Part shown: positions 1-64,000 of the stretch, piece by piece
Layout of the letters: each line of letters begins with the position of its first letter
How positions within the stretch are numbered: position 1 is the stretch's first letter
Assembly: GCA_038534095.1 (NCBI GenBank)
Contig: JBCAXK010000002.1
Span: 1-64,000 of the forward strand
Direction: 5' to 3'
DNA: 64,000 nt
DNA from: Chlamydiota bacterium
Lineage (GTDB): Bacteria; Chlamydiota; Chlamydiia; Chlamydiales; SM23-39
Made by a program: the position numbers and the translations under genes
The notes under the pieces: generated by a model
What the model saw: only the letters and a program-made list of their open reading frames with translations
Database searches by the model: none
Told to the model about the DNA's origin: nothing

Positions 1-1222
1 CGACAATTTCATTCGCTTTGAGCATGAACTCTTCGACAAGTTGGTGAGTGATATCGTACTCTTCTTGTACAAGCTTGATGGGCTCTCCCTTCGGATCTAC
101 AAGGATTTTTGTATCGTTTAAAGAAAAATCAATGCTGCCCCGCTCTCTTCGTTGCTTTTTCAAGAGTTTTGCTAAGGTTACAAGGAGCTCCAAATCTTGT
201 TTGAAAGGACTCTTTTTTTCCCCTTGTAGGCACGCAAGTGCGTCGGGATAACTCCAACGTTTTTTACTACGGATTACGCTCCTTACAATCGTTTTTTCTT
301 GCAAAAGGCCCTCAGCATCAAAGCGCATAAGCACAGAAACGGCTAAACGGTAGACATTTGGTTTAAGACTACAAAGACCATTGGATAAGTTTTCTGGAAG
401 CATGGGTACGCATTTTCCAGGAAAATAGGTCGAATTAGCCCGTTTTTCTGCTTCTTGATCAAGAACTGTCCCCATCTGCACATAGTAGGCTGCGTCGGCA
501 ATGTGCACTCCTAAATGAAAGTGTTTCTGCTCATCTACATGAATCGAAAGGGCATCATCAAAATCTTTTGCCGTTTCTGGATCAATCGTCATGGCTCGAA
601 GTTGGGTGAGATCGACCCGTTTTTCCCGTTCCTGTTTTTTGATGGAAGAGCCCCAGTTTTCGGCTTCTTCTAAACAATTTTTAGGAAAAGTGTGGGAAAT
701 GCCCTGCTCATAACAGGCAAAGAGGGGATCAGACAGGGGCTCCTGAATAGAACCAATTGTTCGGGAGTAGGTCGCTTCCCAGGTATTTTTTTTTCGTTGA
801 ATGGCAACAAGGATACGGTCGCCAATCGCAAAAGGCTTCGCAGGCGTTTTCCCTGTTTTTGACATCAGTATGAAATGGTCCTGGTTGAGCGAGGGGAGGT
901 GTAGCTCATAGTGGGAGGCGTTGATGCCCATCACCAATGCTGGGAAAAGCGTTTTTTTTCTTTCAATCACCCTCAAGACTTTCCCTTCAGGCCCCTTAGG
1001 ACTAGAAGAGTTTGTGATCTCAAGTTCGACAATATCTTGATCAATGGCTGTAGAAAGAAATTGTTTGGGGATGAAAACATCCTGCTTTTGGGCAAACGAT
1101 TTTTCTAAGCGAACAAAGCCAAAGCCTCTGTGATGAACAAAGATTTGTCCTGTCGCTTGTCTATTTTTGGCCTGCGGGCTTTTCCGTTTCGGTTTTTTTC
1201 TTGTCGATTTTTTTCGTCTCAA
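1..1222 (-). CDS. rnr: Ribonuclease R (3' part runs off the window start)
   Basis: Not in the ORF track because there is no stop in the window. Manual translation from TTG at 1222 gives a cold-shock-domain start (GQIFVHHRGFGFV...DVFIP) and RNB motifs (TIDPETAKDFDDALS, HIADAAYY, HQLVEEFMLKANE). Confidence 0.93.
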   Translation of the reverse strand, partial: MRRKKSTRKKPKRKSPQAKNRQATGQIFVHHRGFGFVRLEKSFAQKQDVFIPKQFLSTAIDQDIVELEITNSSSPKGPEGKVLRVIERKKTLFPALVMGINASHYELHLPSLNQDHFILMSKTGKTPAKPFAIGDRILVAIQRKKNTWEATYSRTIGSIQEPLSDPLFACYEQGISHTFPKNCLEEAENWGSSIKKQEREKRVDLTQLRAMTIDPETAKDFDDALSIHVDEQKHFHLGVHIADAAYYVQMGTVLDQEAEKRANSTYFPGKCVPMLPENLSNGLCSLKPNVYRLAVSVLMRFDAEGLLQEKTIVRSVIRSKKRWSYPDALACLQGEKKSPFKQDLELLVTLAKLLKKQRRERGSIDFSLNDTKILVDPKGEPIKLVQEEYDITHQLVEEFMLKANEIV

Positions 1223-1470
1223 TGAGCGCTCTTCGTGCAAACAACCATGTAATCGATTATAACACACTTATTTTCCAAAGCAAACGATCGCCTAAATGAT
1301 CGGAGGTAAATCCACATATTGACACCTCTAATTCCTATCTGATATGGCCCTATCGGCGCCACTTCTAGCCCTTTTTGTAGTCTATTTTCAAGATGTCAAA
1401 AATTAGAAATGGCTGAAGGTTGGTCTCTCAAAGCATTGCGCGACTGCTTCACCGAAAGAAAAAATGTGAC

Positions 1471-1498
1471 TAGACTATTAAAAAATGATCAATATAAT
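1471..1498 (+). promoter_or_regulatory. Putative sigma66/sigma70-type promoter for the 1531 ORF
   Basis: TAGACT-N16-TATAAT, ending 32 nt upstream of the ATG at 1531. Confidence 0.5.
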
Positions 1499-1530
1499 AC
1501 TTAACATTTTATTTGGTATTAAAGTCTTCT

Positions 1531-2310
1531 ATGAGCCTTTCCATCCAACAAAATCCCACAGAGTTTCTTCAGCAATTTCATTGTCTTGTTCATCGTAGCG
1601 CTGTTGCTGAATTAAGTTTTTGGGGCCGTTTTACTGTCACCTTTCAAAATAGTGGTCATCAAGTCACCTACCCTTTTTCCGAGTTAGTGCGCCCTATGAT
1701 GTTTTTGGGAGTTTCTTTTATTGATCGCTTGCACTCCGCAGGATCATTGTCTGCTTTGGTCTCAAGGAAGAAGGCTTTAGAGATTTTATCGAGAATGCGC
1801 TTGCTCTATCTCGAACGGGAAAAACAACTCACTAGCGCGCAGATTTTTACAAGAATCATTTTAGCCTTCCATAAATTTTTTTCTTGGATTTTCGGACACT
1901 CTATCCCCGAGAGAATCGATTTTGTGGAGTCTCTGATGCTCTCATTTTCTCAAGAGCAATGTGAACAGATCAGCATCACAAAATACTTCCCTTCAAAACG
2001 TTTTGGTTATGACCGGTCAATTCAAGATGGGAAAACTACTCGTTATGTGATCAAGAAAGACTTTTTTTTCCGTATTGTACAGGGTGAGATAGACAATGCA
2101 AAGGAAATCGATAAGAGGGCCGGCGGGCCCCCTTCAGATACAAGTGATGGAGGTTCACGCTCCCCATTCTCTGAACCAGCCATCACTATGGGAACAGGTA
2201 GCCTTGGATCTGGGCAGTTTGCTGCAGGGTTCGATGTAAGTTCCCTTGATGGCTCCTCTGGAAGACACACAAAAAGTCTTTCCCAGCAGTCAATAGGGTC
2301 TCACACCTGA
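1531..2310 (+). CDS. Hypothetical protein, candidate secreted effector
   Basis: ~259-aa ORF (ATG 1531 preferred to TTG 1513) with its own promoter and a Ser/Gly-rich low-complexity C-terminus; no recognisable enzyme motif. Confidence 0.7.
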   Translation: MSLSIQQNPTEFLQQFHCLVHRSAVAELSFWGRFTVTFQNSGHQVTYPFSELVRPMMFLGVSFIDRLHSAGSLSALVSRKKALEILSRMRLLYLEREKQLTSAQIFTRIILAFHKFFSWIFGHSIPERIDFVESLMLSFSQEQCEQISITKYFPSKRFGYDRSIQDGKTTRYVIKKDFFFRIVQGEIDNAKEIDKRAGGPPSDTSDGGSRSPFSEPAITMGTGSLGSGQFAAGFDVSSLDGSSGRHTKSLSQQSIGSHT

Positions 2311-3164
2311 TGCAAGTTTTGCTGATGGAAGCAAGACAGAGCGTTTTTCAATAACATCACAACCGTCATCGGTCCTACTCCGCCAGGAACGGGAGTGATG
2401 AAAGAGGCTTTTTTCTTTGCCTCTAAGAAGTCCACATCGCCGATGAACTTGTTTTGTTTTTTACATGTAGAGATGCCTACGTCGATGATCACAGCACCTT
2501 CTTTGATCATGCTTCCTTGAATCAGATGGGGCTTCCCAGCAGCAACAATGAGAAGGTCGGCTTCCTTAGTGTGCGCTCTTAGATCGATAGTTTGACTATG
2601 CACCATCTTGAGGCTTGATGGCGCAAAATGTGTTTTTTGCATGAGCATCGCCGCTAGAGGTTTGCCTACAATATTGCTTCTTCCCACAATCAGAGCGTTC
2701 TTTTCTTGGTAGGAAATGGGAAGAGTTTCTAGAAGGGCGCAAATGCCTGCTGGCGTGCAGGGGCGTATCCCCTCTTTTTGTCCTAAAAGCGTTTTTCCCA
2801 TGTTGAGCGGGTGAAAGCCATCGACATCTTTTTGAGGATCGATACTTTCGATGATTTTTAAAGGGCAAATGTGGGGAGGAAGAGGCATTTGCACTAAAAT
2901 TGCGTGCGTATCTTTGTTGCTATTTTCGAGCGCAATTTCGTGGAGTAGATCCTTTTGTGAAAAAGTGGATCGAAACCTGCGTACGCAAGAGCGTACGCCG
3001 ACTCTGTGGCATGCTTTTCTTTTCATAGAGACATAGGTTGTCGAAGCAGGATCTTCTCCCACCAAAAAAACTGTGAGCCCAGGCGAGATGTTTTGTTGTT
3101 GGATCTTCTGCTTGATGGCCAGCTCTATGGAGGCCGCGATTTTCTTCCCCTCGATGAGCGTCAT
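2301..3164 (-). CDS. folD: Bifunctional methylenetetrahydrofolate dehydrogenase/cyclohydrolase
   Basis: Motifs GEDPASTTYV, KDVDGFHPLN, PCTPAG, GRSNIVGKP, TPVPGGVGPMTV. Confidence 0.97.
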   Translation of the reverse strand: MTLIEGKKIAASIELAIKQKIQQQNISPGLTVFLVGEDPASTTYVSMKRKACHRVGVRSCVRRFRSTFSQKDLLHEIALENSNKDTHAILVQMPLPPHICPLKIIESIDPQKDVDGFHPLNMGKTLLGQKEGIRPCTPAGICALLETLPISYQEKNALIVGRSNIVGKPLAAMLMQKTHFAPSSLKMVHSQTIDLRAHTKEADLLIVAAGKPHLIQGSMIKEGAVIIDVGISTCKKQNKFIGDVDFLEAKKKASFITPVPGGVGPMTVVMLLKNALSCFHQQNLHQV

Positions 3165-3166
3165 GA

Positions 3167-3976
3167 TTACTCTTCTAAAATCCTTTGTAACTCTTGATGA
3201 ACCTGCCCATTCGATACCAAAACGGGTTGATGCTCGTCAATATTTAGGGGCTTTCCTTGCCACGTGGACACTTTGCCTTCGGCTTCCTCAACGATTAAGA
3301 CACCGGCAGCAAGATCCCAGGGTTGTAACACGACTTCAAAAAAGGCATCAAACCGCCCGTCAGCTACGTAGGCTAGGTCGATCGAAGCAGCGCCCAGTCT
3401 TCTGATCGGAATACCATGCTGAAGAACGCGGCTGAGTTTTTCGATGCAGTGTAAAGGATCTTCGAGCAAATTGTAGGGAAACCCTGTCCCCACAATCGCG
3501 TCGTTTAGCTGATTTGTTTTGGTGACACGTAGCCTTTTCCCATTTAAAAAGGAGCCTTGCCCTTTTTCTGCAGTGAAAATTTCTTCTGTGATGGGCTGAT
3601 AGACGACGCCAAGAAGGATTTCTTCCTTCCATCTACATCCAATTGATACAGAAAAAACAGGGATGGTGTGGGCAAAATTGACCGTGCCATCGAGAGGGTC
3701 GATCACCCATTCAAACTTTGGGGTCGCTTCTGAAGCCGAAGAGCGTAGAGAACCTCTTTCCTCAGCCAGGAAGTGATCTTCTGGAAATTCTTTTTTGAGG
3801 GAAGAGATAATGAGCTCTTCTGATAAGTGATCATAGTCGGTGACAAGATTGTGCCTGCCCACTTTTTCTTGAATAGAAAAGGAGTGACCAAAGCCTCTTT
3901 TGAGCAGCGCACCTGCTTCCAATGCGACGCGCAAAGCTGCCGCAGATCTTTTCTTAATTTCTATCGGGTCAATCAT
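3167..3976 (-). CDS. suhB: Inositol monophosphatase family protein
   Basis: Motifs WVIDPLDGTVNF, RRLGAASIDLAYVADG, WDLAAG. Confidence 0.92.
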   Translation of the reverse strand: MIDPIEIKKRSAAALRVALEAGALLKRGFGHSFSIQEKVGRHNLVTDYDHLSEELIISSLKKEFPEDHFLAEERGSLRSSASEATPKFEWVIDPLDGTVNFAHTIPVFSVSIGCRWKEEILLGVVYQPITEEIFTAEKGQGSFLNGKRLRVTKTNQLNDAIVGTGFPYNLLEDPLHCIEKLSRVLQHGIPIRRLGAASIDLAYVADGRFDAFFEVVLQPWDLAAGVLIVEEAEGKVSTWQGKPLNIDEHQPVLVSNGQVHQELQRILEE

Positions 3977-4514
3977 AGAGAGTTCTCTTTTTAAGGGTTA
4001 ATGAGCGGAATAACAAGGAGCGCAAAGCGAGCAAGAAGGGCGCCAGCGAAAAACATAGAAAGGCAAAAGCTCCATCGATCAAGGCGCTAAGTATTGCTCC
4101 TAAAATGCCTTCAGAAAAAAGGGTGGTTTGTTTCCCGCTGATGACAAAAGAAATAAGGGGGAGCATGAGCGAAAACAGGAGCGAATAAAGGGAGACAAAG
4201 AGACTAAAGGACAAGGGAGAATCGTCGAAAAAGTGGTCCCGATAGCGGTAAGCCGTTGCTGATACAAGTAGGTGGGTGTAGGAAAAAACCCCTGAAAAAC
4301 TCCCAAAAACGAGATCATAGAAAAGGCCTATTAGAGAGGCGCTCCACATGCTTACAGCAAAAGAAGACTGCAAAATGGTGAAACCGATGTAAGGAAAAAA
4401 ATGGTGGAGAGGGAGCCATGGAAGCGCAATGGGAGAAAATAGAAAAACAGAAGCATTGAGAAAAAAAACAGACGTTTTTGCAGGTAAGGACTTGATGAAA
4501 AAGGAGGGGATCAA
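3969..4514 (-). CDS. Membrane protein, MreD-like
   Basis: 181 aa, about five hydrophobic segments, GLFYDL motif similar to the MreD GLLxD motif; no mreC adjacent. Confidence 0.55.
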   Translation of the reverse strand: MIPSFFIKSLPAKTSVFFLNASVFLFSPIALPWLPLHHFFPYIGFTILQSSFAVSMWSASLIGLFYDLVFGSFSGVFSYTHLLVSATAYRYRDHFFDDSPLSFSLFVSLYSLLFSLMLPLISFVISGKQTTLFSEGILGAILSALIDGAFAFLCFSLAPFLLALRSLLFRSLTLKKRTLYD

Positions 4515-5164
4515 TACGCACCTTTTGAAAACACGAGCACTTTGATCGTCTGTCCGATCAGTTTCATGTCAAAAAAGAATGAACGCCTATCGACATATTG
4601 CTCTTCTAATAAAACCCTTTCTTGCATCGAAAGGAGGCTTCTACCAGACACTTGCCAAATGCCTGTGATTCCAGGTTTGACCGATAGAATTTTTTTGGCT
4701 TTTTCTTTCACATATTCTTCGATTTCATGAAAAAACATGGGCCTTGGACCCACAACGCTCAAATCTCCCCAAAGCACGTTCCAAAACTGGGGGAGCTCGT
4801 CTAAAGAAGTTTTGCGTAAAAAGCGACCAAAGGGGGTGATTCTTGGATCATTTTTCAGTTTGCAAAACGCTTGCCACTCCTTTTTCCACGACTCGTTTTT
4901 TGCGAGCAGATCTTGTAGAAGGTTTTCTGCATTTTTTTCCATAGTACGAAACTTATAGAGATAAAATGGTTTACCTTTTTTTCCAATGCGAATTTGTTTG
5001 TGTATGATTGGACCCCGAGAGGTGGAGTACACCCCGATAGCAATCAACAAAAAGAGGGGAGAGCCAATGATCAGTAGTAGAAGGCTAAAGACGAGATCAA
5101 ACGCCCGTTTACTCTGATCCTTGAGCCAAGATGTTTGTAAAAAACAGCGATGTGTTCTAGCCAT
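4511..5164 (-). CDS. Priming phosphoglycosyl transferase (bacterial sugar transferase, WbaP/WcaJ/PglC C-terminal type)
   Basis: Motifs KRAFDL, YKFRTM, DPRITPFGRFLRKTSLDELPQFWNVL, VGPRP, KPGITGIWQVSGR. ATG 5164 lies just after the upstream stop. Confidence 0.93.
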   Translation of the reverse strand: MARTHRCFLQTSWLKDQSKRAFDLVFSLLLLIIGSPLFLLIAIGVYSTSRGPIIHKQIRIGKKGKPFYLYKFRTMEKNAENLLQDLLAKNESWKKEWQAFCKLKNDPRITPFGRFLRKTSLDELPQFWNVLWGDLSVVGPRPMFFHEIEEYVKEKAKKILSVKPGITGIWQVSGRSLLSMQERVLLEEQYVDRRSFFFDMKLIGQTIKVLVFSKGAY

Positions 5165-5165
5165 G

Positions 5166-5993
5166 CTAATACCTTCGGTGAAGAAGACGCGTTGCAAACT
5201 CTTCTAAAGCGGTTGTTTCTAGCGAACATTGACGCAATTCTTCTAAAGCAAGATTGTACCAAAAGGTGGCTTTTTCTTCTGTTTTTGTGACGCCGTATAG
5301 GGAAATGCTAGTGGTTTTTCCGTTTTTTTCATCCGAACCTACTGGCTTGCCTAACGTTTTAGGAGAGCCCGTTTTGTCTAGAAGATCGTCGGTGATTTGG
5401 TAGCCAATGCCAAGAGCTCTTCCAAAACGGGATAAGTGCGTTTTGACTTTTGGGGAGGCTCTTGCGATTTCTGCCCCAAATTCTGCAGCAGCTTGTATTA
5501 AAGAGGCCGTTTTTTTTTCGTGCATGAAGAGCATCTCATCCTCTTGTAAAGAGCAGCCTGTTTTTTCAAGGTCAAAAAACTGCCCTGCAATCATCCCCAA
5601 ACCTCCCGAGCGTTTAGCAAGAATTTGCGTCAGTGCCACTTTTGTTTCTGCGGGCAGGGGGCTTTGGGCGAGGGTGTCAAAACTGAGCGTTAAAAAGAAG
5701 TCTCCTAACAGGAGCGCCGTGGCTTCGTCAAATTGTTTATGAATGGTCATCCGGCCCCTTCTATAGTCATCATCGTCCATGCAGGGGAGATCATCATGGA
5801 CGCAAGAATAGAGATGGATGAGCTCAATAGCCAGAGCGGGGCTCATGAGCGCGTTTTCATCGAGGGAAAAGAGCTGCCCAGAGAGTATGACGAGTTGCGC
5901 TCGCATCCGTTTGCCCCTCCCTTCGATGCAGTAAAGGGCCGCTTCTTTGAACTTTCCTAGCGCAAGATGATCCGACAAAGATCGCTCGACCAA
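5166..5993 (-). CDS. ispA: Polyprenyl synthetase, farnesyl-diphosphate synthase type
   Basis: GKRMR, first Asp-rich motif YSCVHDDLPCMDDDDYRRG, GQFFD, KT, second motif YQITDDLLD. Start uncertain (TTG 5993 follows the ugd stop). Confidence 0.88.
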   Translation of the reverse strand: MVERSLSDHLALGKFKEAALYCIEGRGKRMRAQLVILSGQLFSLDENALMSPALAIELIHLYSCVHDDLPCMDDDDYRRGRMTIHKQFDEATALLLGDFFLTLSFDTLAQSPLPAETKVALTQILAKRSGGLGMIAGQFFDLEKTGCSLQEDEMLFMHEKKTASLIQAAAEFGAEIARASPKVKTHLSRFGRALGIGYQITDDLLDKTGSPKTLGKPVGSDEKNGKTTSISLYGVTKTEEKATFWYNLALEELRQCSLETTALEEFATRLLHRRY

Positions 5994-5994
5994 C

Positions 5995-7359
5995 TCAATC
6001 AATCTGGTTTGTAGACGTTCCAATACCAATGTAGATAAATCCTTGACGCGTAAGTTCTTGTTGATTGTACTGATTTCTTCCATCGAGCAGTAAAATCGGA
6101 TCTTTTTTCCGGGGGATTTTTGAGAAGTCGATCGACCGGAACTCTTTCCATTCGGTCACTAAACAGATTGCATCGACGTTTTTTGCCGCTTCCAAAGCAT
6201 TTTTACAAAAAGTGATGTTGTTTGTACTCGGCAGTTGCCTTTGGATATTTTGCATGGCTGCAGGATCAAAGACTTGTAAGCGGGCTCCTTTTTTTTGCAG
6301 CTCTTCAATGATTGTGAGTGAGGGAGCTTCCCGAATATCGTCGGTATCGGGCTTGAAAGAAAGTCCCCAAAGGGCCACCACTTTTTCTTCCAGGCCTCCT
6401 TGCGCAGCAAAGTAACGCTCCAAAATCTGGGCGGTCCGTTTCTTCTGACGTTCATTGATGCTTTGCGTAGCGCGCAACATGGGAACAGAGATATTCTCTG
6501 TTTTTGCCATATGCATAAGAGCCGATAAATCTTTTGGAAAACAAGAACCTCCAAAGCCGATGCCTGCGTACAAAAAATGGACGCCAATACGAGAATCGGA
6601 ACCAATGCCCTTCCGAATACTTCCAATGTCGGCTCCTAGAGCCTCTGCAATATCGGCCATTTCGTTCATAAAAGAGATTCTAGAGCTAAGCATCGCATTT
6701 GCGGCGTATTTAGTTAGCTCCGCAGAAGCGATATCCATCGCAATCAGCCGGTCGCGGCTGAGCATGAAGGGCGCGTAGACAAGGCGTAGGATCTCTTCAG
6801 CTTTTGGGTTTTCTACCCCAAGGATGATCCGATCAGGCTTCATGCAGTCGTAAACGGCAGATCCTTGCTTGAGAAATTCGGGATTGGATGCGATAGCAAA
6901 AGAGGCAGCTTGGTTACTTGCCTTTTCTATGAGCTTTTTTAGCGTGTTTGTCGTGCCAACAGGCGCGGTAGATTTGTTGACAACAAGAAGAGGAGTAGCT
7001 CCGCTCTTGTCTCTATTGGCGGCTCTTAAGTGTTCTCCAAGAGTGTTTGCCGCAGCAAAAAGATAGTCGGTGTTGCAAGATCCATCGGGATTTTCAGGGG
7101 TCGCTACGCAAAAAAATGCGATATCGATTTCGTCTAATGGGGGGTATTTCGAAAAAAATTGTATCCGTTCTTGCTGGGCGCATTCTACAACGATTTCTTG
7201 TAACCCGGGCTCATAGATCGGTAGTTCCAAGTTTTGTAAAGAAGCGATTTTTTGCTGATTGCAATCAAAGAAAAAGACGTGATGGCCCATTTTTGCAAAA
7301 GAGGCGCCAGTAACGAGGCCTACGTACCCGCACCCTATCATGAGAATGTTCATACGCAC
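5995..7359 (-). CDS. ugd: UDP-glucose 6-dehydrogenase
   Basis: Motifs GCGYVG, NPEFLKQG, KYAANAML, GFGGSCFPKD, FKPDTDDIREAP. Confidence 0.95.
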   Translation of the reverse strand: MRMNILMIGCGYVGLVTGASFAKMGHHVFFFDCNQQKIASLQNLELPIYEPGLQEIVVECAQQERIQFFSKYPPLDEIDIAFFCVATPENPDGSCNTDYLFAAANTLGEHLRAANRDKSGATPLLVVNKSTAPVGTTNTLKKLIEKASNQAASFAIASNPEFLKQGSAVYDCMKPDRIILGVENPKAEEILRLVYAPFMLSRDRLIAMDIASAELTKYAANAMLSSRISFMNEMADIAEALGADIGSIRKGIGSDSRIGVHFLYAGIGFGGSCFPKDLSALMHMAKTENISVPMLRATQSINERQKKRTAQILERYFAAQGGLEEKVVALWGLSFKPDTDDIREAPSLTIIEELQKKGARLQVFDPAAMQNIQRQLPSTNNITFCKNALEAAKNVDAICLVTEWKEFRSIDFSKIPRKKDPILLLDGRNQYNQQELTRQGFIYIGIGTSTNQID

Positions 7360-7362
7360 ATC

Positions 7363-8010
7363 TTAACGAAGGAGGCCTTCATGAAGCAATCGTTTTTCCT
7401 GACATAGACTCGCAAGCGCGGGGTTATGCGTCGCTAAAACGAGCGTTTTTTTGAATTCTTTCACTCCCGCAAAGAGGAGCTGATGTGTTTTTTCCGAGTT
7501 GATTTGATCCAAACTACCTGTAGGCTCATCGGCAAATAGAATCTTTGGGTTATTGATGAGCGCTCTTGCAATGGCAGCTCGCTGTTTTTCTCCTCCAGAA
7601 AGGAGGCCCGCTTTTTCCTCTTTCTTATCGAGCAACTGAACAAAATCGAGGAGTTCTTCTGCCCGTTTTTTTGCCTCTGAGTAAGGGCAGTGCCTTGTGA
7701 TAAAAAACGGCATCAGAACATTTTCCAGCAGGGAAAAATCATCGAGCAGCTGATAGGATTGAAAGATAAAACCGATGAACTGACGACGAATGAGCAAGGG
7801 GCGTTTCTGTACGCTATTGCCTGCAATCGTTAAGGTGCCTTTGTCTGGGAAATCTAAGCCGGCAAGAATGTGTAAAAGGGTTGTTTTCCCTTCGCCAGAG
7901 CATCCAGTAATCGCTAAAGATTGCCCCTCTTCTAGGGACAAAGAGATCCCTTGTAAAACGGTGTTTTTCTTAAAAGATTTGTAGAGGTTTTTTGCTTCTA
8001 GTAGGCTCAC
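7363..8010 (-). CDS. lolD: Lipoprotein-releasing ABC transporter ATP-binding subunit
   Basis: Walker A GCSGEGKT, LSGGEKQRAAIARAL, ADEPTGSLD. GTG 8010 overlaps the permease stop (GTGA). Confidence 0.85.
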   Translation of the reverse strand: MSLLEAKNLYKSFKKNTVLQGISLSLEEGQSLAITGCSGEGKTTLLHILAGLDFPDKGTLTIAGNSVQKRPLLIRRQFIGFIFQSYQLLDDFSLLENVLMPFFITRHCPYSEAKKRAEELLDFVQLLDKKEEKAGLLSGGEKQRAAIARALINNPKILFADEPTGSLDQINSEKTHQLLFAGVKEFKKTLVLATHNPALASLCQEKRLLHEGLLR

Positions 8011-9881
8011 GACCGGATCGTTTTTGTAGGGTGAACGCGGCTTGCCATGTAGGCAGGAATGATGCCAGCGCATAGAGATAAAAAGGGCGTTACCATCAGC
8101 ATAAAAAAGAGCGCATCGTAACTTAAGCTGTTGGGTAGCGTTTTCCCAAAAAAGGCTTCTTGAAATGCGTCATGCCCCTGTAGCCAGCTTAAAAACTGCA
8201 CAAGTTTAGGGAGATTTTGCAAGGTCAAGATGGCAACAAAGCTCCCAAGAAGGCTGCCAACAGTTCCCAAGATCATCCCAATGCTCCCAAAAATGCACGC
8301 AATACTTTTCTTAGAGGCTCCTAGGGAACATAAGATCGCAATCTCCCGTTTTTTATCTTTCACCAGGATGATGAGCATAGAAATGATGTTTGAGCAGGCC
8401 ACCAAAATCATGATGGTCGCAATCAGCAAAAATAGAAGCCGGTCGCTTTGAAATTGAGCCATCAACTCTTTTGCAAACGGGTACTCGTGAAATGTTTCGA
8501 CCTGAAAGTAATTGCTTAGATAGGCTTTTTCTAAAGCCATCAGCGCACGTTTTTTTGCAAGAGGTAGATCGTCTAAAGAGGGCCAAAGAAAAAAGCCATT
8601 TTGCTTTTCTTGGAAATAGGGGAGCATTTGCGAGCTGCTCAGCAGAGTTTGCGTCACTTCTTGATGCGTGTAAATGCACCTGTTGCCGATGGGAATGATC
8701 CCAGGGTCATAAAATCCTACCACATGAAAAGGAATCTGCATCTCTTGGATAGAAGTAAAGGTGCTTGCCATGAAGGAGAACGAACCTGAGTGGCCCATAA
8801 GAGCGCCCGACTTTCTATAGCTCACAGGAAGGATCACGGCTTGCTGATCTCTTGGAGGCAGGTGCCATTTCCCGGCGGCAAAGTAGGCCCATAGGGGGAG
8901 AGGAGAAGGGAAGGTTTTGAAGCGGTTTTGGGCAGAAAAAACGGGAGATTTGATCTGATGGAGAAAGAGAGGAATGCGTACCGTTTTTTGGCCTAAAGGG
9001 ACTTTTGCCACAATTCGAGCTTCTCCCCCTTTTTTTATGGAAGGGAGAAAAGAGTGATCCAAGATCCAAGAGCGCGCTTGTCCATGTTCTAAAAAGAGGG
9101 GAACGGACTTTTCTACGGGGTAGCGCTGACCATGAAGAGTTAAAGTCGCTTTGTTTCCTTCGATTTTGAGGACGGCTTCTCCCGGTTTACTAGGATCTAT
9201 CGTCACCGTTTGCAGTTGGCCCTCGCGTAAGGTCGCTTCACAAGGAAAAGAGGCATCTTGCAAGTCTTGTATCTTTAGGGGGAGTCTAGCAGGCAACGTG
9301 CCTTTTTCTAGGCGGACATGGTGAAAAAACCGCGCAAAATCTTTCCCGCTTTTGAGCGTTCTTAACAGGTTCTTGAGGTCCTCTGACGAAGGGGGGATCA
9401 GTAGCTTGGATAACCTAGGGTTCTTTGTAGGGAAAGATAGTAGATAAGACATTTGCGAGAGCTGGCTAAATCGATCCCCTTGTGTGAGGCTGAGCCGCAT
9501 TAACGAGGGGGCCCACTCATACTCTTGATAAGGGAGGGGAGCGTCGTTTTGCAGGGTTTCTAGAGCGCTTAAAAGTTTTTTCGCTAGCGCATTTTCTTGT
9601 GGATTCTCGATTTCCTCTTGCAAAGTTGCGAAGGAAAATCGGGACTGGAACTCCCGACTTTTCTTGTAGTAGGCCTCGGTGGGATAAATGCGCAGAGGAG
9701 CGTGAACAGAAGTGAGCTTTTCAAGCCAGTTGCTTTCAATCCCTGAAATCACAGATAAAAAAACGACCGCTAGCCATACCACCGTGGAGATGACAAACAA
9801 AGACATGAAAGAAAGTAGAGTAGTGCTTAAATATCTTTTTTTAGGTAAAAGATATTTTAGGGCAATTTTTCTTTCAAACAA
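8007..9881 (-). CDS. LolC/E (FtsX-like) ABC permease with a large periplasmic domain
   Basis: N-terminal IALKYL plus TM segment; C-terminal NIISML...DKKREIAILCSLGA and three TM segments; adjacent to lolD. Confidence 0.85.
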   Translation of the reverse strand: MFERKIALKYLLPKKRYLSTTLLSFMSLFVISTVVWLAVVFLSVISGIESNWLEKLTSVHAPLRIYPTEAYYKKSREFQSRFSFATLQEEIENPQENALAKKLLSALETLQNDAPLPYQEYEWAPSLMRLSLTQGDRFSQLSQMSYLLSFPTKNPRLSKLLIPPSSEDLKNLLRTLKSGKDFARFFHHVRLEKGTLPARLPLKIQDLQDASFPCEATLREGQLQTVTIDPSKPGEAVLKIEGNKATLTLHGQRYPVEKSVPLFLEHGQARSWILDHSFLPSIKKGGEARIVAKVPLGQKTVRIPLFLHQIKSPVFSAQNRFKTFPSPLPLWAYFAAGKWHLPPRDQQAVILPVSYRKSGALMGHSGSFSFMASTFTSIQEMQIPFHVVGFYDPGIIPIGNRCIYTHQEVTQTLLSSSQMLPYFQEKQNGFFLWPSLDDLPLAKKRALMALEKAYLSNYFQVETFHEYPFAKELMAQFQSDRLLFLLIATIMILVACSNIISMLIILVKDKKREIAILCSLGASKKSIACIFGSIGMILGTVGSLLGSFVAILTLQNLPKLVQFLSWLQGHDAFQEAFFGKTLPNSLSYDALFFMLMVTPFLSLCAGIIPAYMASRVHPTKTIRS

Positions 9882-9890
9882 AGTAGTGGC

Positions 9891-10055
9891 TTATTTAGCT
9901 TCTTTGAAACGAACTTTTTTACGAAGAGTCTTATCAAACTTCATCAGTTCTAAACGTTCTGTTGTATTGCGCCGGTTTTTTTCTGTCCAGTAGCACTCAT
10001 CGCTCTCTGTACTTTTTAATTTAATAACTTCCCTAGCGCCTTTCTTCTTAGCCAT
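9891..10055 (-). CDS. rpmG: 50S ribosomal protein L33
   Basis: Below the ORF-track cutoff. Manual translation: MAKKKGAREVIKLKSTESDECYWTEKNRRNTTERLELMKFDKTLRKKVRFKEAK (form without zinc-binding CxxC motifs). Confidence 0.95.
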   Translation of the reverse strand: MAKKKGAREVIKLKSTESDECYWTEKNRRNTTERLELMKFDKTLRKKVRFKEAK

Positions 10056-10100
10056 GATTCTCCCAAGTAGTTTGTCAAGATTTTACGAAAAAAGCGGCAA

Positions 10101-11114
10101 TCATACAAGGAAAAAAGGAAGCCTAGATGCAGCTCCGAGCGCTAATGAGTCGGGAGGGCCTTGCTGGGCTTTGTGCCAAGCCAGCATCCCGATCATTGCT
10201 CCATTGTCTGAAGCAAGGCCGCGCTCTGGAAAAAAACAGGGAAGAGAAGCGTGACTTTGGCAAAGGTATTGCAGAGTTTGATTTTGTACGACGCCACCTC
10301 CTAAGACGATCGATTTGGGATGATACATTTTTTTTGCGCGTTCAATTTTTTGTAAAACATCGGTGAAAGCCGCCTTTTGAAAGGCCGCAGCGATGTCCCG
10401 TTTTTCTTGAAGAGTTAACGGGGCATTTTTGGGTATTTGGTAGCTAACGGCTGTTTTTAAACCACTAAAAGAAAAGGCGTAAGGATTTTTTTTGACCTCG
10501 CCTGCCCGAAAAGCATAAGCATTTGGATTGCCGTTTTTGGCTAACTCCTCGATCCACTGTCCGCTTGGCAGCGAGGTAAGAGACTTTTCTTCTGTAGATT
10601 CAAGTAGGCGAGCAACCTTATCAAAAGCTTCGCCGATCGCATCATCGACGGTCGACCCTATATGCTTGTAGGAGCCAAATTTTTCGATCAAGACCATCGT
10701 GGTGTGTCCTCCAGATAGGATGAGACCAAGGGCGGGGAGGGGGGCATTTTGTAGCAAGCCGGGATAGAGGTGGGCTTCAATGTGATTGACCCCATAAAAG
10801 GGTTTTTGATGTAGCGTGGCTAGCGTTTTTGCGGCGCCTAGTCCGACAAGGAGGGAGTTGATGAGACCGGGGCCTTGGGTCGCTGCAAATGCGCCAATTT
10901 CTGTGATAGAGAGGCGCGCCTCATCTAACGCAGCTTGCATTACTGGTAAAAGATTTTTTACATGCGCCCTTGCGGCAAGCTCGGGAAAGACGCCTCCAAA
11001 AGGGGCGTGAAGAGCGTTTTGAGAAGCGACCACATTGGATAGAATTTCTTGCCCATTTTTTACAACAGCTACGCAGGTATCATCACAACTCGTTTCAAAA
11101 CTTAAAAAAAGCAT
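10101..11114 (-). CDS. tsaD: tRNA N6-threonylcarbamoyladenosine transferase
   Basis: Motifs ETSCDDT, GGVFPELAARAH, NHIEAH, SGGHT, DDAIGEAFDKVAR, FSFSGLKTA, DNGAMI. Confidence 0.96.
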   Translation of the reverse strand: MLFLSFETSCDDTCVAVVKNGQEILSNVVASQNALHAPFGGVFPELAARAHVKNLLPVMQAALDEARLSITEIGAFAATQGPGLINSLLVGLGAAKTLATLHQKPFYGVNHIEAHLYPGLLQNAPLPALGLILSGGHTTMVLIEKFGSYKHIGSTVDDAIGEAFDKVARLLESTEEKSLTSLPSGQWIEELAKNGNPNAYAFRAGEVKKNPYAFSFSGLKTAVSYQIPKNAPLTLQEKRDIAAAFQKAAFTDVLQKIERAKKMYHPKSIVLGGGVVQNQTLQYLCQSHASLPCFFPERGLASDNGAMIGMLAWHKAQQGPPDSLALGAASRLPFFLV

Positions 11115-11117
11115 GGT

Positions 11118-11861
11118 CTAGAGTAGCATAGCAGCTCCCTTATCCACAATCCAGAGGGCTGGTTTTTGAGGAGAGCCTATTTGGCTAATGGGTAGATCAC
11201 TCCCTTGTTTTAACGCCTTTTGTACAATCGGAGCCTTGTTTTTTCCTAGAGCAAGGATCAGCGTCTCCCGACTTTGGTTGATGCAAGAAAAGGTGAGGGT
11301 CATGCGCCACATCTTTTTCTTGGGAACAAAGTGGGCTGCGACCAGTTGTTCTTTAGGAAAATCATTGTTTGTTTCTGGAAATAGTGAAGCGGTATGCCCA
11401 TCTTCCCCCACTCCTAAAAGCACAAGATCAAATAGGTAGGTAGGTAGCTGGTTTTTGATGAGCTCTTCGTACCGTTTGGCTTCGTGGATGATCGCTTCGG
11501 GCGCTCCTTCTACATGCATCGGAAAAATGTGTTCTTTTCGCAAAGGGAGATGCTCCAAATGGCCTTCGATCATTGCCCCATAGTAATTGCTTTCCTGATC
11601 GGTTAGCGGCTTTTGCCGCTCATCACCCCAAAAAAGGAGCACTTGGCTCCAATCCACCTGCTCTTTATAGGGGCTCTTTGTAAGGCTTTCATAGAGCTTT
11701 TTAGGAGTGGATCCTCCTGAGAGCGCTACCGAAAAGAACCCTTTTTCTTGCAGATGTTTTTGAGCTTTTTCTATGAAAAATGTGGTCATAAAAGAGACGG
11801 TTTCTTCCACATTTCCTGGAAGAAAAACCTTTTGTTTTGGATAAGATTGGATATCTACCAT
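11118..11861 (-). CDS. pgl: 6-phosphogluconolactonase
   Basis: Motifs ALSGGSTP, FWGDER, LLGVGEDGHTASLFP, RMTLT. ATG 11861 overlaps the opcA end. Confidence 0.94.
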   Translation of the reverse strand: MVDIQSYPKQKVFLPGNVEETVSFMTTFFIEKAQKHLQEKGFFSVALSGGSTPKKLYESLTKSPYKEQVDWSQVLLFWGDERQKPLTDQESNYYGAMIEGHLEHLPLRKEHIFPMHVEGAPEAIIHEAKRYEELIKNQLPTYLFDLVLLGVGEDGHTASLFPETNNDFPKEQLVAAHFVPKKKMWRMTLTFSCINQSRETLILALGKNKAPIVQKALKQGSDLPISQIGSPQKPALWIVDKGAAMLL

Positions 11862-12907
11862 GAGCGAATCAAAAGCTCCATTGTATCTAAATATTGCTGG
11901 TTTGTTTGTTTCTTGACCATCTCTGCAGACAGAGAAGCCCCTCGCGTTTCTTTGGGGATAGAAATGGTTCTTGGTAAAGCGCATTTTTCTTTCGAAGTGA
12001 TGCGCACAGCAATTTCGGAAGAAGCCTCCAGTTTTCTTTGAAAACAAAACCGGTTTTCTCCTGAAAGAATTTCCAAAGAAATGAGGGCGCCTGGCCTTAG
12101 AGAGGGGGCATTTCTTGCTTCGATCTGGACATTAGTTGGGGAAAAATGCAAGGCCAGTTCGCTCGATTTTTTCACCGTCCATCCGAGCCTGTTTGCAAGC
12201 CAAAAAATGAGGTAAAGCGTTTCTGTTTTCGGATGAGGAATGTACGGGTTTTTTTCACCATTGTACACGATCCTTATCTCCTTTGCTTGTTGCAACAAAG
12301 CTTTTTCCCTTTCGGTACGAAATTCTGCAGCAAGGAGATGTCTCCAAGGGGAGGTTCTTGTCCAGTTGAGATCAGAAATGTGGGAAGTTTTTTCTGGCAA
12401 GTATTCACGCATACCAGAGAGAAACGTACGAAACGTAGGACAGGAGCCAGAATCGATAATAAGACGATCGCACAAAGGCTCTAACTGAGCAAATAGGGCA
12501 TGTTTTTTGGAAGGGGGATCTAGCCATAACAAATGGATCGGCAGATCGGGTACTAGATGAGGGAGCAACACAAAAAAGACTTTTTCTGCTCCAGAGCCTC
12601 CAAAGCCCATATCAATCGTATCGCAGGCGGTATCTGATCCGTTTTTAATATCGACTACAGACACCGCTGTTTTTAGGTAGGAAGAGGAGCTTTCCCGATC
12701 ATGAGAAAGAAAAATGATCCGGCAAGGATAATTTTCGATCACTTTCATCACAACTTCCCGAAAAGAATCGGATCGGGGATCTCTTTTTGTATAAACGACT
12801 AAATTGAAGAGGCAAGCGCGTACTTTGTTTTTTTTTGCGAGCCCTTCCCAAATTGTGACGAGGGTGCTTTCGATGTTTTCTGGAGAAACCAGTGTCTGCA
12901 TGCTCAT
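11855..12907 (-). CDS. opcA: Glucose-6-phosphate dehydrogenase assembly protein OpcA
   Basis: Motifs RACLFNLVV, PCRII, PDLPIHLLW, DRLIIDS, DLNWTRTSPWR; lies between zwf and pgl. Confidence 0.85.
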   Translation of the reverse strand: MSMQTLVSPENIESTLVTIWEGLAKKNKVRACLFNLVVYTKRDPRSDSFREVVMKVIENYPCRIIFLSHDRESSSSYLKTAVSVVDIKNGSDTACDTIDMGFGGSGAEKVFFVLLPHLVPDLPIHLLWLDPPSKKHALFAQLEPLCDRLIIDSGSCPTFRTFLSGMREYLPEKTSHISDLNWTRTSPWRHLLAAEFRTEREKALLQQAKEIRIVYNGEKNPYIPHPKTETLYLIFWLANRLGWTVKKSSELALHFSPTNVQIEARNAPSLRPGALISLEILSGENRFCFQRKLEASSEIAVRITSKEKCALPRTISIPKETRGASLSAEMVKKQTNQQYLDTMELLIRSW

Positions 12908-14436
12908 AAGAGACGCCACTTTCTCCCTTTTTTTTCAAGAAGATGGCTGGATTTTTCAGGTCCCCAAGAACCTGCTTGGTATAAATGGATCTCCGCCTCT
13001 CGATTTTCCTGAAAATGCTCTAAAATTGGCGTGAAAAAATGCCAAGAATTTTTGACTTCATCTGTTCTTGCAAAAAGCGTATTGTCTCCTAACATACAAT
13101 CCCAAATCAGTCTTTCATACGCTTCTGGAGGAGTTTTTCCAAAATAGCTACCATAGCGAAAGTCCATTTTGACCGGCTGAACGGGGCTTTCTGGACCGGG
13201 TACTTTGCAGTTGATTTTTATCGAAATCCCCTCATCAGGTTGGATCCGAATGGCAAGGACGTTAGGAGGGTTTTCCCCCTGTTCTTTGAACAAGATGCCA
13301 GGCGTTTCTTTAAAAACGATTGCGATCTCTGTCGCTCTTTTTGGCAATCTTTTCCCTGCCCTCAAGTAGAAGGGGACTCCTGCCCAGCGCCAGTTATCGA
13401 TAAATACGCGAAGAGCTAAAAATGTTTCGATGTTTGAAGTGGGCGATACATCGCGTTCCTTCCGATAAGCGATCACCTCTTCTCCCTCAATGAACCCGTT
13501 TTGGTACTGCCCTCGGATCAAAGACTCTTCCATGTCTTGTTTCGTGAAGGGACGAAGAGATTCGAGTACCTTGACTTTTTCCCCACGGATCGCATCGGCT
13601 GACAAGTTTGCTGGAGGTTCCATAGCTGTTAGAGATAAGAGTTGCATCAGGTGATTTTGTACGACATCGCGTAAAATGCCTTGCTCTTCAAAAAAGTGCC
13701 CTCTAGATCCAATCCCAATGCTTTCAGCTACCGTGATTTGTACATGATCGATATAACGATTATTCCAAAGGGATTCGAAGATCGCATTAGCAAAACGGAA
13801 CACCAAAATGTTTTGGACCGTTTCCTTACCCAGGTAGTGGTCAATTCTATAAATTTGATTTTCGTGCAAAGATTGTTCAATATTTTTTTGTAGTTTGTCC
13901 GCAGAGTGACTATCACGGCCAAAAGGTTTTTCGATGATCACCCTAGAAAATTTCTCTTTTTCCTGGAAAAAATCGTAGATCAGGCCATGTTTTTTGAGTT
14001 TTTCAATGATGAGAGGAAAAAACTTTGGTTGGACAGAAAGGTAGAAAATGCGATTCCCCTTAGTTCCGTGATTCCGTTCGAGCTTCTCTAAGAAGGTACG
14101 CAAAGATTCATAGGCATCATCCTCATCAAATTCTCCTTGATGGTAAAAGATGGATTGCTGGAAATCATTCCAAAAAGAGGGGTCTAAAGGTTTTGTCCGA
14201 GAAAAGCTTTCAATATCCTTGGCCATCTCCTGACGGAACTCTTCATCTGTTTTCTCTCTTCGTGCAAATCCTACGCACGCAAAGTTTGGAGGTAAAGATC
14301 CCTCTTTCCCTAAATTGTAAATCGCAGGAATGAGCTTACGCCCCGTTAGATCACCGGTAGCTCCAAAAATCACAAGGGAACAAGATTCTGGGTGCTTTTC
14401 TTCTGCGCCGAGCTTGTCAAAGGAATGTTTGTCCAT
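12904..14436 (-). CDS. zwf: Glucose-6-phosphate 1-dehydrogenase
   Basis: Motifs GATGDL, EKPFG, RIDHYLGKE, DNWRWAGVPFYLRAGK, AYERL. ATG 14436 preferred as start. Confidence 0.97.
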   Translation of the reverse strand: MDKHSFDKLGAEEKHPESCSLVIFGATGDLTGRKLIPAIYNLGKEGSLPPNFACVGFARREKTDEEFRQEMAKDIESFSRTKPLDPSFWNDFQQSIFYHQGEFDEDDAYESLRTFLEKLERNHGTKGNRIFYLSVQPKFFPLIIEKLKKHGLIYDFFQEKEKFSRVIIEKPFGRDSHSADKLQKNIEQSLHENQIYRIDHYLGKETVQNILVFRFANAIFESLWNNRYIDHVQITVAESIGIGSRGHFFEEQGILRDVVQNHLMQLLSLTAMEPPANLSADAIRGEKVKVLESLRPFTKQDMEESLIRGQYQNGFIEGEEVIAYRKERDVSPTSNIETFLALRVFIDNWRWAGVPFYLRAGKRLPKRATEIAIVFKETPGILFKEQGENPPNVLAIRIQPDEGISIKINCKVPGPESPVQPVKMDFRYGSYFGKTPPEAYERLIWDCMLGDNTLFARTDEVKNSWHFFTPILEHFQENREAEIHLYQAGSWGPEKSSHLLEKKGRKWRLL

Positions 14437-14697
14437 ATAACTTACATTGTAAGATTGCGCAAAAATCTGCAAGATATTTTGCGCAGCGTAGTGACAGATA
14501 AAGAGGGAATGGTAACAATTTTCCTGATCGGAAGTGTGTGGAATAGTCTTTTGCGCCTTGCAGTAAAGAGGAATGAAAAGGGAACTGGGAAGCCTTGGCA
14601 AGTTCTTGCGACCTGCCCAGAAAGATGAGTCTCGTAAGGAGTTTTTTGTGGCGACTATGTAGGCGCTCCAAAAGATGCTTACAAGTTCCTGGAGATT

Positions 14698-15120
14698 TTA
14701 CGACGTTTCAAGCCGTTTTTTTTCCAAGTAGTCTTGTAGTAAGATCAAAGCGGAGGTTTCATCGAGCTTTGGAGTCCGTTTTTTTCGGGAAAAACTCGCT
14801 AGCTCTTGATGCGCCCGGATAGAGGTAAATCTCTCATCAAAAAACTCGACGGGCCATTTGGTTTGCGCTTCTAATGTCTTGGCAAAAGCGCGCACTTCTA
14901 CGCTCATAGGACTTTCTTGTCCATTGGGTAAAAGGGGAAGGCCCAGCACAATTTCAAGAATGGAGTACTGAGATGTTGCTTTCGCAAGATTTTTGACACT
15001 TTCTTGGTGGGACTTTCCTGTAGAAATGGTTTCTAAGGGTAGCGCCATGATCCTTCGTTCATCTGTGATGGCAAGACCAATCCTTTTTTTCCCATAGTCA
15101 ATGGAAAGAATTCTGGTCAT
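14698..15120 (-). CDS. ruvX: YqgF/RuvX family pre-16S rRNA nuclease
   Basis: Motifs IDYGKKRIGLA, VLGLP, DERFTS, SALILLQDYL. Confidence 0.93.
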   Translation of the reverse strand: MTRILSIDYGKKRIGLAITDERRIMALPLETISTGKSHQESVKNLAKATSQYSILEIVLGLPLLPNGQESPMSVEVRAFAKTLEAQTKWPVEFFDERFTSIRAHQELASFSRKKRTPKLDETSALILLQDYLEKKRLETS

Positions 15121-15866
15121 GAGGGAGTTTCCGAGAAGAAGAGATGCTTGTAAGCAAGCGCTTGATCAGGGGTATCAATGCCGATCATATCGCCGAGGGT
15201 ATCTGGATGCGAGGTTGTGACAGCCACTTTGATTTGATAGCCGTGAGATAAAAAGCGGAGCTGTTCCAAATCCTCTGCAATCTCTATATCCGAAGGTTTG
15301 AGGCTAGAGAGTTTTTGTAGAAATGCCCGTCTATATGCGTAGAGGCCAATATGATGGTAGTACGTTTTTGCGTTGTAGGGAATAACCGATCGACTAAAGT
15401 AAAGAGCGTTGTGATTGTGATCGAACGTGCATTTGACCGTTTGTGGCGGTTTTGCTTGCTCGTAAGAGCAGGGGCGCACAGCGGTGGCAATCTGGGTGTT
15501 AGGATTTTCTACTAGAGATTGAATGATTTTTTTTGTGGTTGCAAGAGATACAAATGGATGGTCTCCTTGCATATTCATGATGATCTCCGCATCTTGCAAG
15601 TGGTAGCTCGAGCGCAGGGCCTCTGCAATTCTATCGGTGCCCGATCTTGGCGCGGAAGAGGTGATGATGACAGGCACCCTATTTTCTACGTGTTTGGCAA
15701 TTTCTAAGCTATCTGTTGCGACGAAAATCTCGGAAAAAAAAGAAAATGATTGCACATTTTCCACAGTTGTTTGTAATAAAGATTTACGCCCAATGGAATG
15801 AAGCATTTTTCGAGGAAATCTACGGCTGTTGAGCCTTGCAGGAATCACACAAACAATCTTAGGCAC
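15117..15866 (-). CDS. kdsB: CMP-Kdo synthetase (3-deoxy-manno-octulosonate cytidylyltransferase)
   Basis: Motifs IPARLNSRRFPRK, SGTDR, NMQGD, ALYFSRSVIP, HIGLYAY, LEQLRFL, GIDTP. Confidence 0.95.
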   Translation of the reverse strand: MPKIVCVIPARLNSRRFPRKMLHSIGRKSLLQTTVENVQSFSFFSEIFVATDSLEIAKHVENRVPVIITSSAPRSGTDRIAEALRSSYHLQDAEIIMNMQGDHPFVSLATTKKIIQSLVENPNTQIATAVRPCSYEQAKPPQTVKCTFDHNHNALYFSRSVIPYNAKTYYHHIGLYAYRRAFLQKLSSLKPSDIEIAEDLEQLRFLSHGYQIKVAVTTSHPDTLGDMIGIDTPDQALAYKHLFFSETPS

Positions 15867-15961
15867 AAGTGGAGTTCACCTTTCTGAAATTAATGGAATA
15901 TTGTTTTATTTATCCTATTTGGTTATGTAATTAACAGCAAGTGAATCATAAGGAGTGAGAC

Positions 15962-17548
15962 GTGAACTTTGCAGAGTATAGACGGGCTTTTCAACCAAAA
16001 TGTCCTCAAATCTTAGAGCAGGTAGAAAGCTTACAATTCGTCCAGGAAAAAGAGCTTTCTTGTGATCCCAATATCGAGCCCCTTTTCCCCCATACAGCGC
16101 GTCAGTCTTTACTTGTTGCAAAAAAAGGAGGGGAGAAATTGAGCCGGGTATTGCAGATAGGGGTCGTTTTTTCTGGAGGACAAGCTCCAGGAGGGCACAA
16201 TGTGATCACAGGATTATTTGATACGGTCAAAAAAATGCATCCGCAATCAAAACTGCACGGATTTTTAGGAGGACCTGATGGGATTTTGCAAAGCCGTTCC
16301 CTTGATCTCACAAAAGAGGTATTAGCCTCTTACCGCAATGAGGGAGGGTTTGATCTGATTGGATCGGGGCGAACAAAACTTGAAAGCGAGGAGCATATGA
16401 AGCGCTCTTTAAAAACGTGTCAATCGTTAGGATTAGATGGGCTTGTGATTATTGGAGGCGATGATTCCAATACCAACGCAGCGCTCCTTGCTGAATATTT
16501 CCTAGCCAACCATCAGGCCACTACTGTTGTTGGTGTCCCAAAAACGATTGATGGAGATCTGCAGTCGGAAAATATTCCGATATCCTTTGGTTTTGATACG
16601 GCAACAAAAGTCTACGGAGAGCTCATAGGAAACATCACAAAAGACGCGCTTTCTGCAAAAAAATATTACCATTTTATTCGGCTCATGGGAAGATCAGCGT
16701 CCCATGTGACGCTAGAGTGCGCGTTAAAAACCCACCCTAATCTTACGCTCTTATCTGAAGAATGCCTTGCTGATAATACATCTTTGCTCCGAGTCGTTGA
16801 TGAGATAGCGACCTTGATTGAAAGAAGAGAGACGCTCGATCGTTTGTATGGGGTGATTTTGATTCCCGAGGGACTTTTAGAATTTTTGCCAGAAATGAAA
16901 CGGCTGATCGAAACGATCAATGAACTGATTTCTGAAGGAACGAAAGAGGAAAAAATCCCTCAAAAACTGTCTGGAGAAGAGAGTAAGGTATTTTCACAGC
17001 TCCCCCCATCGATCCAAAAGCAGCTTCTTTTGGATCGCGATCCGCATGGCAACGTTCAGGTATCCCAAATCGAGACCGAAAAATTGCTCATTGCTATGGT
17101 AAAAAAACGACTTGAAGAGCGGAAGAAATTTCACGGAACCTTTCGGGCTGTTCCCCATTTCTTTGGTTATGAGGGGCGCTCTGGTTATCCATCAAACTTT
17201 GATGCCAACTACTGCTATTCGTTAGGGTCGATCGCCGCTTTTTTAGTCCGAGAGAAGAAATCGGGATACATGGCTGCCTGCGGCGCTTTGCATGAAAGCC
17301 CAGGAACCTGGGAGCCAAAAGCCGTTCCCATCACGTCTCTCATGCAGCTAGAAAAACGGAAAGGCAAAAAGGTCCCTGTGATCAAAAAATCTCTTGTGAG
17401 CTTTTCTTCAGAAGCCTACCGGACCTTTGTCGCACGTAAAGATGCTTGGAAGTGGGATGATGACTACCAGATGCCAGGACCTATCCAGCTCTTTGGCCCA
17501 GAAGAATTGGCAGATGCTCCCCCTTTGAGCTTAAGGAAGAGTTCCTGA
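15962..17548 (+). CDS. pfp: Pyrophosphate-dependent phosphofructokinase
   Basis: Motifs SGGQAPGGHNV, GGDDSNTNA, PKTIDGD, MGRSASH, FFGYEGR. Confidence 0.95.
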   Translation: MNFAEYRRAFQPKCPQILEQVESLQFVQEKELSCDPNIEPLFPHTARQSLLVAKKGGEKLSRVLQIGVVFSGGQAPGGHNVITGLFDTVKKMHPQSKLHGFLGGPDGILQSRSLDLTKEVLASYRNEGGFDLIGSGRTKLESEEHMKRSLKTCQSLGLDGLVIIGGDDSNTNAALLAEYFLANHQATTVVGVPKTIDGDLQSENIPISFGFDTATKVYGELIGNITKDALSAKKYYHFIRLMGRSASHVTLECALKTHPNLTLLSEECLADNTSLLRVVDEIATLIERRETLDRLYGVILIPEGLLEFLPEMKRLIETINELISEGTKEEKIPQKLSGEESKVFSQLPPSIQKQLLLDRDPHGNVQVSQIETEKLLIAMVKKRLEERKKFHGTFRAVPHFFGYEGRSGYPSNFDANYCYSLGSIAAFLVREKKSGYMAACGALHESPGTWEPKAVPITSLMQLEKRKGKKVPVIKKSLVSFSSEAYRTFVARKDAWKWDDDYQMPGPIQLFGPEELADAPPLSLRKSS

Positions 17549-18020
17549 TCGGGCTCTTTGATCGACTTTTCCGTGATGGATTTGTGGCGCAGGACTTGTG
17601 AACAAGCCAAGCTATCTACGATTTTTCGTAAGACTAAGAGCCATGTTTCTAAGTATCTAAAAGCAATCTCTATGGGCAAGGCTGAGAAAATGCATGGTGA
17701 TTATTCACCAGTATTTAAGGAGTCAGGATCAAGCAGTTCTAGTCTGAAGGGTGGGTAAAAACTGCCTTCTTACTCACGTTTTACATCTATATTCTAGACC
17801 ATTCATGAAGCGGTCTCTAGTCCAATAGCGCCGCGCATTTATAGGCCCCGTAGAAGTCACTAGTTGGAGATCTAAGGACAAAAACGGTATAATTCATCAA
17901 TTGTTCACCTATTTGAATGAAATGCAAGCGTGTTTTTCTTGGTTTGGAACCTTTTTTTCATATTTTATTAATAGGTTTTTTACTAACGTTAAAGCGTAGT
18001 AATGCCTTCTGTAAGCGATT

Positions 18021-19250
18021 ATGTCTTTAAAATCTCGTGAAAAAACCACCTTATTTTGGTTGGTCATAACGCAAATCCTGCAAGAGCCGATCTTTGTTCT
18101 GTACAATTTTAGCGTCATCATTCTCCGGAAACACTTTGGCGTAAATGCCTTTTTGATCGGAGCCTTTGTGAGCCTAAAACCGGTGGTCTCGATTTTGTCC
18201 TTCTACTGGAGCTCTTATCTTACAAAGCGTCCAGGCTCTCTAAAGAGCAATTTTTTTTGGGCGAAAATCTTGGGACTTAGCCCCTTTCTTTTTTTTCCGC
18301 TGTTCGTCCATCCCCTCTATTTTCTTTTCGCGTCGGTCAATTACATTTTATTTTATAGGGCTGCTAAGCCGGCTTGGTTTGAAATTTTGCGTATGAATAC
18401 GACCAAAGCCAGAAAAAAAACAGCATTTGGATGGGCTTTTGCCCTCGCGTATTTGGAAGGGATGTTTCTTGCGTGGATGTTTGGGCGGGTGTTAGATGAT
18501 GATCAAAATGGCATTTGGCCCTATTTGTTTGTTCTCGGATCTCTGATCGGCTTCATCAATCTCTATTTTTTGTACAAGTTGCCCATGATCTTTACAGAAA
18601 AAGCGGGGGAAAGTCTAAAAATTTCTTTGAAGCAGTGGTTGATCCACCCATGGACCCATACAAAAGAGCTGATGCAGCGAAGGGAGGATTTTGCAAAGTT
18701 TCAATGGGGGTTTATGCTGTGCGGCATTGGCATCATGTCGATACAACCTGTGCTCCCTTTCCTGATGGTGGATGTGTTAGACATTTCTTACGTTTCTTTT
18801 GGTCTGGCGCACACGTCTTGGAAAGGGATTTGTATCGTCCTATCTTCTCCCATTTGGTCCTATTTTCTGAAAAAGTGCTCCATTTTTCAGGTCGCCTCTT
18901 GGGTGTTTTTTTTCGTAGGACTCTTTCCTTTGCTGCTACTTTTCTCTCCACAAAACATTCTTTGGTTTTACGCAGCCTATGTTTTCTACGGTATTGCTCA
19001 AGGAGGAAGTCATCTTATTTGGAATTTATCTGGCCCCATTTTTTCAGGGGAAGAAAAGAGCTCGTCTTACACAGCTACCAACGTGATGATGATTGGAATC
19101 AGAGGGGCGTTTGCTCCTACGTTAGGAGCGCTCATCACAAGGCTTTATGGGCCATTTGTCACACTTGGTTTTGGATGCTTTTTTTGTTGGTTAGGCGCTC
19201 TCTACATTTTTCCGCAAAAGGAGCGCCTGTTTCTTCGGCTGGAATCCTAA
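18021..19250 (+). CDS. MFS transporter
   Basis: 409 aa, about 12 hydrophobic segments in two halves. Confidence 0.8.
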   Translation: MSLKSREKTTLFWLVITQILQEPIFVLYNFSVIILRKHFGVNAFLIGAFVSLKPVVSILSFYWSSYLTKRPGSLKSNFFWAKILGLSPFLFFPLFVHPLYFLFASVNYILFYRAAKPAWFEILRMNTTKARKKTAFGWAFALAYLEGMFLAWMFGRVLDDDQNGIWPYLFVLGSLIGFINLYFLYKLPMIFTEKAGESLKISLKQWLIHPWTHTKELMQRREDFAKFQWGFMLCGIGIMSIQPVLPFLMVDVLDISYVSFGLAHTSWKGICIVLSSPIWSYFLKKCSIFQVASWVFFFVGLFPLLLLFSPQNILWFYAAYVFYGIAQGGSHLIWNLSGPIFSGEEKSSSYTATNVMMIGIRGAFAPTLGALITRLYGPFVTLGFGCFFCWLGALYIFPQKERLFLRLES

Positions 19251-19487
19251 CGGTGCAAATAGCCTCGCGCTCATCAAAAATCCTCTTTTGAGATGGCGGC
19301 TTGGGGCTGGTGCAAACTTTACGGGCGCCATCCTTCTATATCCTAGATAGCCCCAGATTGTTACGAGCAAAAAATATAGGCAGGTTATGAAACGCACAAG
19401 TCTATTCCTTTAAGAAAAAATAAAATTCTTTTTTTCTTAATCGAGACTTTGTATAGAAAGTACGTAGAGACTAGGGGGGATTTTTAC

Positions 19488-20681
19488 TTGCAAAATGCGC
19501 GCTTTTTCTTTGTTTGTTTACTTGGAACCATTGGATCGCTATTTTCGGAAAGTTATAGAGCGCCTGTAGAAAGCGGAAAAATCTCCATTTTTCTAAGCCG
19601 CGCTGACAATATCCCTATTGAGTCGATTGAAGATGCGCACGATGCCTATTTTGAAGGGTATATCCAAGCGTTGATTGATATGCATTATCACGAATTTCGC
19701 GTGATGGTTCTTGTCAAAGAGCATGAAGTCTACCTCGCCCATCTTCCTAAAAACGCACTGACTAGAAGCAGCATTCTTTCGTTTGTTGCTGATATTCCTG
19801 GCGTTACGGCTGTTCATGAAATCGACCTCGTTCCGGAGAAAGAAGAAAAATTTCGGGAGAAATATGTAAGTTGGCCGAAAATGTCGGGTGTCTGGTTCCC
19901 CCAAACCACCCAGCTATTTTTGCCTTTAGTGGCTAATCCAAGACAAGTGACAAATTCGATTGGGTACAGGCAGGGAGATAACGTCATTGGAAAACATGTG
20001 ATCCCCATTTCCCTCGGAGATGATTTCCCGCTCTACAGATGGCTAGATGTATTTTGGGGAGGGGACTTGCAAATCAGCATCGAATCGGGCATCTGGTCTG
20101 TGTTTGATTTAAATCCAAAGCCCAATATCAATGGGGGACCGGCTCTTGTCAATACCGATTTTTACGTAGCGATTCCTTTGACAGCAGCTGTAGATGCTTG
20201 GGCTTTTCGTTTACGTATCAGTCATCTTTCTTCCCATTTAGGCGACGAATTTATGGTGAATCATCCCGATGTTACACGGTTAAATCCTAGTTTTGAGGCG
20301 ATCGATTTTTTTGTTTCGTATCAAGCGTTAAGCTCTCTTAGGCTCTACGCTGGGTCGGGAGGGTTGTTTGACACTGATCCAAGCTTTCCGATGAAGCCCT
20401 TGTATTTGGAATATGGAGCGGAGTACCGGTTTGGTGGGGTGAAGTTTCATCATCAAAGACTCTTTGGCGCATTTTTCTTAGCAGCGCATTTCCGAACCTA
20501 TCAGTACTTGAATTACGATTTTGATGGGACGTTCGTCGGAGGTTATGAATTTAGTCAGCTGAAAGGCGTTGGGAGAAAATTGCGCACCTTGATCGCTTAC
20601 CATAAAGGGTTTTCTCTTGAAGGGCAATTTATGAAAGACCGTACTTCTTATTTTGAATATCAATTTTGTTATGGTTTTTAA
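19488..20681 (+). CDS. DUF1207-family outer-membrane protein with a BON-like N-terminal domain
   Basis: Signal-peptide-like N-terminus after RBS GGGGGA (TTG 19488), LFLPLVANPRQ, NTDFYV, HLSSHLGDEF, amphipathic beta strands, C-terminal Phe. Confidence 0.75.
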   Translation: MQNARFFFVCLLGTIGSLFSESYRAPVESGKISIFLSRADNIPIESIEDAHDAYFEGYIQALIDMHYHEFRVMVLVKEHEVYLAHLPKNALTRSSILSFVADIPGVTAVHEIDLVPEKEEKFREKYVSWPKMSGVWFPQTTQLFLPLVANPRQVTNSIGYRQGDNVIGKHVIPISLGDDFPLYRWLDVFWGGDLQISIESGIWSVFDLNPKPNINGGPALVNTDFYVAIPLTAAVDAWAFRLRISHLSSHLGDEFMVNHPDVTRLNPSFEAIDFFVSYQALSSLRLYAGSGGLFDTDPSFPMKPLYLEYGAEYRFGGVKFHHQRLFGAFFLAAHFRTYQYLNYDFDGTFVGGYEFSQLKGVGRKLRTLIAYHKGFSLEGQFMKDRTSYFEYQFCYGF

Positions 20682-20749
20682 AATAATCAGTGACGAAAAA
20701 ATTGATTCAGCATTAACATTAGGGGATTTTTAATAATTATGGAGATAAC

Positions 20750-21625
20750 ATGGAACCTAAAACATTGGGTATTCATGACGGGGCTTTCCATGCTGATGAA
20801 GTTACAGCAGCAGCTCTTTTACTTCTTTTTGATCAGATTGATGTCAAAAAAATCTATCGCACAAGAGATCCTCTGATTTTAAGTACTTGTGAATATGTGT
20901 GTGATGTAGGCGGAGTCTATGATCCACAAACCAAACGCTTTGATCATCATCAAGTGAGTTACAAAGGAGTGCTTTCAAGTGCTGGCATGGTGCTGAAGTA
21001 CTTGAAAGATATCCACATTTTGGATACCTATCTTTACGATTACTTCAATCGTTCTTTGATTTTGGGAGTCGATGCTCACGATAATGGGCTTGCAAAAGTC
21101 GAAATTGGTTTTTGCTCGTTTTCTCAAGTCATCTCGAATTTTGTCCCTATTGAGCAAACCACCTCAAAAAAAGAGATGGATAGCGCCTTTTTTGAAGCGT
21201 TGCAGTTTGTAGTGCGCCACTTAGAAAAATTGCTCAAAAGGTACCATTACACGGTAAGTTGCCGTGAAAAGGTCGAAGAAGCGATGAAAAAAAATCAAAA
21301 GTTTCTCGAGTTTCAAGACCCGCTTCCTTGGATGGAAAATTTTTTCCTCTTAGGAGGAGAAAAACATCCCGCATTATTTGTGATTATGCCTGCAGGAGAG
21401 CACTGGAAACTCCGAGGAATCCCTCCCAATCTGAAGGATCGGATGAAAACAAGGTATCCTTTGCCGGTAGAATGGGCAGGGCTTCATGATCAAGAACTAG
21501 CAAAAGTTTGCGGTATTCATGGTTCTATTTTTTGTCACAAAGGGCGTTTTATTTCTATTTGGAAAACAAAAAAAGATGCGTACACAGCTATGGATCTTGT
21601 TCTTGGAAAAAGCCGTGATTCCTAG
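20750..21625 (+). CDS. MYG1 family metal-dependent hydrolase/exonuclease
   Basis: Motifs HDGAFHADE, DVGG, FDHHQ, LSSAG, DAHDNG, FCHKGRF. Confidence 0.92.
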   Translation: MEPKTLGIHDGAFHADEVTAAALLLLFDQIDVKKIYRTRDPLILSTCEYVCDVGGVYDPQTKRFDHHQVSYKGVLSSAGMVLKYLKDIHILDTYLYDYFNRSLILGVDAHDNGLAKVEIGFCSFSQVISNFVPIEQTTSKKEMDSAFFEALQFVVRHLEKLLKRYHYTVSCREKVEEAMKKNQKFLEFQDPLPWMENFFLLGGEKHPALFVIMPAGEHWKLRGIPPNLKDRMKTRYPLPVEWAGLHDQELAKVCGIHGSIFCHKGRFISIWKTKKDAYTAMDLVLGKSRDS

Positions 21626-21890
21626 GAGCTCTATTGCGGTTGCAATTGCTTCTCTAGAAAAACAAACAATCTTTTCGTAAAGCTTTGGGCAATTCCAGAA
21701 AACGAGTATCTATGATCGGACATTCTTACCCCTAAAATTTCTAGAGGTCAATGATTTACTGCGGCTCAGACCTTCGAATATACAAGATGAGTTCCTTAGC
21801 TAGTGATTTTCTTTTGCTTGTTTTCTAGGAACAGATTTTCAAACAATAGAATACTGTTAGCCATGCCGAGCAGCAGGAAGTGGATATCAC

Positions 21891-22934
21891 ATGAAGAAAT
21901 ATGTATTCAAACCCTACAGCAAAATTTTTCCTAAACTTTTTGACAAAGAAAAGGCAAGGATCTTATCCCACATAAGTATGCCTTTAGCTATTGAGCATAT
22001 TGGCAGCACTGCCATACCTGGTCTTGGCGGAAAGGGTATTATCGATATCGCTGTAGCGGTTAGTAAACCCCATATGGACGTAACTTCCAAAAAGCTCCAA
22101 GATTTAGGATATGCGTACCGGCCCATTTTTAGTACCCCAGATCGATTCTACTTCATCATCTGCCTGCCCGATCCAGAAGAAGAAAATAGAAGGTATCATA
22201 TCCATTTGACTTACCCTGAAAATCACGAATGGAAAGAGTTCACTGGCTTCCGAGATTATTTGAGACAGCACCCAGAAGAGTGTCAAGAGTACGCAGAATT
22301 GAAAAAACAAGCGGCACTTGAAGCCAATCATGAAGGCGATCGATATCGAAAAGTAAAAGAGCCTATGTTTGACAAGATTAGATCGCTGAACAAGCACTTT
22401 CATTCCGAACAGCCTCCTAGGAAGAGTATGAAGATTCATCTATCCGTAGCAACGAAAGATGATAAGAACATCATCGAAAACCTCGGCCGCTTTTACGTGT
22501 ATGACATGTCAAGATATTGCGGTTTTTTACCCACTTGGGAAGTGCCTTCTAATGGTCTTTTTGCATGCACGGATCTTAGCTCTTACTTGGAAAAAGCAGA
22601 CAGGCATGCATTTTTAGTAAAAGTAGATGAAGAGCTGGCTGGATTTGTATTGATCAACAAGTTGGGAAGTACGCCAGATGTTGATTGGAACGTTGGGGAA
22701 TTCTTCATTGTTTCCAAATTTCAAGGGAAAGGAGTTGGACGTCATGTAGCAGAGCAAGTCTTCGATCAATTCCCTGGGGTGTGGGAGACTTCTCAAATAC
22801 TAGAAAATACAGCAGCGATAGAATTTTGGGATAGGGTCGTTAGTCAATATACAAATGGTCAATTTGAAAAAACACGCAAAATCGTACCAGAACCTGAGCC
22901 ACATCCTATGGTTATTTTAAAATTCACCTCTTGA
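21891..22934 (+). CDS. GrpB (UPF0157) domain fused to a GNAT acetyltransferase
   Basis: N-half EHIGSTAIPGLGGKGIIDI...FRDYLR...YAELK; C-half EFFIVSKFQGKGVG (acetyl-CoA motif) and NTAAIEFW. Confidence 0.85.
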   Translation: MKKYVFKPYSKIFPKLFDKEKARILSHISMPLAIEHIGSTAIPGLGGKGIIDIAVAVSKPHMDVTSKKLQDLGYAYRPIFSTPDRFYFIICLPDPEEENRRYHIHLTYPENHEWKEFTGFRDYLRQHPEECQEYAELKKQAALEANHEGDRYRKVKEPMFDKIRSLNKHFHSEQPPRKSMKIHLSVATKDDKNIIENLGRFYVYDMSRYCGFLPTWEVPSNGLFACTDLSSYLEKADRHAFLVKVDEELAGFVLINKLGSTPDVDWNVGEFFIVSKFQGKGVGRHVAEQVFDQFPGVWETSQILENTAAIEFWDRVVSQYTNGQFEKTRKIVPEPEPHPMVILKFTS

Positions 22935-22977
22935 AGGAAGTTCGAATACTCATTCCGAATCAATTTCTCCTCGTGGA

Positions 22978-23160
22978 TCAAAAAAAACCTCCCATAGTAC
23001 AGAATTCCGAGGGCAGGTCTCTCCAAGGGGCTCCGGTACGCAATTTCCATAAAATGGCTTCCATAATTTCTCGATCATTTACCCACCGATGGCAACCATG
23101 CTTTTTCATAGTGATTTGTAATTGTTCCCATATTGCACCACTTAAAATCCTTCAAACCAT
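22978..23160 (-). mobile_element. IS5-family transposase N-terminal remnant (pseudogene)
   Basis: Manual translation: MV*RILSGAIWEQLQITMKKHGCHRWVNDREIMEAILWKLRTGAPWRDLPSEFC, the DUF4096-type signature. Stop at codon 3; the catalytic DDE part is missing. Confidence 0.85.
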
Positions 23161-23494
23161 TTATAAAGCCTCTCTTCTGAAAAAAGAAAATCTTACGCAA
23201 TGCTCAGAAAAATAAAAAACTCATTCATATCAAAGATTAGGGGAGCTCCCATGTAATATTTATCCCATAAATCCTCCTTCGTTGGTAAGTGGGCATAGTA
23301 TACACCACCACACTCTGGGACCAAACGTCTAAGACAGAGCAAGCTTATGTCCTTCAGGCCGCGTCACACAGCGAGTTTTTTCCTCAAGATATAGCGCCCG
23401 ATTTCCTCCCTTTTAGAGGAGATATTCTAGTGCGAGAGACTCGCTTTAGAGTCCCTTTGTCAAGCATTGTCCGATAAGACTACATATCTCAAAA

Positions 23495-25135
23495 TCACTT
23501 TGCTTTCCAAAACGTAGGGAAAAATAGCACAAGAATCGCAAAGTATTCTAACCTGCCAATCAGCATCCAAAAAATGGATAGCCCTTTTGCAATGGGGGAA
23601 AGAAAATTGATCTGCTGCGTAGGTCCTGATCCTCTAAATCCTATCCCAACATTATTGATGAGAGAACTGATCAGGCTGACAGAAGTTTCTAGATCGATCC
23701 CTGTGATGATGAAAAGACTGGCTCCAATCACAGAAGAAAAAAACGCTACGCAAAAAAACAGCAAAACCATAATCGCTGTCGTATGATCAATCTCTATTTT
23801 ACCAAAGCGGATGATCCTGATCGTTTCTGGGCGGAACAATCCTTCGAGACGATTTCTCGCAATTTTCCAAAAAAGGCAATAGCGCGTTGTTTTGATCCCT
23901 CCACTTGTTGACCCAGCCATCCCTCCAAAAAACATGGCTAAAAGAAGCCCAATTTGCGCGTTCAAAGGCCAAAGATCGTAATTGGCGGTAAAATACCCTG
24001 TAGAGGACTGGGCAGAAACCCACTGAAAGATCCCTGATCTGAACGCATCTGAGGGAGAGTAGATACCTGCCTGGTTGCCAAGCTCTTCTTTAGGGGTTCC
24101 TAAAATCGCAAAACTCGTTAGTAGAGATCCGATCAGAATGAGAGCAAGAAAAAGGAAAAAGTCACTTTTAGAAATTTTACGAAACTTCATCCGAATCACA
24201 TGAAAATAGAGACCAAAATTGATGCTACCCAAAATCATGAACAGGATCACAATCCATTCTGTGTAGGCATTATTGTAATAACCGATGCTCTCTTCGTGGA
24301 GAGTAAATCCTCCAGTAGAAAGGTTCGAAAAGGTGATGCACACAGCATCTAAAAAGGGGAGTGCACTGTTTGTGAAAAGGAGCAAGCTTACCTCAAGAAC
24401 CGAGAGGCAAATGTACAATTTCCATAAAAGAGAGGCCGTTTCTTTGAGGCGGGGAGATATCCCCTCTTTGACAGGACCTGTCATCTCTGTTTGATAGAGC
24501 GTTTTTCCTCCTACCCCCAGAGCGGGTAATACCGTTAAAAACAACACCACAATCCCCATGCCTCCTAACCACTGGAGAAATGAGCGCCACACAAGGATGG
24601 CTCTACCTACAGCCTCGATCCCTTCTAACACCTCCCCTGTTCTCGTATCTTTCACAGGGTCGATCGTCCCATAGTAATCGTATAAGGAGAGGGAATCACT
24701 TTGCGCACTGACCGTTGTTGGAATTTCTTTCCCATCTGCATCAAATGTTTTCGGAGCCATCAAAGAAGCCCCTGTTGTCGTTAAAGCAGACATCGATTCA
24801 AAGTAGGCATCCAAGGGGCTTTTGAATGTCCCTGAAAAGTAGAAGGGAAGAGCTGCGACAAACGAACTCAAAATCCATATTGCCATCACAAGAAATATGC
24901 TATCCCTCCGAAAGAGCAGCCCTGTCCCCGACTGTCCCAAAAAACGGAAAAAAATGGCGAGAGCAATGCAGAAGAAAAATGTGAGAAGGAAGGCTTTTGA
25001 ACTATGTGGCTGCGGGTGCGCTTCGGGCAATTCTATAAATTCAAAATACACCGCAATACACAGAGGAAAAAGAATCAGAAAGGAAAAATAGAGAAAAAAC
25101 CTTCCTAAAATCCGAAAAATTTCGTAATAACGCAT
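23495..25135 (-). CDS. trkH: Trk potassium uptake membrane subunit
   Basis: Four pore loops (TTTGAS, STGGF, SSTGY, NNVGIG), QWLGGMGIVVL, GSTSGGIK, MLIGRLE. Confidence 0.93.
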   Translation of the reverse strand: MRYYEIFRILGRFFLYFSFLILFPLCIAVYFEFIELPEAHPQPHSSKAFLLTFFFCIALAIFFRFLGQSGTGLLFRRDSIFLVMAIWILSSFVAALPFYFSGTFKSPLDAYFESMSALTTTGASLMAPKTFDADGKEIPTTVSAQSDSLSLYDYYGTIDPVKDTRTGEVLEGIEAVGRAILVWRSFLQWLGGMGIVVLFLTVLPALGVGGKTLYQTEMTGPVKEGISPRLKETASLLWKLYICLSVLEVSLLLFTNSALPFLDAVCITFSNLSTGGFTLHEESIGYYNNAYTEWIVILFMILGSINFGLYFHVIRMKFRKISKSDFFLFLALILIGSLLTSFAILGTPKEELGNQAGIYSPSDAFRSGIFQWVSAQSSTGYFTANYDLWPLNAQIGLLLAMFFGGMAGSTSGGIKTTRYCLFWKIARNRLEGLFRPETIRIIRFGKIEIDHTTAIMVLLFFCVAFFSSVIGASLFIITGIDLETSVSLISSLINNVGIGFRGSGPTQQINFLSPIAKGLSIFWMLIGRLEYFAILVLFFPTFWKAK

Positions 25136-25145
25136 GGATCCAATC

Positions 25146-26495
25146 CTAAAAAAGGTGCTCTAATTCATGCACAGTTCTTGGAGAGGTGATCAAAATCACG
25201 GTATCACCAGCCGATAAAATGCAACTTCCCTTACCAATCATCACCTTCCCCTTGCTTTCGATAATGCAGATCAAAAGATCTTTGGGCAAATAGGCAGCAA
25301 GATCTTCTAAAGGAACACCGATCAGCCCAGAATCGGAGGAGACTTTTAGTTCTACGACCCGCGCATGATCATCAACAACTGAAGAAATCGAAAGGATATT
25401 TTTCCCATGAATGATCGCTAGGATCTGATTGGCCATGTTGATTTTCCCCGAAAGGGCGTAACGCATTCCCCTTTCTTGAAAAAGACTGGCTACAGACAAA
25501 TCAGAAATTAACGAAATCACGTAAGGGGCTCCCGCTTTTTGCCCCATAGAAGCAATGTAGAGATTGCTTTCGTCTCGGTGGGTCGTGGCTACAAACGCGT
25601 CGGCCTGTTCCACCTGCTCAGCAATCAAAAAGGGAAGATCGCTACCATCATGGTGCATGATCGTCGCTTTGGGAAGGACCTGCGCAAGGTGCGCGCACCG
25701 CTCTTCATTTTTCTCCACAATTTTTACTTCCAAGCCTAAATTGTGCAAAGAGATCGCAAGATGTACCGCAATATCTGAACCTCCAATTATGACCACTTTC
25801 TTAAAGCGTTTTTTCGGAAGGGAAAATACCTTTTCTAAATGCAACATGCAAGAAGCCTCCCCAATCACCGTGATCTGATCCTCAGGCATTAGGCAGTCCT
25901 GACCATGAGGAAAGATAATGGTAGGTTTCCCCGAAAGATTGCGCAGAATCAATCCGATGATCAACTCTTCTGGTAAACGGAGGTGCTTGATCGCCGTTTT
26001 CGTGTGCGGCCAATTTTTCGGGATTGTGATGGTCTTCATATGAATCGATCCATGAGCAAATTGCTCATGGAGTTTTTCCCCCGGAGAAAGCATCGTTTGT
26101 AGTAGCTGCTGAGAGGAGAGAACATCAGCAGCAATGAAGTGATCTACATAAAAAAGGCGGGAAAAATCGAGCAGGCTCCTATTCAAATAGCCCGTTTCTT
26201 TGATCCTACAGATCGTGGTTTTGTATCCCAAATTTTTTGCCAAAGTGCAAGCAGCTAGATTCGTGGCATCATCTCCTGTCATAGCAATGAAAAAATCGGA
26301 CGCGCTTCCCATCAAATCTTCGAGTATTCTCCAATCACTAGCAGAGAAGCGAGCTGTGGCGACATCCAATCCTTTTTCTAAGCCTTCCAATGTGGAGGCG
26401 TCTTGATCTGCCAAAATGACCGAATGCTCTTCTTTAGAGAGCAAACTTGCGAGGTAACTTCCCATTTTTCCAGCGCCAAGAATCAAGACATTCAT
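25146..26495 (-). CDS. trkA: Trk potassium uptake regulatory subunit
   Basis: Two RCK_N/RCK_C repeats, GAGKMG. ATG 26495 overlaps the upstream stop (ATGA). Confidence 0.9.
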   Translation of the reverse strand: MNVLILGAGKMGSYLASLLSKEEHSVILADQDASTLEGLEKGLDVATARFSASDWRILEDLMGSASDFFIAMTGDDATNLAACTLAKNLGYKTTICRIKETGYLNRSLLDFSRLFYVDHFIAADVLSSQQLLQTMLSPGEKLHEQFAHGSIHMKTITIPKNWPHTKTAIKHLRLPEELIIGLILRNLSGKPTIIFPHGQDCLMPEDQITVIGEASCMLHLEKVFSLPKKRFKKVVIIGGSDIAVHLAISLHNLGLEVKIVEKNEERCAHLAQVLPKATIMHHDGSDLPFLIAEQVEQADAFVATTHRDESNLYIASMGQKAGAPYVISLISDLSVASLFQERGMRYALSGKINMANQILAIIHGKNILSISSVVDDHARVVELKVSSDSGLIGVPLEDLAAYLPKDLLICIIESKGKVMIGKGSCILSAGDTVILITSPRTVHELEHLF

Positions 26496-27094
26496 AAAGC
26501 CATTTTCTTCTTTTGTTGAGCGATCCAATCTTCTGCTGTCATGATTTGACCAAAAGCGCCTAAATTCACTAGAGAGGCTTCGTGTAAGGAATCCGAATAG
26601 CTAGCAACGCAGTCGGTTAACGTTGTGACGCGCAACTGGCGACTCACCGCTTCTCGCGCGCATGATTCGACCGCTCCATTTGTGGTAAATCCCGATAGAA
26701 TCAGCGAATCGATCTGCATAGCTTCTAAAAACCGGTCCAATTCTGTCTGATGAAAGGGAGACATGCCCCATTGATGAATTTTGTAATTCACATAAGAGAT
26801 TTCTTGTAAGAGATCATGCCCCCAGCTTTTGGCTCGAAATCCCTCTTTTTCTAAAAAGGGGCGCAGCTTTTTTGCGCTTCCCAAACTGCACGCTTTCCCT
26901 TCAAGATCGGTGATGATGCTCAGCAACGTGGCAAAAATAGGGATCCCCTTTTCTTTGCAAAAATGCATCATTTTGACAACGTTTGGCAAAATATTTGGGA
27001 TGTGCGCGGGAACAAGACCATTTTGCGCGTAGATCCCCTCGGGATGGCAAAGGTCGTTTTGCATGCATAGGATAAGAAAGCAAGGAGAAGGCAT
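26492..27094 (-). CDS. Isochorismatase/cysteine hydrolase fold protein with atypical catalytic residues
   Basis: ILCMQNDL, SPFHQTELD, LILSGFTTNGAVESCAREA, DCVAS. Confidence 0.8.
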   Translation of the reverse strand: MPSPCFLILCMQNDLCHPEGIYAQNGLVPAHIPNILPNVVKMMHFCKEKGIPIFATLLSIITDLEGKACSLGSAKKLRPFLEKEGFRAKSWGHDLLQEISYVNYKIHQWGMSPFHQTELDRFLEAMQIDSLILSGFTTNGAVESCAREAVSRQLRVTTLTDCVASYSDSLHEASLVNLGAFGQIMTAEDWIAQQKKKMAL

Positions 27095-27179
27095 CGTTCT
27101 TTAAGCCTCTTTATCCTCGTTGTATCTTCTTAAGAGATTTTTGTCGATTCCTACAAGGAGCCTATGCTACGATTCGCCT

Positions 27180-28103
27180 ATGGAATGCGCTGCGATTGTC
27201 AACTTTTGCTCGAATGATGCCAGATTTTTAGCTCCTTGCATCGAACAGCTCAAAAAAGCGGTTTCTACGATCATTTTTGTCGTAGCAGACCATTTTTTCG
27301 ATCAAACAAAAGAAGATCTTGATCTACTCTATCAGCTTTTTTCTGAAAAAGAAGATGTCCATACCATTTTCTATCCCCTCTCTTCTTGCCTGCTACCAAA
27401 AACCTCCCCCAAAGATGAAAAACACCTTTGGGCAAGTATTTCCAGGACAATCGGCTTTGGATTTTTACCGAAAAATACTACCCATGCCTTTTTTCTCGAT
27501 GTGGATGAGATTCCTGATGGGGAAAGGCTGCGAGAAGAGATCGAAGAGAAGCGCCTACTATCGTATGATTTTGCGGAGCTCGGTTGTTACTGGTATTTTC
27601 GTGAAACGAAGTACCAAGCCACCACTTGGGAAGCAACGCCCTTATTTGCGAAAAAAAGCCATCTTGCAAAAAAACAGATCCTTCATAAAGATGAGCGGCT
27701 AGGAACCTTTCGGGAGGGGAAGGGAAAAAAATATTCCCCCTTCCTAGGAAAAGATGAAAAGCCCCTCTTCCACCATTACAGCTGGGTCCGCTCAAAAGAA
27801 GAAATGGAAAAAAAAGTGGTTCGCTGGGGGCATGCTCAAGACCGTGACTGGCTCCCTTTAGTCACTCAAGAATTTGCTCACCCGTTTCAAGGGAAAGACT
27901 TTGTTCACGGCTACTCTTTCACGGAAATTCCCCCTCTAGTGACCTTAAAAGAGCCCATTTTAGGTCCATTGAACAAAGATCTGCCCACCCACCTCTCCAA
28001 AAAAGAAGCTTACGCCCTTCTCTACTATCCCTATTTTTTTTATCCTAAGTCTTTGAAAGAAAAAATCTCTCTTGCGGAGAATCATTTTTCTAAGAGATCA
28101 TAG
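27180..28103 (+). CDS. Putative glycosyltransferase (GT-A fold)
   Basis: N-terminal beta-alpha start, FFLDVDE (DxD motif), HHYSWVR. ATG 27180 preferred as start. Confidence 0.6.
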   Translation: MECAAIVNFCSNDARFLAPCIEQLKKAVSTIIFVVADHFFDQTKEDLDLLYQLFSEKEDVHTIFYPLSSCLLPKTSPKDEKHLWASISRTIGFGFLPKNTTHAFFLDVDEIPDGERLREEIEEKRLLSYDFAELGCYWYFRETKYQATTWEATPLFAKKSHLAKKQILHKDERLGTFREGKGKKYSPFLGKDEKPLFHHYSWVRSKEEMEKKVVRWGHAQDRDWLPLVTQEFAHPFQGKDFVHGYSFTEIPPLVTLKEPILGPLNKDLPTHLSKKEAYALLYYPYFFYPKSLKEKISLAENHFSKRS

Positions 28104-28116
28104 ATGTAGTTTCCTT

Positions 28117-28192
28117 GCACCGGTAGCTCAATGGATAGAGTACCTGGCTACGGACCAGGAGGTTAGAGGTTCGAGTCCTCTCCGGTGCACCA
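28117..28192 (+). tRNA. tRNA-Arg (anticodon ACG)
   Basis: Acceptor stem GCACCGG/CCGGTGC, anticodon stem CCTGG/CCAGG with loop CTACGGA, T-loop GTTCGAG, encoded 3' CCA; 76 nt. Confidence 0.97.
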
Positions 28193-28339
28193 TTTTTCAA
28201 GGAATATTTTCACTCGAGAAGGCCTCTACTTGAGGTTCGATCAGCCAGATCGATCCCCTTTTTACCTTTTCTTCTGAAGCTTTCCGCTCGAACCATTCCC
28301 TCCAAACATGCGTTGCATCTTTGCAATTCTTTTTTTTGA

Positions 28340-28573
28340 AAAAAGACTGAAGGATTTTACGAACACTTCTGCAAGAAACACAAGAAAGCGATCATCACGA
28401 GCAATCCTGCTGAGATAAATGCACAAGGACAAAGAATCCTGGAATCAATTTTACGTCGCCCAGAAAGAGAACCTACTCTTTATAATTCGAGTAGAATAGG
28501 GAAAAACTCGAATATTTCGTTGGTCTTTTCGGCATATACACTTCTCCTTCTAGGAAAAGGACTACACGCATAG
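28340..28573 (+). pseudogene. Start-less fragment resembling a CdiA/RHS polymorphic toxin C-terminal domain
   Basis: Stop-to-stop frame containing SNPAEINAQGQRILESILRRP...YNSSRIG; no start codon upstream of the motif. Confidence 0.45.
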
Positions 28574-28791
28574 GCATTTCCCTGCTATTAAATCTTTCTC
28601 ATCAAAATGCCCTGCGTTCAAGATGCGTATATTTGCCCGTTTTTCTGTACCGAAAAGCGTTCTTTTCTTGTGGATTCTTTTTCTATGTCCGATGCATCGA
28701 TAATGCCTAGGGTGAAAACCAGCGTCACTTTTTATGTACATATATTTTCTATTCAGTAAAATTTTCTCATGTTCAATAACCAGAGGAAAAA

Positions 28792-29874
28792 ATGGCATCT
28801 AAAATTCCCCCTTTTACAAACAATCATCCGTCCTTATCAAATGCAACGACAAGAGAGAATGATTCAGGATCAGACAATACGACTACCCCTCCTAATCCGG
28901 TAGAAAGGTCTACCTCAGACGTAGCGAGAACAGTACTATTTCAGAGTCCATCTTCTCAAGAAATCAAAGGCCAGGTTCCGATAGTTACTAAAGAAATTGA
29001 AAGAATCGGTCTAAATCAAGACGGCCCCGGTGAAACTCCAAAAAAAACTTGTGGAGCAATCGCAAAGAAGGTAAGTGCAGAAGCAGAGAAACTTTTGAGC
29101 GCTCGTACTCAGTTATCTTCAAAGGATGGGCCTACCCTTCTAGGAAATCCGAATACTTCTCCTGATAAAGACGAGGAAAAATCACTAGAAAAGGTAGACA
29201 AGACAGCTAAATTTTTCGAAGCTCATCTAGATCAAAAAGAATCAAGCAAAGTACAAAAAGCTCCAGTTTCAGAAGAAGAAGGTAAGGAAAATCCGAGATC
29301 CAATACTTCTACTGCCACTACCAAAAAAAAAGAAAAGCCCCTAACGTTTTCGACTTATAATCGTCCTGTGCCTCCCTTTCAACATTGTAGTAATTTTACA
29401 CATACAGGAATCGAATGCTTATTAAAAGTTCTGGAGGAGCTTGAAATCAACCTCAATGATGGCAATCAAATTAAATTGTTTAGAAGTGATTGGGAAGATT
29501 CTGATGGGCATTTGCGCGGGATCAAGCCCGAACACCTAAAAAAAATGGAAGCAGTAAGTTGGGGATATAGGAGTTTGTCTGGTGAATATCTCTTGTACAT
29601 AACCATAAAAAGCATCCGACAAGATACAGATACAGGTGAAAAGAAAAACGGCGTGCTAACTATTTTTCAAATGCCTGTCGATCATTTTTTTACACGTTTT
29701 CGCTTTGCTGGGAGATCTGCCCCTATTGAGATCTTAATCGAAAAAGATTTAAATAATGATAATATAGAGAAATATTTAGGACCATTATTCAATAAAAAAG
29801 TTCTAACATTAGGAAAATACAAGTTCCAACTAGCGGAGGATTCATCTAAAGATTCTGCAGAGAAACCTAGCTGA
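28792..29874 (+). CDS. Hypothetical protein, candidate secreted effector
   Basis: 360 aa, RBS GAGG, AT-rich DNA, disordered S/T/P/K/E-rich N-half and globular C-half. Confidence 0.8.
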   Translation: MASKIPPFTNNHPSLSNATTRENDSGSDNTTTPPNPVERSTSDVARTVLFQSPSSQEIKGQVPIVTKEIERIGLNQDGPGETPKKTCGAIAKKVSAEAEKLLSARTQLSSKDGPTLLGNPNTSPDKDEEKSLEKVDKTAKFFEAHLDQKESSKVQKAPVSEEEGKENPRSNTSTATTKKKEKPLTFSTYNRPVPPFQHCSNFTHTGIECLLKVLEELEINLNDGNQIKLFRSDWEDSDGHLRGIKPEHLKKMEAVSWGYRSLSGEYLLYITIKSIRQDTDTGEKKNGVLTIFQMPVDHFFTRFRFAGRSAPIEILIEKDLNNDNIEKYLGPLFNKKVLTLGKYKFQLAEDSSKDSAEKPS

Positions 29875-30031
29875 TGTTCTTTGGAGTTTGTCACAATTGA
29901 TCGATTTTCTGTGGCAAATTACCCTCCATATAACAGCAAACTTATCTGCAGGAGTTCCTAGTAAGACAACGTTTTTCATAAAAAATTGTTTGTGAGACAT
30001 TTTTTCCTTTCATGGAAGCTCCGACTTACAG

Positions 30032-30056
30032 AAGGCACCAAAATTGGTGCCTTTTT
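30032..30056 (+). terminator. Rho-independent terminator-like hairpin
   Basis: AAGGCACCAA-AA-TTGGTGCCTT followed by a T run. Confidence 0.6.
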
Positions 30057-30371
30057 CTTGTTCCACTTTAGGTGATCCTCTACACTCTTTCTCCCTCTAG
30101 ATAGATCCTGTTTAGCGGTAAAAACGCTCTATTTTGTGATATTCCGGCAAACGGACTATAGCAGTGAGTGCTGCGTAAAAGAGCCCACTACAAGAGCTAA
30201 AAATGTACGTATCGAGAGATGTCGATTCGTTAGCGATCCATCGTTACACAAAGAAGATTGGATCCAGGATCCTTTGTAAGGATTTTGGATTCTTTTAGAG
30301 TGTTTTGAAAAAGATCATCGAATGTTTCGAGCAAAAAGTACATTGAGATTTCGTTTCGGCAAAGGGGCGTC

Positions 30372-31394
30372 CTAAAGCGCTTCTGAATGCTTTTTGAGTA
30401 AGGAGAGGGTTTGCGCGCTTTTACCTTCTAAGCGTTTGCTCACAAAGATCGTATCGTTTGTTTCTATGATCATAAGATTTTCTAGTCCAATGGTACAAAT
30501 GGACTTTTTCTCTGAGAAAATCAAACAGGAAGAGGTGTCCTCTGCGCGAATATTCCCCTGAAAAACGTTCCCATTCTCATCTTTGGCTAAAGAGGCGTAC
30601 ATACGCTCCCAAGAGCCCATATCTGACCAGGAAATCGGAAGCTTTTTTACAAGGACCGAAGAGGCATGCTCAAAAATGACCCTTTCAATCGAGTCGGCAG
30701 GAAACTGGGAGAACCGCTGTTCCATAGCTTCTAACCCTGCATGAAAATGGGTGTACATACCAGGAGAGTGTTTTTTTAAGAGGGTGGGAAAAAGAGAGGA
30801 GTGTAACAGAAAAAGGCCTGTATTCCAGAGATAATTCTCGGCAAGAAAATACTTTTTAGCCCTTCTTAATGAGGGCTTCTCGATAAAACGTTTCACCGGC
30901 ATCAAAGAAGACTCTTCCCCTTCTGTAGCAATGTAGCCATAGTCGGTTTCAGGATAAAGAGGCGTGACTCCAAAAAGAGCGAGCTTTTCTTTAGGAAGGT
31001 CTTTTTTTGCTGCAGCAATTTCTTCTAAAAAGAGGGGCACAGGCTTCAAATCATGGTCTGAAGGGGTGACAAGAACGTGGTCACAAAGAGGGCCCTTTTC
31101 TTTGAGGGAACAAAAGCTCCAAGCAATAGCGGCCAGGGTATTTTGAGAAGAAGGTTCCACAATGATGGTGCATTTCTCTCGAAGACTCGTAGGAATTTCT
31201 TTTTCTACAAGCAGCTCGTAATGCTGATTTGTTACAATGTAAATATGAGAAAAAAGGGGGCCTTGAAAGCGTTCTATCGTTTTTTTGAGTAAGGACTTTT
31301 TATCCCCAAAATCCAAAAACTGTTTGGGTAAAGAAGATCTCGATAAGGGCCAAAGTCTTTTACCTTGTCCGCCTGCAAGCACCAACACGATCAT
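30372..31394 (-). CDS. manC: Mannose-1-phosphate guanylyltransferase (no isomerase domain)
   Basis: Motifs LAGGQGKRLWPLSR, PKQF, PSDH, PETDYGYI, FIEKP, WNTGLF, WSDMGSW. Confidence 0.9.
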   Translation of the reverse strand: MIVLVLAGGQGKRLWPLSRSSLPKQFLDFGDKKSLLKKTIERFQGPLFSHIYIVTNQHYELLVEKEIPTSLREKCTIIVEPSSQNTLAAIAWSFCSLKEKGPLCDHVLVTPSDHDLKPVPLFLEEIAAAKKDLPKEKLALFGVTPLYPETDYGYIATEGEESSLMPVKRFIEKPSLRRAKKYFLAENYLWNTGLFLLHSSLFPTLLKKHSPGMYTHFHAGLEAMEQRFSQFPADSIERVIFEHASSVLVKKLPISWSDMGSWERMYASLAKDENGNVFQGNIRAEDTSSCLIFSEKKSICTIGLENLMIIETNDTIFVSKRLEGKSAQTLSLLKKHSEAL

Positions 31395-32503
31395 AATGCA
31401 AAAGACTCCTTACGTTTTTTCACAATAGAAGACACCGCTTCGGAAAATTCTTTTTTAAAACGCTCCTTGCTGAATTTTTCGGCTTGCTGACGAACCTCCT
31501 TAAGATGAAAGGTCATCGTAGAAAACCTCTCTACAGCTTCCGCAATGGATGAAGGGGTCTGTTTGGAGAAAAACAGGCCTGTTTTCTTATCGACAACTGT
31601 TTCCAAAGCCCCTCCTTGATTATACGCAATCACCGGCGTCCCGCAGCTCATCGCTTCTACAGGAGCGATCCCAAAATCCTCTTTGGCAGCAAAAATGAAG
31701 GCTTTTGCTTTTTGTAAGTGGGAGCGAAGAGTTTCTTGGCTCACCCAGCCAAGAAGCGTGACATTCGGGGTTGCGATTTTCTCTATCCGTTTTCTTTCGG
31801 GACCATCCCCAATCAAAATCAATCTCTTGTTAGGAAGATGGGCAAAAGCGCGCGCAATCGTTTCCATTTTTTTGTACGGAACAAAACGGGAAACGCTGAT
31901 GTAAAAATCCTCTTTCTTCTCCACAAACGAAAAGTAGTCGGTATCGACAGGGGGATAAATCACAATCGACTTTCTTTGATAAATTTTTTCGATTCTTCTT
32001 GCCACAAAATGGGAGATGGCGATGAATTCATCGACCCTTTTTGACGAGGAAGCATCCCAAATCCTAAGATAATGCAAAATGCATTTAGCAAAAAAACGGC
32101 GAACCGGTTTTCCTCTTAAACAGTCTTTCATGTACTCGTGGTAAAAATCCCAAGCGTAGCGCATCGGAGTAAAGCAGTAACAAATATGGGTTTGTTCATG
32201 GTTTGTCAAAACTCCCTTAGCACAAGAGTGGGAAATAGAGAGGACAAGGTCATAAGAAGAGAGATCGAATTTTTCGATCGCTAAAGGGTAGAGGGGTAAA
32301 AGATTTTGGTATTTACGGAACCGAAAGAGCCACTTTTGTAAAAACGAGGTACGGATCTTCCCCGATAAAGAGAGTTTAGGCGTCACCTTTGGATCAGCAA
32401 TGAGGGTATGCACGTCTCCAGGGAAAAGATCGGAGACCATTTCAAGGACTTTTTCTCCTCCCCCAAGAGCTACTAACCAATCGTAAATCACTGTTTGTTT
32501 CAA
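31391..32503 (-). CDS. GT4 glycosyltransferase, WbaZ-like mannosyltransferase
   Basis: Motifs DWLVALGGGEKVL, YCFTPMRYAWD, IYPPVD, EDFGIAPVEAMSCGTPVIA. Confidence 0.9.
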   Translation of the reverse strand: MKQTVIYDWLVALGGGEKVLEMVSDLFPGDVHTLIADPKVTPKLSLSGKIRTSFLQKWLFRFRKYQNLLPLYPLAIEKFDLSSYDLVLSISHSCAKGVLTNHEQTHICYCFTPMRYAWDFYHEYMKDCLRGKPVRRFFAKCILHYLRIWDASSSKRVDEFIAISHFVARRIEKIYQRKSIVIYPPVDTDYFSFVEKKEDFYISVSRFVPYKKMETIARAFAHLPNKRLILIGDGPERKRIEKIATPNVTLLGWVSQETLRSHLQKAKAFIFAAKEDFGIAPVEAMSCGTPVIAYNQGGALETVVDKKTGLFFSKQTPSSIAEAVERFSTMTFHLKEVRQQAEKFSKERFKKEFSEAVSSIVKKRKESFAL

Positions 32504-32542
32504 AATGCCTCAAAGAATCCGTGCCAGGTAATTTACACACCA

Positions 32543-34384
32543 CTATGCGCGATTTTGCGCAAAATTTCTACTAGTAGTTTTAGAATCCCTACTTTGTGCC
32601 TGCCAGAGTTTAGCATATTGACCTTCTTGTTCGATAAGAGCTTTGTGAGAACCTTTTTCGACAATCGTCCCCTCATCCACTACGTAGATGATATCGGCAT
32701 CTTGCACCATAGAAAGTTTATGCGCAATCACTACGATCATCATCTTCTTACGAAGGGTCTCCAAACACGTTTGTATTAATCTTTCCGAAGTAGGATCTAA
32801 ATGACTTGTGGCCTCATCCAGCAACAGAATCTTCGGCTTTTTAATCAGCGCTCTTGCAATCGCAAGGCGCTGTTTTTCTCCGCCAGAAAGCTCTTGTCCC
32901 AGTTCTCCCAAAAGGGTTTGAGATTTTTTAGGCAGCCTCTCAATCAAAAGATTTGCTCCCGATAGATAACAAGCCTCTTCTACCGCTTCCCTTGAAGTAA
33001 AGGGGTTGCCTATCTTCAGATTCTCTTCAATGGTTTGGTGGAATAAAAAGGTCTCTTGATCCACCACCCCAAAGAGTTGTCGCCACGAAGCGAGATCGAA
33101 CGAGGAACAATCGAGACCATCGGCAAAAATTTTCCCCTTTTGAGGCTCATAAAGGCGTAGTAGAAGGGCAAAAAGTGAGGACTTACCCGAACCACTTCGG
33201 CCCACAATGCCCACTTTTTCTTGGGAAGAAAAGGCGCAGTGGATATTCCGCAAAACCTCTTTCCCTTCTTGGTAGGCAAAAGAGACTCCTCGCATCTCAA
33301 TCGTTTGTGGAGCGTTTTTTACAGGGGTCTTAGAAGGGGACTTGGGCACTTTTTCTCCAAGAAATGCGCTGAGAGAAGAAAGGCTGCCTGTATGGGTCAT
33401 AAAAAAGGAGATTGCCTGAGCCATGATCGGCAGTTTTTGCGCAAACCGGTAACTCAACCCTAAAAAGGATGCCATCATAGGGATGGTGCATGAAGCGACG
33501 AAACAAGAGAGTAGCAGTAGAAGCGTGACATGTAAAATCCCAATGAATTCAAAGGAGTAGGTAATGAGCGAAGTCCAACGATTGAGAGTAAAAAGGCGCG
33601 TTTCTATTTTCTCGATTTGCGCAAAAAGGGACGCTTTTAAAGAGGTTTGCAGGTTGTTACTATGAACGGTTTTCATTCCACTCAGTATCTCTGCCATTGC
33701 GCTTTGTAAGGCGCTATGCTCCTTTTGGTAAAGTTTCGACTTTTTCCCCACATTTTTGCTTACCATCCGGTAGATAGTACCAATCAATAAGAAGTTGATG
33801 AGGGTAAAAAGGGTCAAAAGGGGAGAGGCGCTTAGCATGAAACCAAAGAGCACAAGAAAAAATAGGCACGCGCTCATGAGCGCATGCAAATGGGTAAAGA
33901 GCTGCGCAAATAACGTGCCAGGAGTCGCTACTAGATCGGCTACAGAGCCTCGATGTTTACGAGATATGTGGGGAAAGGAGAAAGAAAAAAGCTTAGAGAT
34001 AAGAGCCTTTTGCACATCGATCTGTACTTTCGTCGACAGTTTTGCAAAGAAAAAGGCGGAAAAAAAGACGCTCAAAGCTCTACAGAGTTGTAAAAGCGCA
34101 GCAACAAATAGGTAGATGAGCGCAAGCGAGGGAAAAAGAGCTCTATTCTGTAAGATCCCTCTTGGCGCTTTTTCTAAAGAGAGCTGAGAAAGGGAACTAT
34201 AGAGACACTGGAAACTAAGACCCTCACAAAAAGCCGCAAAGAGGCTACAAAGGATTAGGAACAGCACAACCCACATCTGTCCCTTTTGTAAAAAACCTCT
34301 CATGAGCAGCCCTTGAAGGTTCATAAGCGTCCAGGTAGGTGGTTTTTCACTGTTGCAGGTTGCCCCTTCAGCATCATGAAACAA
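32543..34384 (-). CDS. ABC exporter, fused TM and ATPase domains (MsbA/PglK/HetA-like)
   Basis: About six TM segments, GRSGSGKS, LSGGEKQRLAIARAL, LLDEATSHLD. True start may be further downstream. Confidence 0.88.
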   Translation of the reverse strand: MFHDAEGATCNSEKPPTWTLMNLQGLLMRGFLQKGQMWVVLFLILCSLFAAFCEGLSFQCLYSSLSQLSLEKAPRGILQNRALFPSLALIYLFVAALLQLCRALSVFFSAFFFAKLSTKVQIDVQKALISKLFSFSFPHISRKHRGSVADLVATPGTLFAQLFTHLHALMSACLFFLVLFGFMLSASPLLTLFTLINFLLIGTIYRMVSKNVGKKSKLYQKEHSALQSAMAEILSGMKTVHSNNLQTSLKASLFAQIEKIETRLFTLNRWTSLITYSFEFIGILHVTLLLLLSCFVASCTIPMMASFLGLSYRFAQKLPIMAQAISFFMTHTGSLSSLSAFLGEKVPKSPSKTPVKNAPQTIEMRGVSFAYQEGKEVLRNIHCAFSSQEKVGIVGRSGSGKSSLFALLLRLYEPQKGKIFADGLDCSSFDLASWRQLFGVVDQETFLFHQTIEENLKIGNPFTSREAVEEACYLSGANLLIERLPKKSQTLLGELGQELSGGEKQRLAIARALIKKPKILLLDEATSHLDPTSERLIQTCLETLRKKMMIVVIAHKLSMVQDADIIYVVDEGTIVEKGSHKALIEQEGQYAKLWQAQSRDSKTTSRNFAQNRA

Positions 34385-36365
34385 TCTCCAAGCTTTGGTA
34401 GTAACGGATCATATCTCGGAATTTTGCCGCCTCTTCAAAAGCAAATTCTTTTGCAGCTTTTTTCATCGCTTTTTGGCAATCAGTAATTTTCTTTTCAAGT
34501 TCCTCTTTCGTCCAGGCGTGGTTAGCGTCGGTTTCTTGTTCAGAGACCTCTTCAGGGGCCATGCCAAAGGTCTCTTCCAACGACTTTGCAAGATGTTTAT
34601 GCACAGTTTTTGGAGTGATGCCCCTCTCCTCATTGTGTTTTTTTTGCAGTTGTCTTCTTGCGTGCGTGGTCGCAATCGCGCTCTTCATCGCTTTTGTCTC
34701 TTTATCCCCATACATCACAACGCGCCCCTCAGCGTTTCTCGCTGCCCTTCCGCAAGTTTGGATAAGAGCTGTTTCGCTACGCAAAAACCCCTCTTTATCA
34801 GCATCTAAAATCACAACTAACGATACTTCGGGAATATCTAATCCTTCCCGTAAGAGGTTGATCCCTACAAGAACATCAAATTCTCCGAGGCGAAGGGCTT
34901 TGATGATCCGGATCCTTTCCAGAGTATCGATGTCCGAGTGGATGTATTTTGCTTTCACTCCAATTTCGAGCAAGTATTTGCTCAAGTCTTCAGCAAGTTT
35001 TTTCGTCAACGTCGTGACTAAAATCCGGTGCCCTTTCTCTGTCTCTTTCCGGATCTCTTCTAGAGCGTCATCCACTTGATTAGAGGCTCCCCGCACTTCA
35101 ATCAGAGGATCGAGCAGTCCTGTGGGCCGGATGATCTGTTGAACTACGTCCCCTTGCGCCTCCCCAATTTCAAAGGGACTGGGGGTCGCTGAGACGTAGA
35201 TCACATTTTGAAAGTGTTTGTAAACCTCCTCAAACTTTAAGGGGCGGTTATCCAAAGCAGAAGGCAACCGAAACCCAAACTCGACAAGAGCCGACTTCCT
35301 GGAGCGGTCCCCGTTGTACATCGCATGCATTTGGGGCAAAGTTTGGTGAGACTCATCGATAAAAAACAAAAAGTCTTTCGGAAAATAGTCTAATAGGCAG
35401 GGTGGCGGCTCTCCGCCGCTCCTCTGGCTTAAATGGCGGGAATAGTTCTCAATCCCTTTACAAAAGCCGATCTCTTTGATCATTTCGAGATCGTATTTCG
35501 TCCGTTCTAAAATCCTTTGCCTCTCTAAAAGGCGGTTTTCCCGGTCAAAAAAGGCGGCCCTTTCTTGAAGCTCTTCTTCAATCGTGTAGATCGCTTTTTG
35601 CCGCACTTCTTCTGGCGTCACGTGGTGAGAACCTGGATAGATGGTAACGTGATCGAGCGATCCTTGCATTTTTCCGGTGAGCGGATCGAGAATATGAATT
35701 TTCTCAACCTCATCTCCAAAGAAGAGAATCCTGTAGGCGATATCATCTTCATACGCAGGCACGATATCGAGTATGTCTCCCCGGACGCGAAAGGTACTAC
35801 GCATCAGGTCATAATCGTTTCTCTTGTAGTGCATTTCGACGAGGTGGAACAAAATATCATCTCTAGCTACCTTTTTTCCTACAGAGAGCTCTAAAAGCAT
35901 CTGCGCATAATATTCTGGAGAGCCTAAACCGTAAATGCAGGAGATTGAAGAGACGATGATCACATCGGAGCGCTCCATCAAAGATCTTGTGGCAGAAAGG
36001 CGCATTTTTTCTACCTGTTCGTTGATCGACAGATCTTTTTCGATGTAGGTATCGGTTCTTGCGATGTAGGCTTCTGGCTGATAATAGTCGTAGTAGGAGA
36101 CAAAATACTCGACGGCATTTTCTGGAAAAAACCCAGAAAATTCTTGATAGAGCTGCGCTGCTAAGGTCTTATTGTGCGCTAAAATCAGGGTAGGCCTCTG
36201 GAGCTCTTCAATCACATTGGCCATCGTGAAGGTCTTTCCAGATCCTGTAATCCCAAGAAGCACTTGGGCTTTTTTCCCCGATGTTAGTCCATCGCAGAGA
36301 CTACGTATCGCCTTAGGCTGATCCCCTGTAGGCGAGAAAGAGGAATTAAGACGAAAGCGATTCAT
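34374..36365 (-). CDS. uvrB: Excinuclease ABC subunit B
   Basis: Motifs GITGSGKTFT, HNKTLAAQL, YFVSYYDYYQPEAY, FRLPSALDNRPL, GINLLREGLD. ATG 36365. Confidence 0.98.
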   Translation of the reverse strand: MNRFRLNSSFSPTGDQPKAIRSLCDGLTSGKKAQVLLGITGSGKTFTMANVIEELQRPTLILAHNKTLAAQLYQEFSGFFPENAVEYFVSYYDYYQPEAYIARTDTYIEKDLSINEQVEKMRLSATRSLMERSDVIIVSSISCIYGLGSPEYYAQMLLELSVGKKVARDDILFHLVEMHYKRNDYDLMRSTFRVRGDILDIVPAYEDDIAYRILFFGDEVEKIHILDPLTGKMQGSLDHVTIYPGSHHVTPEEVRQKAIYTIEEELQERAAFFDRENRLLERQRILERTKYDLEMIKEIGFCKGIENYSRHLSQRSGGEPPPCLLDYFPKDFLFFIDESHQTLPQMHAMYNGDRSRKSALVEFGFRLPSALDNRPLKFEEVYKHFQNVIYVSATPSPFEIGEAQGDVVQQIIRPTGLLDPLIEVRGASNQVDDALEEIRKETEKGHRILVTTLTKKLAEDLSKYLLEIGVKAKYIHSDIDTLERIRIIKALRLGEFDVLVGINLLREGLDIPEVSLVVILDADKEGFLRSETALIQTCGRAARNAEGRVVMYGDKETKAMKSAIATTHARRQLQKKHNEERGITPKTVHKHLAKSLEETFGMAPEEVSEQETDANHAWTKEELEKKITDCQKAMKKAAKEFAFEEAAKFRDMIRYYQSLEIVS

Positions 36366-37581
36366 AGGCGTATGTTTGTAAAATGTTTTGAAAGGTAGGG
36401 ATAGTTGGCAAGAAGCTACACACAATGATAGCGCACGAAATGATAAAAAGTACAATCAAATAGACGCGTCCCCAAAGCGAGCGGTAGACAGAAGGCTGGG
36501 GCAACTTCCAGGCAAGAAAAACAGGGAACATGCCCAGCAAAATCGCTACAAAAACTGCGGCATATTCAAGAGCGAGTAAAAATCCTTGTTGATAAAAGAG
36601 GGTGAAAAGCAGAGGAGGGATGAACGTGAAAAAAAGGGGCGCACTTTTCGGATAACGCTGCTGTCTCTTGCGCAAACCGTCGCGCAAAAAGTCGATGAGA
36701 CTGATCGAAATGCCCAGCAAAGAGGTGAGCATCGCAAACAAAGAAAAAAGAAGGGCCCCAAGCTGGATGTAGGGAGCTCCCACAAGAGCGACTAAGGTTT
36801 CGGTGATGGCTCCTCCTGTTTGCAAAGCGCTGAAAAAGCTCACTTCTCCCCGAAGGGGAATGATGCCTAGTGTCACAATCTCCCAAAGAACGTACACAAA
36901 AAGAGGCAACACGCTCCCCCAGAAAACCGCTTTTTGCAGCGGTTTTTTTTGATACTCCATATACGAGGCGAGGCTGGGTATCACAATATGAAATCCAAAG
37001 GATGTGATCATCACAGGAATCCCAAAAAGGGCCGCAGAAAGATCGGAGTGGGCAAGCAAAGAAGGCTCGATACGGCTTGGCAAAAACACGAGCAAAATGA
37101 GGTAAGAAAAGAGCAAACCCACCATCAAGATCCGATTGACTAGATCAATAGAGCGCATCCCAAAAGAGAGAAACCAGGAAAAGGCGAAGACCAAAATAAG
37201 CGGAAGGAGAAAAGGGTAGACGCCGCTTGGAAGAGTTCCTAAAAAAAGGGTCTGCAATAGGCGGCTTGCTCCCGAAATGTAAGCAGCGGTTAAGGAGTAG
37301 AGAAGGAGCAGGTAAGTCACCCCACAAACAGCTTTTGCTTTCTCCCCAAGCAGGCTCTCTGTCATGGAAATCAGGTGGGCTTTCTTTTTTATGTGCAACG
37401 TCACATCAATGAGCAAAAAGGCGGTTCCCAACATAAAAACCCAGGAAAACCCTAAAAAAACGAGAGCCCAAAAACATCCAGAAAAGGCATTTGTGGTGGG
37501 CATCGCGAGCATGCCCGCACCAATCGTTGTTCCTGCTACAAGAAAAAGGGCGCCTAAAAAATGGTTGAGCCGAAGGCTCAT
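36346..37581 (-). CDS. tyrP: Aromatic amino acid permease (TyrP/Mtr family), copy 2
   Basis: LVAGTTIGAGMLAMP, LLLYSLTAAYISG, SFGFHIVIPSL. ATGA overlap with copy 1. Confidence 0.88.
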   Translation of the reverse strand: MSLRLNHFLGALFLVAGTTIGAGMLAMPTTNAFSGCFWALVFLGFSWVFMLGTAFLLIDVTLHIKKKAHLISMTESLLGEKAKAVCGVTYLLLLYSLTAAYISGASRLLQTLFLGTLPSGVYPFLLPLILVFAFSWFLSFGMRSIDLVNRILMVGLLFSYLILLVFLPSRIEPSLLAHSDLSAALFGIPVMITSFGFHIVIPSLASYMEYQKKPLQKAVFWGSVLPLFVYVLWEIVTLGIIPLRGEVSFFSALQTGGAITETLVALVGAPYIQLGALLFSLFAMLTSLLGISISLIDFLRDGLRKRQQRYPKSAPLFFTFIPPLLFTLFYQQGFLLALEYAAVFVAILLGMFPVFLAWKLPQPSVYRSLWGRVYLIVLFIISCAIIVCSFLPTIPTFQNILQTYAYESLSS

Positions 37582-38780
37582 GAGACGCTCCTTACCATCG
37601 TAAACAGCTCCTGGAAAAAGAGCCAAAACGCGAAAAAGGCGGAGCAAAGAAGAGCCGCTCTTCCTCCAAACGCGCGGTAATTTCCAGGAAATTTTTGCCG
37701 GTAGCGACCATTCCAAACTGCAAAAACAGGCAAAATGCCAAATAGGGTCATCGTGCAAACGCCCCCTGCAAATTGTAAGGCAGCGTAAAATACTTCGGGA
37801 TAGGTGAGGGCAAAAAGAAGGCTAGGCAGTAGGACAACTGTCACCAAAAAAACGTGATTCCTCGAGGATAAAGGCATGTTTAGCCCATCGGCTAAAAAGT
37901 GGACCAAGGTGAGCGCTTGCGGTACAAACGAGGTTACAATCGCAAAAAAAGCAAACGACTGCGCGTAAGAGCCAATGCCAAAGTTTTTCAAGGCATAGCT
38001 CGCCTCCTCTTTTCTTTGGTAAATGGCCAAAATCCCCTCTTCTCCCCCAAAAGGAACGAGTCCCAAAAGGAGCCCTTGCCAGAAGAGGTATACAAAAAAG
38101 ACGATCAAACTACCACCGAAAATGGTTTGTTGCATCTTTCTCCAATCCTGATCTACGTAAGCGCTAAGGGAGGGAATCATATTTTGAAAACCAAAGGATA
38201 AGACTAGAACGGGCAGGGAAAGGGACCAAAAACTCCACTCCACATGGAGCCAGTTGCCCATATCTGTCTTTGGAGCCCCTAAAAAAACCATGAAAAAAAA
38301 ACTGTAGCCAAGTCCCACCATCAAAAAACGGTTCATCCCATCGATGAAGCGGGTGCCTAAGAAAAGAGCGCCTCCAAAAATGAGAACGAACAAGACAGAA
38401 GCTAACGTAGGGGGTAAAAAAATACCGGCAAAATGGTTGATGAAGCCAGAAAAGATTTTAGAACTGGCCGAGATGTAGGCAATCAGAAGGGAGTAGAATA
38501 AAAAGAGGTAAGAAAAAAAGCAGATCCGCTTTCCCCAAATACCCAGTCCTTTTTCCAGCATGGAGAGCAAATTGACTTGGTTAGGAAACCAGGCGTTCAT
38601 TTCTAACACCAAACAGGCGCTGTAGGTCATAAAAGCCCAAGCAAGCAACAGGCTCAAAAGAGAAGGAAAAAATCCGCTCAAACCTGTTAAGATCGGCAGA
38701 GCGAGCATGCCGGCGCCAATGCAGCTTCCCGCTACAAGGAGCGAGCCTCCAAGAAGGGGGTAGGAGGGAGCCGCCTTCAT
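37578..38780 (-). CDS. tyrP: Aromatic amino acid permease (TyrP/Mtr family), copy 1
   Basis: LVAGSCIGAGMLALP, LFYSLLIAYIS, SFGFQNMIPSL. Confidence 0.88.
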   Translation of the reverse strand: MKAAPSYPLLGGSLLVAGSCIGAGMLALPILTGLSGFFPSLLSLLLAWAFMTYSACLVLEMNAWFPNQVNLLSMLEKGLGIWGKRICFFSYLFLFYSLLIAYISASSKIFSGFINHFAGIFLPPTLASVLFVLIFGGALFLGTRFIDGMNRFLMVGLGYSFFFMVFLGAPKTDMGNWLHVEWSFWSLSLPVLVLSFGFQNMIPSLSAYVDQDWRKMQQTIFGGSLIVFFVYLFWQGLLLGLVPFGGEEGILAIYQRKEEASYALKNFGIGSYAQSFAFFAIVTSFVPQALTLVHFLADGLNMPLSSRNHVFLVTVVLLPSLLFALTYPEVFYAALQFAGGVCTMTLFGILPVFAVWNGRYRQKFPGNYRAFGGRAALLCSAFFAFWLFFQELFTMVRSVS

Positions 38781-40405
38781 CGGGGGTTTTCCAGCTTTTC
38801 TTGCTTCCGTTGCTCCTGATTGAGCCGTCCTAGTGGGTATCCATCGTAATCGACAAATTTGAAAAAGCGCTCAAACTGGGGCTCTTTTTCACAAACCTGA
38901 CGGGCCATTTCTTGGGCAAGGTAACGGTAACTTGGGTGGCCTGCTGGAGAGGATCGCAGCTCACACATCCATTGCAAAGCTCGAAGATTCACATGGAAAT
39001 ACCAGCGGACATTGTACCCCATTGGGACAATGTACTGCGCCTCTTCGGGCAATTCTTGCGCAATCATTTTGTAGGCCTCTTTTGCCCGATTCATCGCAGA
39101 GATGTAGGGCTTTTCTAGGTCGGTGTGCAAAATTTCTGGGGGGATGAAGTAGCCATAATTGCACGTGAGGAGCTGCCGCTCTTGGGTGAGGAGTCTGTGC
39201 CTATGTAGATCTCTATAGACCCCAAAATCGGCTACAATTTCAAAGGTGTAGTTCGCATGTTCTAAGGCTCTCGGTGACTTATGTCGCCGATTTTCACGGG
39301 GCATCGACGCTGCGTCTAAAATCCTTAAGAGGTCTTCTTCTCCCATCTCCTTACAAAGGGCTGTCAGCTGCTGCAAAGAGGCTGAGGAGCCTTGAAACAG
39401 AAGCGCAGCGGCTACTTTGTACACCGCTTCTTTATCGTAATCGGCGAGAGTAACCCCAGGGCGGCTTTGCTGGCTGATCTCTTCTGTGTGGCTCGTAGAG
39501 AGCTGCAAAAGCTCTTTTTGCATCTCTTCATGAAACTCAGCGTTTGCTTCTTGGTATTTATGGCCTAGAGCCGCCCTACGAATGAACGAGGGGATCACTT
39601 TGCTAAGCTCGGCTTGCGTCGATTTACCAAGCTCACTGAGCTCAGCTAGGTTGTTCCTATGCATTTTTTGTATCAAGGTTTCAAAAAAGCGCCCATTGCC
39701 GAAAACGCCCATATTCGTGAGGGTGGAGGCAGGAAGAAGTCCGCGCAAGCAGTCGAGCACCTTTGCTCGTAAAGAAGCGTTATAGGCCAATTTTGAAATG
39801 TGATGATTTTTCGGGAATTTTTGTTCGATCAGTTCGGTCAGTTGAGGAATGAGTAGCTTGTAGGTATCGAACAAATGGTCGCATGTCTCCAAGTACAAGT
39901 CTCGGTAGGCGGAGGTGAGGAGAATCGGTTCTTGGTAGTAAAGGTACTCACCGTTGATTTTTTGATCAAAATAGATGTACCTTGTCGATTTTTCTAAAGG
40001 AGAGCCTCCAATCCGAGCATCTTCGATCACTTTGGCCGCAAGCATCGATATATTTTCTATCGCAAGGTGCGCTCCCCCCAGTTCTGCGATCGAATCATCT
40101 CCGTAACCATCTAAAATACGATCGTAAAAGTTTTTTGCTTTTTTGATGGCAATCATTTGCTCATCTTGTTGGGGTGACTTACACCGACCTGCAATCTCCT
40201 GAAAAGAGGTATCCTCGTTCATGATGAACTCTTTGAGTAGTAAAGAACGGAGTCCCAGAGTCGACCTGGAGTAGCGCGAAAAAAGAGCGCCTTTGATCAC
40301 TTCGGGAAGGTTCCTTAGCACAAAAACATTGCTTGTTGTGCTCGACACAAATTGGTGTAAAATTTTAATCTGACTTTCAGAGAATTCTTCGTAATTCTGC
40401 GTCAT
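38777..40405 (-). CDS. thyX: FAD-dependent thymidylate synthase, long chlamydial two-domain type
   Basis: GALFSRYSRS, YGDDSIAEL, LEKSTRY, YRDLHRHR, ELRS; 542 aa. Confidence 0.9.
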   Translation of the reverse strand: MTQNYEEFSESQIKILHQFVSSTTSNVFVLRNLPEVIKGALFSRYSRSTLGLRSLLLKEFIMNEDTSFQEIAGRCKSPQQDEQMIAIKKAKNFYDRILDGYGDDSIAELGGAHLAIENISMLAAKVIEDARIGGSPLEKSTRYIYFDQKINGEYLYYQEPILLTSAYRDLYLETCDHLFDTYKLLIPQLTELIEQKFPKNHHISKLAYNASLRAKVLDCLRGLLPASTLTNMGVFGNGRFFETLIQKMHRNNLAELSELGKSTQAELSKVIPSFIRRAALGHKYQEANAEFHEEMQKELLQLSTSHTEEISQQSRPGVTLADYDKEAVYKVAAALLFQGSSASLQQLTALCKEMGEEDLLRILDAASMPRENRRHKSPRALEHANYTFEIVADFGVYRDLHRHRLLTQERQLLTCNYGYFIPPEILHTDLEKPYISAMNRAKEAYKMIAQELPEEAQYIVPMGYNVRWYFHVNLRALQWMCELRSSPAGHPSYRYLAQEMARQVCEKEPQFERFFKFVDYDGYPLGRLNQEQRKQEKLENPR

Positions 40406-40589
40406 CTAGTCCTCATCTCATGGATCGTTTTCTACAAGACTGCCATAGTCTTCCAGCAGGGATCAAGGAAAATCCTACAGAAAAAAGCTGCTCAAAATTT
40501 TGCAGACAGGTAAAAGAAAATTTACCAGGAGGTTTTCTTTGAAATTGACGCCAGGCGCTCCCTTTATCCCCCTTTCAAAGGAAGGGGCA

Positions 40590-41564
40590 TTGACCATTCC
40601 AACAAGACTTCGTAGGCTCCGCAGCAAAAAAACTCTACGCGGCCTTGTCCAAGAAACACTCTTAACAAAACGGGATTTTGTCCTCCCCCTATTCTTGATC
40701 GAAGGACAGGGGAAAAAAGTTCCTATTGCCTCGATGCCTGGCATTTTTCGCTATTCGATCGATCAGGCTCTTGAGCAAATACAGGCCTATTTTGATCAAG
40801 GAATTGGAACGTTTGCCCTGTTTCCTTGTTTACCTCATGAAAAGAAATCTTGGACGGGAAAAGAAGCCTTTACCAAACATGCCCTGATCCCCAAAGCGCT
40901 GACTTTTTTCAGGCGGTTTGTGCCAGAAGCGTGCCTCATCGCCGATGTGGCTCTTGACCCCTTCACTTCTCATGGACACGACGGCATTTTAGGGGAAAAT
41001 CACGAAGTGCTCAACGATGTAACGGTCCACTATTTAGCAAAAATGGCTCTCCTCTACGCAAACTCGGGCGCAGACATGGTGGCGCCTAGCGACATGATGG
41101 ATGGTAGGGTGCTTCGGATCCGTCAGATGTTAGATGAAGGCAAGTCGCACAATACTGCGATCTTAGCCTACAGCGCAAAGTACGCCTCCTGCTTTTACAA
41201 GCCTTTCCGTGAAGCCTTAGATTCCGCTCCTGCTGGGGATAAAAAATCGTACCAGCTAGATCCGGCCAATCAAAGAGAGGCTTTGCTCGAAGCGCATCTC
41301 GATGAAGAGGAGCACGCCGATATTCTCATGGTGAAACCTGCGGGAATGTATTTAGATGTGATTCAAAGCATCCGAAAACAGACAAAAAGACCCTTGGCTG
41401 CCTATCACGTGAGTGGGGAGTACGCCATGGTGATGGCCGCGCACCAGCAGGGGATTTTGGTCGCGAAAGAGGCATTTCTTGAAATCCTTACGAGCATCAA
41501 AAGGGCGGGAGCCGACCTGATTTTTTCCTACGCTTTAGATCATGTTTTGGGCGAGTTGCTTTAG
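40590..41564 (+). CDS. hemB: Porphobilinogen synthase (type without zinc-binding cysteines)
   Basis: RLRRLR, DVALDPFTSHGHDG, APSDMMDG, YSAKYAS, MVKPA, AYHVSGEY. TTG 40590 follows a purine-rich RBS. Confidence 0.96.
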   Translation: MTIPTRLRRLRSKKTLRGLVQETLLTKRDFVLPLFLIEGQGKKVPIASMPGIFRYSIDQALEQIQAYFDQGIGTFALFPCLPHEKKSWTGKEAFTKHALIPKALTFFRRFVPEACLIADVALDPFTSHGHDGILGENHEVLNDVTVHYLAKMALLYANSGADMVAPSDMMDGRVLRIRQMLDEGKSHNTAILAYSAKYASCFYKPFREALDSAPAGDKKSYQLDPANQREALLEAHLDEEEHADILMVKPAGMYLDVIQSIRKQTKRPLAAYHVSGEYAMVMAAHQQGILVAKEAFLEILTSIKRAGADLIFSYALDHVLGELL

Positions 41565-41587
41565 AAAGCTTAAGGCCCCAAAAGCGC

Positions 41588-43723
41588 TCAATAGCAGGGA
41601 AGGAGGCACCCTAAACGGTCGTCGTAAATCGTTTGGTAGAGAGGCTCCCCTGTAGAAGCGATCGCTCCCACATCTCGAAGGCGAGCGGGAAGGGAGTAGC
41701 CCCACCTCTTTTTGCTGCTTTTATTGAGAAAAAGATCGAGCGGCACCGAAAAAGCAATCCCCTTATCAAAATACCTCTTCCCATCCACCCAATCTACTCC
41801 GCTTGTGTAAGTGATCCAGAAACCGACTTGACATCCTGAAGGAAACGTCTTTTCTATTTGAAAACGGGCTCCCCGGTCTTTGGCAAGAAATTGCCCGAGT
41901 TTACAAGAAAAATTGACCGCATGATGGGGCAGCTCGTAATGGAAACTCAGAAAGTACTGCAATCCGTAGTAGGGAACATACTTGGGAGAACACCCTTCGA
42001 ATTTCCGGATGTTTTTTTGTATACCTAGGCCGTTATAGGCTCTTTTCGCAAGGGCGGCTGCTTCTACGCCGAGCGCAAAGGGGCTTCCTACAGGATACAG
42101 CAATAGCTCAGAAGCAAGTCCCAGATAGGCCACCTCAAAATATCCCAAACTCATCTTAGCAAAGACTCCCCCACCTACGTTCCAGTTTTTCTGCAAAAAC
42201 GCCCGATCTAGGTGGAGAGAGGAGCTGTTTTGGTACAAAGGGGTATCTGAGCGAACATTGATGATCTGCGAGGGACTGGAAAGATCGGCCTCCGAAGAGC
42301 CGGTCGACTTTATGATGTATTTCGCAGAAAATGCGTAGTAGACGCTATCGAACAAATACCCATCGAGCGAACCTTGGATGCCCGCTGCGTACTCGATTTT
42401 TCCAAAAGAGCCTCCAAAGTAGGTTTGAAAAATCGGCTGAATCGTGTAGAGAATCACCGGTTTTTTTCGGGCGTAAAGAAGGCGCGCGGAATAAGGGGTA
42501 GGAAGGGCTTGCACTTCCTGCATAGACGTCAGCAAGCTAAGCTCATACTCGCCCATTTTTCCCACAACATACCGATCCAAAATAGCGCGGCTTATCTCAT
42601 ATTCTTGAAGAGGAATCCCACTACTTTCTACAATCACCCTCGTTGAGGTGATTGTTTCAGGAAGGATCTGGGATAAAATCGCGCTCACCCTCTTCCGAAC
42701 AGCTGGTTCTTGCCTGTAGGTACTATTGACAATCCGTATCCACAAAATGCCTTGTTTTTGGGCGAGATAGAACAAATCGAAGCCCTGCTCGGCAAATGCG
42801 ACGCGCAGCTCTTTTACAAAATCGGGCTGAGATGCGAAAGCCCCTAACGGCGCTTCCCTCGATGAAGCAGCGTAGAGAGGAGGGTCTTTCGTTTTCGGAA
42901 AAAATCCGCAGCTCCCTCCCAAATCGTAAGAAAAAGCGGCTTCCCCTACAAGGTGTTTTCCCCCGCTCGTAGAATTTTTTGTCCCAATTCTTGCGGTAAG
43001 AGCGTTCCAAAAACCGCAGGAAATTCCTACATTGACCGGAATCTTTGGGGAACTTCCTGCAAGAAAAGGGTTCTTGTAGCGGCTATACTCCACCTGAAAA
43101 CAAAGTGAGGTCCCTTCGGGGAGGGACTTAGACAATGGGCTCCACTGGACAGCTCCAAACAAACCGCGCAGATTTCCTGCCCCCCAGCCCACACTCAGCT
43201 CTAGGTCGCTCGTTAAAAAAGATTTTGTCCCTACTGCGTAAAAAGAAAATCCAGCGGGGTCCCCTAAAATAGCGTCCCAACCAAGGGAGATTTCGGGCAA
43301 GGAGGGCAGGCCGTCTTCTGCCTGCAAAAGAGCGTATTTGATGCTAGCAAATTTTTTTGCCATTGTTGCCGTGCCATCTCCGCAAAGAGCTCTCTCCACC
43401 TGTTTTTTTAGGTAGGTATACTGGCCGCGCACCTCAAGTCTTGGGAAAAGCTGGATAGAGGCGCTGTAGAGGTCAGCAGAAGAGCTGTAAGCGCCCACCA
43501 GACCGACCGTCCCCTCTTTTTGCATACGGGCTGAAGGGAGATCCAAATAACCGACCGTGCCAAAGCGGTTGTAGCGCATGGGAAGAGCCCGCTCTGTTTC
43601 TTGATCGATGAAAGAGGCTTGTTCGAGATCTGCTAAAAGCGACTCTGTTTTTTCCCAATCGCCTAAGGCGTACGCGCACACCTGGAAAGAAAAAAGAAGA
43701 TAAAACAGCAGCCATCTGTTCAT
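41588..43723 (-). CDS. YjbH-domain outer-membrane protein (exopolysaccharide-associated family)
   Basis: Signal peptide from ATG 43723; GYLDLPSARM, NVRSD, GYFEVAY, GQFLAKDRG, FDKGIAFSVPLD. Confidence 0.8.
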   Translation of the reverse strand: MNRWLLFYLLFSFQVCAYALGDWEKTESLLADLEQASFIDQETERALPMRYNRFGTVGYLDLPSARMQKEGTVGLVGAYSSSADLYSASIQLFPRLEVRGQYTYLKKQVERALCGDGTATMAKKFASIKYALLQAEDGLPSLPEISLGWDAILGDPAGFSFYAVGTKSFLTSDLELSVGWGAGNLRGLFGAVQWSPLSKSLPEGTSLCFQVEYSRYKNPFLAGSSPKIPVNVGISCGFWNALTARIGTKNSTSGGKHLVGEAAFSYDLGGSCGFFPKTKDPPLYAASSREAPLGAFASQPDFVKELRVAFAEQGFDLFYLAQKQGILWIRIVNSTYRQEPAVRKRVSAILSQILPETITSTRVIVESSGIPLQEYEISRAILDRYVVGKMGEYELSLLTSMQEVQALPTPYSARLLYARKKPVILYTIQPIFQTYFGGSFGKIEYAAGIQGSLDGYLFDSVYYAFSAKYIIKSTGSSEADLSSPSQIINVRSDTPLYQNSSSLHLDRAFLQKNWNVGGGVFAKMSLGYFEVAYLGLASELLLYPVGSPFALGVEAAALAKRAYNGLGIQKNIRKFEGCSPKYVPYYGLQYFLSFHYELPHHAVNFSCKLGQFLAKDRGARFQIEKTFPSGCQVGFWITYTSGVDWVDGKRYFDKGIAFSVPLDLFLNKSSKKRWGYSLPARLRDVGAIASTGEPLYQTIYDDRLGCLLPCY

Positions 43724-43839
43724 GAAAAAGGAGAAAATTGGCACTGAGGTTCCTTGTGAAGGGGGCTCTATAGGCGCGTTTTGTAAAACTTCTTTTACAA
43801 AGGGATCTCTTCTAATAAATCTTTGGAAAAACCCTTCTG

Positions 43840-43868
43840 TTGAAGGTTTTACTGTATTGTTATACAAT
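43840..43868 (+). promoter_or_regulatory. Putative sigma66 promoter of greA
   Basis: TTGAAG-N17-TACAAT, ending 30 nt upstream of ATG 43899. Confidence 0.55.
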
Positions 43869-43898
43869 TTTTCCATAAGAAAATTTTGGGAAGAATCG

Positions 43899-46040
43899 AT
43901 GACTTATCTTGCGGACTTTATTACACGAATTGAAAAGAATGACTATCCTGGCTTTTTAAAACTTTGGGAAGAGTATTGTTACAGCGATGAGTTTGACATC
44001 GACGAGTACAAAAAAATCTTACAAACAGCTTTAAACTCACCGCTAGCTGCTCCTTTTGGAAAACATGTGGAAAAAGGGCTCATTCTTTGGAAGAAATTGA
44101 GCACTCCAAAAGAGGCTTTTGAAGTTTTGAAGCTCATTTTTCAAATTCAAACGACCCATTCTGAATCACTCTATGAAGTCGGCACCGAATGTTTACAAAA
44201 AATGTATCCAAATGATCCGAATTTTCAAGAAAAAATCCGCATGGTTGGTCTCCGCCCTGGAGAAAATTTTCAGGGGGCTTTAAGCAATTATGAACTACTC
44301 ACCCACCTAAAAAAGGGGAACTTTGTCTACCATAATGGGGGCTGGGGCGCGAGTGAAATCCTCGAAGTCTCCGTAATCCGAGAAGAGCTTGCTCTCGAAT
44401 GTGAACAGGTAGTTGGTACGAAACACCTCTCTTTTGCAAACGCTTTTAAAACGCTCATCCCCATTGGAAAGGACCATTTTCTCGCTAGACGTTTTGGAGA
44501 TCCCGATCTTTTAGAAAAACAAGCAAAAGAACATCCAACCGAAGTTCTTCGCTCTCTTCTACGGGATTTAGGCCCTAAAACAGCCGCAGAAATCAAAGAA
44601 GAGCTCTTAGACCTTGTCATCCCTGAAAAAGACTGGAATCGCTGGTGGCAAAATACACGTAGCAAACTCAAAAAAGATACGAAGATCTCTTGCCCAAAAA
44701 CTTTACGCCTTCCGTTTACCCTGCTCGATCAAGCCATTCCTCACGAGGTAGCCTTTTATAAAGCCCTTGAAGCCAAACCCGATGTTCCGACAACGATTCA
44801 GATGGTCTACACGTTCTTGCGCGACTTTTCAGAAACATTGAAAAACGAAGAGTTCAAAACGTCCTTAGAAAAAAGAATTCAAGATCTTTTACAGGAAGAA
44901 AATCTGCGAGATGGAGAGCGCCTTTCTCTCCTCTTTTTCCTCGAAGATTTGAAAGTACAGGAAAAAAGAGCGTCTTTAAACGAGCTAATCAAAAAGATTG
45001 AAGATCCCGATGCGTTCATCAAGACTGTCGATATCGTGGCATTCAAAAAACGTGCCCTAACTTTGATGCGGTCTTTGCGTGAGGATTGGGAAACGATCTT
45101 CCTCTCCCTTCTCTTTACCGTCGAACAAAATATTGCCCGCGACTATCTACTACAAGAAATTGCTACGCTGCCCGGTTTTGAAGAAAAAGTGACCTATCTT
45201 TTAGAACATCCCATCTCTTATCCCGACGTGTTTGTCTGGTACTTTCAAAAGCTTATCGAAGAAAAAAGTACCCTTCCCTACGCCTCTCCAGAGGGGCGAG
45301 CCCAATTTTTTGAGGGGTTTTTGATTCTTCTCGATTATGTTGGGAAAAAAAATGAGCACAAAGACCTCGCAAAAAAAATGCTCTCGATTCTTTTACACAA
45401 TCGTTACAAAGTGGTTCGGGATACGATGCGCGGTTCGACATTAGAACAGGTTCGCGAGTTTTTGCTCCTTTCTACCAAATGCCGACTTCTTTCTGACCAC
45501 GACATCAAAATCATCTACTCTCTTGCAGAGGTCGTTTATCCGAAACTGGCTAAAGATCGTAAACAAGATGAGGTCGATGAAGAGATCTTTTGGACAACAG
45601 AAAAGGGGTATCAAACAATCAAACAGCGGATAGAACGGATTGCTACGGTGGAAACGGTAGAAAATGCAAAAGAAATTGAAGAAGCTCGCTCTCATGGAGA
45701 TTTGCGAGAAAACTCTGAATTCAAATTCGCACTTGAGAAAAGAGCTCGCCTCCAGTCGGAACTGAAATCCCTTTCAGATCAGCTGCAAAGCGCTCGAATC
45801 ATCACAAAAGCCGATATTCCCCAAGATTTTGTCGGAATTGGGTGCGTGGTCGATTGTGAAGATCAAAAAAAACAGGTACAAACATTCACCATTTTGGGGC
45901 CGTGGGACGCAGATCCTGAACAAAACATCCTCTCTTTTCAGTCGAAAATTGCGAAAGTGATGCATGGTCTCCGTATTGGGGAAACCTTTTCTTTTCAGGG
46001 CGATGAGTTTAAGATCATGAAAATCACAAGCTATCTGTAG
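43899..46040 (+). CDS. greA: Transcription elongation factor GreA, long chlamydial form
   Basis: C-terminal ARSHGDLRENSEF and ILGPWDAD...SKIA; ~560-aa N-terminal extension typical of Chlamydiae. Confidence 0.92.
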   Translation: MTYLADFITRIEKNDYPGFLKLWEEYCYSDEFDIDEYKKILQTALNSPLAAPFGKHVEKGLILWKKLSTPKEAFEVLKLIFQIQTTHSESLYEVGTECLQKMYPNDPNFQEKIRMVGLRPGENFQGALSNYELLTHLKKGNFVYHNGGWGASEILEVSVIREELALECEQVVGTKHLSFANAFKTLIPIGKDHFLARRFGDPDLLEKQAKEHPTEVLRSLLRDLGPKTAAEIKEELLDLVIPEKDWNRWWQNTRSKLKKDTKISCPKTLRLPFTLLDQAIPHEVAFYKALEAKPDVPTTIQMVYTFLRDFSETLKNEEFKTSLEKRIQDLLQEENLRDGERLSLLFFLEDLKVQEKRASLNELIKKIEDPDAFIKTVDIVAFKKRALTLMRSLREDWETIFLSLLFTVEQNIARDYLLQEIATLPGFEEKVTYLLEHPISYPDVFVWYFQKLIEEKSTLPYASPEGRAQFFEGFLILLDYVGKKNEHKDLAKKMLSILLHNRYKVVRDTMRGSTLEQVREFLLLSTKCRLLSDHDIKIIYSLAEVVYPKLAKDRKQDEVDEEIFWTTEKGYQTIKQRIERIATVETVENAKEIEEARSHGDLRENSEFKFALEKRARLQSELKSLSDQLQSARIITKADIPQDFVGIGCVVDCEDQKKQVQTFTILGPWDADPEQNILSFQSKIAKVMHGLRIGETFSFQGDEFKIMKITSYL

Positions 46041-46133
46041 AAAATACGCTCTTCTGAGGAAGGTCTTCATGGTTCGAATATTCTTATCTATGCTACAGTT
46101 AACGAGGTATCAATTAGGATCTGGAGAACCTTC

Positions 46134-46751
46134 ATGCCTTCTGTAAAAAAACCCTCAAGCTTGCTCATTGCAAGCAAAAACCTGCATAAAATCCGAGAAA
46201 CCAAAGATATTCTCAAAGAGGTTCTCGCAATCGATCTATTCACTTTGCGTGATTTTCCCACCTACGCTCCTGCCGAAGAATCGGGAGGAACCTTTGAAGA
46301 GAATGCGATCCTCAAAGCAACTCAAGCAGCGACAGAACTTGGCATGCCCACTCTAGCCGATGATTCTGGGATTGTTGTCCCAGCTTTGCAAGGAAAGCCG
46401 GGCATTTTTTCCTCAAGGTACGCAGGTCTTGAAGCAACCGACGCAGACAACCGAAAAAAACTGCTATTGGATATGGAAGATTTTTTAGAAGAAGATCGTT
46501 TTGCCTATTACCACTGTTCGATTGCGTTTTCTACTCCAGACAAATTGCAAAAGTGTTCTGAAGGAAAATGTGAGGGCAAACTACTCACCCAAGAGCGGGG
46601 AGGCGATGGTTTTGGTTACGACCCTCTATTTGTCAAGCATGAGTATAGTAAAACGTTTTCCGAACTCAAAGAATCGATCAAAAATCGGATTTCTCATAGA
46701 AGGAAAGCTCTCGACAAAATCCTCCCCTTTTTAGATGCTTTCTACTCATAA
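46134..46751 (+). CDS. rdgB: Non-canonical purine NTP pyrophosphatase (RdgB/HAM1)
   Basis: ASKNLHKIRE, TFEENA, ADDSG, GFGYDPLF, KNRISHR. Confidence 0.95.
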   Translation: MPSVKKPSSLLIASKNLHKIRETKDILKEVLAIDLFTLRDFPTYAPAEESGGTFEENAILKATQAATELGMPTLADDSGIVVPALQGKPGIFSSRYAGLEATDADNRKKLLLDMEDFLEEDRFAYYHCSIAFSTPDKLQKCSEGKCEGKLLTQERGGDGFGYDPLFVKHEYSKTFSELKESIKNRISHRRKALDKILPFLDAFYS

Positions 46752-47222
46752 ATGCACTATCTTGTTGATGGTTACAACCTCCTTTTTTCCCTGCAAGACT
46801 CGGAAGATCTGCGAAAAAACCGGGAACAGTTCTTACAAACATTAGAAGACCATGTTCGTGTATTTCGCTCTCTTGTCACGATCGTTTTTGATGGAAAAAG
46901 TGCTTACGGTGAAGAAAGTGGTTACGCCTATTTTTCCTCATTCTTAGTCGTCTTTTCCCCGCACAATCAAACAGCCGATGAGTACATCGTAGAAAAAATT
47001 CTTTTTTCTTCCTCTCCAGCGAATTTTACCGTTATTACACAAGACAAAGCCTTGATCCAATCGGTCAGAAAAGCAAAGGCCCACACCAAACCGGTCCAAT
47101 GGTTTTTACGTTGGGTAGAAAAGCATGCCGATCAAGCAGAAGAAAAGCCTTTAGGAGACACTCCCTTCCATAAAAGCCGGCTGCAGAAGATTTTTGAAAA
47201 AAAATGGCGAGAAAAAGAGTAA
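46752..47222 (+). CDS. NYN domain (YacP/Rae1-like) putative ribonuclease
   Basis: LVDGYNL, IVFDG, TADEYI, VITQD. Confidence 0.85.
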   Translation: MHYLVDGYNLLFSLQDSEDLRKNREQFLQTLEDHVRVFRSLVTIVFDGKSAYGEESGYAYFSSFLVVFSPHNQTADEYIVEKILFSSSPANFTVITQDKALIQSVRKAKAHTKPVQWFLRWVEKHADQAEEKPLGDTPFHKSRLQKIFEKKWREKE

Positions 47223-47557
47223 CGACTACCTTGACTCACCAAAGCTGATAGAGTCTTCTCACACTTTGTGGAGAGGCTCGCATTTACCAAAAAGCACGAA
47301 AAGCCTTTTGGGGCGCTTCGCAGCCTTCAGCTAAAATATAGGGCGATTCGATCGGGTCATTTTAGTGATGGAAAGAACTGTTGATCGCTACTTGGTTGGC
47401 GCGATCCTCTTTTCAAAACTCCCCTTGGTACAAAAGGGAAAGCGTAGTGAAATCACTTTCCTAGAAGCGGATGCGCCGCGCGCCTTACCTCTTTTGAGAA
47501 AATTCTTGAAAACAACCTTCTTCATGTGAAAGAATTTTAGAAATTTTTTAGGATTGT

Positions 47558-48508
47558 ATGTTAGAAGCCTTAAACCCTTTAAGCCCTTTTGTTTCTACAA
47601 GCACTCCATATCTACTCATCAGCGTATCGACCAGAGAGGATTCGGCCCACACGCTCGAGTACTTACAATCTTTTCATAACAATCTTTTCTCCAAAAACAT
47701 CTACCACTATTTACTTTTTGAGTTATTCACGAATGCATGTGCCTGTATCTCCTACTATTTTTCTCCCAGATCTTCTGTAAAGTGGCAAAAGTTTGCGTGG
47801 ACTGCTATAGTGATCATCATCGTAAATGAGCTGTATTGGCATGAGCCGCCACAAGACAAATCTTTTGATGAAATTCACCGTTGGAAAGTAGGCAATACAG
47901 CAAAAAAGCTTGTGCGTATTGTTCGTGAAAACGAGATCGGCGCAGCGAAAAAGGTGGCCGAACAACATCTAAAAACCTACCTGCTCACCGATAGCGTTCA
48001 AGAAAATTTCTTTAAAACAGCCATTCCTGCATTTGTCCACGCCTTTTCACACGCTACTCTGATCACAAATCAACAGCTCGAGGACATTTTTAAGAAATCC
48101 GAAGCTTCAGCAAAACGGAAAAAAGAGATCCGTCGGTGGTTCAACAATCAAAAAACGCCCACGAAAACTAGCGAAGAACTTTGTTCGGTCATAGAAAATG
48201 CGGTCAAGCAACCTTTCAAATACACAAAAAATACAGAATCTAAATTGCTTCGAGCAGACTCCTTCGATCAAGGAGAAAAAATGCGAATACAATATTTTAG
48301 CAGATATATTTTATCGGTTTTTTCTATACGAACTGCCCTTCAGGCGTCGGTGAATTACACACGAGATCCACTGAGCTCTTTTTATGCTGCGCTATTTGTA
48401 ACACTTACTTGGAGGGAACATTACAAACAGCCTCAACATCTCCCAACAAATAGCCCACCTAGTAAAACTCCTTTAGAGGCAAAAACGGTCCATTTAGATA
48501 GAAACTAG
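47558..48508 (+). CDS. Hypothetical membrane protein, Inc-like candidate
   Basis: 316-aa orphan with two paired hydrophobic regions separated by a charged helical region. Confidence 0.7.
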   Translation: MLEALNPLSPFVSTSTPYLLISVSTREDSAHTLEYLQSFHNNLFSKNIYHYLLFELFTNACACISYYFSPRSSVKWQKFAWTAIVIIIVNELYWHEPPQDKSFDEIHRWKVGNTAKKLVRIVRENEIGAAKKVAEQHLKTYLLTDSVQENFFKTAIPAFVHAFSHATLITNQQLEDIFKKSEASAKRKKEIRRWFNNQKTPTKTSEELCSVIENAVKQPFKYTKNTESKLLRADSFDQGEKMRIQYFSRYILSVFSIRTALQASVNYTRDPLSSFYAALFVTLTWREHYKQPQHLPTNSPPSKTPLEAKTVHLDRN

Positions 48509-49528
48509 GGATTTTGGAGAGGAGCCTGCCCACGCCTCCCAAGGGAAGGTTTGGAGACGTTGGATGATGGTTTTCGGAGATTTTTCTTTGATGATGAGCT
48601 CTTTTAAGGCAGAAGTATTGCCAAATCTAGATAAGTAACGGAGAAACCAGCTTCCTACCCTACGCATGTCTAAGAGCGCTTTTTTATCACTTTGGTAGGA
48701 TACAATTTCTTCAAAGTGCTCGAGCATCACCCCTTTCACAGTTAGAATATCTGGAGACTGGTAATGGCCTTTTCGAACGTAGTCGAGAATTTGACCAGCG
48801 ATCCATGGCTGACCCATCGTTCCTCTAGCAATCAAAATCCCATCAGAGGAAGTCTCTTCAAGCATCATCTCGGCACTTTCTGGATCAAAAATATCTCCAT
48901 TTGCAAATACTTTGATCGTATTTGCCACCTTTTTTGCCTCTCGAATGGGAGAGTAGGCTGCCTTGCCTTTGTACCCCTGCTCCCTGGTTCTTCCGTGAAT
49001 GGTGATCACAGAAGCGCCCGCTTCTTCAGCAATTTTTGTAATGATCGGAGCATTGATTGAGCGCTCATCCCATCCTGCTCGAATTTTCACGCTTACAGGG
49101 AGGTGCGTGCTTGAGGTCATCTCATGAATGAGTTCCCCAATCTTTTTGGGGCACTTGAGAAGCGCTGATCCGCTACCATCTTTTGTGATTTTATCGACAG
49201 GACAACCACAGTTCAAGTCGATCCAATCAAAACCCAAATCTTCTAGGATCGAGCAAGAATCTCTTACGTACTCTTTTTTTGATCCACAAATTTGCGCCCC
49301 AATCGGATGCATCAATGCGTCGTAATCAAGTAGGCGGTAAGTAGCAGGCTCATGGCGCACTAAGGCGTCCATTTTCACCATTTGGCAAAAAAGAAGACCA
49401 GGTCTTTCAAAAGAGCGGGCCGCGATTTTACAAAACGGATAATCAGAGCATCCTGCTAAAGGGGCATAAAAAATTTTATTGTCTAATACGCAGTTTTTTA
49501 TAGAAAATGGTTTTACGATGTTTTTCAT
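48494..49528 (-). CDS. dusB: tRNA-dihydrouridine synthase
   Basis: APLAG, IDLNCGCP, GSGSALL, VSVKIRAG, IHGRT, NGDI, IARG. ATGA overlap with yggT. Confidence 0.92.
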   Translation of the reverse strand: MKNIVKPFSIKNCVLDNKIFYAPLAGCSDYPFCKIAARSFERPGLLFCQMVKMDALVRHEPATYRLLDYDALMHPIGAQICGSKKEYVRDSCSILEDLGFDWIDLNCGCPVDKITKDGSGSALLKCPKKIGELIHEMTSSTHLPVSVKIRAGWDERSINAPIITKIAEEAGASVITIHGRTREQGYKGKAAYSPIREAKKVANTIKVFANGDIFDPESAEMMLEETSSDGILIARGTMGQPWIAGQILDYVRKGHYQSPDILTVKGVMLEHFEEIVSYQSDKKALLDMRRVGSWFLRYLSRFGNTSALKELIIKEKSPKTIIQRLQTFPWEAWAGSSPKSLVSI

Positions 49529-49797
49529 AGACCGATCATGAAGTCTAAGCGCCAAACCAGGGATAAAAGCAGCGATTTTAGGAAGCCTAACATCAAAAAA
49601 GCGACTAGAACGCTAATATCGAGCATCCCTATAGGGGGGATGAACCTGCGAAAAAAACCGAGATAAGGCTCTGTATAGTGGTAAACAAAGTGCATGAAGT
49701 GGTGGCGCTGCAATTCTGGAATCCAAGAGGCAATCACCCGGATAAGGATCAATAAATAATAAACAGAAAAAGCTAGGTCAATAATTCGTACAAGCAT
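49525..49797 (-). CDS. yggT: YggT family membrane protein
   Basis: LILIRVIASW, TEPYL, RRFIPPIGMLDIS. Confidence 0.93.
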   Translation of the reverse strand: MLVRIIDLAFSVYYLLILIRVIASWIPELQRHHFMHFVYHYTEPYLGFFRRFIPPIGMLDISVLVAFLMLGFLKSLLLSLVWRLDFMIGL

Positions 49798-50060
49798 CGC
49801 AAATTTGTGGTGATTTTAGAGACGATTCTATCAAAAAAACAAAAAGAACAAAAGCGCTTGCTCAGACAATCTACCCGCAAATCCCACTCATTTTTAGAAA
49901 ACTAGCCAAAAATATCGAGCAGGAAATGCCTAGTCTTCCCTCCTAAAAAAGGCTATTTTTCCTTTGTTGAGCAAAAAAGAGTGTATAAACGGGGTAGAAG
50001 GGAGCAAAATTTTCTATTTTATCGTTCCAGGAAATAGACCCTACCGATAAAATCGGTTGA

Positions 50061-51572
50061 ATGAGTAGTTCTATGATTGGGATTCATAAAGATGGGAATA
50101 CTGTTTTTTTCGTAAAGCTACGAAAAAGAAAACAACGCTTTATGATAGAAACTCTCTTTTCCTCTTCGGAAGGGAACGTAAAACGGATGGCTTTTTCGGA
50201 AGGGAAAGAAATCGTTTCTGGAGTCGACGCTAAAGATGTTCTCATCAAAGCCATTGATCTTACCATTCCCTCAAAGCGATCTTGGAAACACCTCCTCAAT
50301 TACCAAGTAGAATCACTCCACTTTTTTCCGCCAAATGAGGTATTTTCTCTCACAATTCTACGGAAAGAGGCTCCCCCTTCCCGTTTGCAAGCAACCTGTT
50401 TCACCACCACGAAAAAACACTTAAGTCATCTCATCGAGGAGTGGAAAGACCTTGAGCTTGAGCCGAGTTATATCTCTACCGTACCCAACGCTCTTCTCCG
50501 TTACGCAGAATACTACTACTCATTAGAAGGATCGTATTGCATCATGCACTTGGGGTTAAAACAGACCACTTGCGTATTTGTAGACCGTAAAATTGTAGAA
50601 AAATCCCACTCCTTTCCCATAGGTATTTCCTCTCTATTAGAAGGGGCTAGAGAAAGCGGTTATGCCTCGTTAGAAGCGATCGACTTTTCTCGAGAAGGTA
50701 ACGCTGTGGTGGAGCCTGTATTTGCAAAAATGCAGCTGCTCACAAGCTCATTGCATCAAGCCTTCTCTTCGTTTGCCCTTAGCAAGAAAGTTCCTTTGCT
50801 TCTTACAGGACAAACGACCTTAGCGCCAAAAGTCACAAAGCATTTGCAAAAACGGCTCGATACGTTTGTCAGCGATTTCCTTCCAGAAGTTCCTGAGGAA
50901 AAAGAGCGGCCTGACCTTAGAAAATATGCGATCAGCATAGGGCTGATTTTCGATGTATTACAAAAAGATGAACGGTCCTTGGAATTTCGGAAGAATGAGC
51001 TCATCCCCTTGCGGTTTGTGAAAAACCGTTTTTGGGCAGTAGCTAGCTATCTCTTCCTTTTTTGCGCGCTTTTTGGAGGCAGCTACTCCAACATCTCATC
51101 GTACTTAGAAAAAAAAGAAGAGCGGATCACAAAATTTGTGAAAAAACATCTGGAAGAAGATCAAACGCTCTCGTCTAGAAGCGTTTCAATCTCTCAAAAC
51201 ACTCTTCAAGGTACGTTGGATCATTGGCGCTCGACTTTGGCAAAAGAGACAAAACCGCTCCCCTTCGGTAAGCCCTATCCCAAAGTATCTTCCGTTCTTT
51301 CTTGGATCCAACAAGTCCTTGCCGAAAAAAATGCCTTTCTCCACAACTTTTCTTTTTTGGTGCATGAAAGGCCCCATAAGAAAGCCCCCTCGAAACCCTA
51401 CTCTGTCCAAATAGAAGCGGAGATACAAACCCTTTCTCAAGAAGCTAAAGAATCCTTGCGCACGTTTTTTCTGACAGAATGCTCTCGAGTAGACCCAGAA
51501 AAACCGATCTCTTTTACCGAAGAGGGAAAGAGATGCAAGGTGAGCTTTTACCTAAAAGGGGAAACGTTATGA
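50061..51572 (+). CDS. Conserved hypothetical protein with PilM/GspL-like architecture
   Basis: Actin-fold-like segments (IGIHKDG, IMHLGLKQTTCVFV, LLLTG), one TM segment near residue 325-345, periplasmic C-terminal domain. Confidence 0.55.
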   Translation: MSSSMIGIHKDGNTVFFVKLRKRKQRFMIETLFSSSEGNVKRMAFSEGKEIVSGVDAKDVLIKAIDLTIPSKRSWKHLLNYQVESLHFFPPNEVFSLTILRKEAPPSRLQATCFTTTKKHLSHLIEEWKDLELEPSYISTVPNALLRYAEYYYSLEGSYCIMHLGLKQTTCVFVDRKIVEKSHSFPIGISSLLEGARESGYASLEAIDFSREGNAVVEPVFAKMQLLTSSLHQAFSSFALSKKVPLLLTGQTTLAPKVTKHLQKRLDTFVSDFLPEVPEEKERPDLRKYAISIGLIFDVLQKDERSLEFRKNELIPLRFVKNRFWAVASYLFLFCALFGGSYSNISSYLEKKEERITKFVKKHLEEDQTLSSRSVSISQNTLQGTLDHWRSTLAKETKPLPFGKPYPKVSSVLSWIQQVLAEKNAFLHNFSFLVHERPHKKAPSKPYSVQIEAEIQTLSQEAKESLRTFFLTECSRVDPEKPISFTEEGKRCKVSFYLKGETL

Positions 51573-52189
51573 TCACTCTTTTAGGGAAATTCTGGATGAA
51601 GCCTTGGGGATGGATCTCAACATTTGCCTTTACCTGGCTCATGTTTTTCGGACTACTCTTTACCGGTTATTGGAAATACGCCCGTCTTGTAGAACAAGAA
51701 ACCATGGCATTTCTCGTCGTAGAAAAAGCGATCCGCACCTTACCAAGGAGGCAGGAAAACCGGGAGTTTGTTCTCAAATACAGAGCAGCTAAAGCGGACT
51801 TTGTAGAAGAGAGGCTCTCTTCTTTACCCCTTTTATCCAAGGAGGCATCTTGGACGCAAAGAGCTTCTTCTCATAGTATCTTTTGTCAGGAACCAAACGT
51901 GGAACAAGCAAAACAGCTGTTAAAAAATAATGCGCTCTCCTATCAGCGTAAAGCTGTCCCGAGCTTATCTAGCGTAAAAGAAACGTTTTTCGTACAAAAA
52001 AATCTGGTCCATGTAAACTTTTCTGATCTTGCTCAGATTCTTGCTACTGTAGAAAGTCTTGGATATGGGGAAGAAAAGCCGCAACTTCTATTTACAAAGC
52101 TGCGCCTTACGTTCGAAGAAAAGGGGCTGTTTCCCTACTTTACTCTCGATACTGAGCTATTACAAAGAGAACTTTCCCCCGCAAGATGA
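51569..52189 (+). CDS. Hypothetical bitopic membrane protein (GspM/PilO-like topology)
   Basis: ATG 51569 overlaps the upstream stop; N-terminal TM segment, helical stalk, beta-rich C-terminus. Confidence 0.55.
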   Translation: MITLLGKFWMKPWGWISTFAFTWLMFFGLLFTGYWKYARLVEQETMAFLVVEKAIRTLPRRQENREFVLKYRAAKADFVEERLSSLPLLSKEASWTQRASSHSIFCQEPNVEQAKQLLKNNALSYQRKAVPSLSSVKETFFVQKNLVHVNFSDLAQILATVESLGYGEEKPQLLFTKLRLTFEEKGLFPYFTLDTELLQRELSPAR

Positions 52190-53466
52190 TGAACCATTTT
52201 CTCCTTTTTCTCTGTATCTTAGGTTTTTTCACCAGCTGCTCTCCAAAAGGAGAGGAAGAAATTGTCTTGATCCAAGTGAAAGAGCATGATGGATCGCTCC
52301 AAACGTTCAATGAAAAAAAGCGCCTAGAAAAATTTGCCTCGATTGACTACCTCTCTCCACAACCCTATAGCCAAGTTCTTCGGGTATTTCGGAAAAACTT
52401 GGAGGATAAGGGGCGCTCTATTCTCACTTCCTACCACCCAAATGGGCAAATCAAACAATGTATGGAGGGGATCGACTCGGTGGCTAAAGGCCCCTACTAC
52501 GAATGGCACGCGAATGGGAATAAGAAAATTGAAGCACGAGTCATCGGAGGAGCCTTTGATCTTCATTACGCATCGCAGCAACATTGGTTATTTGATGGAA
52601 TCTCTAAAGTGTGGGACGAAGAGGGCCGCCTTCTTGCAGAAATTGCTTATGATATGGGCATGTTGCATGGAGAGTCGAAGTATTATTACCAAAATGGACA
52701 GCTAAAAACACGGATCCCCTACAAAAAACGGCGCGTTCATGGGGCTATTTGCCTCTACTACCCAAACGGTCACCTGCAAAAAAAAACGTATTACCAGCAT
52801 GGGAAAAAACATGGTTCGTCTCTAGGATACTGGGAAAATGAGGAGCCCTCACTCTTTGAAGAGTATGCAGAAGATCGGCTGCTCAATGCGATCTACTATG
52901 ATCAAAAAGGCACAGTCGTCTCCCAGGTGGAAAATGGCTACGGTTTTCAAGCAGAATTTTCCGGAGATTTTTTATCCCAAAAAGTTGAGTACCAAGAGGG
53001 AATTCCCGAAGGTTGCGTGATTCTGTACGCCTCTTGTGGAAAAGTTACAGGAAAGTACCACCAAAAAGAGGGAAAAAAACACGGAACAGAAACGCTATTT
53101 TATCCTATGAAAGGAGCAGATAGTCTTGAGCCACAGATCAAGCTCTCGGTCGATTGGGATGATGACACAATCCATGGATTTGTCAAAACCTGGTACCCAA
53201 ATGGAAAAATGGAGAGCCAAAAAGAGTATTACAGAAATCAGAAAAATGGGACCTGTTTTGCCTGGTATCAAGATGGGAGTCTCATGCTGATCGAAGAGTA
53301 TGAAAAAGACCTCTTGCAAGAAGGAGCGTATTACAAAGCGCAGCACCAAGCCCCCTTATCAAAAGTGACCGAGGGAGAAGGAATAGCTACCCTTTTTGAT
53401 GGAGAGTCGTTCGCTTTCTTACGAAAAATCGTTTACGCGCGGGGAAAACCGGTCGAAAACCCTTAA
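52186..53466 (+). CDS. MORN-variant (YwqK-like) repeat lipoprotein
   Basis: Lipobox-like FFTSC; repeated YxxG..HG....YYxNG motifs. Confidence 0.8.
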   Translation: MMNHFLLFLCILGFFTSCSPKGEEEIVLIQVKEHDGSLQTFNEKKRLEKFASIDYLSPQPYSQVLRVFRKNLEDKGRSILTSYHPNGQIKQCMEGIDSVAKGPYYEWHANGNKKIEARVIGGAFDLHYASQQHWLFDGISKVWDEEGRLLAEIAYDMGMLHGESKYYYQNGQLKTRIPYKKRRVHGAICLYYPNGHLQKKTYYQHGKKHGSSLGYWENEEPSLFEEYAEDRLLNAIYYDQKGTVVSQVENGYGFQAEFSGDFLSQKVEYQEGIPEGCVILYASCGKVTGKYHQKEGKKHGTETLFYPMKGADSLEPQIKLSVDWDDDTIHGFVKTWYPNGKMESQKEYYRNQKNGTCFAWYQDGSLMLIEEYEKDLLQEGAYYKAQHQAPLSKVTEGEGIATLFDGESFAFLRKIVYARGKPVENP

Positions 53467-53478
53467 GTCTCTCGCTAT

Positions 53479-53898
53479 TTATTTGCGCCTCGGTGGAGAA
53501 GAGCTTCTGTTCTGCTCCTTACTCCTTTTTCCATTGCACGAATAACTTCCTGGGCAAAGCGTCGCCTGAACATAATCTCCCGAATTCACATTCCTACAAA
53601 TTGAAAAATACTCCCCGTTAGGACATTTCCAAACAACGGTATAGGGAGTCACCGACTGACTGTAATTATTGGGAATCGAAAGCTTGGTGGCTTTTCTCTC
53701 CGACTCACGGCTATTTCCCGCGGGAGGGAGCGTTTCTTGTCCAAGAAACAGGCCCGAATTCGAGTGCACCACAGCGGTCAACACAAAAGGGGAATCGTTT
53801 TCTAAAAAGATGGTCGCTCCGAAAAGAGCGTTCGTAAAAAACAAGGTAGAAATCCCTAAAAATAGGGCGTAGTTCTGAAAATATGGGATAAAAAACAC
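53479..53898 (-). CDS. Small exported cysteine-containing hypothetical protein
   Basis: GTG 53898 after GAGAGG; signal peptide ending ALFGA; four Cys in the C-half. Confidence 0.65.
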   Translation of the reverse strand: MFFIPYFQNYALFLGISTLFFTNALFGATIFLENDSPFVLTAVVHSNSGLFLGQETLPPAGNSRESERKATKLSIPNNYSQSVTPYTVVWKCPNGEYFSICRNVNSGDYVQATLCPGSYSCNGKRSKEQNRSSSPPRRK

Positions 53899-54001
53899 GA
53901 CAATCCTCTCTTTCTCTATTTCTCCTATAAATTTATTTTGCAAAAAAGGAAAGTAAAGAACTATTCTTACTTCCAGCCCTAATTTATGGAGTTGCAAGAA
54001 T

Positions 54002-55018
54002 ATGCACCGGAGTCTCTACCGGATGATCCATTTCTCCCTTCTACTTTTCAGCTTCCCTTTGATCGGAAGTTTGGAAACGAAGACAGCAGATCCATCTTGC
54101 TTAAGAGATGGTTGGAACGCCCCTGCGCAGTTTGATCAAGGAGATCTCGGCGGATATCTGACTAAGACTTTCCTGATCTGGAAAGTCGAGGGTGACTCTA
54201 CTGCTCCAGGTGTTGTGGTCCTTGGCTCGGGAGCAGAAGAAATTCTCTTAGAAAAAGAGTACCGACTCGGTTTTCATCTAGGAGGGGGCTACCACTTGCC
54301 TTATGGCAATTGGCAGATCGAACTCGGCTACTCCTATCTCCCAATGAAAGCAACTTCCCAAGAGGTGCAAAGCGACTCTTCTGCGGAAGAAATCGCGCCG
54401 TTTTGGGCAAAAAAGAGCCAAGACGCCCCCTCTTTCCTATCGGAAAACAGCGTCTGGACATTCTCTGCCCAAAGCGTCACCGCCTCACTTCTTCGGCGCT
54501 ACTACGTGGGCCAAAAACTCCTTGTTGCGTTAGAAACTGGATTAAGATCTTGGATTGTACAGCAAAATTATGACGCGAAGTACGCAGGCGTAAATGCCCA
54601 TCTAGAAACCCATTCCAAGGCGCATCTTTGGAACCTTGGGCCAAGAACATCGCTCCATTCTGACTGGTTTATTGGATCGGGACTGCGCTTTTTTGGTCAT
54701 ATCGGCGGCTCAATTGGTTATACAAAAGCAGGAATCGATCACCTTGAGACAAAAGACGAAAACGCTACCTTATTTTCTCTAAGCGACGAGCGCCCTTTTC
54801 TCGCTCCGACAAGCGAAATAGGAGTTGGTCTTGGTTGGGGGGCTTCTTTTCTAGAACGCGGCTTACATCTAGATGCCTCTCTTCGTTATGATCTCTTTGT
54901 TTTGTACGGACAAAATGTGATGAAATCCCTCCTTGAGCCCTTTGTAGAAAATTTTTCTCGTGGGAGCTATGATGTCTATTTGCACGGATTTTCGTTGATG
55001 GTTAGGAGTGATTTTTGA
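54002..55018 (+). CDS. MOMP-like (Lpg1974/Legionella MOMP family) porin 1
   Basis: Signal peptide, amphipathic beta strands, LGPR motif, C-terminal YLHGFSLMVRSDF. Confidence 0.8.
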   Translation: MHRSLYRMIHFSLLLFSFPLIGSLETKTADPSCLRDGWNAPAQFDQGDLGGYLTKTFLIWKVEGDSTAPGVVVLGSGAEEILLEKEYRLGFHLGGGYHLPYGNWQIELGYSYLPMKATSQEVQSDSSAEEIAPFWAKKSQDAPSFLSENSVWTFSAQSVTASLLRRYYVGQKLLVALETGLRSWIVQQNYDAKYAGVNAHLETHSKAHLWNLGPRTSLHSDWFIGSGLRFFGHIGGSIGYTKAGIDHLETKDENATLFSLSDERPFLAPTSEIGVGLGWGASFLERGLHLDASLRYDLFVLYGQNVMKSLLEPFVENFSRGSYDVYLHGFSLMVRSDF

Positions 55019-56118
55019 AAAAGAAGGAGCCTACTTTCCGAGCGCACATGATCTACCTCTACGTACTTTTTAGCTTGCTTCTATGCCCTAGGGCGCAAGC
55101 CCAAGAAGAGTCTTTGATCCTTTCAAATCGCTGCCTCTTATTAGATCCTGAGTACTCTGCGCAAGAAGATTGGATTCCAGGATACAACAAACCAGCCAAT
55201 ATCGATGTTTGGAGCGATTACGACAAGCTGTTTACGAGCGGATCTTTTCTCTATTTTCAAGCCATTGAAGATGGCCTTGCTTTAGGCCTACTGCAACCGA
55301 GTGCACAGACCCTATTTGACCAGAGTCCAAACAGCTCCCTTCTAACCATAGAGTTTCCCTTTCAGCCTGGTTTCCGGGTCGGGTTGGGACTCCACCTAGG
55401 CGATCGAGATTGGGATTTTTATGCGGAATATACCTGGTTTCGGCAGCAAGAAGCTTCCGCTTTTTCCGCTCCAAGTGGAGGGAGCATTGAGCCTTTATGG
55501 CTTTACGATCTTGTGTCCGAGGAACCAGCTACCTCCGCTATTAGCGACTGGCACCTTAGTCTAGATATGATCGATGGAGAGCTTGGCACTTCCTACTACC
55601 TCTCTGCAGAAAATGTCGTACGCCCTTTTTGGGGATCGCGCCTTGCCTGGATCTCCCAAACTTTTTCTCCTGCTTATACGATTTCTGGAGAAACGGTGGA
55701 GGCGCGCAATAAGATCCGTTCTTGGGGTCTGGGCTTAAGAGCGGGCGTCGATACAGAGTGGCACGTCGGCCCAAACACAAAACTGCTTGCCAATGGCGCT
55801 TTTTCCAGCCTTTACACCCACTACAAACTATCGGTAGAACAACAAAGCTTTGAAAACCCTCAGCAAACAGCTATTGCAACATATGAAACTCCCGATTACC
55901 TACGTCCTCAATACGAATCTGCGTTCGGGCTTGCTTGGGGCAACTATTTGTTCAACAGCCTTTGCCACTTTGAGATCCGAGCTTTGTACGAACTGCACGT
56001 GTTCTGGAATCAAAATATTTTTGGATCGGCTTTTGGGGGCATTGTCAATCGCTCCGCAAAAGGCTCCACAAATTTGTACTTACACGGCTTAACCGTCAAG
56101 ATGCGACTCGATTTTTAG
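55015..56118 (+). CDS. MOMP-like porin 2
   Basis: YNKPA, GSFLYFQA, PGFRVGLG, WGLGLRAG, C-terminal LYLHGLTVKMRLDF. Start may be ATG 55048. Confidence 0.85.
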   Translation: MKKKEPTFRAHMIYLYVLFSLLLCPRAQAQEESLILSNRCLLLDPEYSAQEDWIPGYNKPANIDVWSDYDKLFTSGSFLYFQAIEDGLALGLLQPSAQTLFDQSPNSSLLTIEFPFQPGFRVGLGLHLGDRDWDFYAEYTWFRQQEASAFSAPSGGSIEPLWLYDLVSEEPATSAISDWHLSLDMIDGELGTSYYLSAENVVRPFWGSRLAWISQTFSPAYTISGETVEARNKIRSWGLGLRAGVDTEWHVGPNTKLLANGAFSSLYTHYKLSVEQQSFENPQQTAIATYETPDYLRPQYESAFGLAWGNYLFNSLCHFEIRALYELHVFWNQNIFGSAFGGIVNRSAKGSTNLYLHGLTVKMRLDF

Positions 56119-56131
56119 CAGGTATTTCCTT

Positions 56132-57151
56132 ATGCATTTCCACTTCCTACTCTGTTTTCTCCTCTTGGCAAGCTCTTTTGAAGGCCTTACTACAGACTTT
56201 CCTCAAGACTGTTTGAGCAACTACAACGCTCCCTATGAGGAGCAAGGAACCCTTCAGGGCCGCATTTCGGGATCATTCACCTACTGGCAACCGCTAGCAG
56301 AAGGGCTGGAAGTTGGGCTGATTTCTGCAAACGCCTCCTCTTTTACCCCTAGCAGCAAAAGCCGCGTTGTCCAAACCGACTTTTCTTACGAGCCAGGCCT
56401 GAAACTTTCCTTGGGATTAGGAGGCTTTCCCGATCACTGGGAAATGCTCCTAGGCTACACCTATTTTCGCTCTAGCTCTTCGACAAAAACATCGGTCTCG
56501 AACCAGCAAGGAATTTACACCAACCGATTTCAAGAAGCAAACGCCGTCTTTGCGAAAAGCCTAGTTTCGGTATGGAAAATGCGCCTACAATTCTTAGATC
56601 CAGCTCTTTCTCGTACCTTCTACGTAGGACGTCACCTTCTATTTACCCCCTCTCTTGGAGGAAGAGCCTACTTTTTGCGCCACGAGCTAAAAACCCAGTA
56701 TCAAGGAGGGGAGATCACAGCAAATCATGGGGAGGCTTCACAAGAAGCAAAATCCCGATCTTGGGGATTAGGACCCAAAATGGGTCTCCATACCCACTGG
56801 TTACTCCCTGCTGGATTCTCTTGTGAAGGGGGACTTTTCTATAGCATGGCTTTTACAAGATACCATATTGAAATCGAAGAAACGCCCACGTCCACAAATG
56901 CGCCTTTTGTATTCGATCAAGTAAACCGGACATTTCGTCCGATGTATGACCTCAATTTTGGGATTGAGTGGTCCTCTTCCTTTCCAGGCTCTTACGTCCA
57001 ATGTGGTTTTTCTTTGCTCTATGAGTTTTGTGTATTAAAGAACCAAAATGTTCTTTCAAACGTTTTATCAAGCCCACAATCCCGCCCTTTTAGCTCCCTA
57101 AATGATCTCTACTTACATGGACTCACGCTATCTGGGATCGCTAAGTTCTAA
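56132..57151 (+). CDS. MOMP-like porin 3
   Basis: YNAP, GSFTYWQP, PGLKLSLG, WGLGPKMG, C-terminal LYLHGLTLSGIAKF. Confidence 0.85.
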   Translation: MHFHFLLCFLLLASSFEGLTTDFPQDCLSNYNAPYEEQGTLQGRISGSFTYWQPLAEGLEVGLISANASSFTPSSKSRVVQTDFSYEPGLKLSLGLGGFPDHWEMLLGYTYFRSSSSTKTSVSNQQGIYTNRFQEANAVFAKSLVSVWKMRLQFLDPALSRTFYVGRHLLFTPSLGGRAYFLRHELKTQYQGGEITANHGEASQEAKSRSWGLGPKMGLHTHWLLPAGFSCEGGLFYSMAFTRYHIEIEETPTSTNAPFVFDQVNRTFRPMYDLNFGIEWSSSFPGSYVQCGFSLLYEFCVLKNQNVLSNVLSSPQSRPFSSLNDLYLHGLTLSGIAKF

Positions 57152-57309
57152 AGTCAAAAGTACAAGGGTCCCTTAAAGATCCCAAAGTCCCACGGTCATG
57201 AGGATGCTCTCTATGAACACAAACTTGGTCCATAAAAATCGCTGGCCTCTCTTCAAGCCAAACCCTCAGAAGACCACCAACCATTACGAAAAAGGGCCAC
57301 AAGGCGCAT

Positions 57310-57624
57310 TTAGCGCCATCTCGGTAACCTTGCAGCTTTTGCCTTCATGGCTTGCATTTCTCGGGAAGTGTATATAGGTTCTTGATGGGTAAAATAGGCA
57401 GCAGCCAAAAAAGAAATAACTGCGATAACGCCACAAAGCACTTTTGTAGGCTTGCTTGTAGAGCTCGCGCGCACAGACATCGCAATAATTCCAGTTAACA
57501 CTGAAGCGTGCAAGCAATCCTTTAGCTGCTTTACGCGCTTTATGCATTTGTACGCGTTAAAGGATTCAATCATCTCCTGATCGGAAAGAGAGTGATGGTT
57601 TTGATTTGAACCTAAAGCTATCAT
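57310..57624 (-). CDS. Small hypothetical protein with a bilobed hydrophobic segment (Inc-like)
   Basis: 104 aa; two hydrophobic lobes separated by RASSTSKPTK; AT-rich upstream region with AAGG RBS. Confidence 0.65.
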   Translation of the reverse strand: MIALGSNQNHHSLSDQEMIESFNAYKCIKRVKQLKDCLHASVLTGIIAMSVRASSTSKPTKVLCGVIAVISFLAAAYFTHQEPIYTSREMQAMKAKAARLPRWR

Positions 57625-57963
57625 ATTTTTACCTTAATAATTTTTTAAAAAAAATTCTTCAGATTAATATTATCTGAAAACAAAGATTAACAAAATATAA
57701 ACATTAAAAAAAAGGAGAAACAAGATGTTATTATTAAAAATTCACCAGATAAAGCGGCCAAGCAACTGAGTAGATATCTTCTGTTTTCTCCTGACTGCAG
57801 GCTTTTTTATAGGAAAGAGTTACTTTTTACTTCCTTGTTCTAGCAAAAAGCTAAAATAAAGGTCTTTTTATTTTTTAACAAAAAAATTTTATTTATAAAT
57901 CATTTGGTTTTTTATCAAATTTTAAATAGATAAAAGCCATCCACTTAAAAGGAAAATACATTT

Positions 57964-58908
57964 ATGACCCTAGCTCCATCTTTAGGACAGGCTCCGCGCA
58001 CATCCGCAGAAACGATCCCCCTCAATACAGTAGAGCAGGTATACACTTATTTAGAAAAGGACTTTCATAAGAAGAAAGACTACAAAATGTTAGAGAAGAT
58101 TTTCCAAAAACTGGACTCTTTTCAACCGCTGAAAGCCTGGATTATTCTTAGGCATATCAGAAAGATCAACGAAACAAACCCCTCTTCAGAAAAAGAGCAC
58201 TTGGATGCCCAAATCTACCAGAAAAGATTCTCGCTTGCAAAAAAGACTCCAAACGTCATATCGAATAGAGTAGAGGTCCTCAATCGAAAAACATTAGCGC
58301 GCAACAAGGTGAAGAAAGACCTCACCGAAAGATTAAAGTCTATCTGGCAAAAAGTAAACAATGCCCTACAAGAACGCCGCCCTATCCCATTCCCTGTGAA
58401 GAATTTTTGTGAGTTCATGCAAAAAGATAGCAAGTTTTGTGGAACACTATCGGATCAGATAGCAACGACTAACGAAAAACTTAACGCCTCAACAAACTGT
58501 CGTTTAATCATCGAGAAATTATCTTTAGAATCTTATCAAACCGTTTTCGATCACATTTTTCACACGCAAATTCAAGCATATTCTTCGGTTGTGGAATGCT
58601 CACAAACCATTTCCACCTCAAAAATATGGCTTGAACATGCATTAACACAGTCTAATCACCCCAGCTTCACTGCCTACCTTACAAAAGCTCCCTTTGCCGA
58701 TCAGATACCATTTGAAACAAATATGCTGGCCAAATCCATCGACCATTACCAATCGGTCGCAACTTTTGACGAAAAAGAACGGTTCCATGGAGAGGGAGAA
58801 AACATCGAGATGGAGTACGAACCATTTAGTTATCGGGCAAAAGCAATGAAAGAGCTAAAGCTCGCACTAGATGAGACCTATAACAAGTTCAAGGAACTTG
58901 ATGATTGA
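57964..58908 (+). CDS. Hypothetical helical protein, candidate secreted effector
   Basis: 314 aa, RBS AAGGA, P/S/T-rich N-terminus, no TM segment or signal peptide. Confidence 0.75.
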   Translation: MTLAPSLGQAPRTSAETIPLNTVEQVYTYLEKDFHKKKDYKMLEKIFQKLDSFQPLKAWIILRHIRKINETNPSSEKEHLDAQIYQKRFSLAKKTPNVISNRVEVLNRKTLARNKVKKDLTERLKSIWQKVNNALQERRPIPFPVKNFCEFMQKDSKFCGTLSDQIATTNEKLNASTNCRLIIEKLSLESYQTVFDHIFHTQIQAYSSVVECSQTISTSKIWLEHALTQSNHPSFTAYLTKAPFADQIPFETNMLAKSIDHYQSVATFDEKERFHGEGENIEMEYEPFSYRAKAMKELKLALDETYNKFKELDD

Positions 58909-59143
58909 TTTGCCATGACTATTGCAATTTTTCTCCTTAAGATTTAGACAGATCTGCAGGCTCATTGCTTGCAAATAAAAAAACTTGTTGTCCGCAAAGA
59001 AATATAGCCCTCTTGCCTTGCTTAAGTAAAAAAGAACTCTCCCCTCGGTTCTTTCAGCGAGCCTGTTACATTTTACCAAGAAACAAGGGAATGGAGAAAG
59101 AGAGCTGTTATCATCTATTCCTATAGGGGCCGCTCTATTTGAT

Positions 59144-59167
59144 AAGAAAGAGGCTAATCAGCCTCTT
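59144..59167 (-). terminator. Possible recA terminator hairpin
   Basis: AAGAGGCT-AATC-AGCCTCTT, ~70 nt downstream of the recA stop; short T-rich tail on the minus strand. Confidence 0.45.
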
Positions 59168-59237
59168 CTATACAAGCTACAGACAAACCTTTGGTTAAGT
59201 AGGATAAGAACCAAAAGGATCGGGCTGATCTGGGTCG

Positions 59238-60275
59238 TTAAGTGGAAGCTGCCGCGGGAACTCTTGGCTGCAACTTCGCAAAAATCGCCTTTTCAATCGC
59301 TTGGGCGAGCTCAGGTTTTTTTTTCAACTCTGCTCGAACCGCTTCCTTGCCCTGTCCGAGGCGAGTATCTTGCATGCTAAACCAAGCTCCTTTTTTATCA
59401 ATGATCCCCATCTCTACCCCAACGTCAATCAAAGATCCTGCGTGGGAAATGCCCTCATTAAACAGAATGTCAAATTCGGCTACCTTGAACGGGGGACCCA
59501 TTTTATTTTTCACAACCTTTGCTTTGGCTCGAAGACCGTTGATCTCTCCATCATTCCCTTTTTCGCCTGCTTTCATTTTTGTACTGCGGATGTCAATACG
59601 CACAGAAGCGTAAAATTTGAGAGCACGGCCTCCCGTTGTTGTTTCTGGATTTCCAAACATCACACCAATTTTTTCCCGTATCTGGTTGATGAAGATCGCG
59701 CAGGTATTGCTTCTAGCGAGGCTAGCTGTTAGCTTGCGAAGAGCTTGGGACATCATCCGCGCTTGCAACCCAACGTGAAGATCACCGATCTCCCCTTCGA
59801 GTTCATTTTTTGGGACAAGAGCAGCGACAGAATCGATGACAATGACATCGACAGCATTGGACCGGGCAAGCATTTCGGCAATATTTAACGCTTCTTCTCC
59901 AGAATCGGGTTGAGAGATCAGGAGATCTTTTGTGTTGACCCCGATGATCGATGCGTAGGCTGGGTCTAGGGCATGCTCTGCGTCGATATAGGCCGCCGTG
60001 CCCCCCTGTTTTTGTGCATTGGCCACAATGTGGGTAGCTAAGGTGGATTTTCCAGAAGATTCGGGGCCATAAATTTCAACAATTCTTCCTCTAGGCACCC
60101 CTCCGATTCCTAAAGCTAAGTCGAGCGCAATGGCACCTGTTGGAATCACAGAGACCGTTTGATCTGTCATTCTTGCGCCTAGTGACATGATGGCTCCTTC
60201 TCCAAACTGCTGTTTGATGTGTTGAACAACGAGCTCTAATGCTTTTTTCTTTCCGCCGTTTTCCCGATCTTTCAT
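59238..60275 (-). CDS. recA: Recombinase A
   Basis: [46 protein letters not shown]. Confidence 0.99.
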
Positions 60276-60400
60276 GGCTTTCCCTCCAAGGTTGGATACA
60301 TGTAGTCCTTACTAGTCTACCTTTTTCCCCTTTTTTACAAAACAGGCCTTGAGCGCGAATTCCGTTTTTGCTTCAATGACCATAAGGAGGAAAAAGAGGT

Positions 60401-61369
60401 ATGCAAATTCTAGCTGGAGATATTGGGGGAACAAACACAAGGCTTGCTCTTCTCGAAGAAAGTGGAAAAGTACTCCAAAGTCGCCAAACCTTTTCCTCCA
60501 AAAACTACCCAGACTTAAAGACGATTGTGCAAGAATTCTTGGGAAAAATTGTTCCCGATATTGCCTGCTTTGGGATTGCAGGGCCTGTTGAGGGGAGTAT
60601 TTGTAGAGCGACCAACCTCCCATGGATTGTGGACAGTCGCGCTTTAGAAAAAGAGACCAAGATCCAAACGGTCTATCTCATCAATGATCTTGTGGCTAAT
60701 GCCTACGGCACGCAAGTCTTGCAAGAAGAAGATGTTTTGGTATTGCATTCAGGAACTCCGCAGGTGGGGAATCAAGCGCTCATTTCTCCCGGAACAGGGC
60801 TCGGAGAAGCGGGCATGTTTTGGATCAAAAACCACCTTCACCCCTTTTCTTCGGAAGGGGGACATGCCGATTTTGCTCCAGTAGGAGCCTTGCAAGAAGA
60901 GCTGCTCCTCTTTTTGCGGAGAAAATTTTCAGGTCACATTTCTTACGAGCGGGTGCTATCAGGACCTGGTCTGAAAAACATTTACCTTTTTTTAACGGAA
61001 GAAAAAAAACAGGAAGCGATCCCTACATCGGTGGAGCGGCCCGATTTCCCAAAGTACATCACCAAAAATGCTTTAGAGGGCGCATGCCCAGCCTGCATAG
61101 AAACCCTCAATCTATTCCTCGCTATCTATGGCGCAGAAGCGGGCAATTTGGCCCTCAAGTTTTTGGCCGTTGGAGGTGTCTACCTCGGAGGGGGAATTGT
61201 GCCGCATATCGCGCCGCTGCTCAAAAAAGATCTCTTTATGCGCAGTTTTTTAGAAAAGGGGCGGTTTCGGTCCCTGTTACAAAACATTCCTGTAAAAGTC
61301 GTCCTCAACGATCAAGCAGCGCTTTTAGGCGCTTTAGAGTTTGCGATCATAGAAAGTGGCTTGCGCTAA
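60401..61369 (+). CDS. glk: Glucokinase (E. coli Glk type)
   Basis: GDIGGTNTRLA, GIAGPV, LINDL, PGTGLG, SEGGH, ERVLSGPG, GGVYLGGGI. Confidence 0.95.
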   Translation: MQILAGDIGGTNTRLALLEESGKVLQSRQTFSSKNYPDLKTIVQEFLGKIVPDIACFGIAGPVEGSICRATNLPWIVDSRALEKETKIQTVYLINDLVANAYGTQVLQEEDVLVLHSGTPQVGNQALISPGTGLGEAGMFWIKNHLHPFSSEGGHADFAPVGALQEELLLFLRRKFSGHISYERVLSGPGLKNIYLFLTEEKKQEAIPTSVERPDFPKYITKNALEGACPACIETLNLFLAIYGAEAGNLALKFLAVGGVYLGGGIVPHIAPLLKKDLFMRSFLEKGRFRSLLQNIPVKVVLNDQAALLGALEFAIIESGLR

Positions 61370-61424
61370 GGCGCTCACATCGGTTTACCACAACAAACGG
61401 ATTTATGGTAAGAAAAAGGAACCA

Positions 61425-62282
61425 TTAGCCGGGGAAGGAGAGCGCATCTGCCATGTAACACAGCTCTTTGGTATCTATAGAAAGCTTTTTTAAGAGCGTG
61501 CGAAATGCCTGGAGATCATGCTCAAGCCGCTGTAACGCGCTCTTTTTGCCCAAGATAGACGCTAGATTGCTTTCGGTCGCGTTAGTAGTATCTTGCTCGA
61601 GGTCCAATAGATCATCGCGCAACTGAAAGGCTCTTCCAAGGTGAAGGGCGAGAGCCTCCACCTCACTCAAACAGGCAGGATCTCCCCCACCAAACAGCCA
61701 TCCACACACGAAGGCGATATTGAACAATGTGACCGTTTTTTTCTCAGTGATCGCATCTAAGGTGGCTACCGTCTGATCTGGGGGAAAGAGATCAAAAAAC
61801 TGCCCCCCTGTAGCTCCAAAAATGCCGGCGGCTTTTGTGACAGTCTGTAACGCTTTCATCGATAGCGTATTTTGCGTAGAAGAAGATACTGGGAGCTGTG
61901 ATCCATTTTTATGGACGTATTCGTAACCAAGGGAAATCAACGTGTAGCTTGCTAAGATGGCAACGCTTTCGGGATAAACGTGATGCAAACAGGGCTTTCC
62001 CCTCCGTTTGGTTTCATTATCCATACAGGGAAGATCATCTGCAATGAGAGATGCGCTGTGAAAACACTCAACCGCTAAAGCCGATGATAAAACAGGATAG
62101 TTTTTTCCAAGAGCGTCCCCTATGAGCATCACAAGAAGGGGGCGGACTCTTTTGCCGCCGCTGAGTAAACTATACTCAACAGCCTCCCGAAGCTTAGAGG
62201 GAGCGCCAAGCTCGGAGATCAGCGCTAACATCCCCTCTTCCACCTCCAAGAAGGTTTGTTGTAGTCGCTCTTTAACCTGCAT
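61425..62282 (-). CDS. Polyprenyl synthetase (second copy, possibly GGPP synthase type)
   Basis: GGKRVRP, ASLIADDLPCMD...RRG, GQFFD, KT, FQLRDDLLD. Confidence 0.88.
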   Translation of the reverse strand: MQVKERLQQTFLEVEEGMLALISELGAPSKLREAVEYSLLSGGKRVRPLLVMLIGDALGKNYPVLSSALAVECFHSASLIADDLPCMDNETKRRGKPCLHHVYPESVAILASYTLISLGYEYVHKNGSQLPVSSSTQNTLSMKALQTVTKAAGIFGATGGQFFDLFPPDQTVATLDAITEKKTVTLFNIAFVCGWLFGGGDPACLSEVEALALHLGRAFQLRDDLLDLEQDTTNATESNLASILGKKSALQRLEHDLQAFRTLLKKLSIDTKELCYMADALSFPG

Positions 62283-62928
62283 GATTTGCCTGCATGTTTT
62301 TCGGGAAAAAAGTCCCTTTTACCGTTGTTAAAGGGGGGATTTTGGACTGTTTTCCAACAAGAGCGCCCGGGTTGAGTACAACGTTGCACCCTACCTGCGC
62401 CTGATCTCCAATGATCGCCCCAAGTTTTTTTCGTCCCGTAAACACCTTCTCATTGCCGATCTGAAAATAGACCTCTTTTTTATCGAGGCGCACGTTCGCG
62501 CAAATGGTTCCAGCGCCGAGATTGACCCGCTCTCCAACTAAGCTATCGCCAACATAGGAAAAATGGGCCGCCTTGACCCGTTTAAAGAGGAAGGAACCCT
62601 TTACCTCAGTCCCATGTCCAATCACCGAATAGGGGCCAATATACGACCGTTCTCGCACATAAGCGCCAGGGCGTAGTTCCACATGATCAGCGATGATGCA
62701 CGGACCTTGAAGAGTCACTCCAGGATCGATGTTGCAATGCTCTCCAACAAAGATCGTCTCTGGATGTTTGAGAACAACGCCGGCAGGGAGATCGGTCAGG
62801 ATGTTGCCCATTTGGGCAAATGCATCGAGATGTTCAAAACGATCAAAACAGCGCCAAAAAGGTCCTGGTTGAAAAAGGCTTTCCCAGGAATCGATCAAGC
62901 GCTTCGAGAAAAAATTAGACAAATCCAT
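62272..62928 (-). CDS. GlmU C-terminal-like hexapeptide-repeat acetyltransferase
   Basis: Left-handed beta-helix repeats; HFSYVGDS, NLGAGTICAN, KLGAIIGD; no uridyltransferase domain. Confidence 0.85.
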   Translation of the reverse strand: MDLSNFFSKRLIDSWESLFQPGPFWRCFDRFEHLDAFAQMGNILTDLPAGVVLKHPETIFVGEHCNIDPGVTLQGPCIIADHVELRPGAYVRERSYIGPYSVIGHGTEVKGSFLFKRVKAAHFSYVGDSLVGERVNLGAGTICANVRLDKKEVYFQIGNEKVFTGRKKLGAIIGDQAQVGCNVVLNPGALVGKQSKIPPLTTVKGTFFPKNMQANHAG

Positions 62929-63007
62929 GATTCCCAGTATATCGAGCGAGTGAAAAGATCGGAAGTAAGAAGAAAGTATTTCTCTATATCTCTTCTTCTT
63001 CTGGTCT

Positions 63008-63161
63008 TGTGGATCTGTTCATAACTCCCCTTTTTCCTAGACAAAATCGGTGTTCATAACTCTGTTCATAAACTGATCATAACCCCCCGGTTATGAACAG
63101 AGAAAAGTTATGAACAAAGTTATGAACAGAAAAAACCGGGGTTATGCACAAATCTTCCACA
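63008..63161. promoter_or_regulatory. Array of DnaA-box-like 9-mers; candidate chromosomal replication origin
   Basis: Six exact TTATGAACA copies (minus: 63016, 63051, 63063; plus: 63091, 63108, 63120), TTATGATCA (minus 63074), TTATGCACA (plus 63142), and degenerate AGATCCACA (minus 63008) and TCTTCCACA (plus 63153). Confidence 0.7.
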
Positions 63162-63193
63162 ATCGAGATTTCCCCCTTTTTTTAGGAAAAAAG

Positions 63194-64000
63194 CTAGGGC
63201 CGTTTTTGGATAAACAGCCAAAAAGCCCAGGAGCAAAGAACGCCTCCCAACGTGAAGGGGACGCGCTCTGCTGCGTAGGTAAGCAGGGCCGCTAAAGGGG
63301 CAAGTCCCATTGCAAAAGATTGGATCGACTGGCTAAGTCCAAGAACTTTTCCCTGCATGTTCTTATTCGCCTTTGAAGAGATCATCTCGGTACAAACAGG
63401 CCAAGCGACTCCAGAAATCATTACAGACGCTCCGACAAGCGCCATGAACACAAGCGGTTTTTGGGGAAAAATGATGAGAAAAGCGCAAAGGCTGAACAAG
63501 AGAAGGCAGCTCCATAAAACGGAGCGGTTATGAAACCATTGCAAACAGGGTTTGGTTAAAATGCCAGAACCGATCCCCCAACAGATCCCTAAAAATGCGA
63601 TGAAATTCCCTAACTCTGATGTGGAAAACCCAAACGCAGTGACAGCGAGAATGGGGGAAAATTGGAGAACCACATTCCAAGCGAGAAGAAAAAGAAAGTA
63701 GATCAGATAGAGCCGCTTGATGTTGGGAGCGCGGAGGGCCGTCGCAATATTTTTGAACCCTTCACTTAAGTGAAATTTGATCTCTCGATTTTTTACAAAA
63801 GGCTCATTGAAAAAACAGAAAACAAACAGATAATTCAAGAACGTCATGAGCCCGCTAATCCAAAAAGGGAGGGCTAAGAAGAAGTAGGGGGAAAGGGTAT
63901 GATCCGATAACTTCCCTCCTAAATAGGCTCCGAAGATAAACGCGCTTCCAGCTACAAGAGCCATATGCCCAAAATGGGTCAATTTTCGACCACTTTTTTC
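63194..64000 (-). CDS. MFS transporter, TetA/DHA1-like (5' part outside the window)
   Basis: Frame open to the window end; multiple TM segments, QGKVLGLSQS motif. Confidence 0.8.
   Translation of the reverse strand, partial: EKSGRKLTHFGHMALVAGSAFIFGAYLGGKLSDHTLSPYFFLALPFWISGLMTFLNYLFVFCFFNEPFVKNREIKFHLSEGFKNIATALRAPNIKRLYLIYFLFLLAWNVVLQFSPILAVTAFGFSTSELGNFIAFLGICWGIGSGILTKPCLQWFHNRSVLWSCLLLFSLCAFLIIFPQKPLVFMALVGASVMISGVAWPVCTEMISSKANKNMQGKVLGLSQSIQSFAMGLAPLAALLTYAAERVPFTLGGVLCSWAFWLFIQKRP

Follow-up and report, generated by a model that had tools for sequence, protein, structure and literature searches.

A probable chromosomal replication origin shared across Chlamydiota, with variant DnaA boxes and predicted TCT trios

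We conclude that an array of variant DnaA boxes in an intergenic gap of a Chlamydiota genome is the chlamydial chromosomal origin, oriC, with a probability of about 0.95. This reading rests on the GC-skew minimum in relatives, the conservation of the layout throughout the group and the overlap with origins predicted in DoriC, and the original prediction of a candidate oriC at this site is supported by all three. The window, by which we mean the whole stretch of 64,000 nucleotides that was analysed (C2:1–64000), belongs to a genome of 1.6 Mb in 87 contigs that is 96.6% complete (G000). A fuller account, in which DnaA filaments form on TTATSAACA boxes and on TCT trios, with two DnaA paralogues probably in different positions, is in our judgement very likely. 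Our verdict is that the element is a real, phylum-wide oriC and that its predicted TCT trios and complementary paralogues are the part worth following.

The array lies in a gap of 265 bp (62929–63193) and its boxes span 154 bp (63008–63161), as confirmed by a check of the sequence. Ten related 9-mers, five pointing left and five pointing right, were all present at the places and in the orientations originally proposed. Start-to-start spacings are 8, 35, 12 and 11 bp among the left-pointing boxes and 17, 12, 22 and 11 bp among the right-pointing ones, so that the proposed distance of 11–12 bp between neighbours occurs twice in each half; it is also the dominant spacing in relatives. The leftmost site, on the minus strand, is the tandem box proximal to the DNA unwinding element (DUE), AGATCCACA (63008–63016), which has a degenerate 5′ end and keeps CCACA; the upstream tandem box, TTATGAACA (63016–63024, minus strand), follows. 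These are the counterparts of Bacillus subtilis boxes 7 and 6 and the predicted sites of paralogues B and A, respectively. A 26-bp spacer of conserved length (63025–63050), made of a T-tract and then an A-tract, is a candidate bend site for the single HU/IHF protein, for which the genome has one gene. The left array (63051–63082, minus strand) consists of boxes at 63051 and 63063 (TTATGAACA) and at 63074 (TTATGATCA), 11–12 bp apart, with conserved offsets of 43–46, 54–57 and 65–68. Where a centre near 63086 between opposed boxes had been proposed we found CCCCCCGG (63083–63090), of which the length is roughly conserved and the sequence is not. The right array (63091–63161, plus strand) has three copies of TTATGAACA (63091, 63108 and 63120), TTATGCACA at 63142 and a terminal TCTTCCACA at 63153; its conserved offsets are 82–86, 100–103, 112–114, 122–126, 134–138 and 145–148. 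Among the ten boxes, only that at 63142 matches TTWTNCACA exactly, as expected from the original prediction.

Six of the 36 exact copies of TTATGAACA in the genome lie within 63016–63128, and nowhere else in the 1.6 Mb does any 9-mer occur so densely within 300 bp. Six copies of any 9-mer did not arise in 2000 dinucleotide shuffles of the gap (maximum five, in two shuffles). Scanning the genome with a box matrix gave eight sites at the array against four or fewer in any other 160 bp, so that the genome-wide count suggested as a check returned one large cluster only. Such a single cluster, with DnaA-type boxes that are oriented and helically phased, is what is expected of a bacterial oriC.

We examined the conservation of the element in 54 anchored genomes, comprising 30 glmU-like loci (the best of the matches to the glmU-like neighbour, which was found in 56 of 61 genomes), 14 of 30 loci derived from a 17-nt tandem pattern and ten further loci. 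The other 16 pattern-derived loci were dropped, 15 because they lacked the element (mostly coding sequence) and one as a duplicate. The 17-nt pattern alone missed most Chlamydiaceae origins because the tandem spacing there is 9 bp, and a looser TCT–TGTGG pattern, present in 192 of 205 genomes, went unused because of too many chance matches. The surveyed genomes are related, and the counts that follow are therefore not independent. Comparison of the region upstream of glmU, as originally suggested, revealed a common order in all 29 relatives: an AT-rich tract, (TCT)n, a TGTGG box, a TGTTSATAA box, a spacer of about 27 bp and a left-pointing and then a right-pointing array (displaced in L017 and L030). 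The tandem and the TCT run were found together in 29/29 fetched glmU-like loci of relatives and at 6/6 Chlamydiaceae hemB loci covered in full. Boxes occupy fixed offsets in the 54 elements, with same-direction spacings mostly of 11–12 bp (98 pairs) and, in 36 pairs of like orientation, a distance of 35–38 bp from the tandem box to the start of the next; at the matrix cut-off used, only 37 of 52 elements have all left-pointing boxes before all right-pointing ones. The consensus of 366 boxes, called with a matrix seeded with the upstream boxes of the tandem, is TT(A/T/G)T(G/C/A)AACA. At position 6 the counts are A 299, G 41, C 21 and T 5, which bears out the proposal that A replaces the C of the canonical DnaA box; C is retained only in the DUE-proximal and terminal boxes and in that at 63142. 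The DUE-proximal box keeps CCACA with a degenerate 5′ end in nearly all 54 elements.

When 185,579 species genomes were scanned for the exact pattern, at least 122 stretches matched, and the titles of matched records include Chlamydiae, Chlamydia, Waddlia, Simkania and Parachlamydia. Among the 80 matches listed, 77 have at least three array boxes outside the search pattern, 53 carry chlamydial titles, five are titled Verrucomicrobia and four name other phyla. All five Verrucomicrobia-titled matches and the Bacteroidetes-titled match among those listed have chlamydial-type flanks, mostly the glmU-like gene, and are therefore probably chlamydial contigs; one of the three remaining other-phylum-titled matches listed has no array. 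Complete chlamydial elements occur under the titles Bacteroidetes, Ignavibacteriaceae and Acidobacteriota (L259, L287 and L321); the chlamydial glmU-like gene beside L259 makes it likely that such contigs were mislabelled or are contaminants. The unwinding module is present twice or three times, at distances of 0.3–10 kb and in direct or inverted orientation, in several genomes (L128 in G052, L195 in G225 and L209/L218 in G099), with further multi-copy cases at the same distances in L053 (G187), L052 (G163), L056 (G149), L274/L275 and L278/L279. These repeats suggest duplicated or bipartite origins.

The element lies within 1.4 kb of the negative-to-positive GC-skew minimum in seven of nine genomes with long contigs, and within 20 kb in the other two, on skew sampled in 15–20-kb stretches. 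In G052, a single contig of 2.64 Mb, the skew is negative from 0.65 to 2.07 Mb and then positive, with a local minimum at 2,070,143 and the element at about 2,070,390. The minimum and the element lie at 287,767 and 288,243 in G189, at 1,000,488 and about 1,000,900 in G138, at 467,683 and 466,360 in G033, at 144,932 and 144,198 in G060, and at 1,173,367 and 1,173,358 in G068. G099 has its minimum at 519,802 and copies of the element at 510,667 and 520,790, the second being the one that coincides. The curves of the remaining two genomes are flat or noisy: in G193 the trough is flat between 2,345 and 2,364 kb and the minimum lies 20 kb from the element, which is at 2,344,467, and in G016 (63% complete) the distance is 17 kb. 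G225, represented by a 15-kb stretch only, was left out of this count. The cumulative-skew check thus held in most relatives, but was less clear in the genome under study. There, no negative-to-positive switch on contigs of at least 26 kb is stronger than that at C2:63,000, but the same contig also switches from positive to negative near 23 and 76 kb, so that its own skew is only suggestive. The contrary switches (window position ~22800 and C2 position ~76000), for which inversion and mis-assembly are candidate causes, probably reflect inversions near the origin. Fourfold-site skew on C2 was discarded because it was confounded by gene strand.

The genes around the element vary between families. 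Here it is flanked on the left by a glmU-like gene with the acetyltransferase domain only (62272–62928, minus strand), which lies outside the element and marks it in environmental chlamydiae, and on the right by an MFS transporter gene (63194–64000 and on to C2:64429, minus strand) with terminator-like hairpins at 63198–63219 and 63243–63258; the gene on this side differs from genome to genome. Of the genes expected near the origin, the glmU-like gene, ispA (61425–62282) and recA (59238–60275) are close, but thyX (38777–40405), hemB (~40500–41564) and a greA-like gene (~43.7–46.0 kb) are 17–24 kb away. In Chlamydiaceae the element sits between hemB and thyX (glmU is 11 kb away in G138), and none was found upstream of glmU in G138 or G068; the skew switch therefore tracks the element and not the gene. 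By eye, the DoriC origin stretch of Chlamydia trachomatis D/UW-3 is the exact complement of part of the element at L214. The gap upstream of hemB in our genome, 22 kb from the array, has no boxes, and the hemB rule fails here. A plasmid origin was considered and rejected on the lack of a blastn match in PLSDB. Elsewhere in the window (54002–57151), three tandem paralogous ORFs of 338–367 amino acids have signal peptides and a C-terminal Phe; we take them to resemble outer-membrane beta-barrel (MOMP-like) proteins.

These data bear on readings of the array other than an origin. An operator array for a transcription factor controlling glmU–ispA or other genes would explain its position upstream of the glmU-like gene in 29/29 environmental loci and the single or paired boxes upstream of mraZ and of a signal-peptidase-like gene, described below. 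That idea is largely refuted and very improbable, since the Chlamydiaceae element lies at the skew switch between hemB and thyX, the genome has a single large cluster and 62880–63260 contains no sigma-70-like promoter. A structured RNA, MITE or cruciform might be suspected from the folding of 63005–63165 (z = −8.1), yet the median best-strand z across the 54 elements is −2.25, with only 15 below −3. It is box positions and not pairing that are conserved, the element is single-copy in the genome, and no Rfam match comes near its gathering score (four matches, all far below), which makes this the least plausible reading of all. Beyond the window, 5 kb from the array, lie parA-like and pGP6-D-like ORFs (C2:67912–69438), in a stretch of pGP6-D-like, parA-like and thrS-like genes (C2:67912–71373) named by their sequence features. 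Partition sites cluster near origins, and a centromere-like site serving these genes would fit such a neighbourhood; it would, however, leave unaccounted for the unwinding-system geometry, the phase-locked trimer run and the melting minimum set out below, and the boxes retain eight of nine DnaA-box positions. We therefore regard a partition site as highly unlikely and retain the origin reading.

The left flank of the array is its least stable part, in agreement with the AT/TCT-rich stretch originally noted there. The predicted DUE (62967–63002) is 72% AT and consists of an AAGAAG run, an AT-rich core and a TCT run. By nearest-neighbour estimate, the least stable 30-mer of 62701–63400 begins at 62966 (99th percentile of the window), and among the elements of 54 relatives, 46 have their least stable 20-mer starting 31–50 bp left of the tandem, so that an easily melted AT-rich element adjoins the boxes as in other origins. 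Its right end carries four predicted non-canonical DnaA-trios, 3′-TCT-5′, on the plus strand (62991–63002), 13 bp from the upstream tandem box. On the plus strand, in the 3′ to 5′ direction, the left end of the array reads AATACTTGT CTAGGTGT TCTGG TCT TCT TCT TCT, and the B. subtilis counterpart is AATAGGTGT TTAGGTGT CCGG GAT GAT AAT GAA (PMC8287927). The run is phase-locked to the tandem box: C is found at −7, −10, −13 and −16 in 30, 44, 42 and 44 of 54 elements, and T at −8, −11, −14 and −17 in 53, 50, 51 and 50. Outside the search pattern, C occurs at −16 in 72/76 and T at −17 in 76/76 of the matches listed. As in a canonical basal unwinding system (BUS), co-oriented tandem boxes (9 + 8 bp) lie within 16 bp of the trimers, with a 13-bp spacer. 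The three or more 3′-NAN-5′ trios of the canonical system are absent, since the tract is (TCT)n and A is very rare from −8 to −17; if set in the register of B. subtilis, whose spacer is 12 bp, it would read 3′-TTC-5′, with a disfavoured central T.

We consider the TCT run to be probably a tract of trios bound as single-stranded DNA. In B. subtilis trios, a central C supports strand separation like A, both offering an amine to N187; this tolerance makes the TCT frame chemically plausible, and the suggestion that TCT works like a trio rests on that analogy. A TTC frame, or a motif on the opposite strand, is also conceivable. In the published BUS survey 13 bp is the commonest spacer between box and trio, and the scan required 3′-NAN-5′ trios (PMC8287927), so that 3′-TCT-5′ trios could not be called. 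None of the 30 chlamydial rows compared in Table S1 of that paper uses the TCT run, TCTTCTTCT does not occur in the portion of the supplementary table examined, and the calls in the part of Table S1 compared disagree between near-identical chlamydial strains. Of the 54 elements, 26 have a converging TTCCACA-like box on the far side of the tract, usually between −58 and −62, against a mean of 3.8 in shuffles and 3 in the reverse control; the box is also present in 48 of 80 matches listed, and our genome's element has none. Fully mirror-symmetric tracts, with a TCT run and a TGTGG box on both strands, occur at G070 C1:176–242 and G240 C127:49357–49425.

All 30 relatives queried encode two full DnaA matches, as the original prediction held for chlamydiae, and these fall into two clades (quick tree, SH-aLRT 100). 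By gene order, paralogue A is presumably DnaA2/CT275 and paralogue B DnaA1/CT250. We compared residues by alignment to the B. subtilis DnaA of 8BTG, with domain IV in Escherichia coli numbers, using 31 rows for A and 30 for B (one of these a domain IV fragment; that of G001 was left out). Paralogue A (KTHS) has D433T, R399, N187, R202K and T225F in 31/31 each, together with T435S, loss of P423, retention of E183 and E228, and an invariant K222R. Its Walker B and both ATP sensors are intact. Paralogue B (RDHS) has R399Q and D433 in 29/30 each, keeps H434 and always has S, T or A for H439; R202, K222, T225 and E228 are present in 29/29, N187 in only 1/29 (mostly E or D). It has lost sensors I and II, its Walker B is degenerate, and its arginine finger and domain I motifs are retained. 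The proposed comparison of domain IV thus uncovered complementary invariant changes, D433T in A and R399Q in B. Of the trio-pocket residues (N187, I190, I193, R202 and E228), A keeps N187 and E228, with R202K and T225F alongside, and B keeps R202 and E228. Our genome's own paralogue B is split over the end of C44 and the start of C46, downstream of a yidC-like gene. H439Y is found in paralogue A of all six genomes of family f28 (L065, L098, L099, L101, L111 and L112), in which most tandem boxes read TTWTAAACA at 9-bp spacing, a link that may be lineage only.

In the 8BTG structure, DnaA1 on box 7 uses K222, R202 and E228 and not N187, which is supplied by DnaA2; the arginine fingers face the single-stranded side, that of DnaA1 pointing toward DnaA2 (PMC10721633). 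Paralogue B keeps the residues of such a first protomer and has lost those that a first protomer spares, which would fit that position. The proximal box, degenerate at its 5′ end, may correspond to the loss of R399 in B, and the changed position 6 to the loss of D433 in A. We infer from these sequences a possible scheme of binding, bending, unwinding and assignment of paralogues to boxes. Paralogue A would fill the TTATSAACA arrays head-to-tail, one helical turn apart, like E. coli DnaA on its opposed arrays, and the left array would come to lie at the tandem through a bend in the ~27-bp spacer. Paralogue B, placed like DnaA1 in the B. subtilis structure, would be the first protomer, on the NNTCCACA box, and would offer its arginine finger to A on the neighbouring box. 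Paralogue A would then grow along the TCT strand, where it would capture T and C, and would melt the AT core. A mirror-image module faces this one from the other side of the tract in about half of the genomes; our own genome has no mirror box.

How far the paralogues share the work is a matter of judgement. The residue pattern is compatible with a heteromeric initiator whose second paralogue caps the filament, an idea we hold tentatively. Its strongest form, an obligate heteromeric DnaA throughout Chlamydiota in which a degenerate paralogue caps the filament at the junction of CCACA box and duplex, an active one reads recoded TTATSAACA and 3′-TCT-5′, and many genomes have two facing modules, is more speculative still. 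It is also a real possibility that paralogue A is the sole initiator and B a regulator, for example an Hda-like finger donor that would set off hydrolysis of ATP by A, or a competitor at CCACA boxes that gates firing. B has a degenerate ATP site and a retained finger, as in Hda, and an Hda-like role explains this pattern equally well. B evolves faster (48% against 64% mean column identity) and A retains both faces of the trio pocket; moreover, one DnaA serves the same 9 + 8 tandem in B. subtilis and C. acetobutylicum, so two box types need not mean two proteins. However, domain I motifs and D433/H434 are retained in B, as are exactly those contacts to single-stranded DNA that are specific to a first protomer, and a box with C at position 6 occupies the DnaA1 position in nearly all 54 elements although A lacks D433. 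Another alternative leaves the origin in place and makes the purine strand, 3′-GAA-5′, the functional motif, reached by a far-side filament or by loop-back recruitment, with TCT merely its complement. GAA is a tolerated trio present in the B. subtilis tract (PMC8287927), a mirrored AAGAAG run lies at 62967–62976 and recruitment mechanisms operate in E. coli and T. maritima. Against this, the run locked to the tandem is TCT, on the strand that bears the trios in B. subtilis, conservation is weak for the distal AAGAAG run, which lies ~30 bp away from the boxes, and A has invariant R202K and T225F in the G-reading pocket. We consider a purine-strand motif unlikely and favour trios on the TCT strand.

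Boxes of the array type also occur upstream of mraZ, where 26 loci with a readable start contain 64 against 3.7 in shuffles, and in 19 of the 26 a TTNTGAACA box abuts repeats; such boxes are nearly absent in four loci of other families. In our genome (C26:10855–11000, L251) and in L225–L254 they abut GTGGG-type repeats and are conserved within the family. The adjoining CCCAC repeats look to us like MraZ's own GTGGG repeats, and we therefore set aside their reading as paralogue B sites. The mraZ gene lies within ~3 kb of the paralogue A gene, on the opposite strand, in G000, G020, G033 and G042, an arrangement that might fit autoregulation or a link with division genes. Upstream of a gene of 605 amino acids, which we take to be signal-peptidase-I-like, there are two composite tandems of the form TGTGGAA+TGTTCATAA (C63:5282 and 5433).

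That chlamydiae carry two dnaA genes (PMC4009838), neither at the skew minimum (PMC2878342), has long been remarked, and the literature searched assigned no roles to the two proteins. The element turns the question into one directly testable in vitro with short oligonucleotides and predicts, at the level of residues, the box to which each paralogue binds. It provides a base-pair origin map valid from Chlamydiaceae to environmental families and a 30-bp signature that locates the origin in draft genomes. The supposedly conserved 3′-GAT-5′ trio appears to be replaced by 3′-TCT-5′ across the phylum, with accompanying invariant changes in the base-capture pocket; the nucleobase-capture model thereby gains a natural test. 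If true, the heteromeric scheme would mean a bacterial initiator with a division of labour between subunits, and both DNA codes of the basal unwinding system would have been rewritten throughout the phylum.

Several known systems resemble parts of the element or its initiators. Hda-type regulators consist of an AAA+ domain with a clamp-binding N-terminus and are not known to carry a domain IV. Paralogue B is like Hda and DnaA-related regulators in keeping its finger with a degenerate ATP site of its own, but it is a full-length protein that includes domain I and, above the Pfam cut-off, a DNA-binding domain IV; its match to the DnaA models TIGR00362 and PRK12422 is far better than that to Hda.

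DoriC-derived data already contain the origin locus of cultured chlamydiae and the motif with A at position 6. The tables give the standard motifs TTATCAACA and TTTTCAACA, with A at position 6, for many chlamydial strains (PMC8287927), TTTTCCACA has been proposed for Chlamydiae (PMC2275245), and chlamydial origins are placed next to hemB (PMC4009838). The Chlamydiaceae element agrees with this DoriC/Ori-Finder locus beside hemB (PMC2275245, PMC4009838 and Table S1 of PMC8287927), but the rule fails in our genome. The variant-box headline of the original prediction was right and partly anticipated; TCT trios and the matching of paralogues to boxes formed no part of it. In the openly accessible full-text papers searched, we found no description of the conserved layout, TCT trios or distinct paralogue roles (further background: PMC2533591, PMC7561715, PMC9879097, PMC10225481, PMC9825612 and two bioRxiv preprints). 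In Borrelia, which has the same table motif, domain IV is said to differ; no spirochaete appears among 30 PLSDB dnaA matches listed of 46.

In E. coli oriC, left boxes R1–I2 and right boxes C3–R4 are arranged with an IHF site between R1 and R5M (PMC10316083 and PMC6070618). The chlamydial element is alike in having five boxes each way, closely spaced, and a gap of fixed length after the DUE-proximal site. It differs in its near-identical TTATSAACA boxes, in a gap of ~27 bp with putative HU/IHF binding in place of the IHF site, and in TCT trios in place of the 13-mers of the E. coli DUE. The closest likeness is to the B. subtilis BUS (PMC8287927; PMC10721633, PDB 8BTG), which shares the co-oriented 9-bp and 8-bp tandem, the short gap, the period-3 run on the same strand and the AT-rich tract beyond. 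The chlamydial spacer is 13 bp and that of B. subtilis 12 bp, the trios read 3′-TCT-5′ as against 3′-GAT-5′, and the upstream box, unlike its B. subtilis counterpart, has A at position 6. Chlamydiae further differ from B. subtilis in the converging mirror box across the tract in about half of their genomes and in having two DnaA paralogues with complementary invariant changes.
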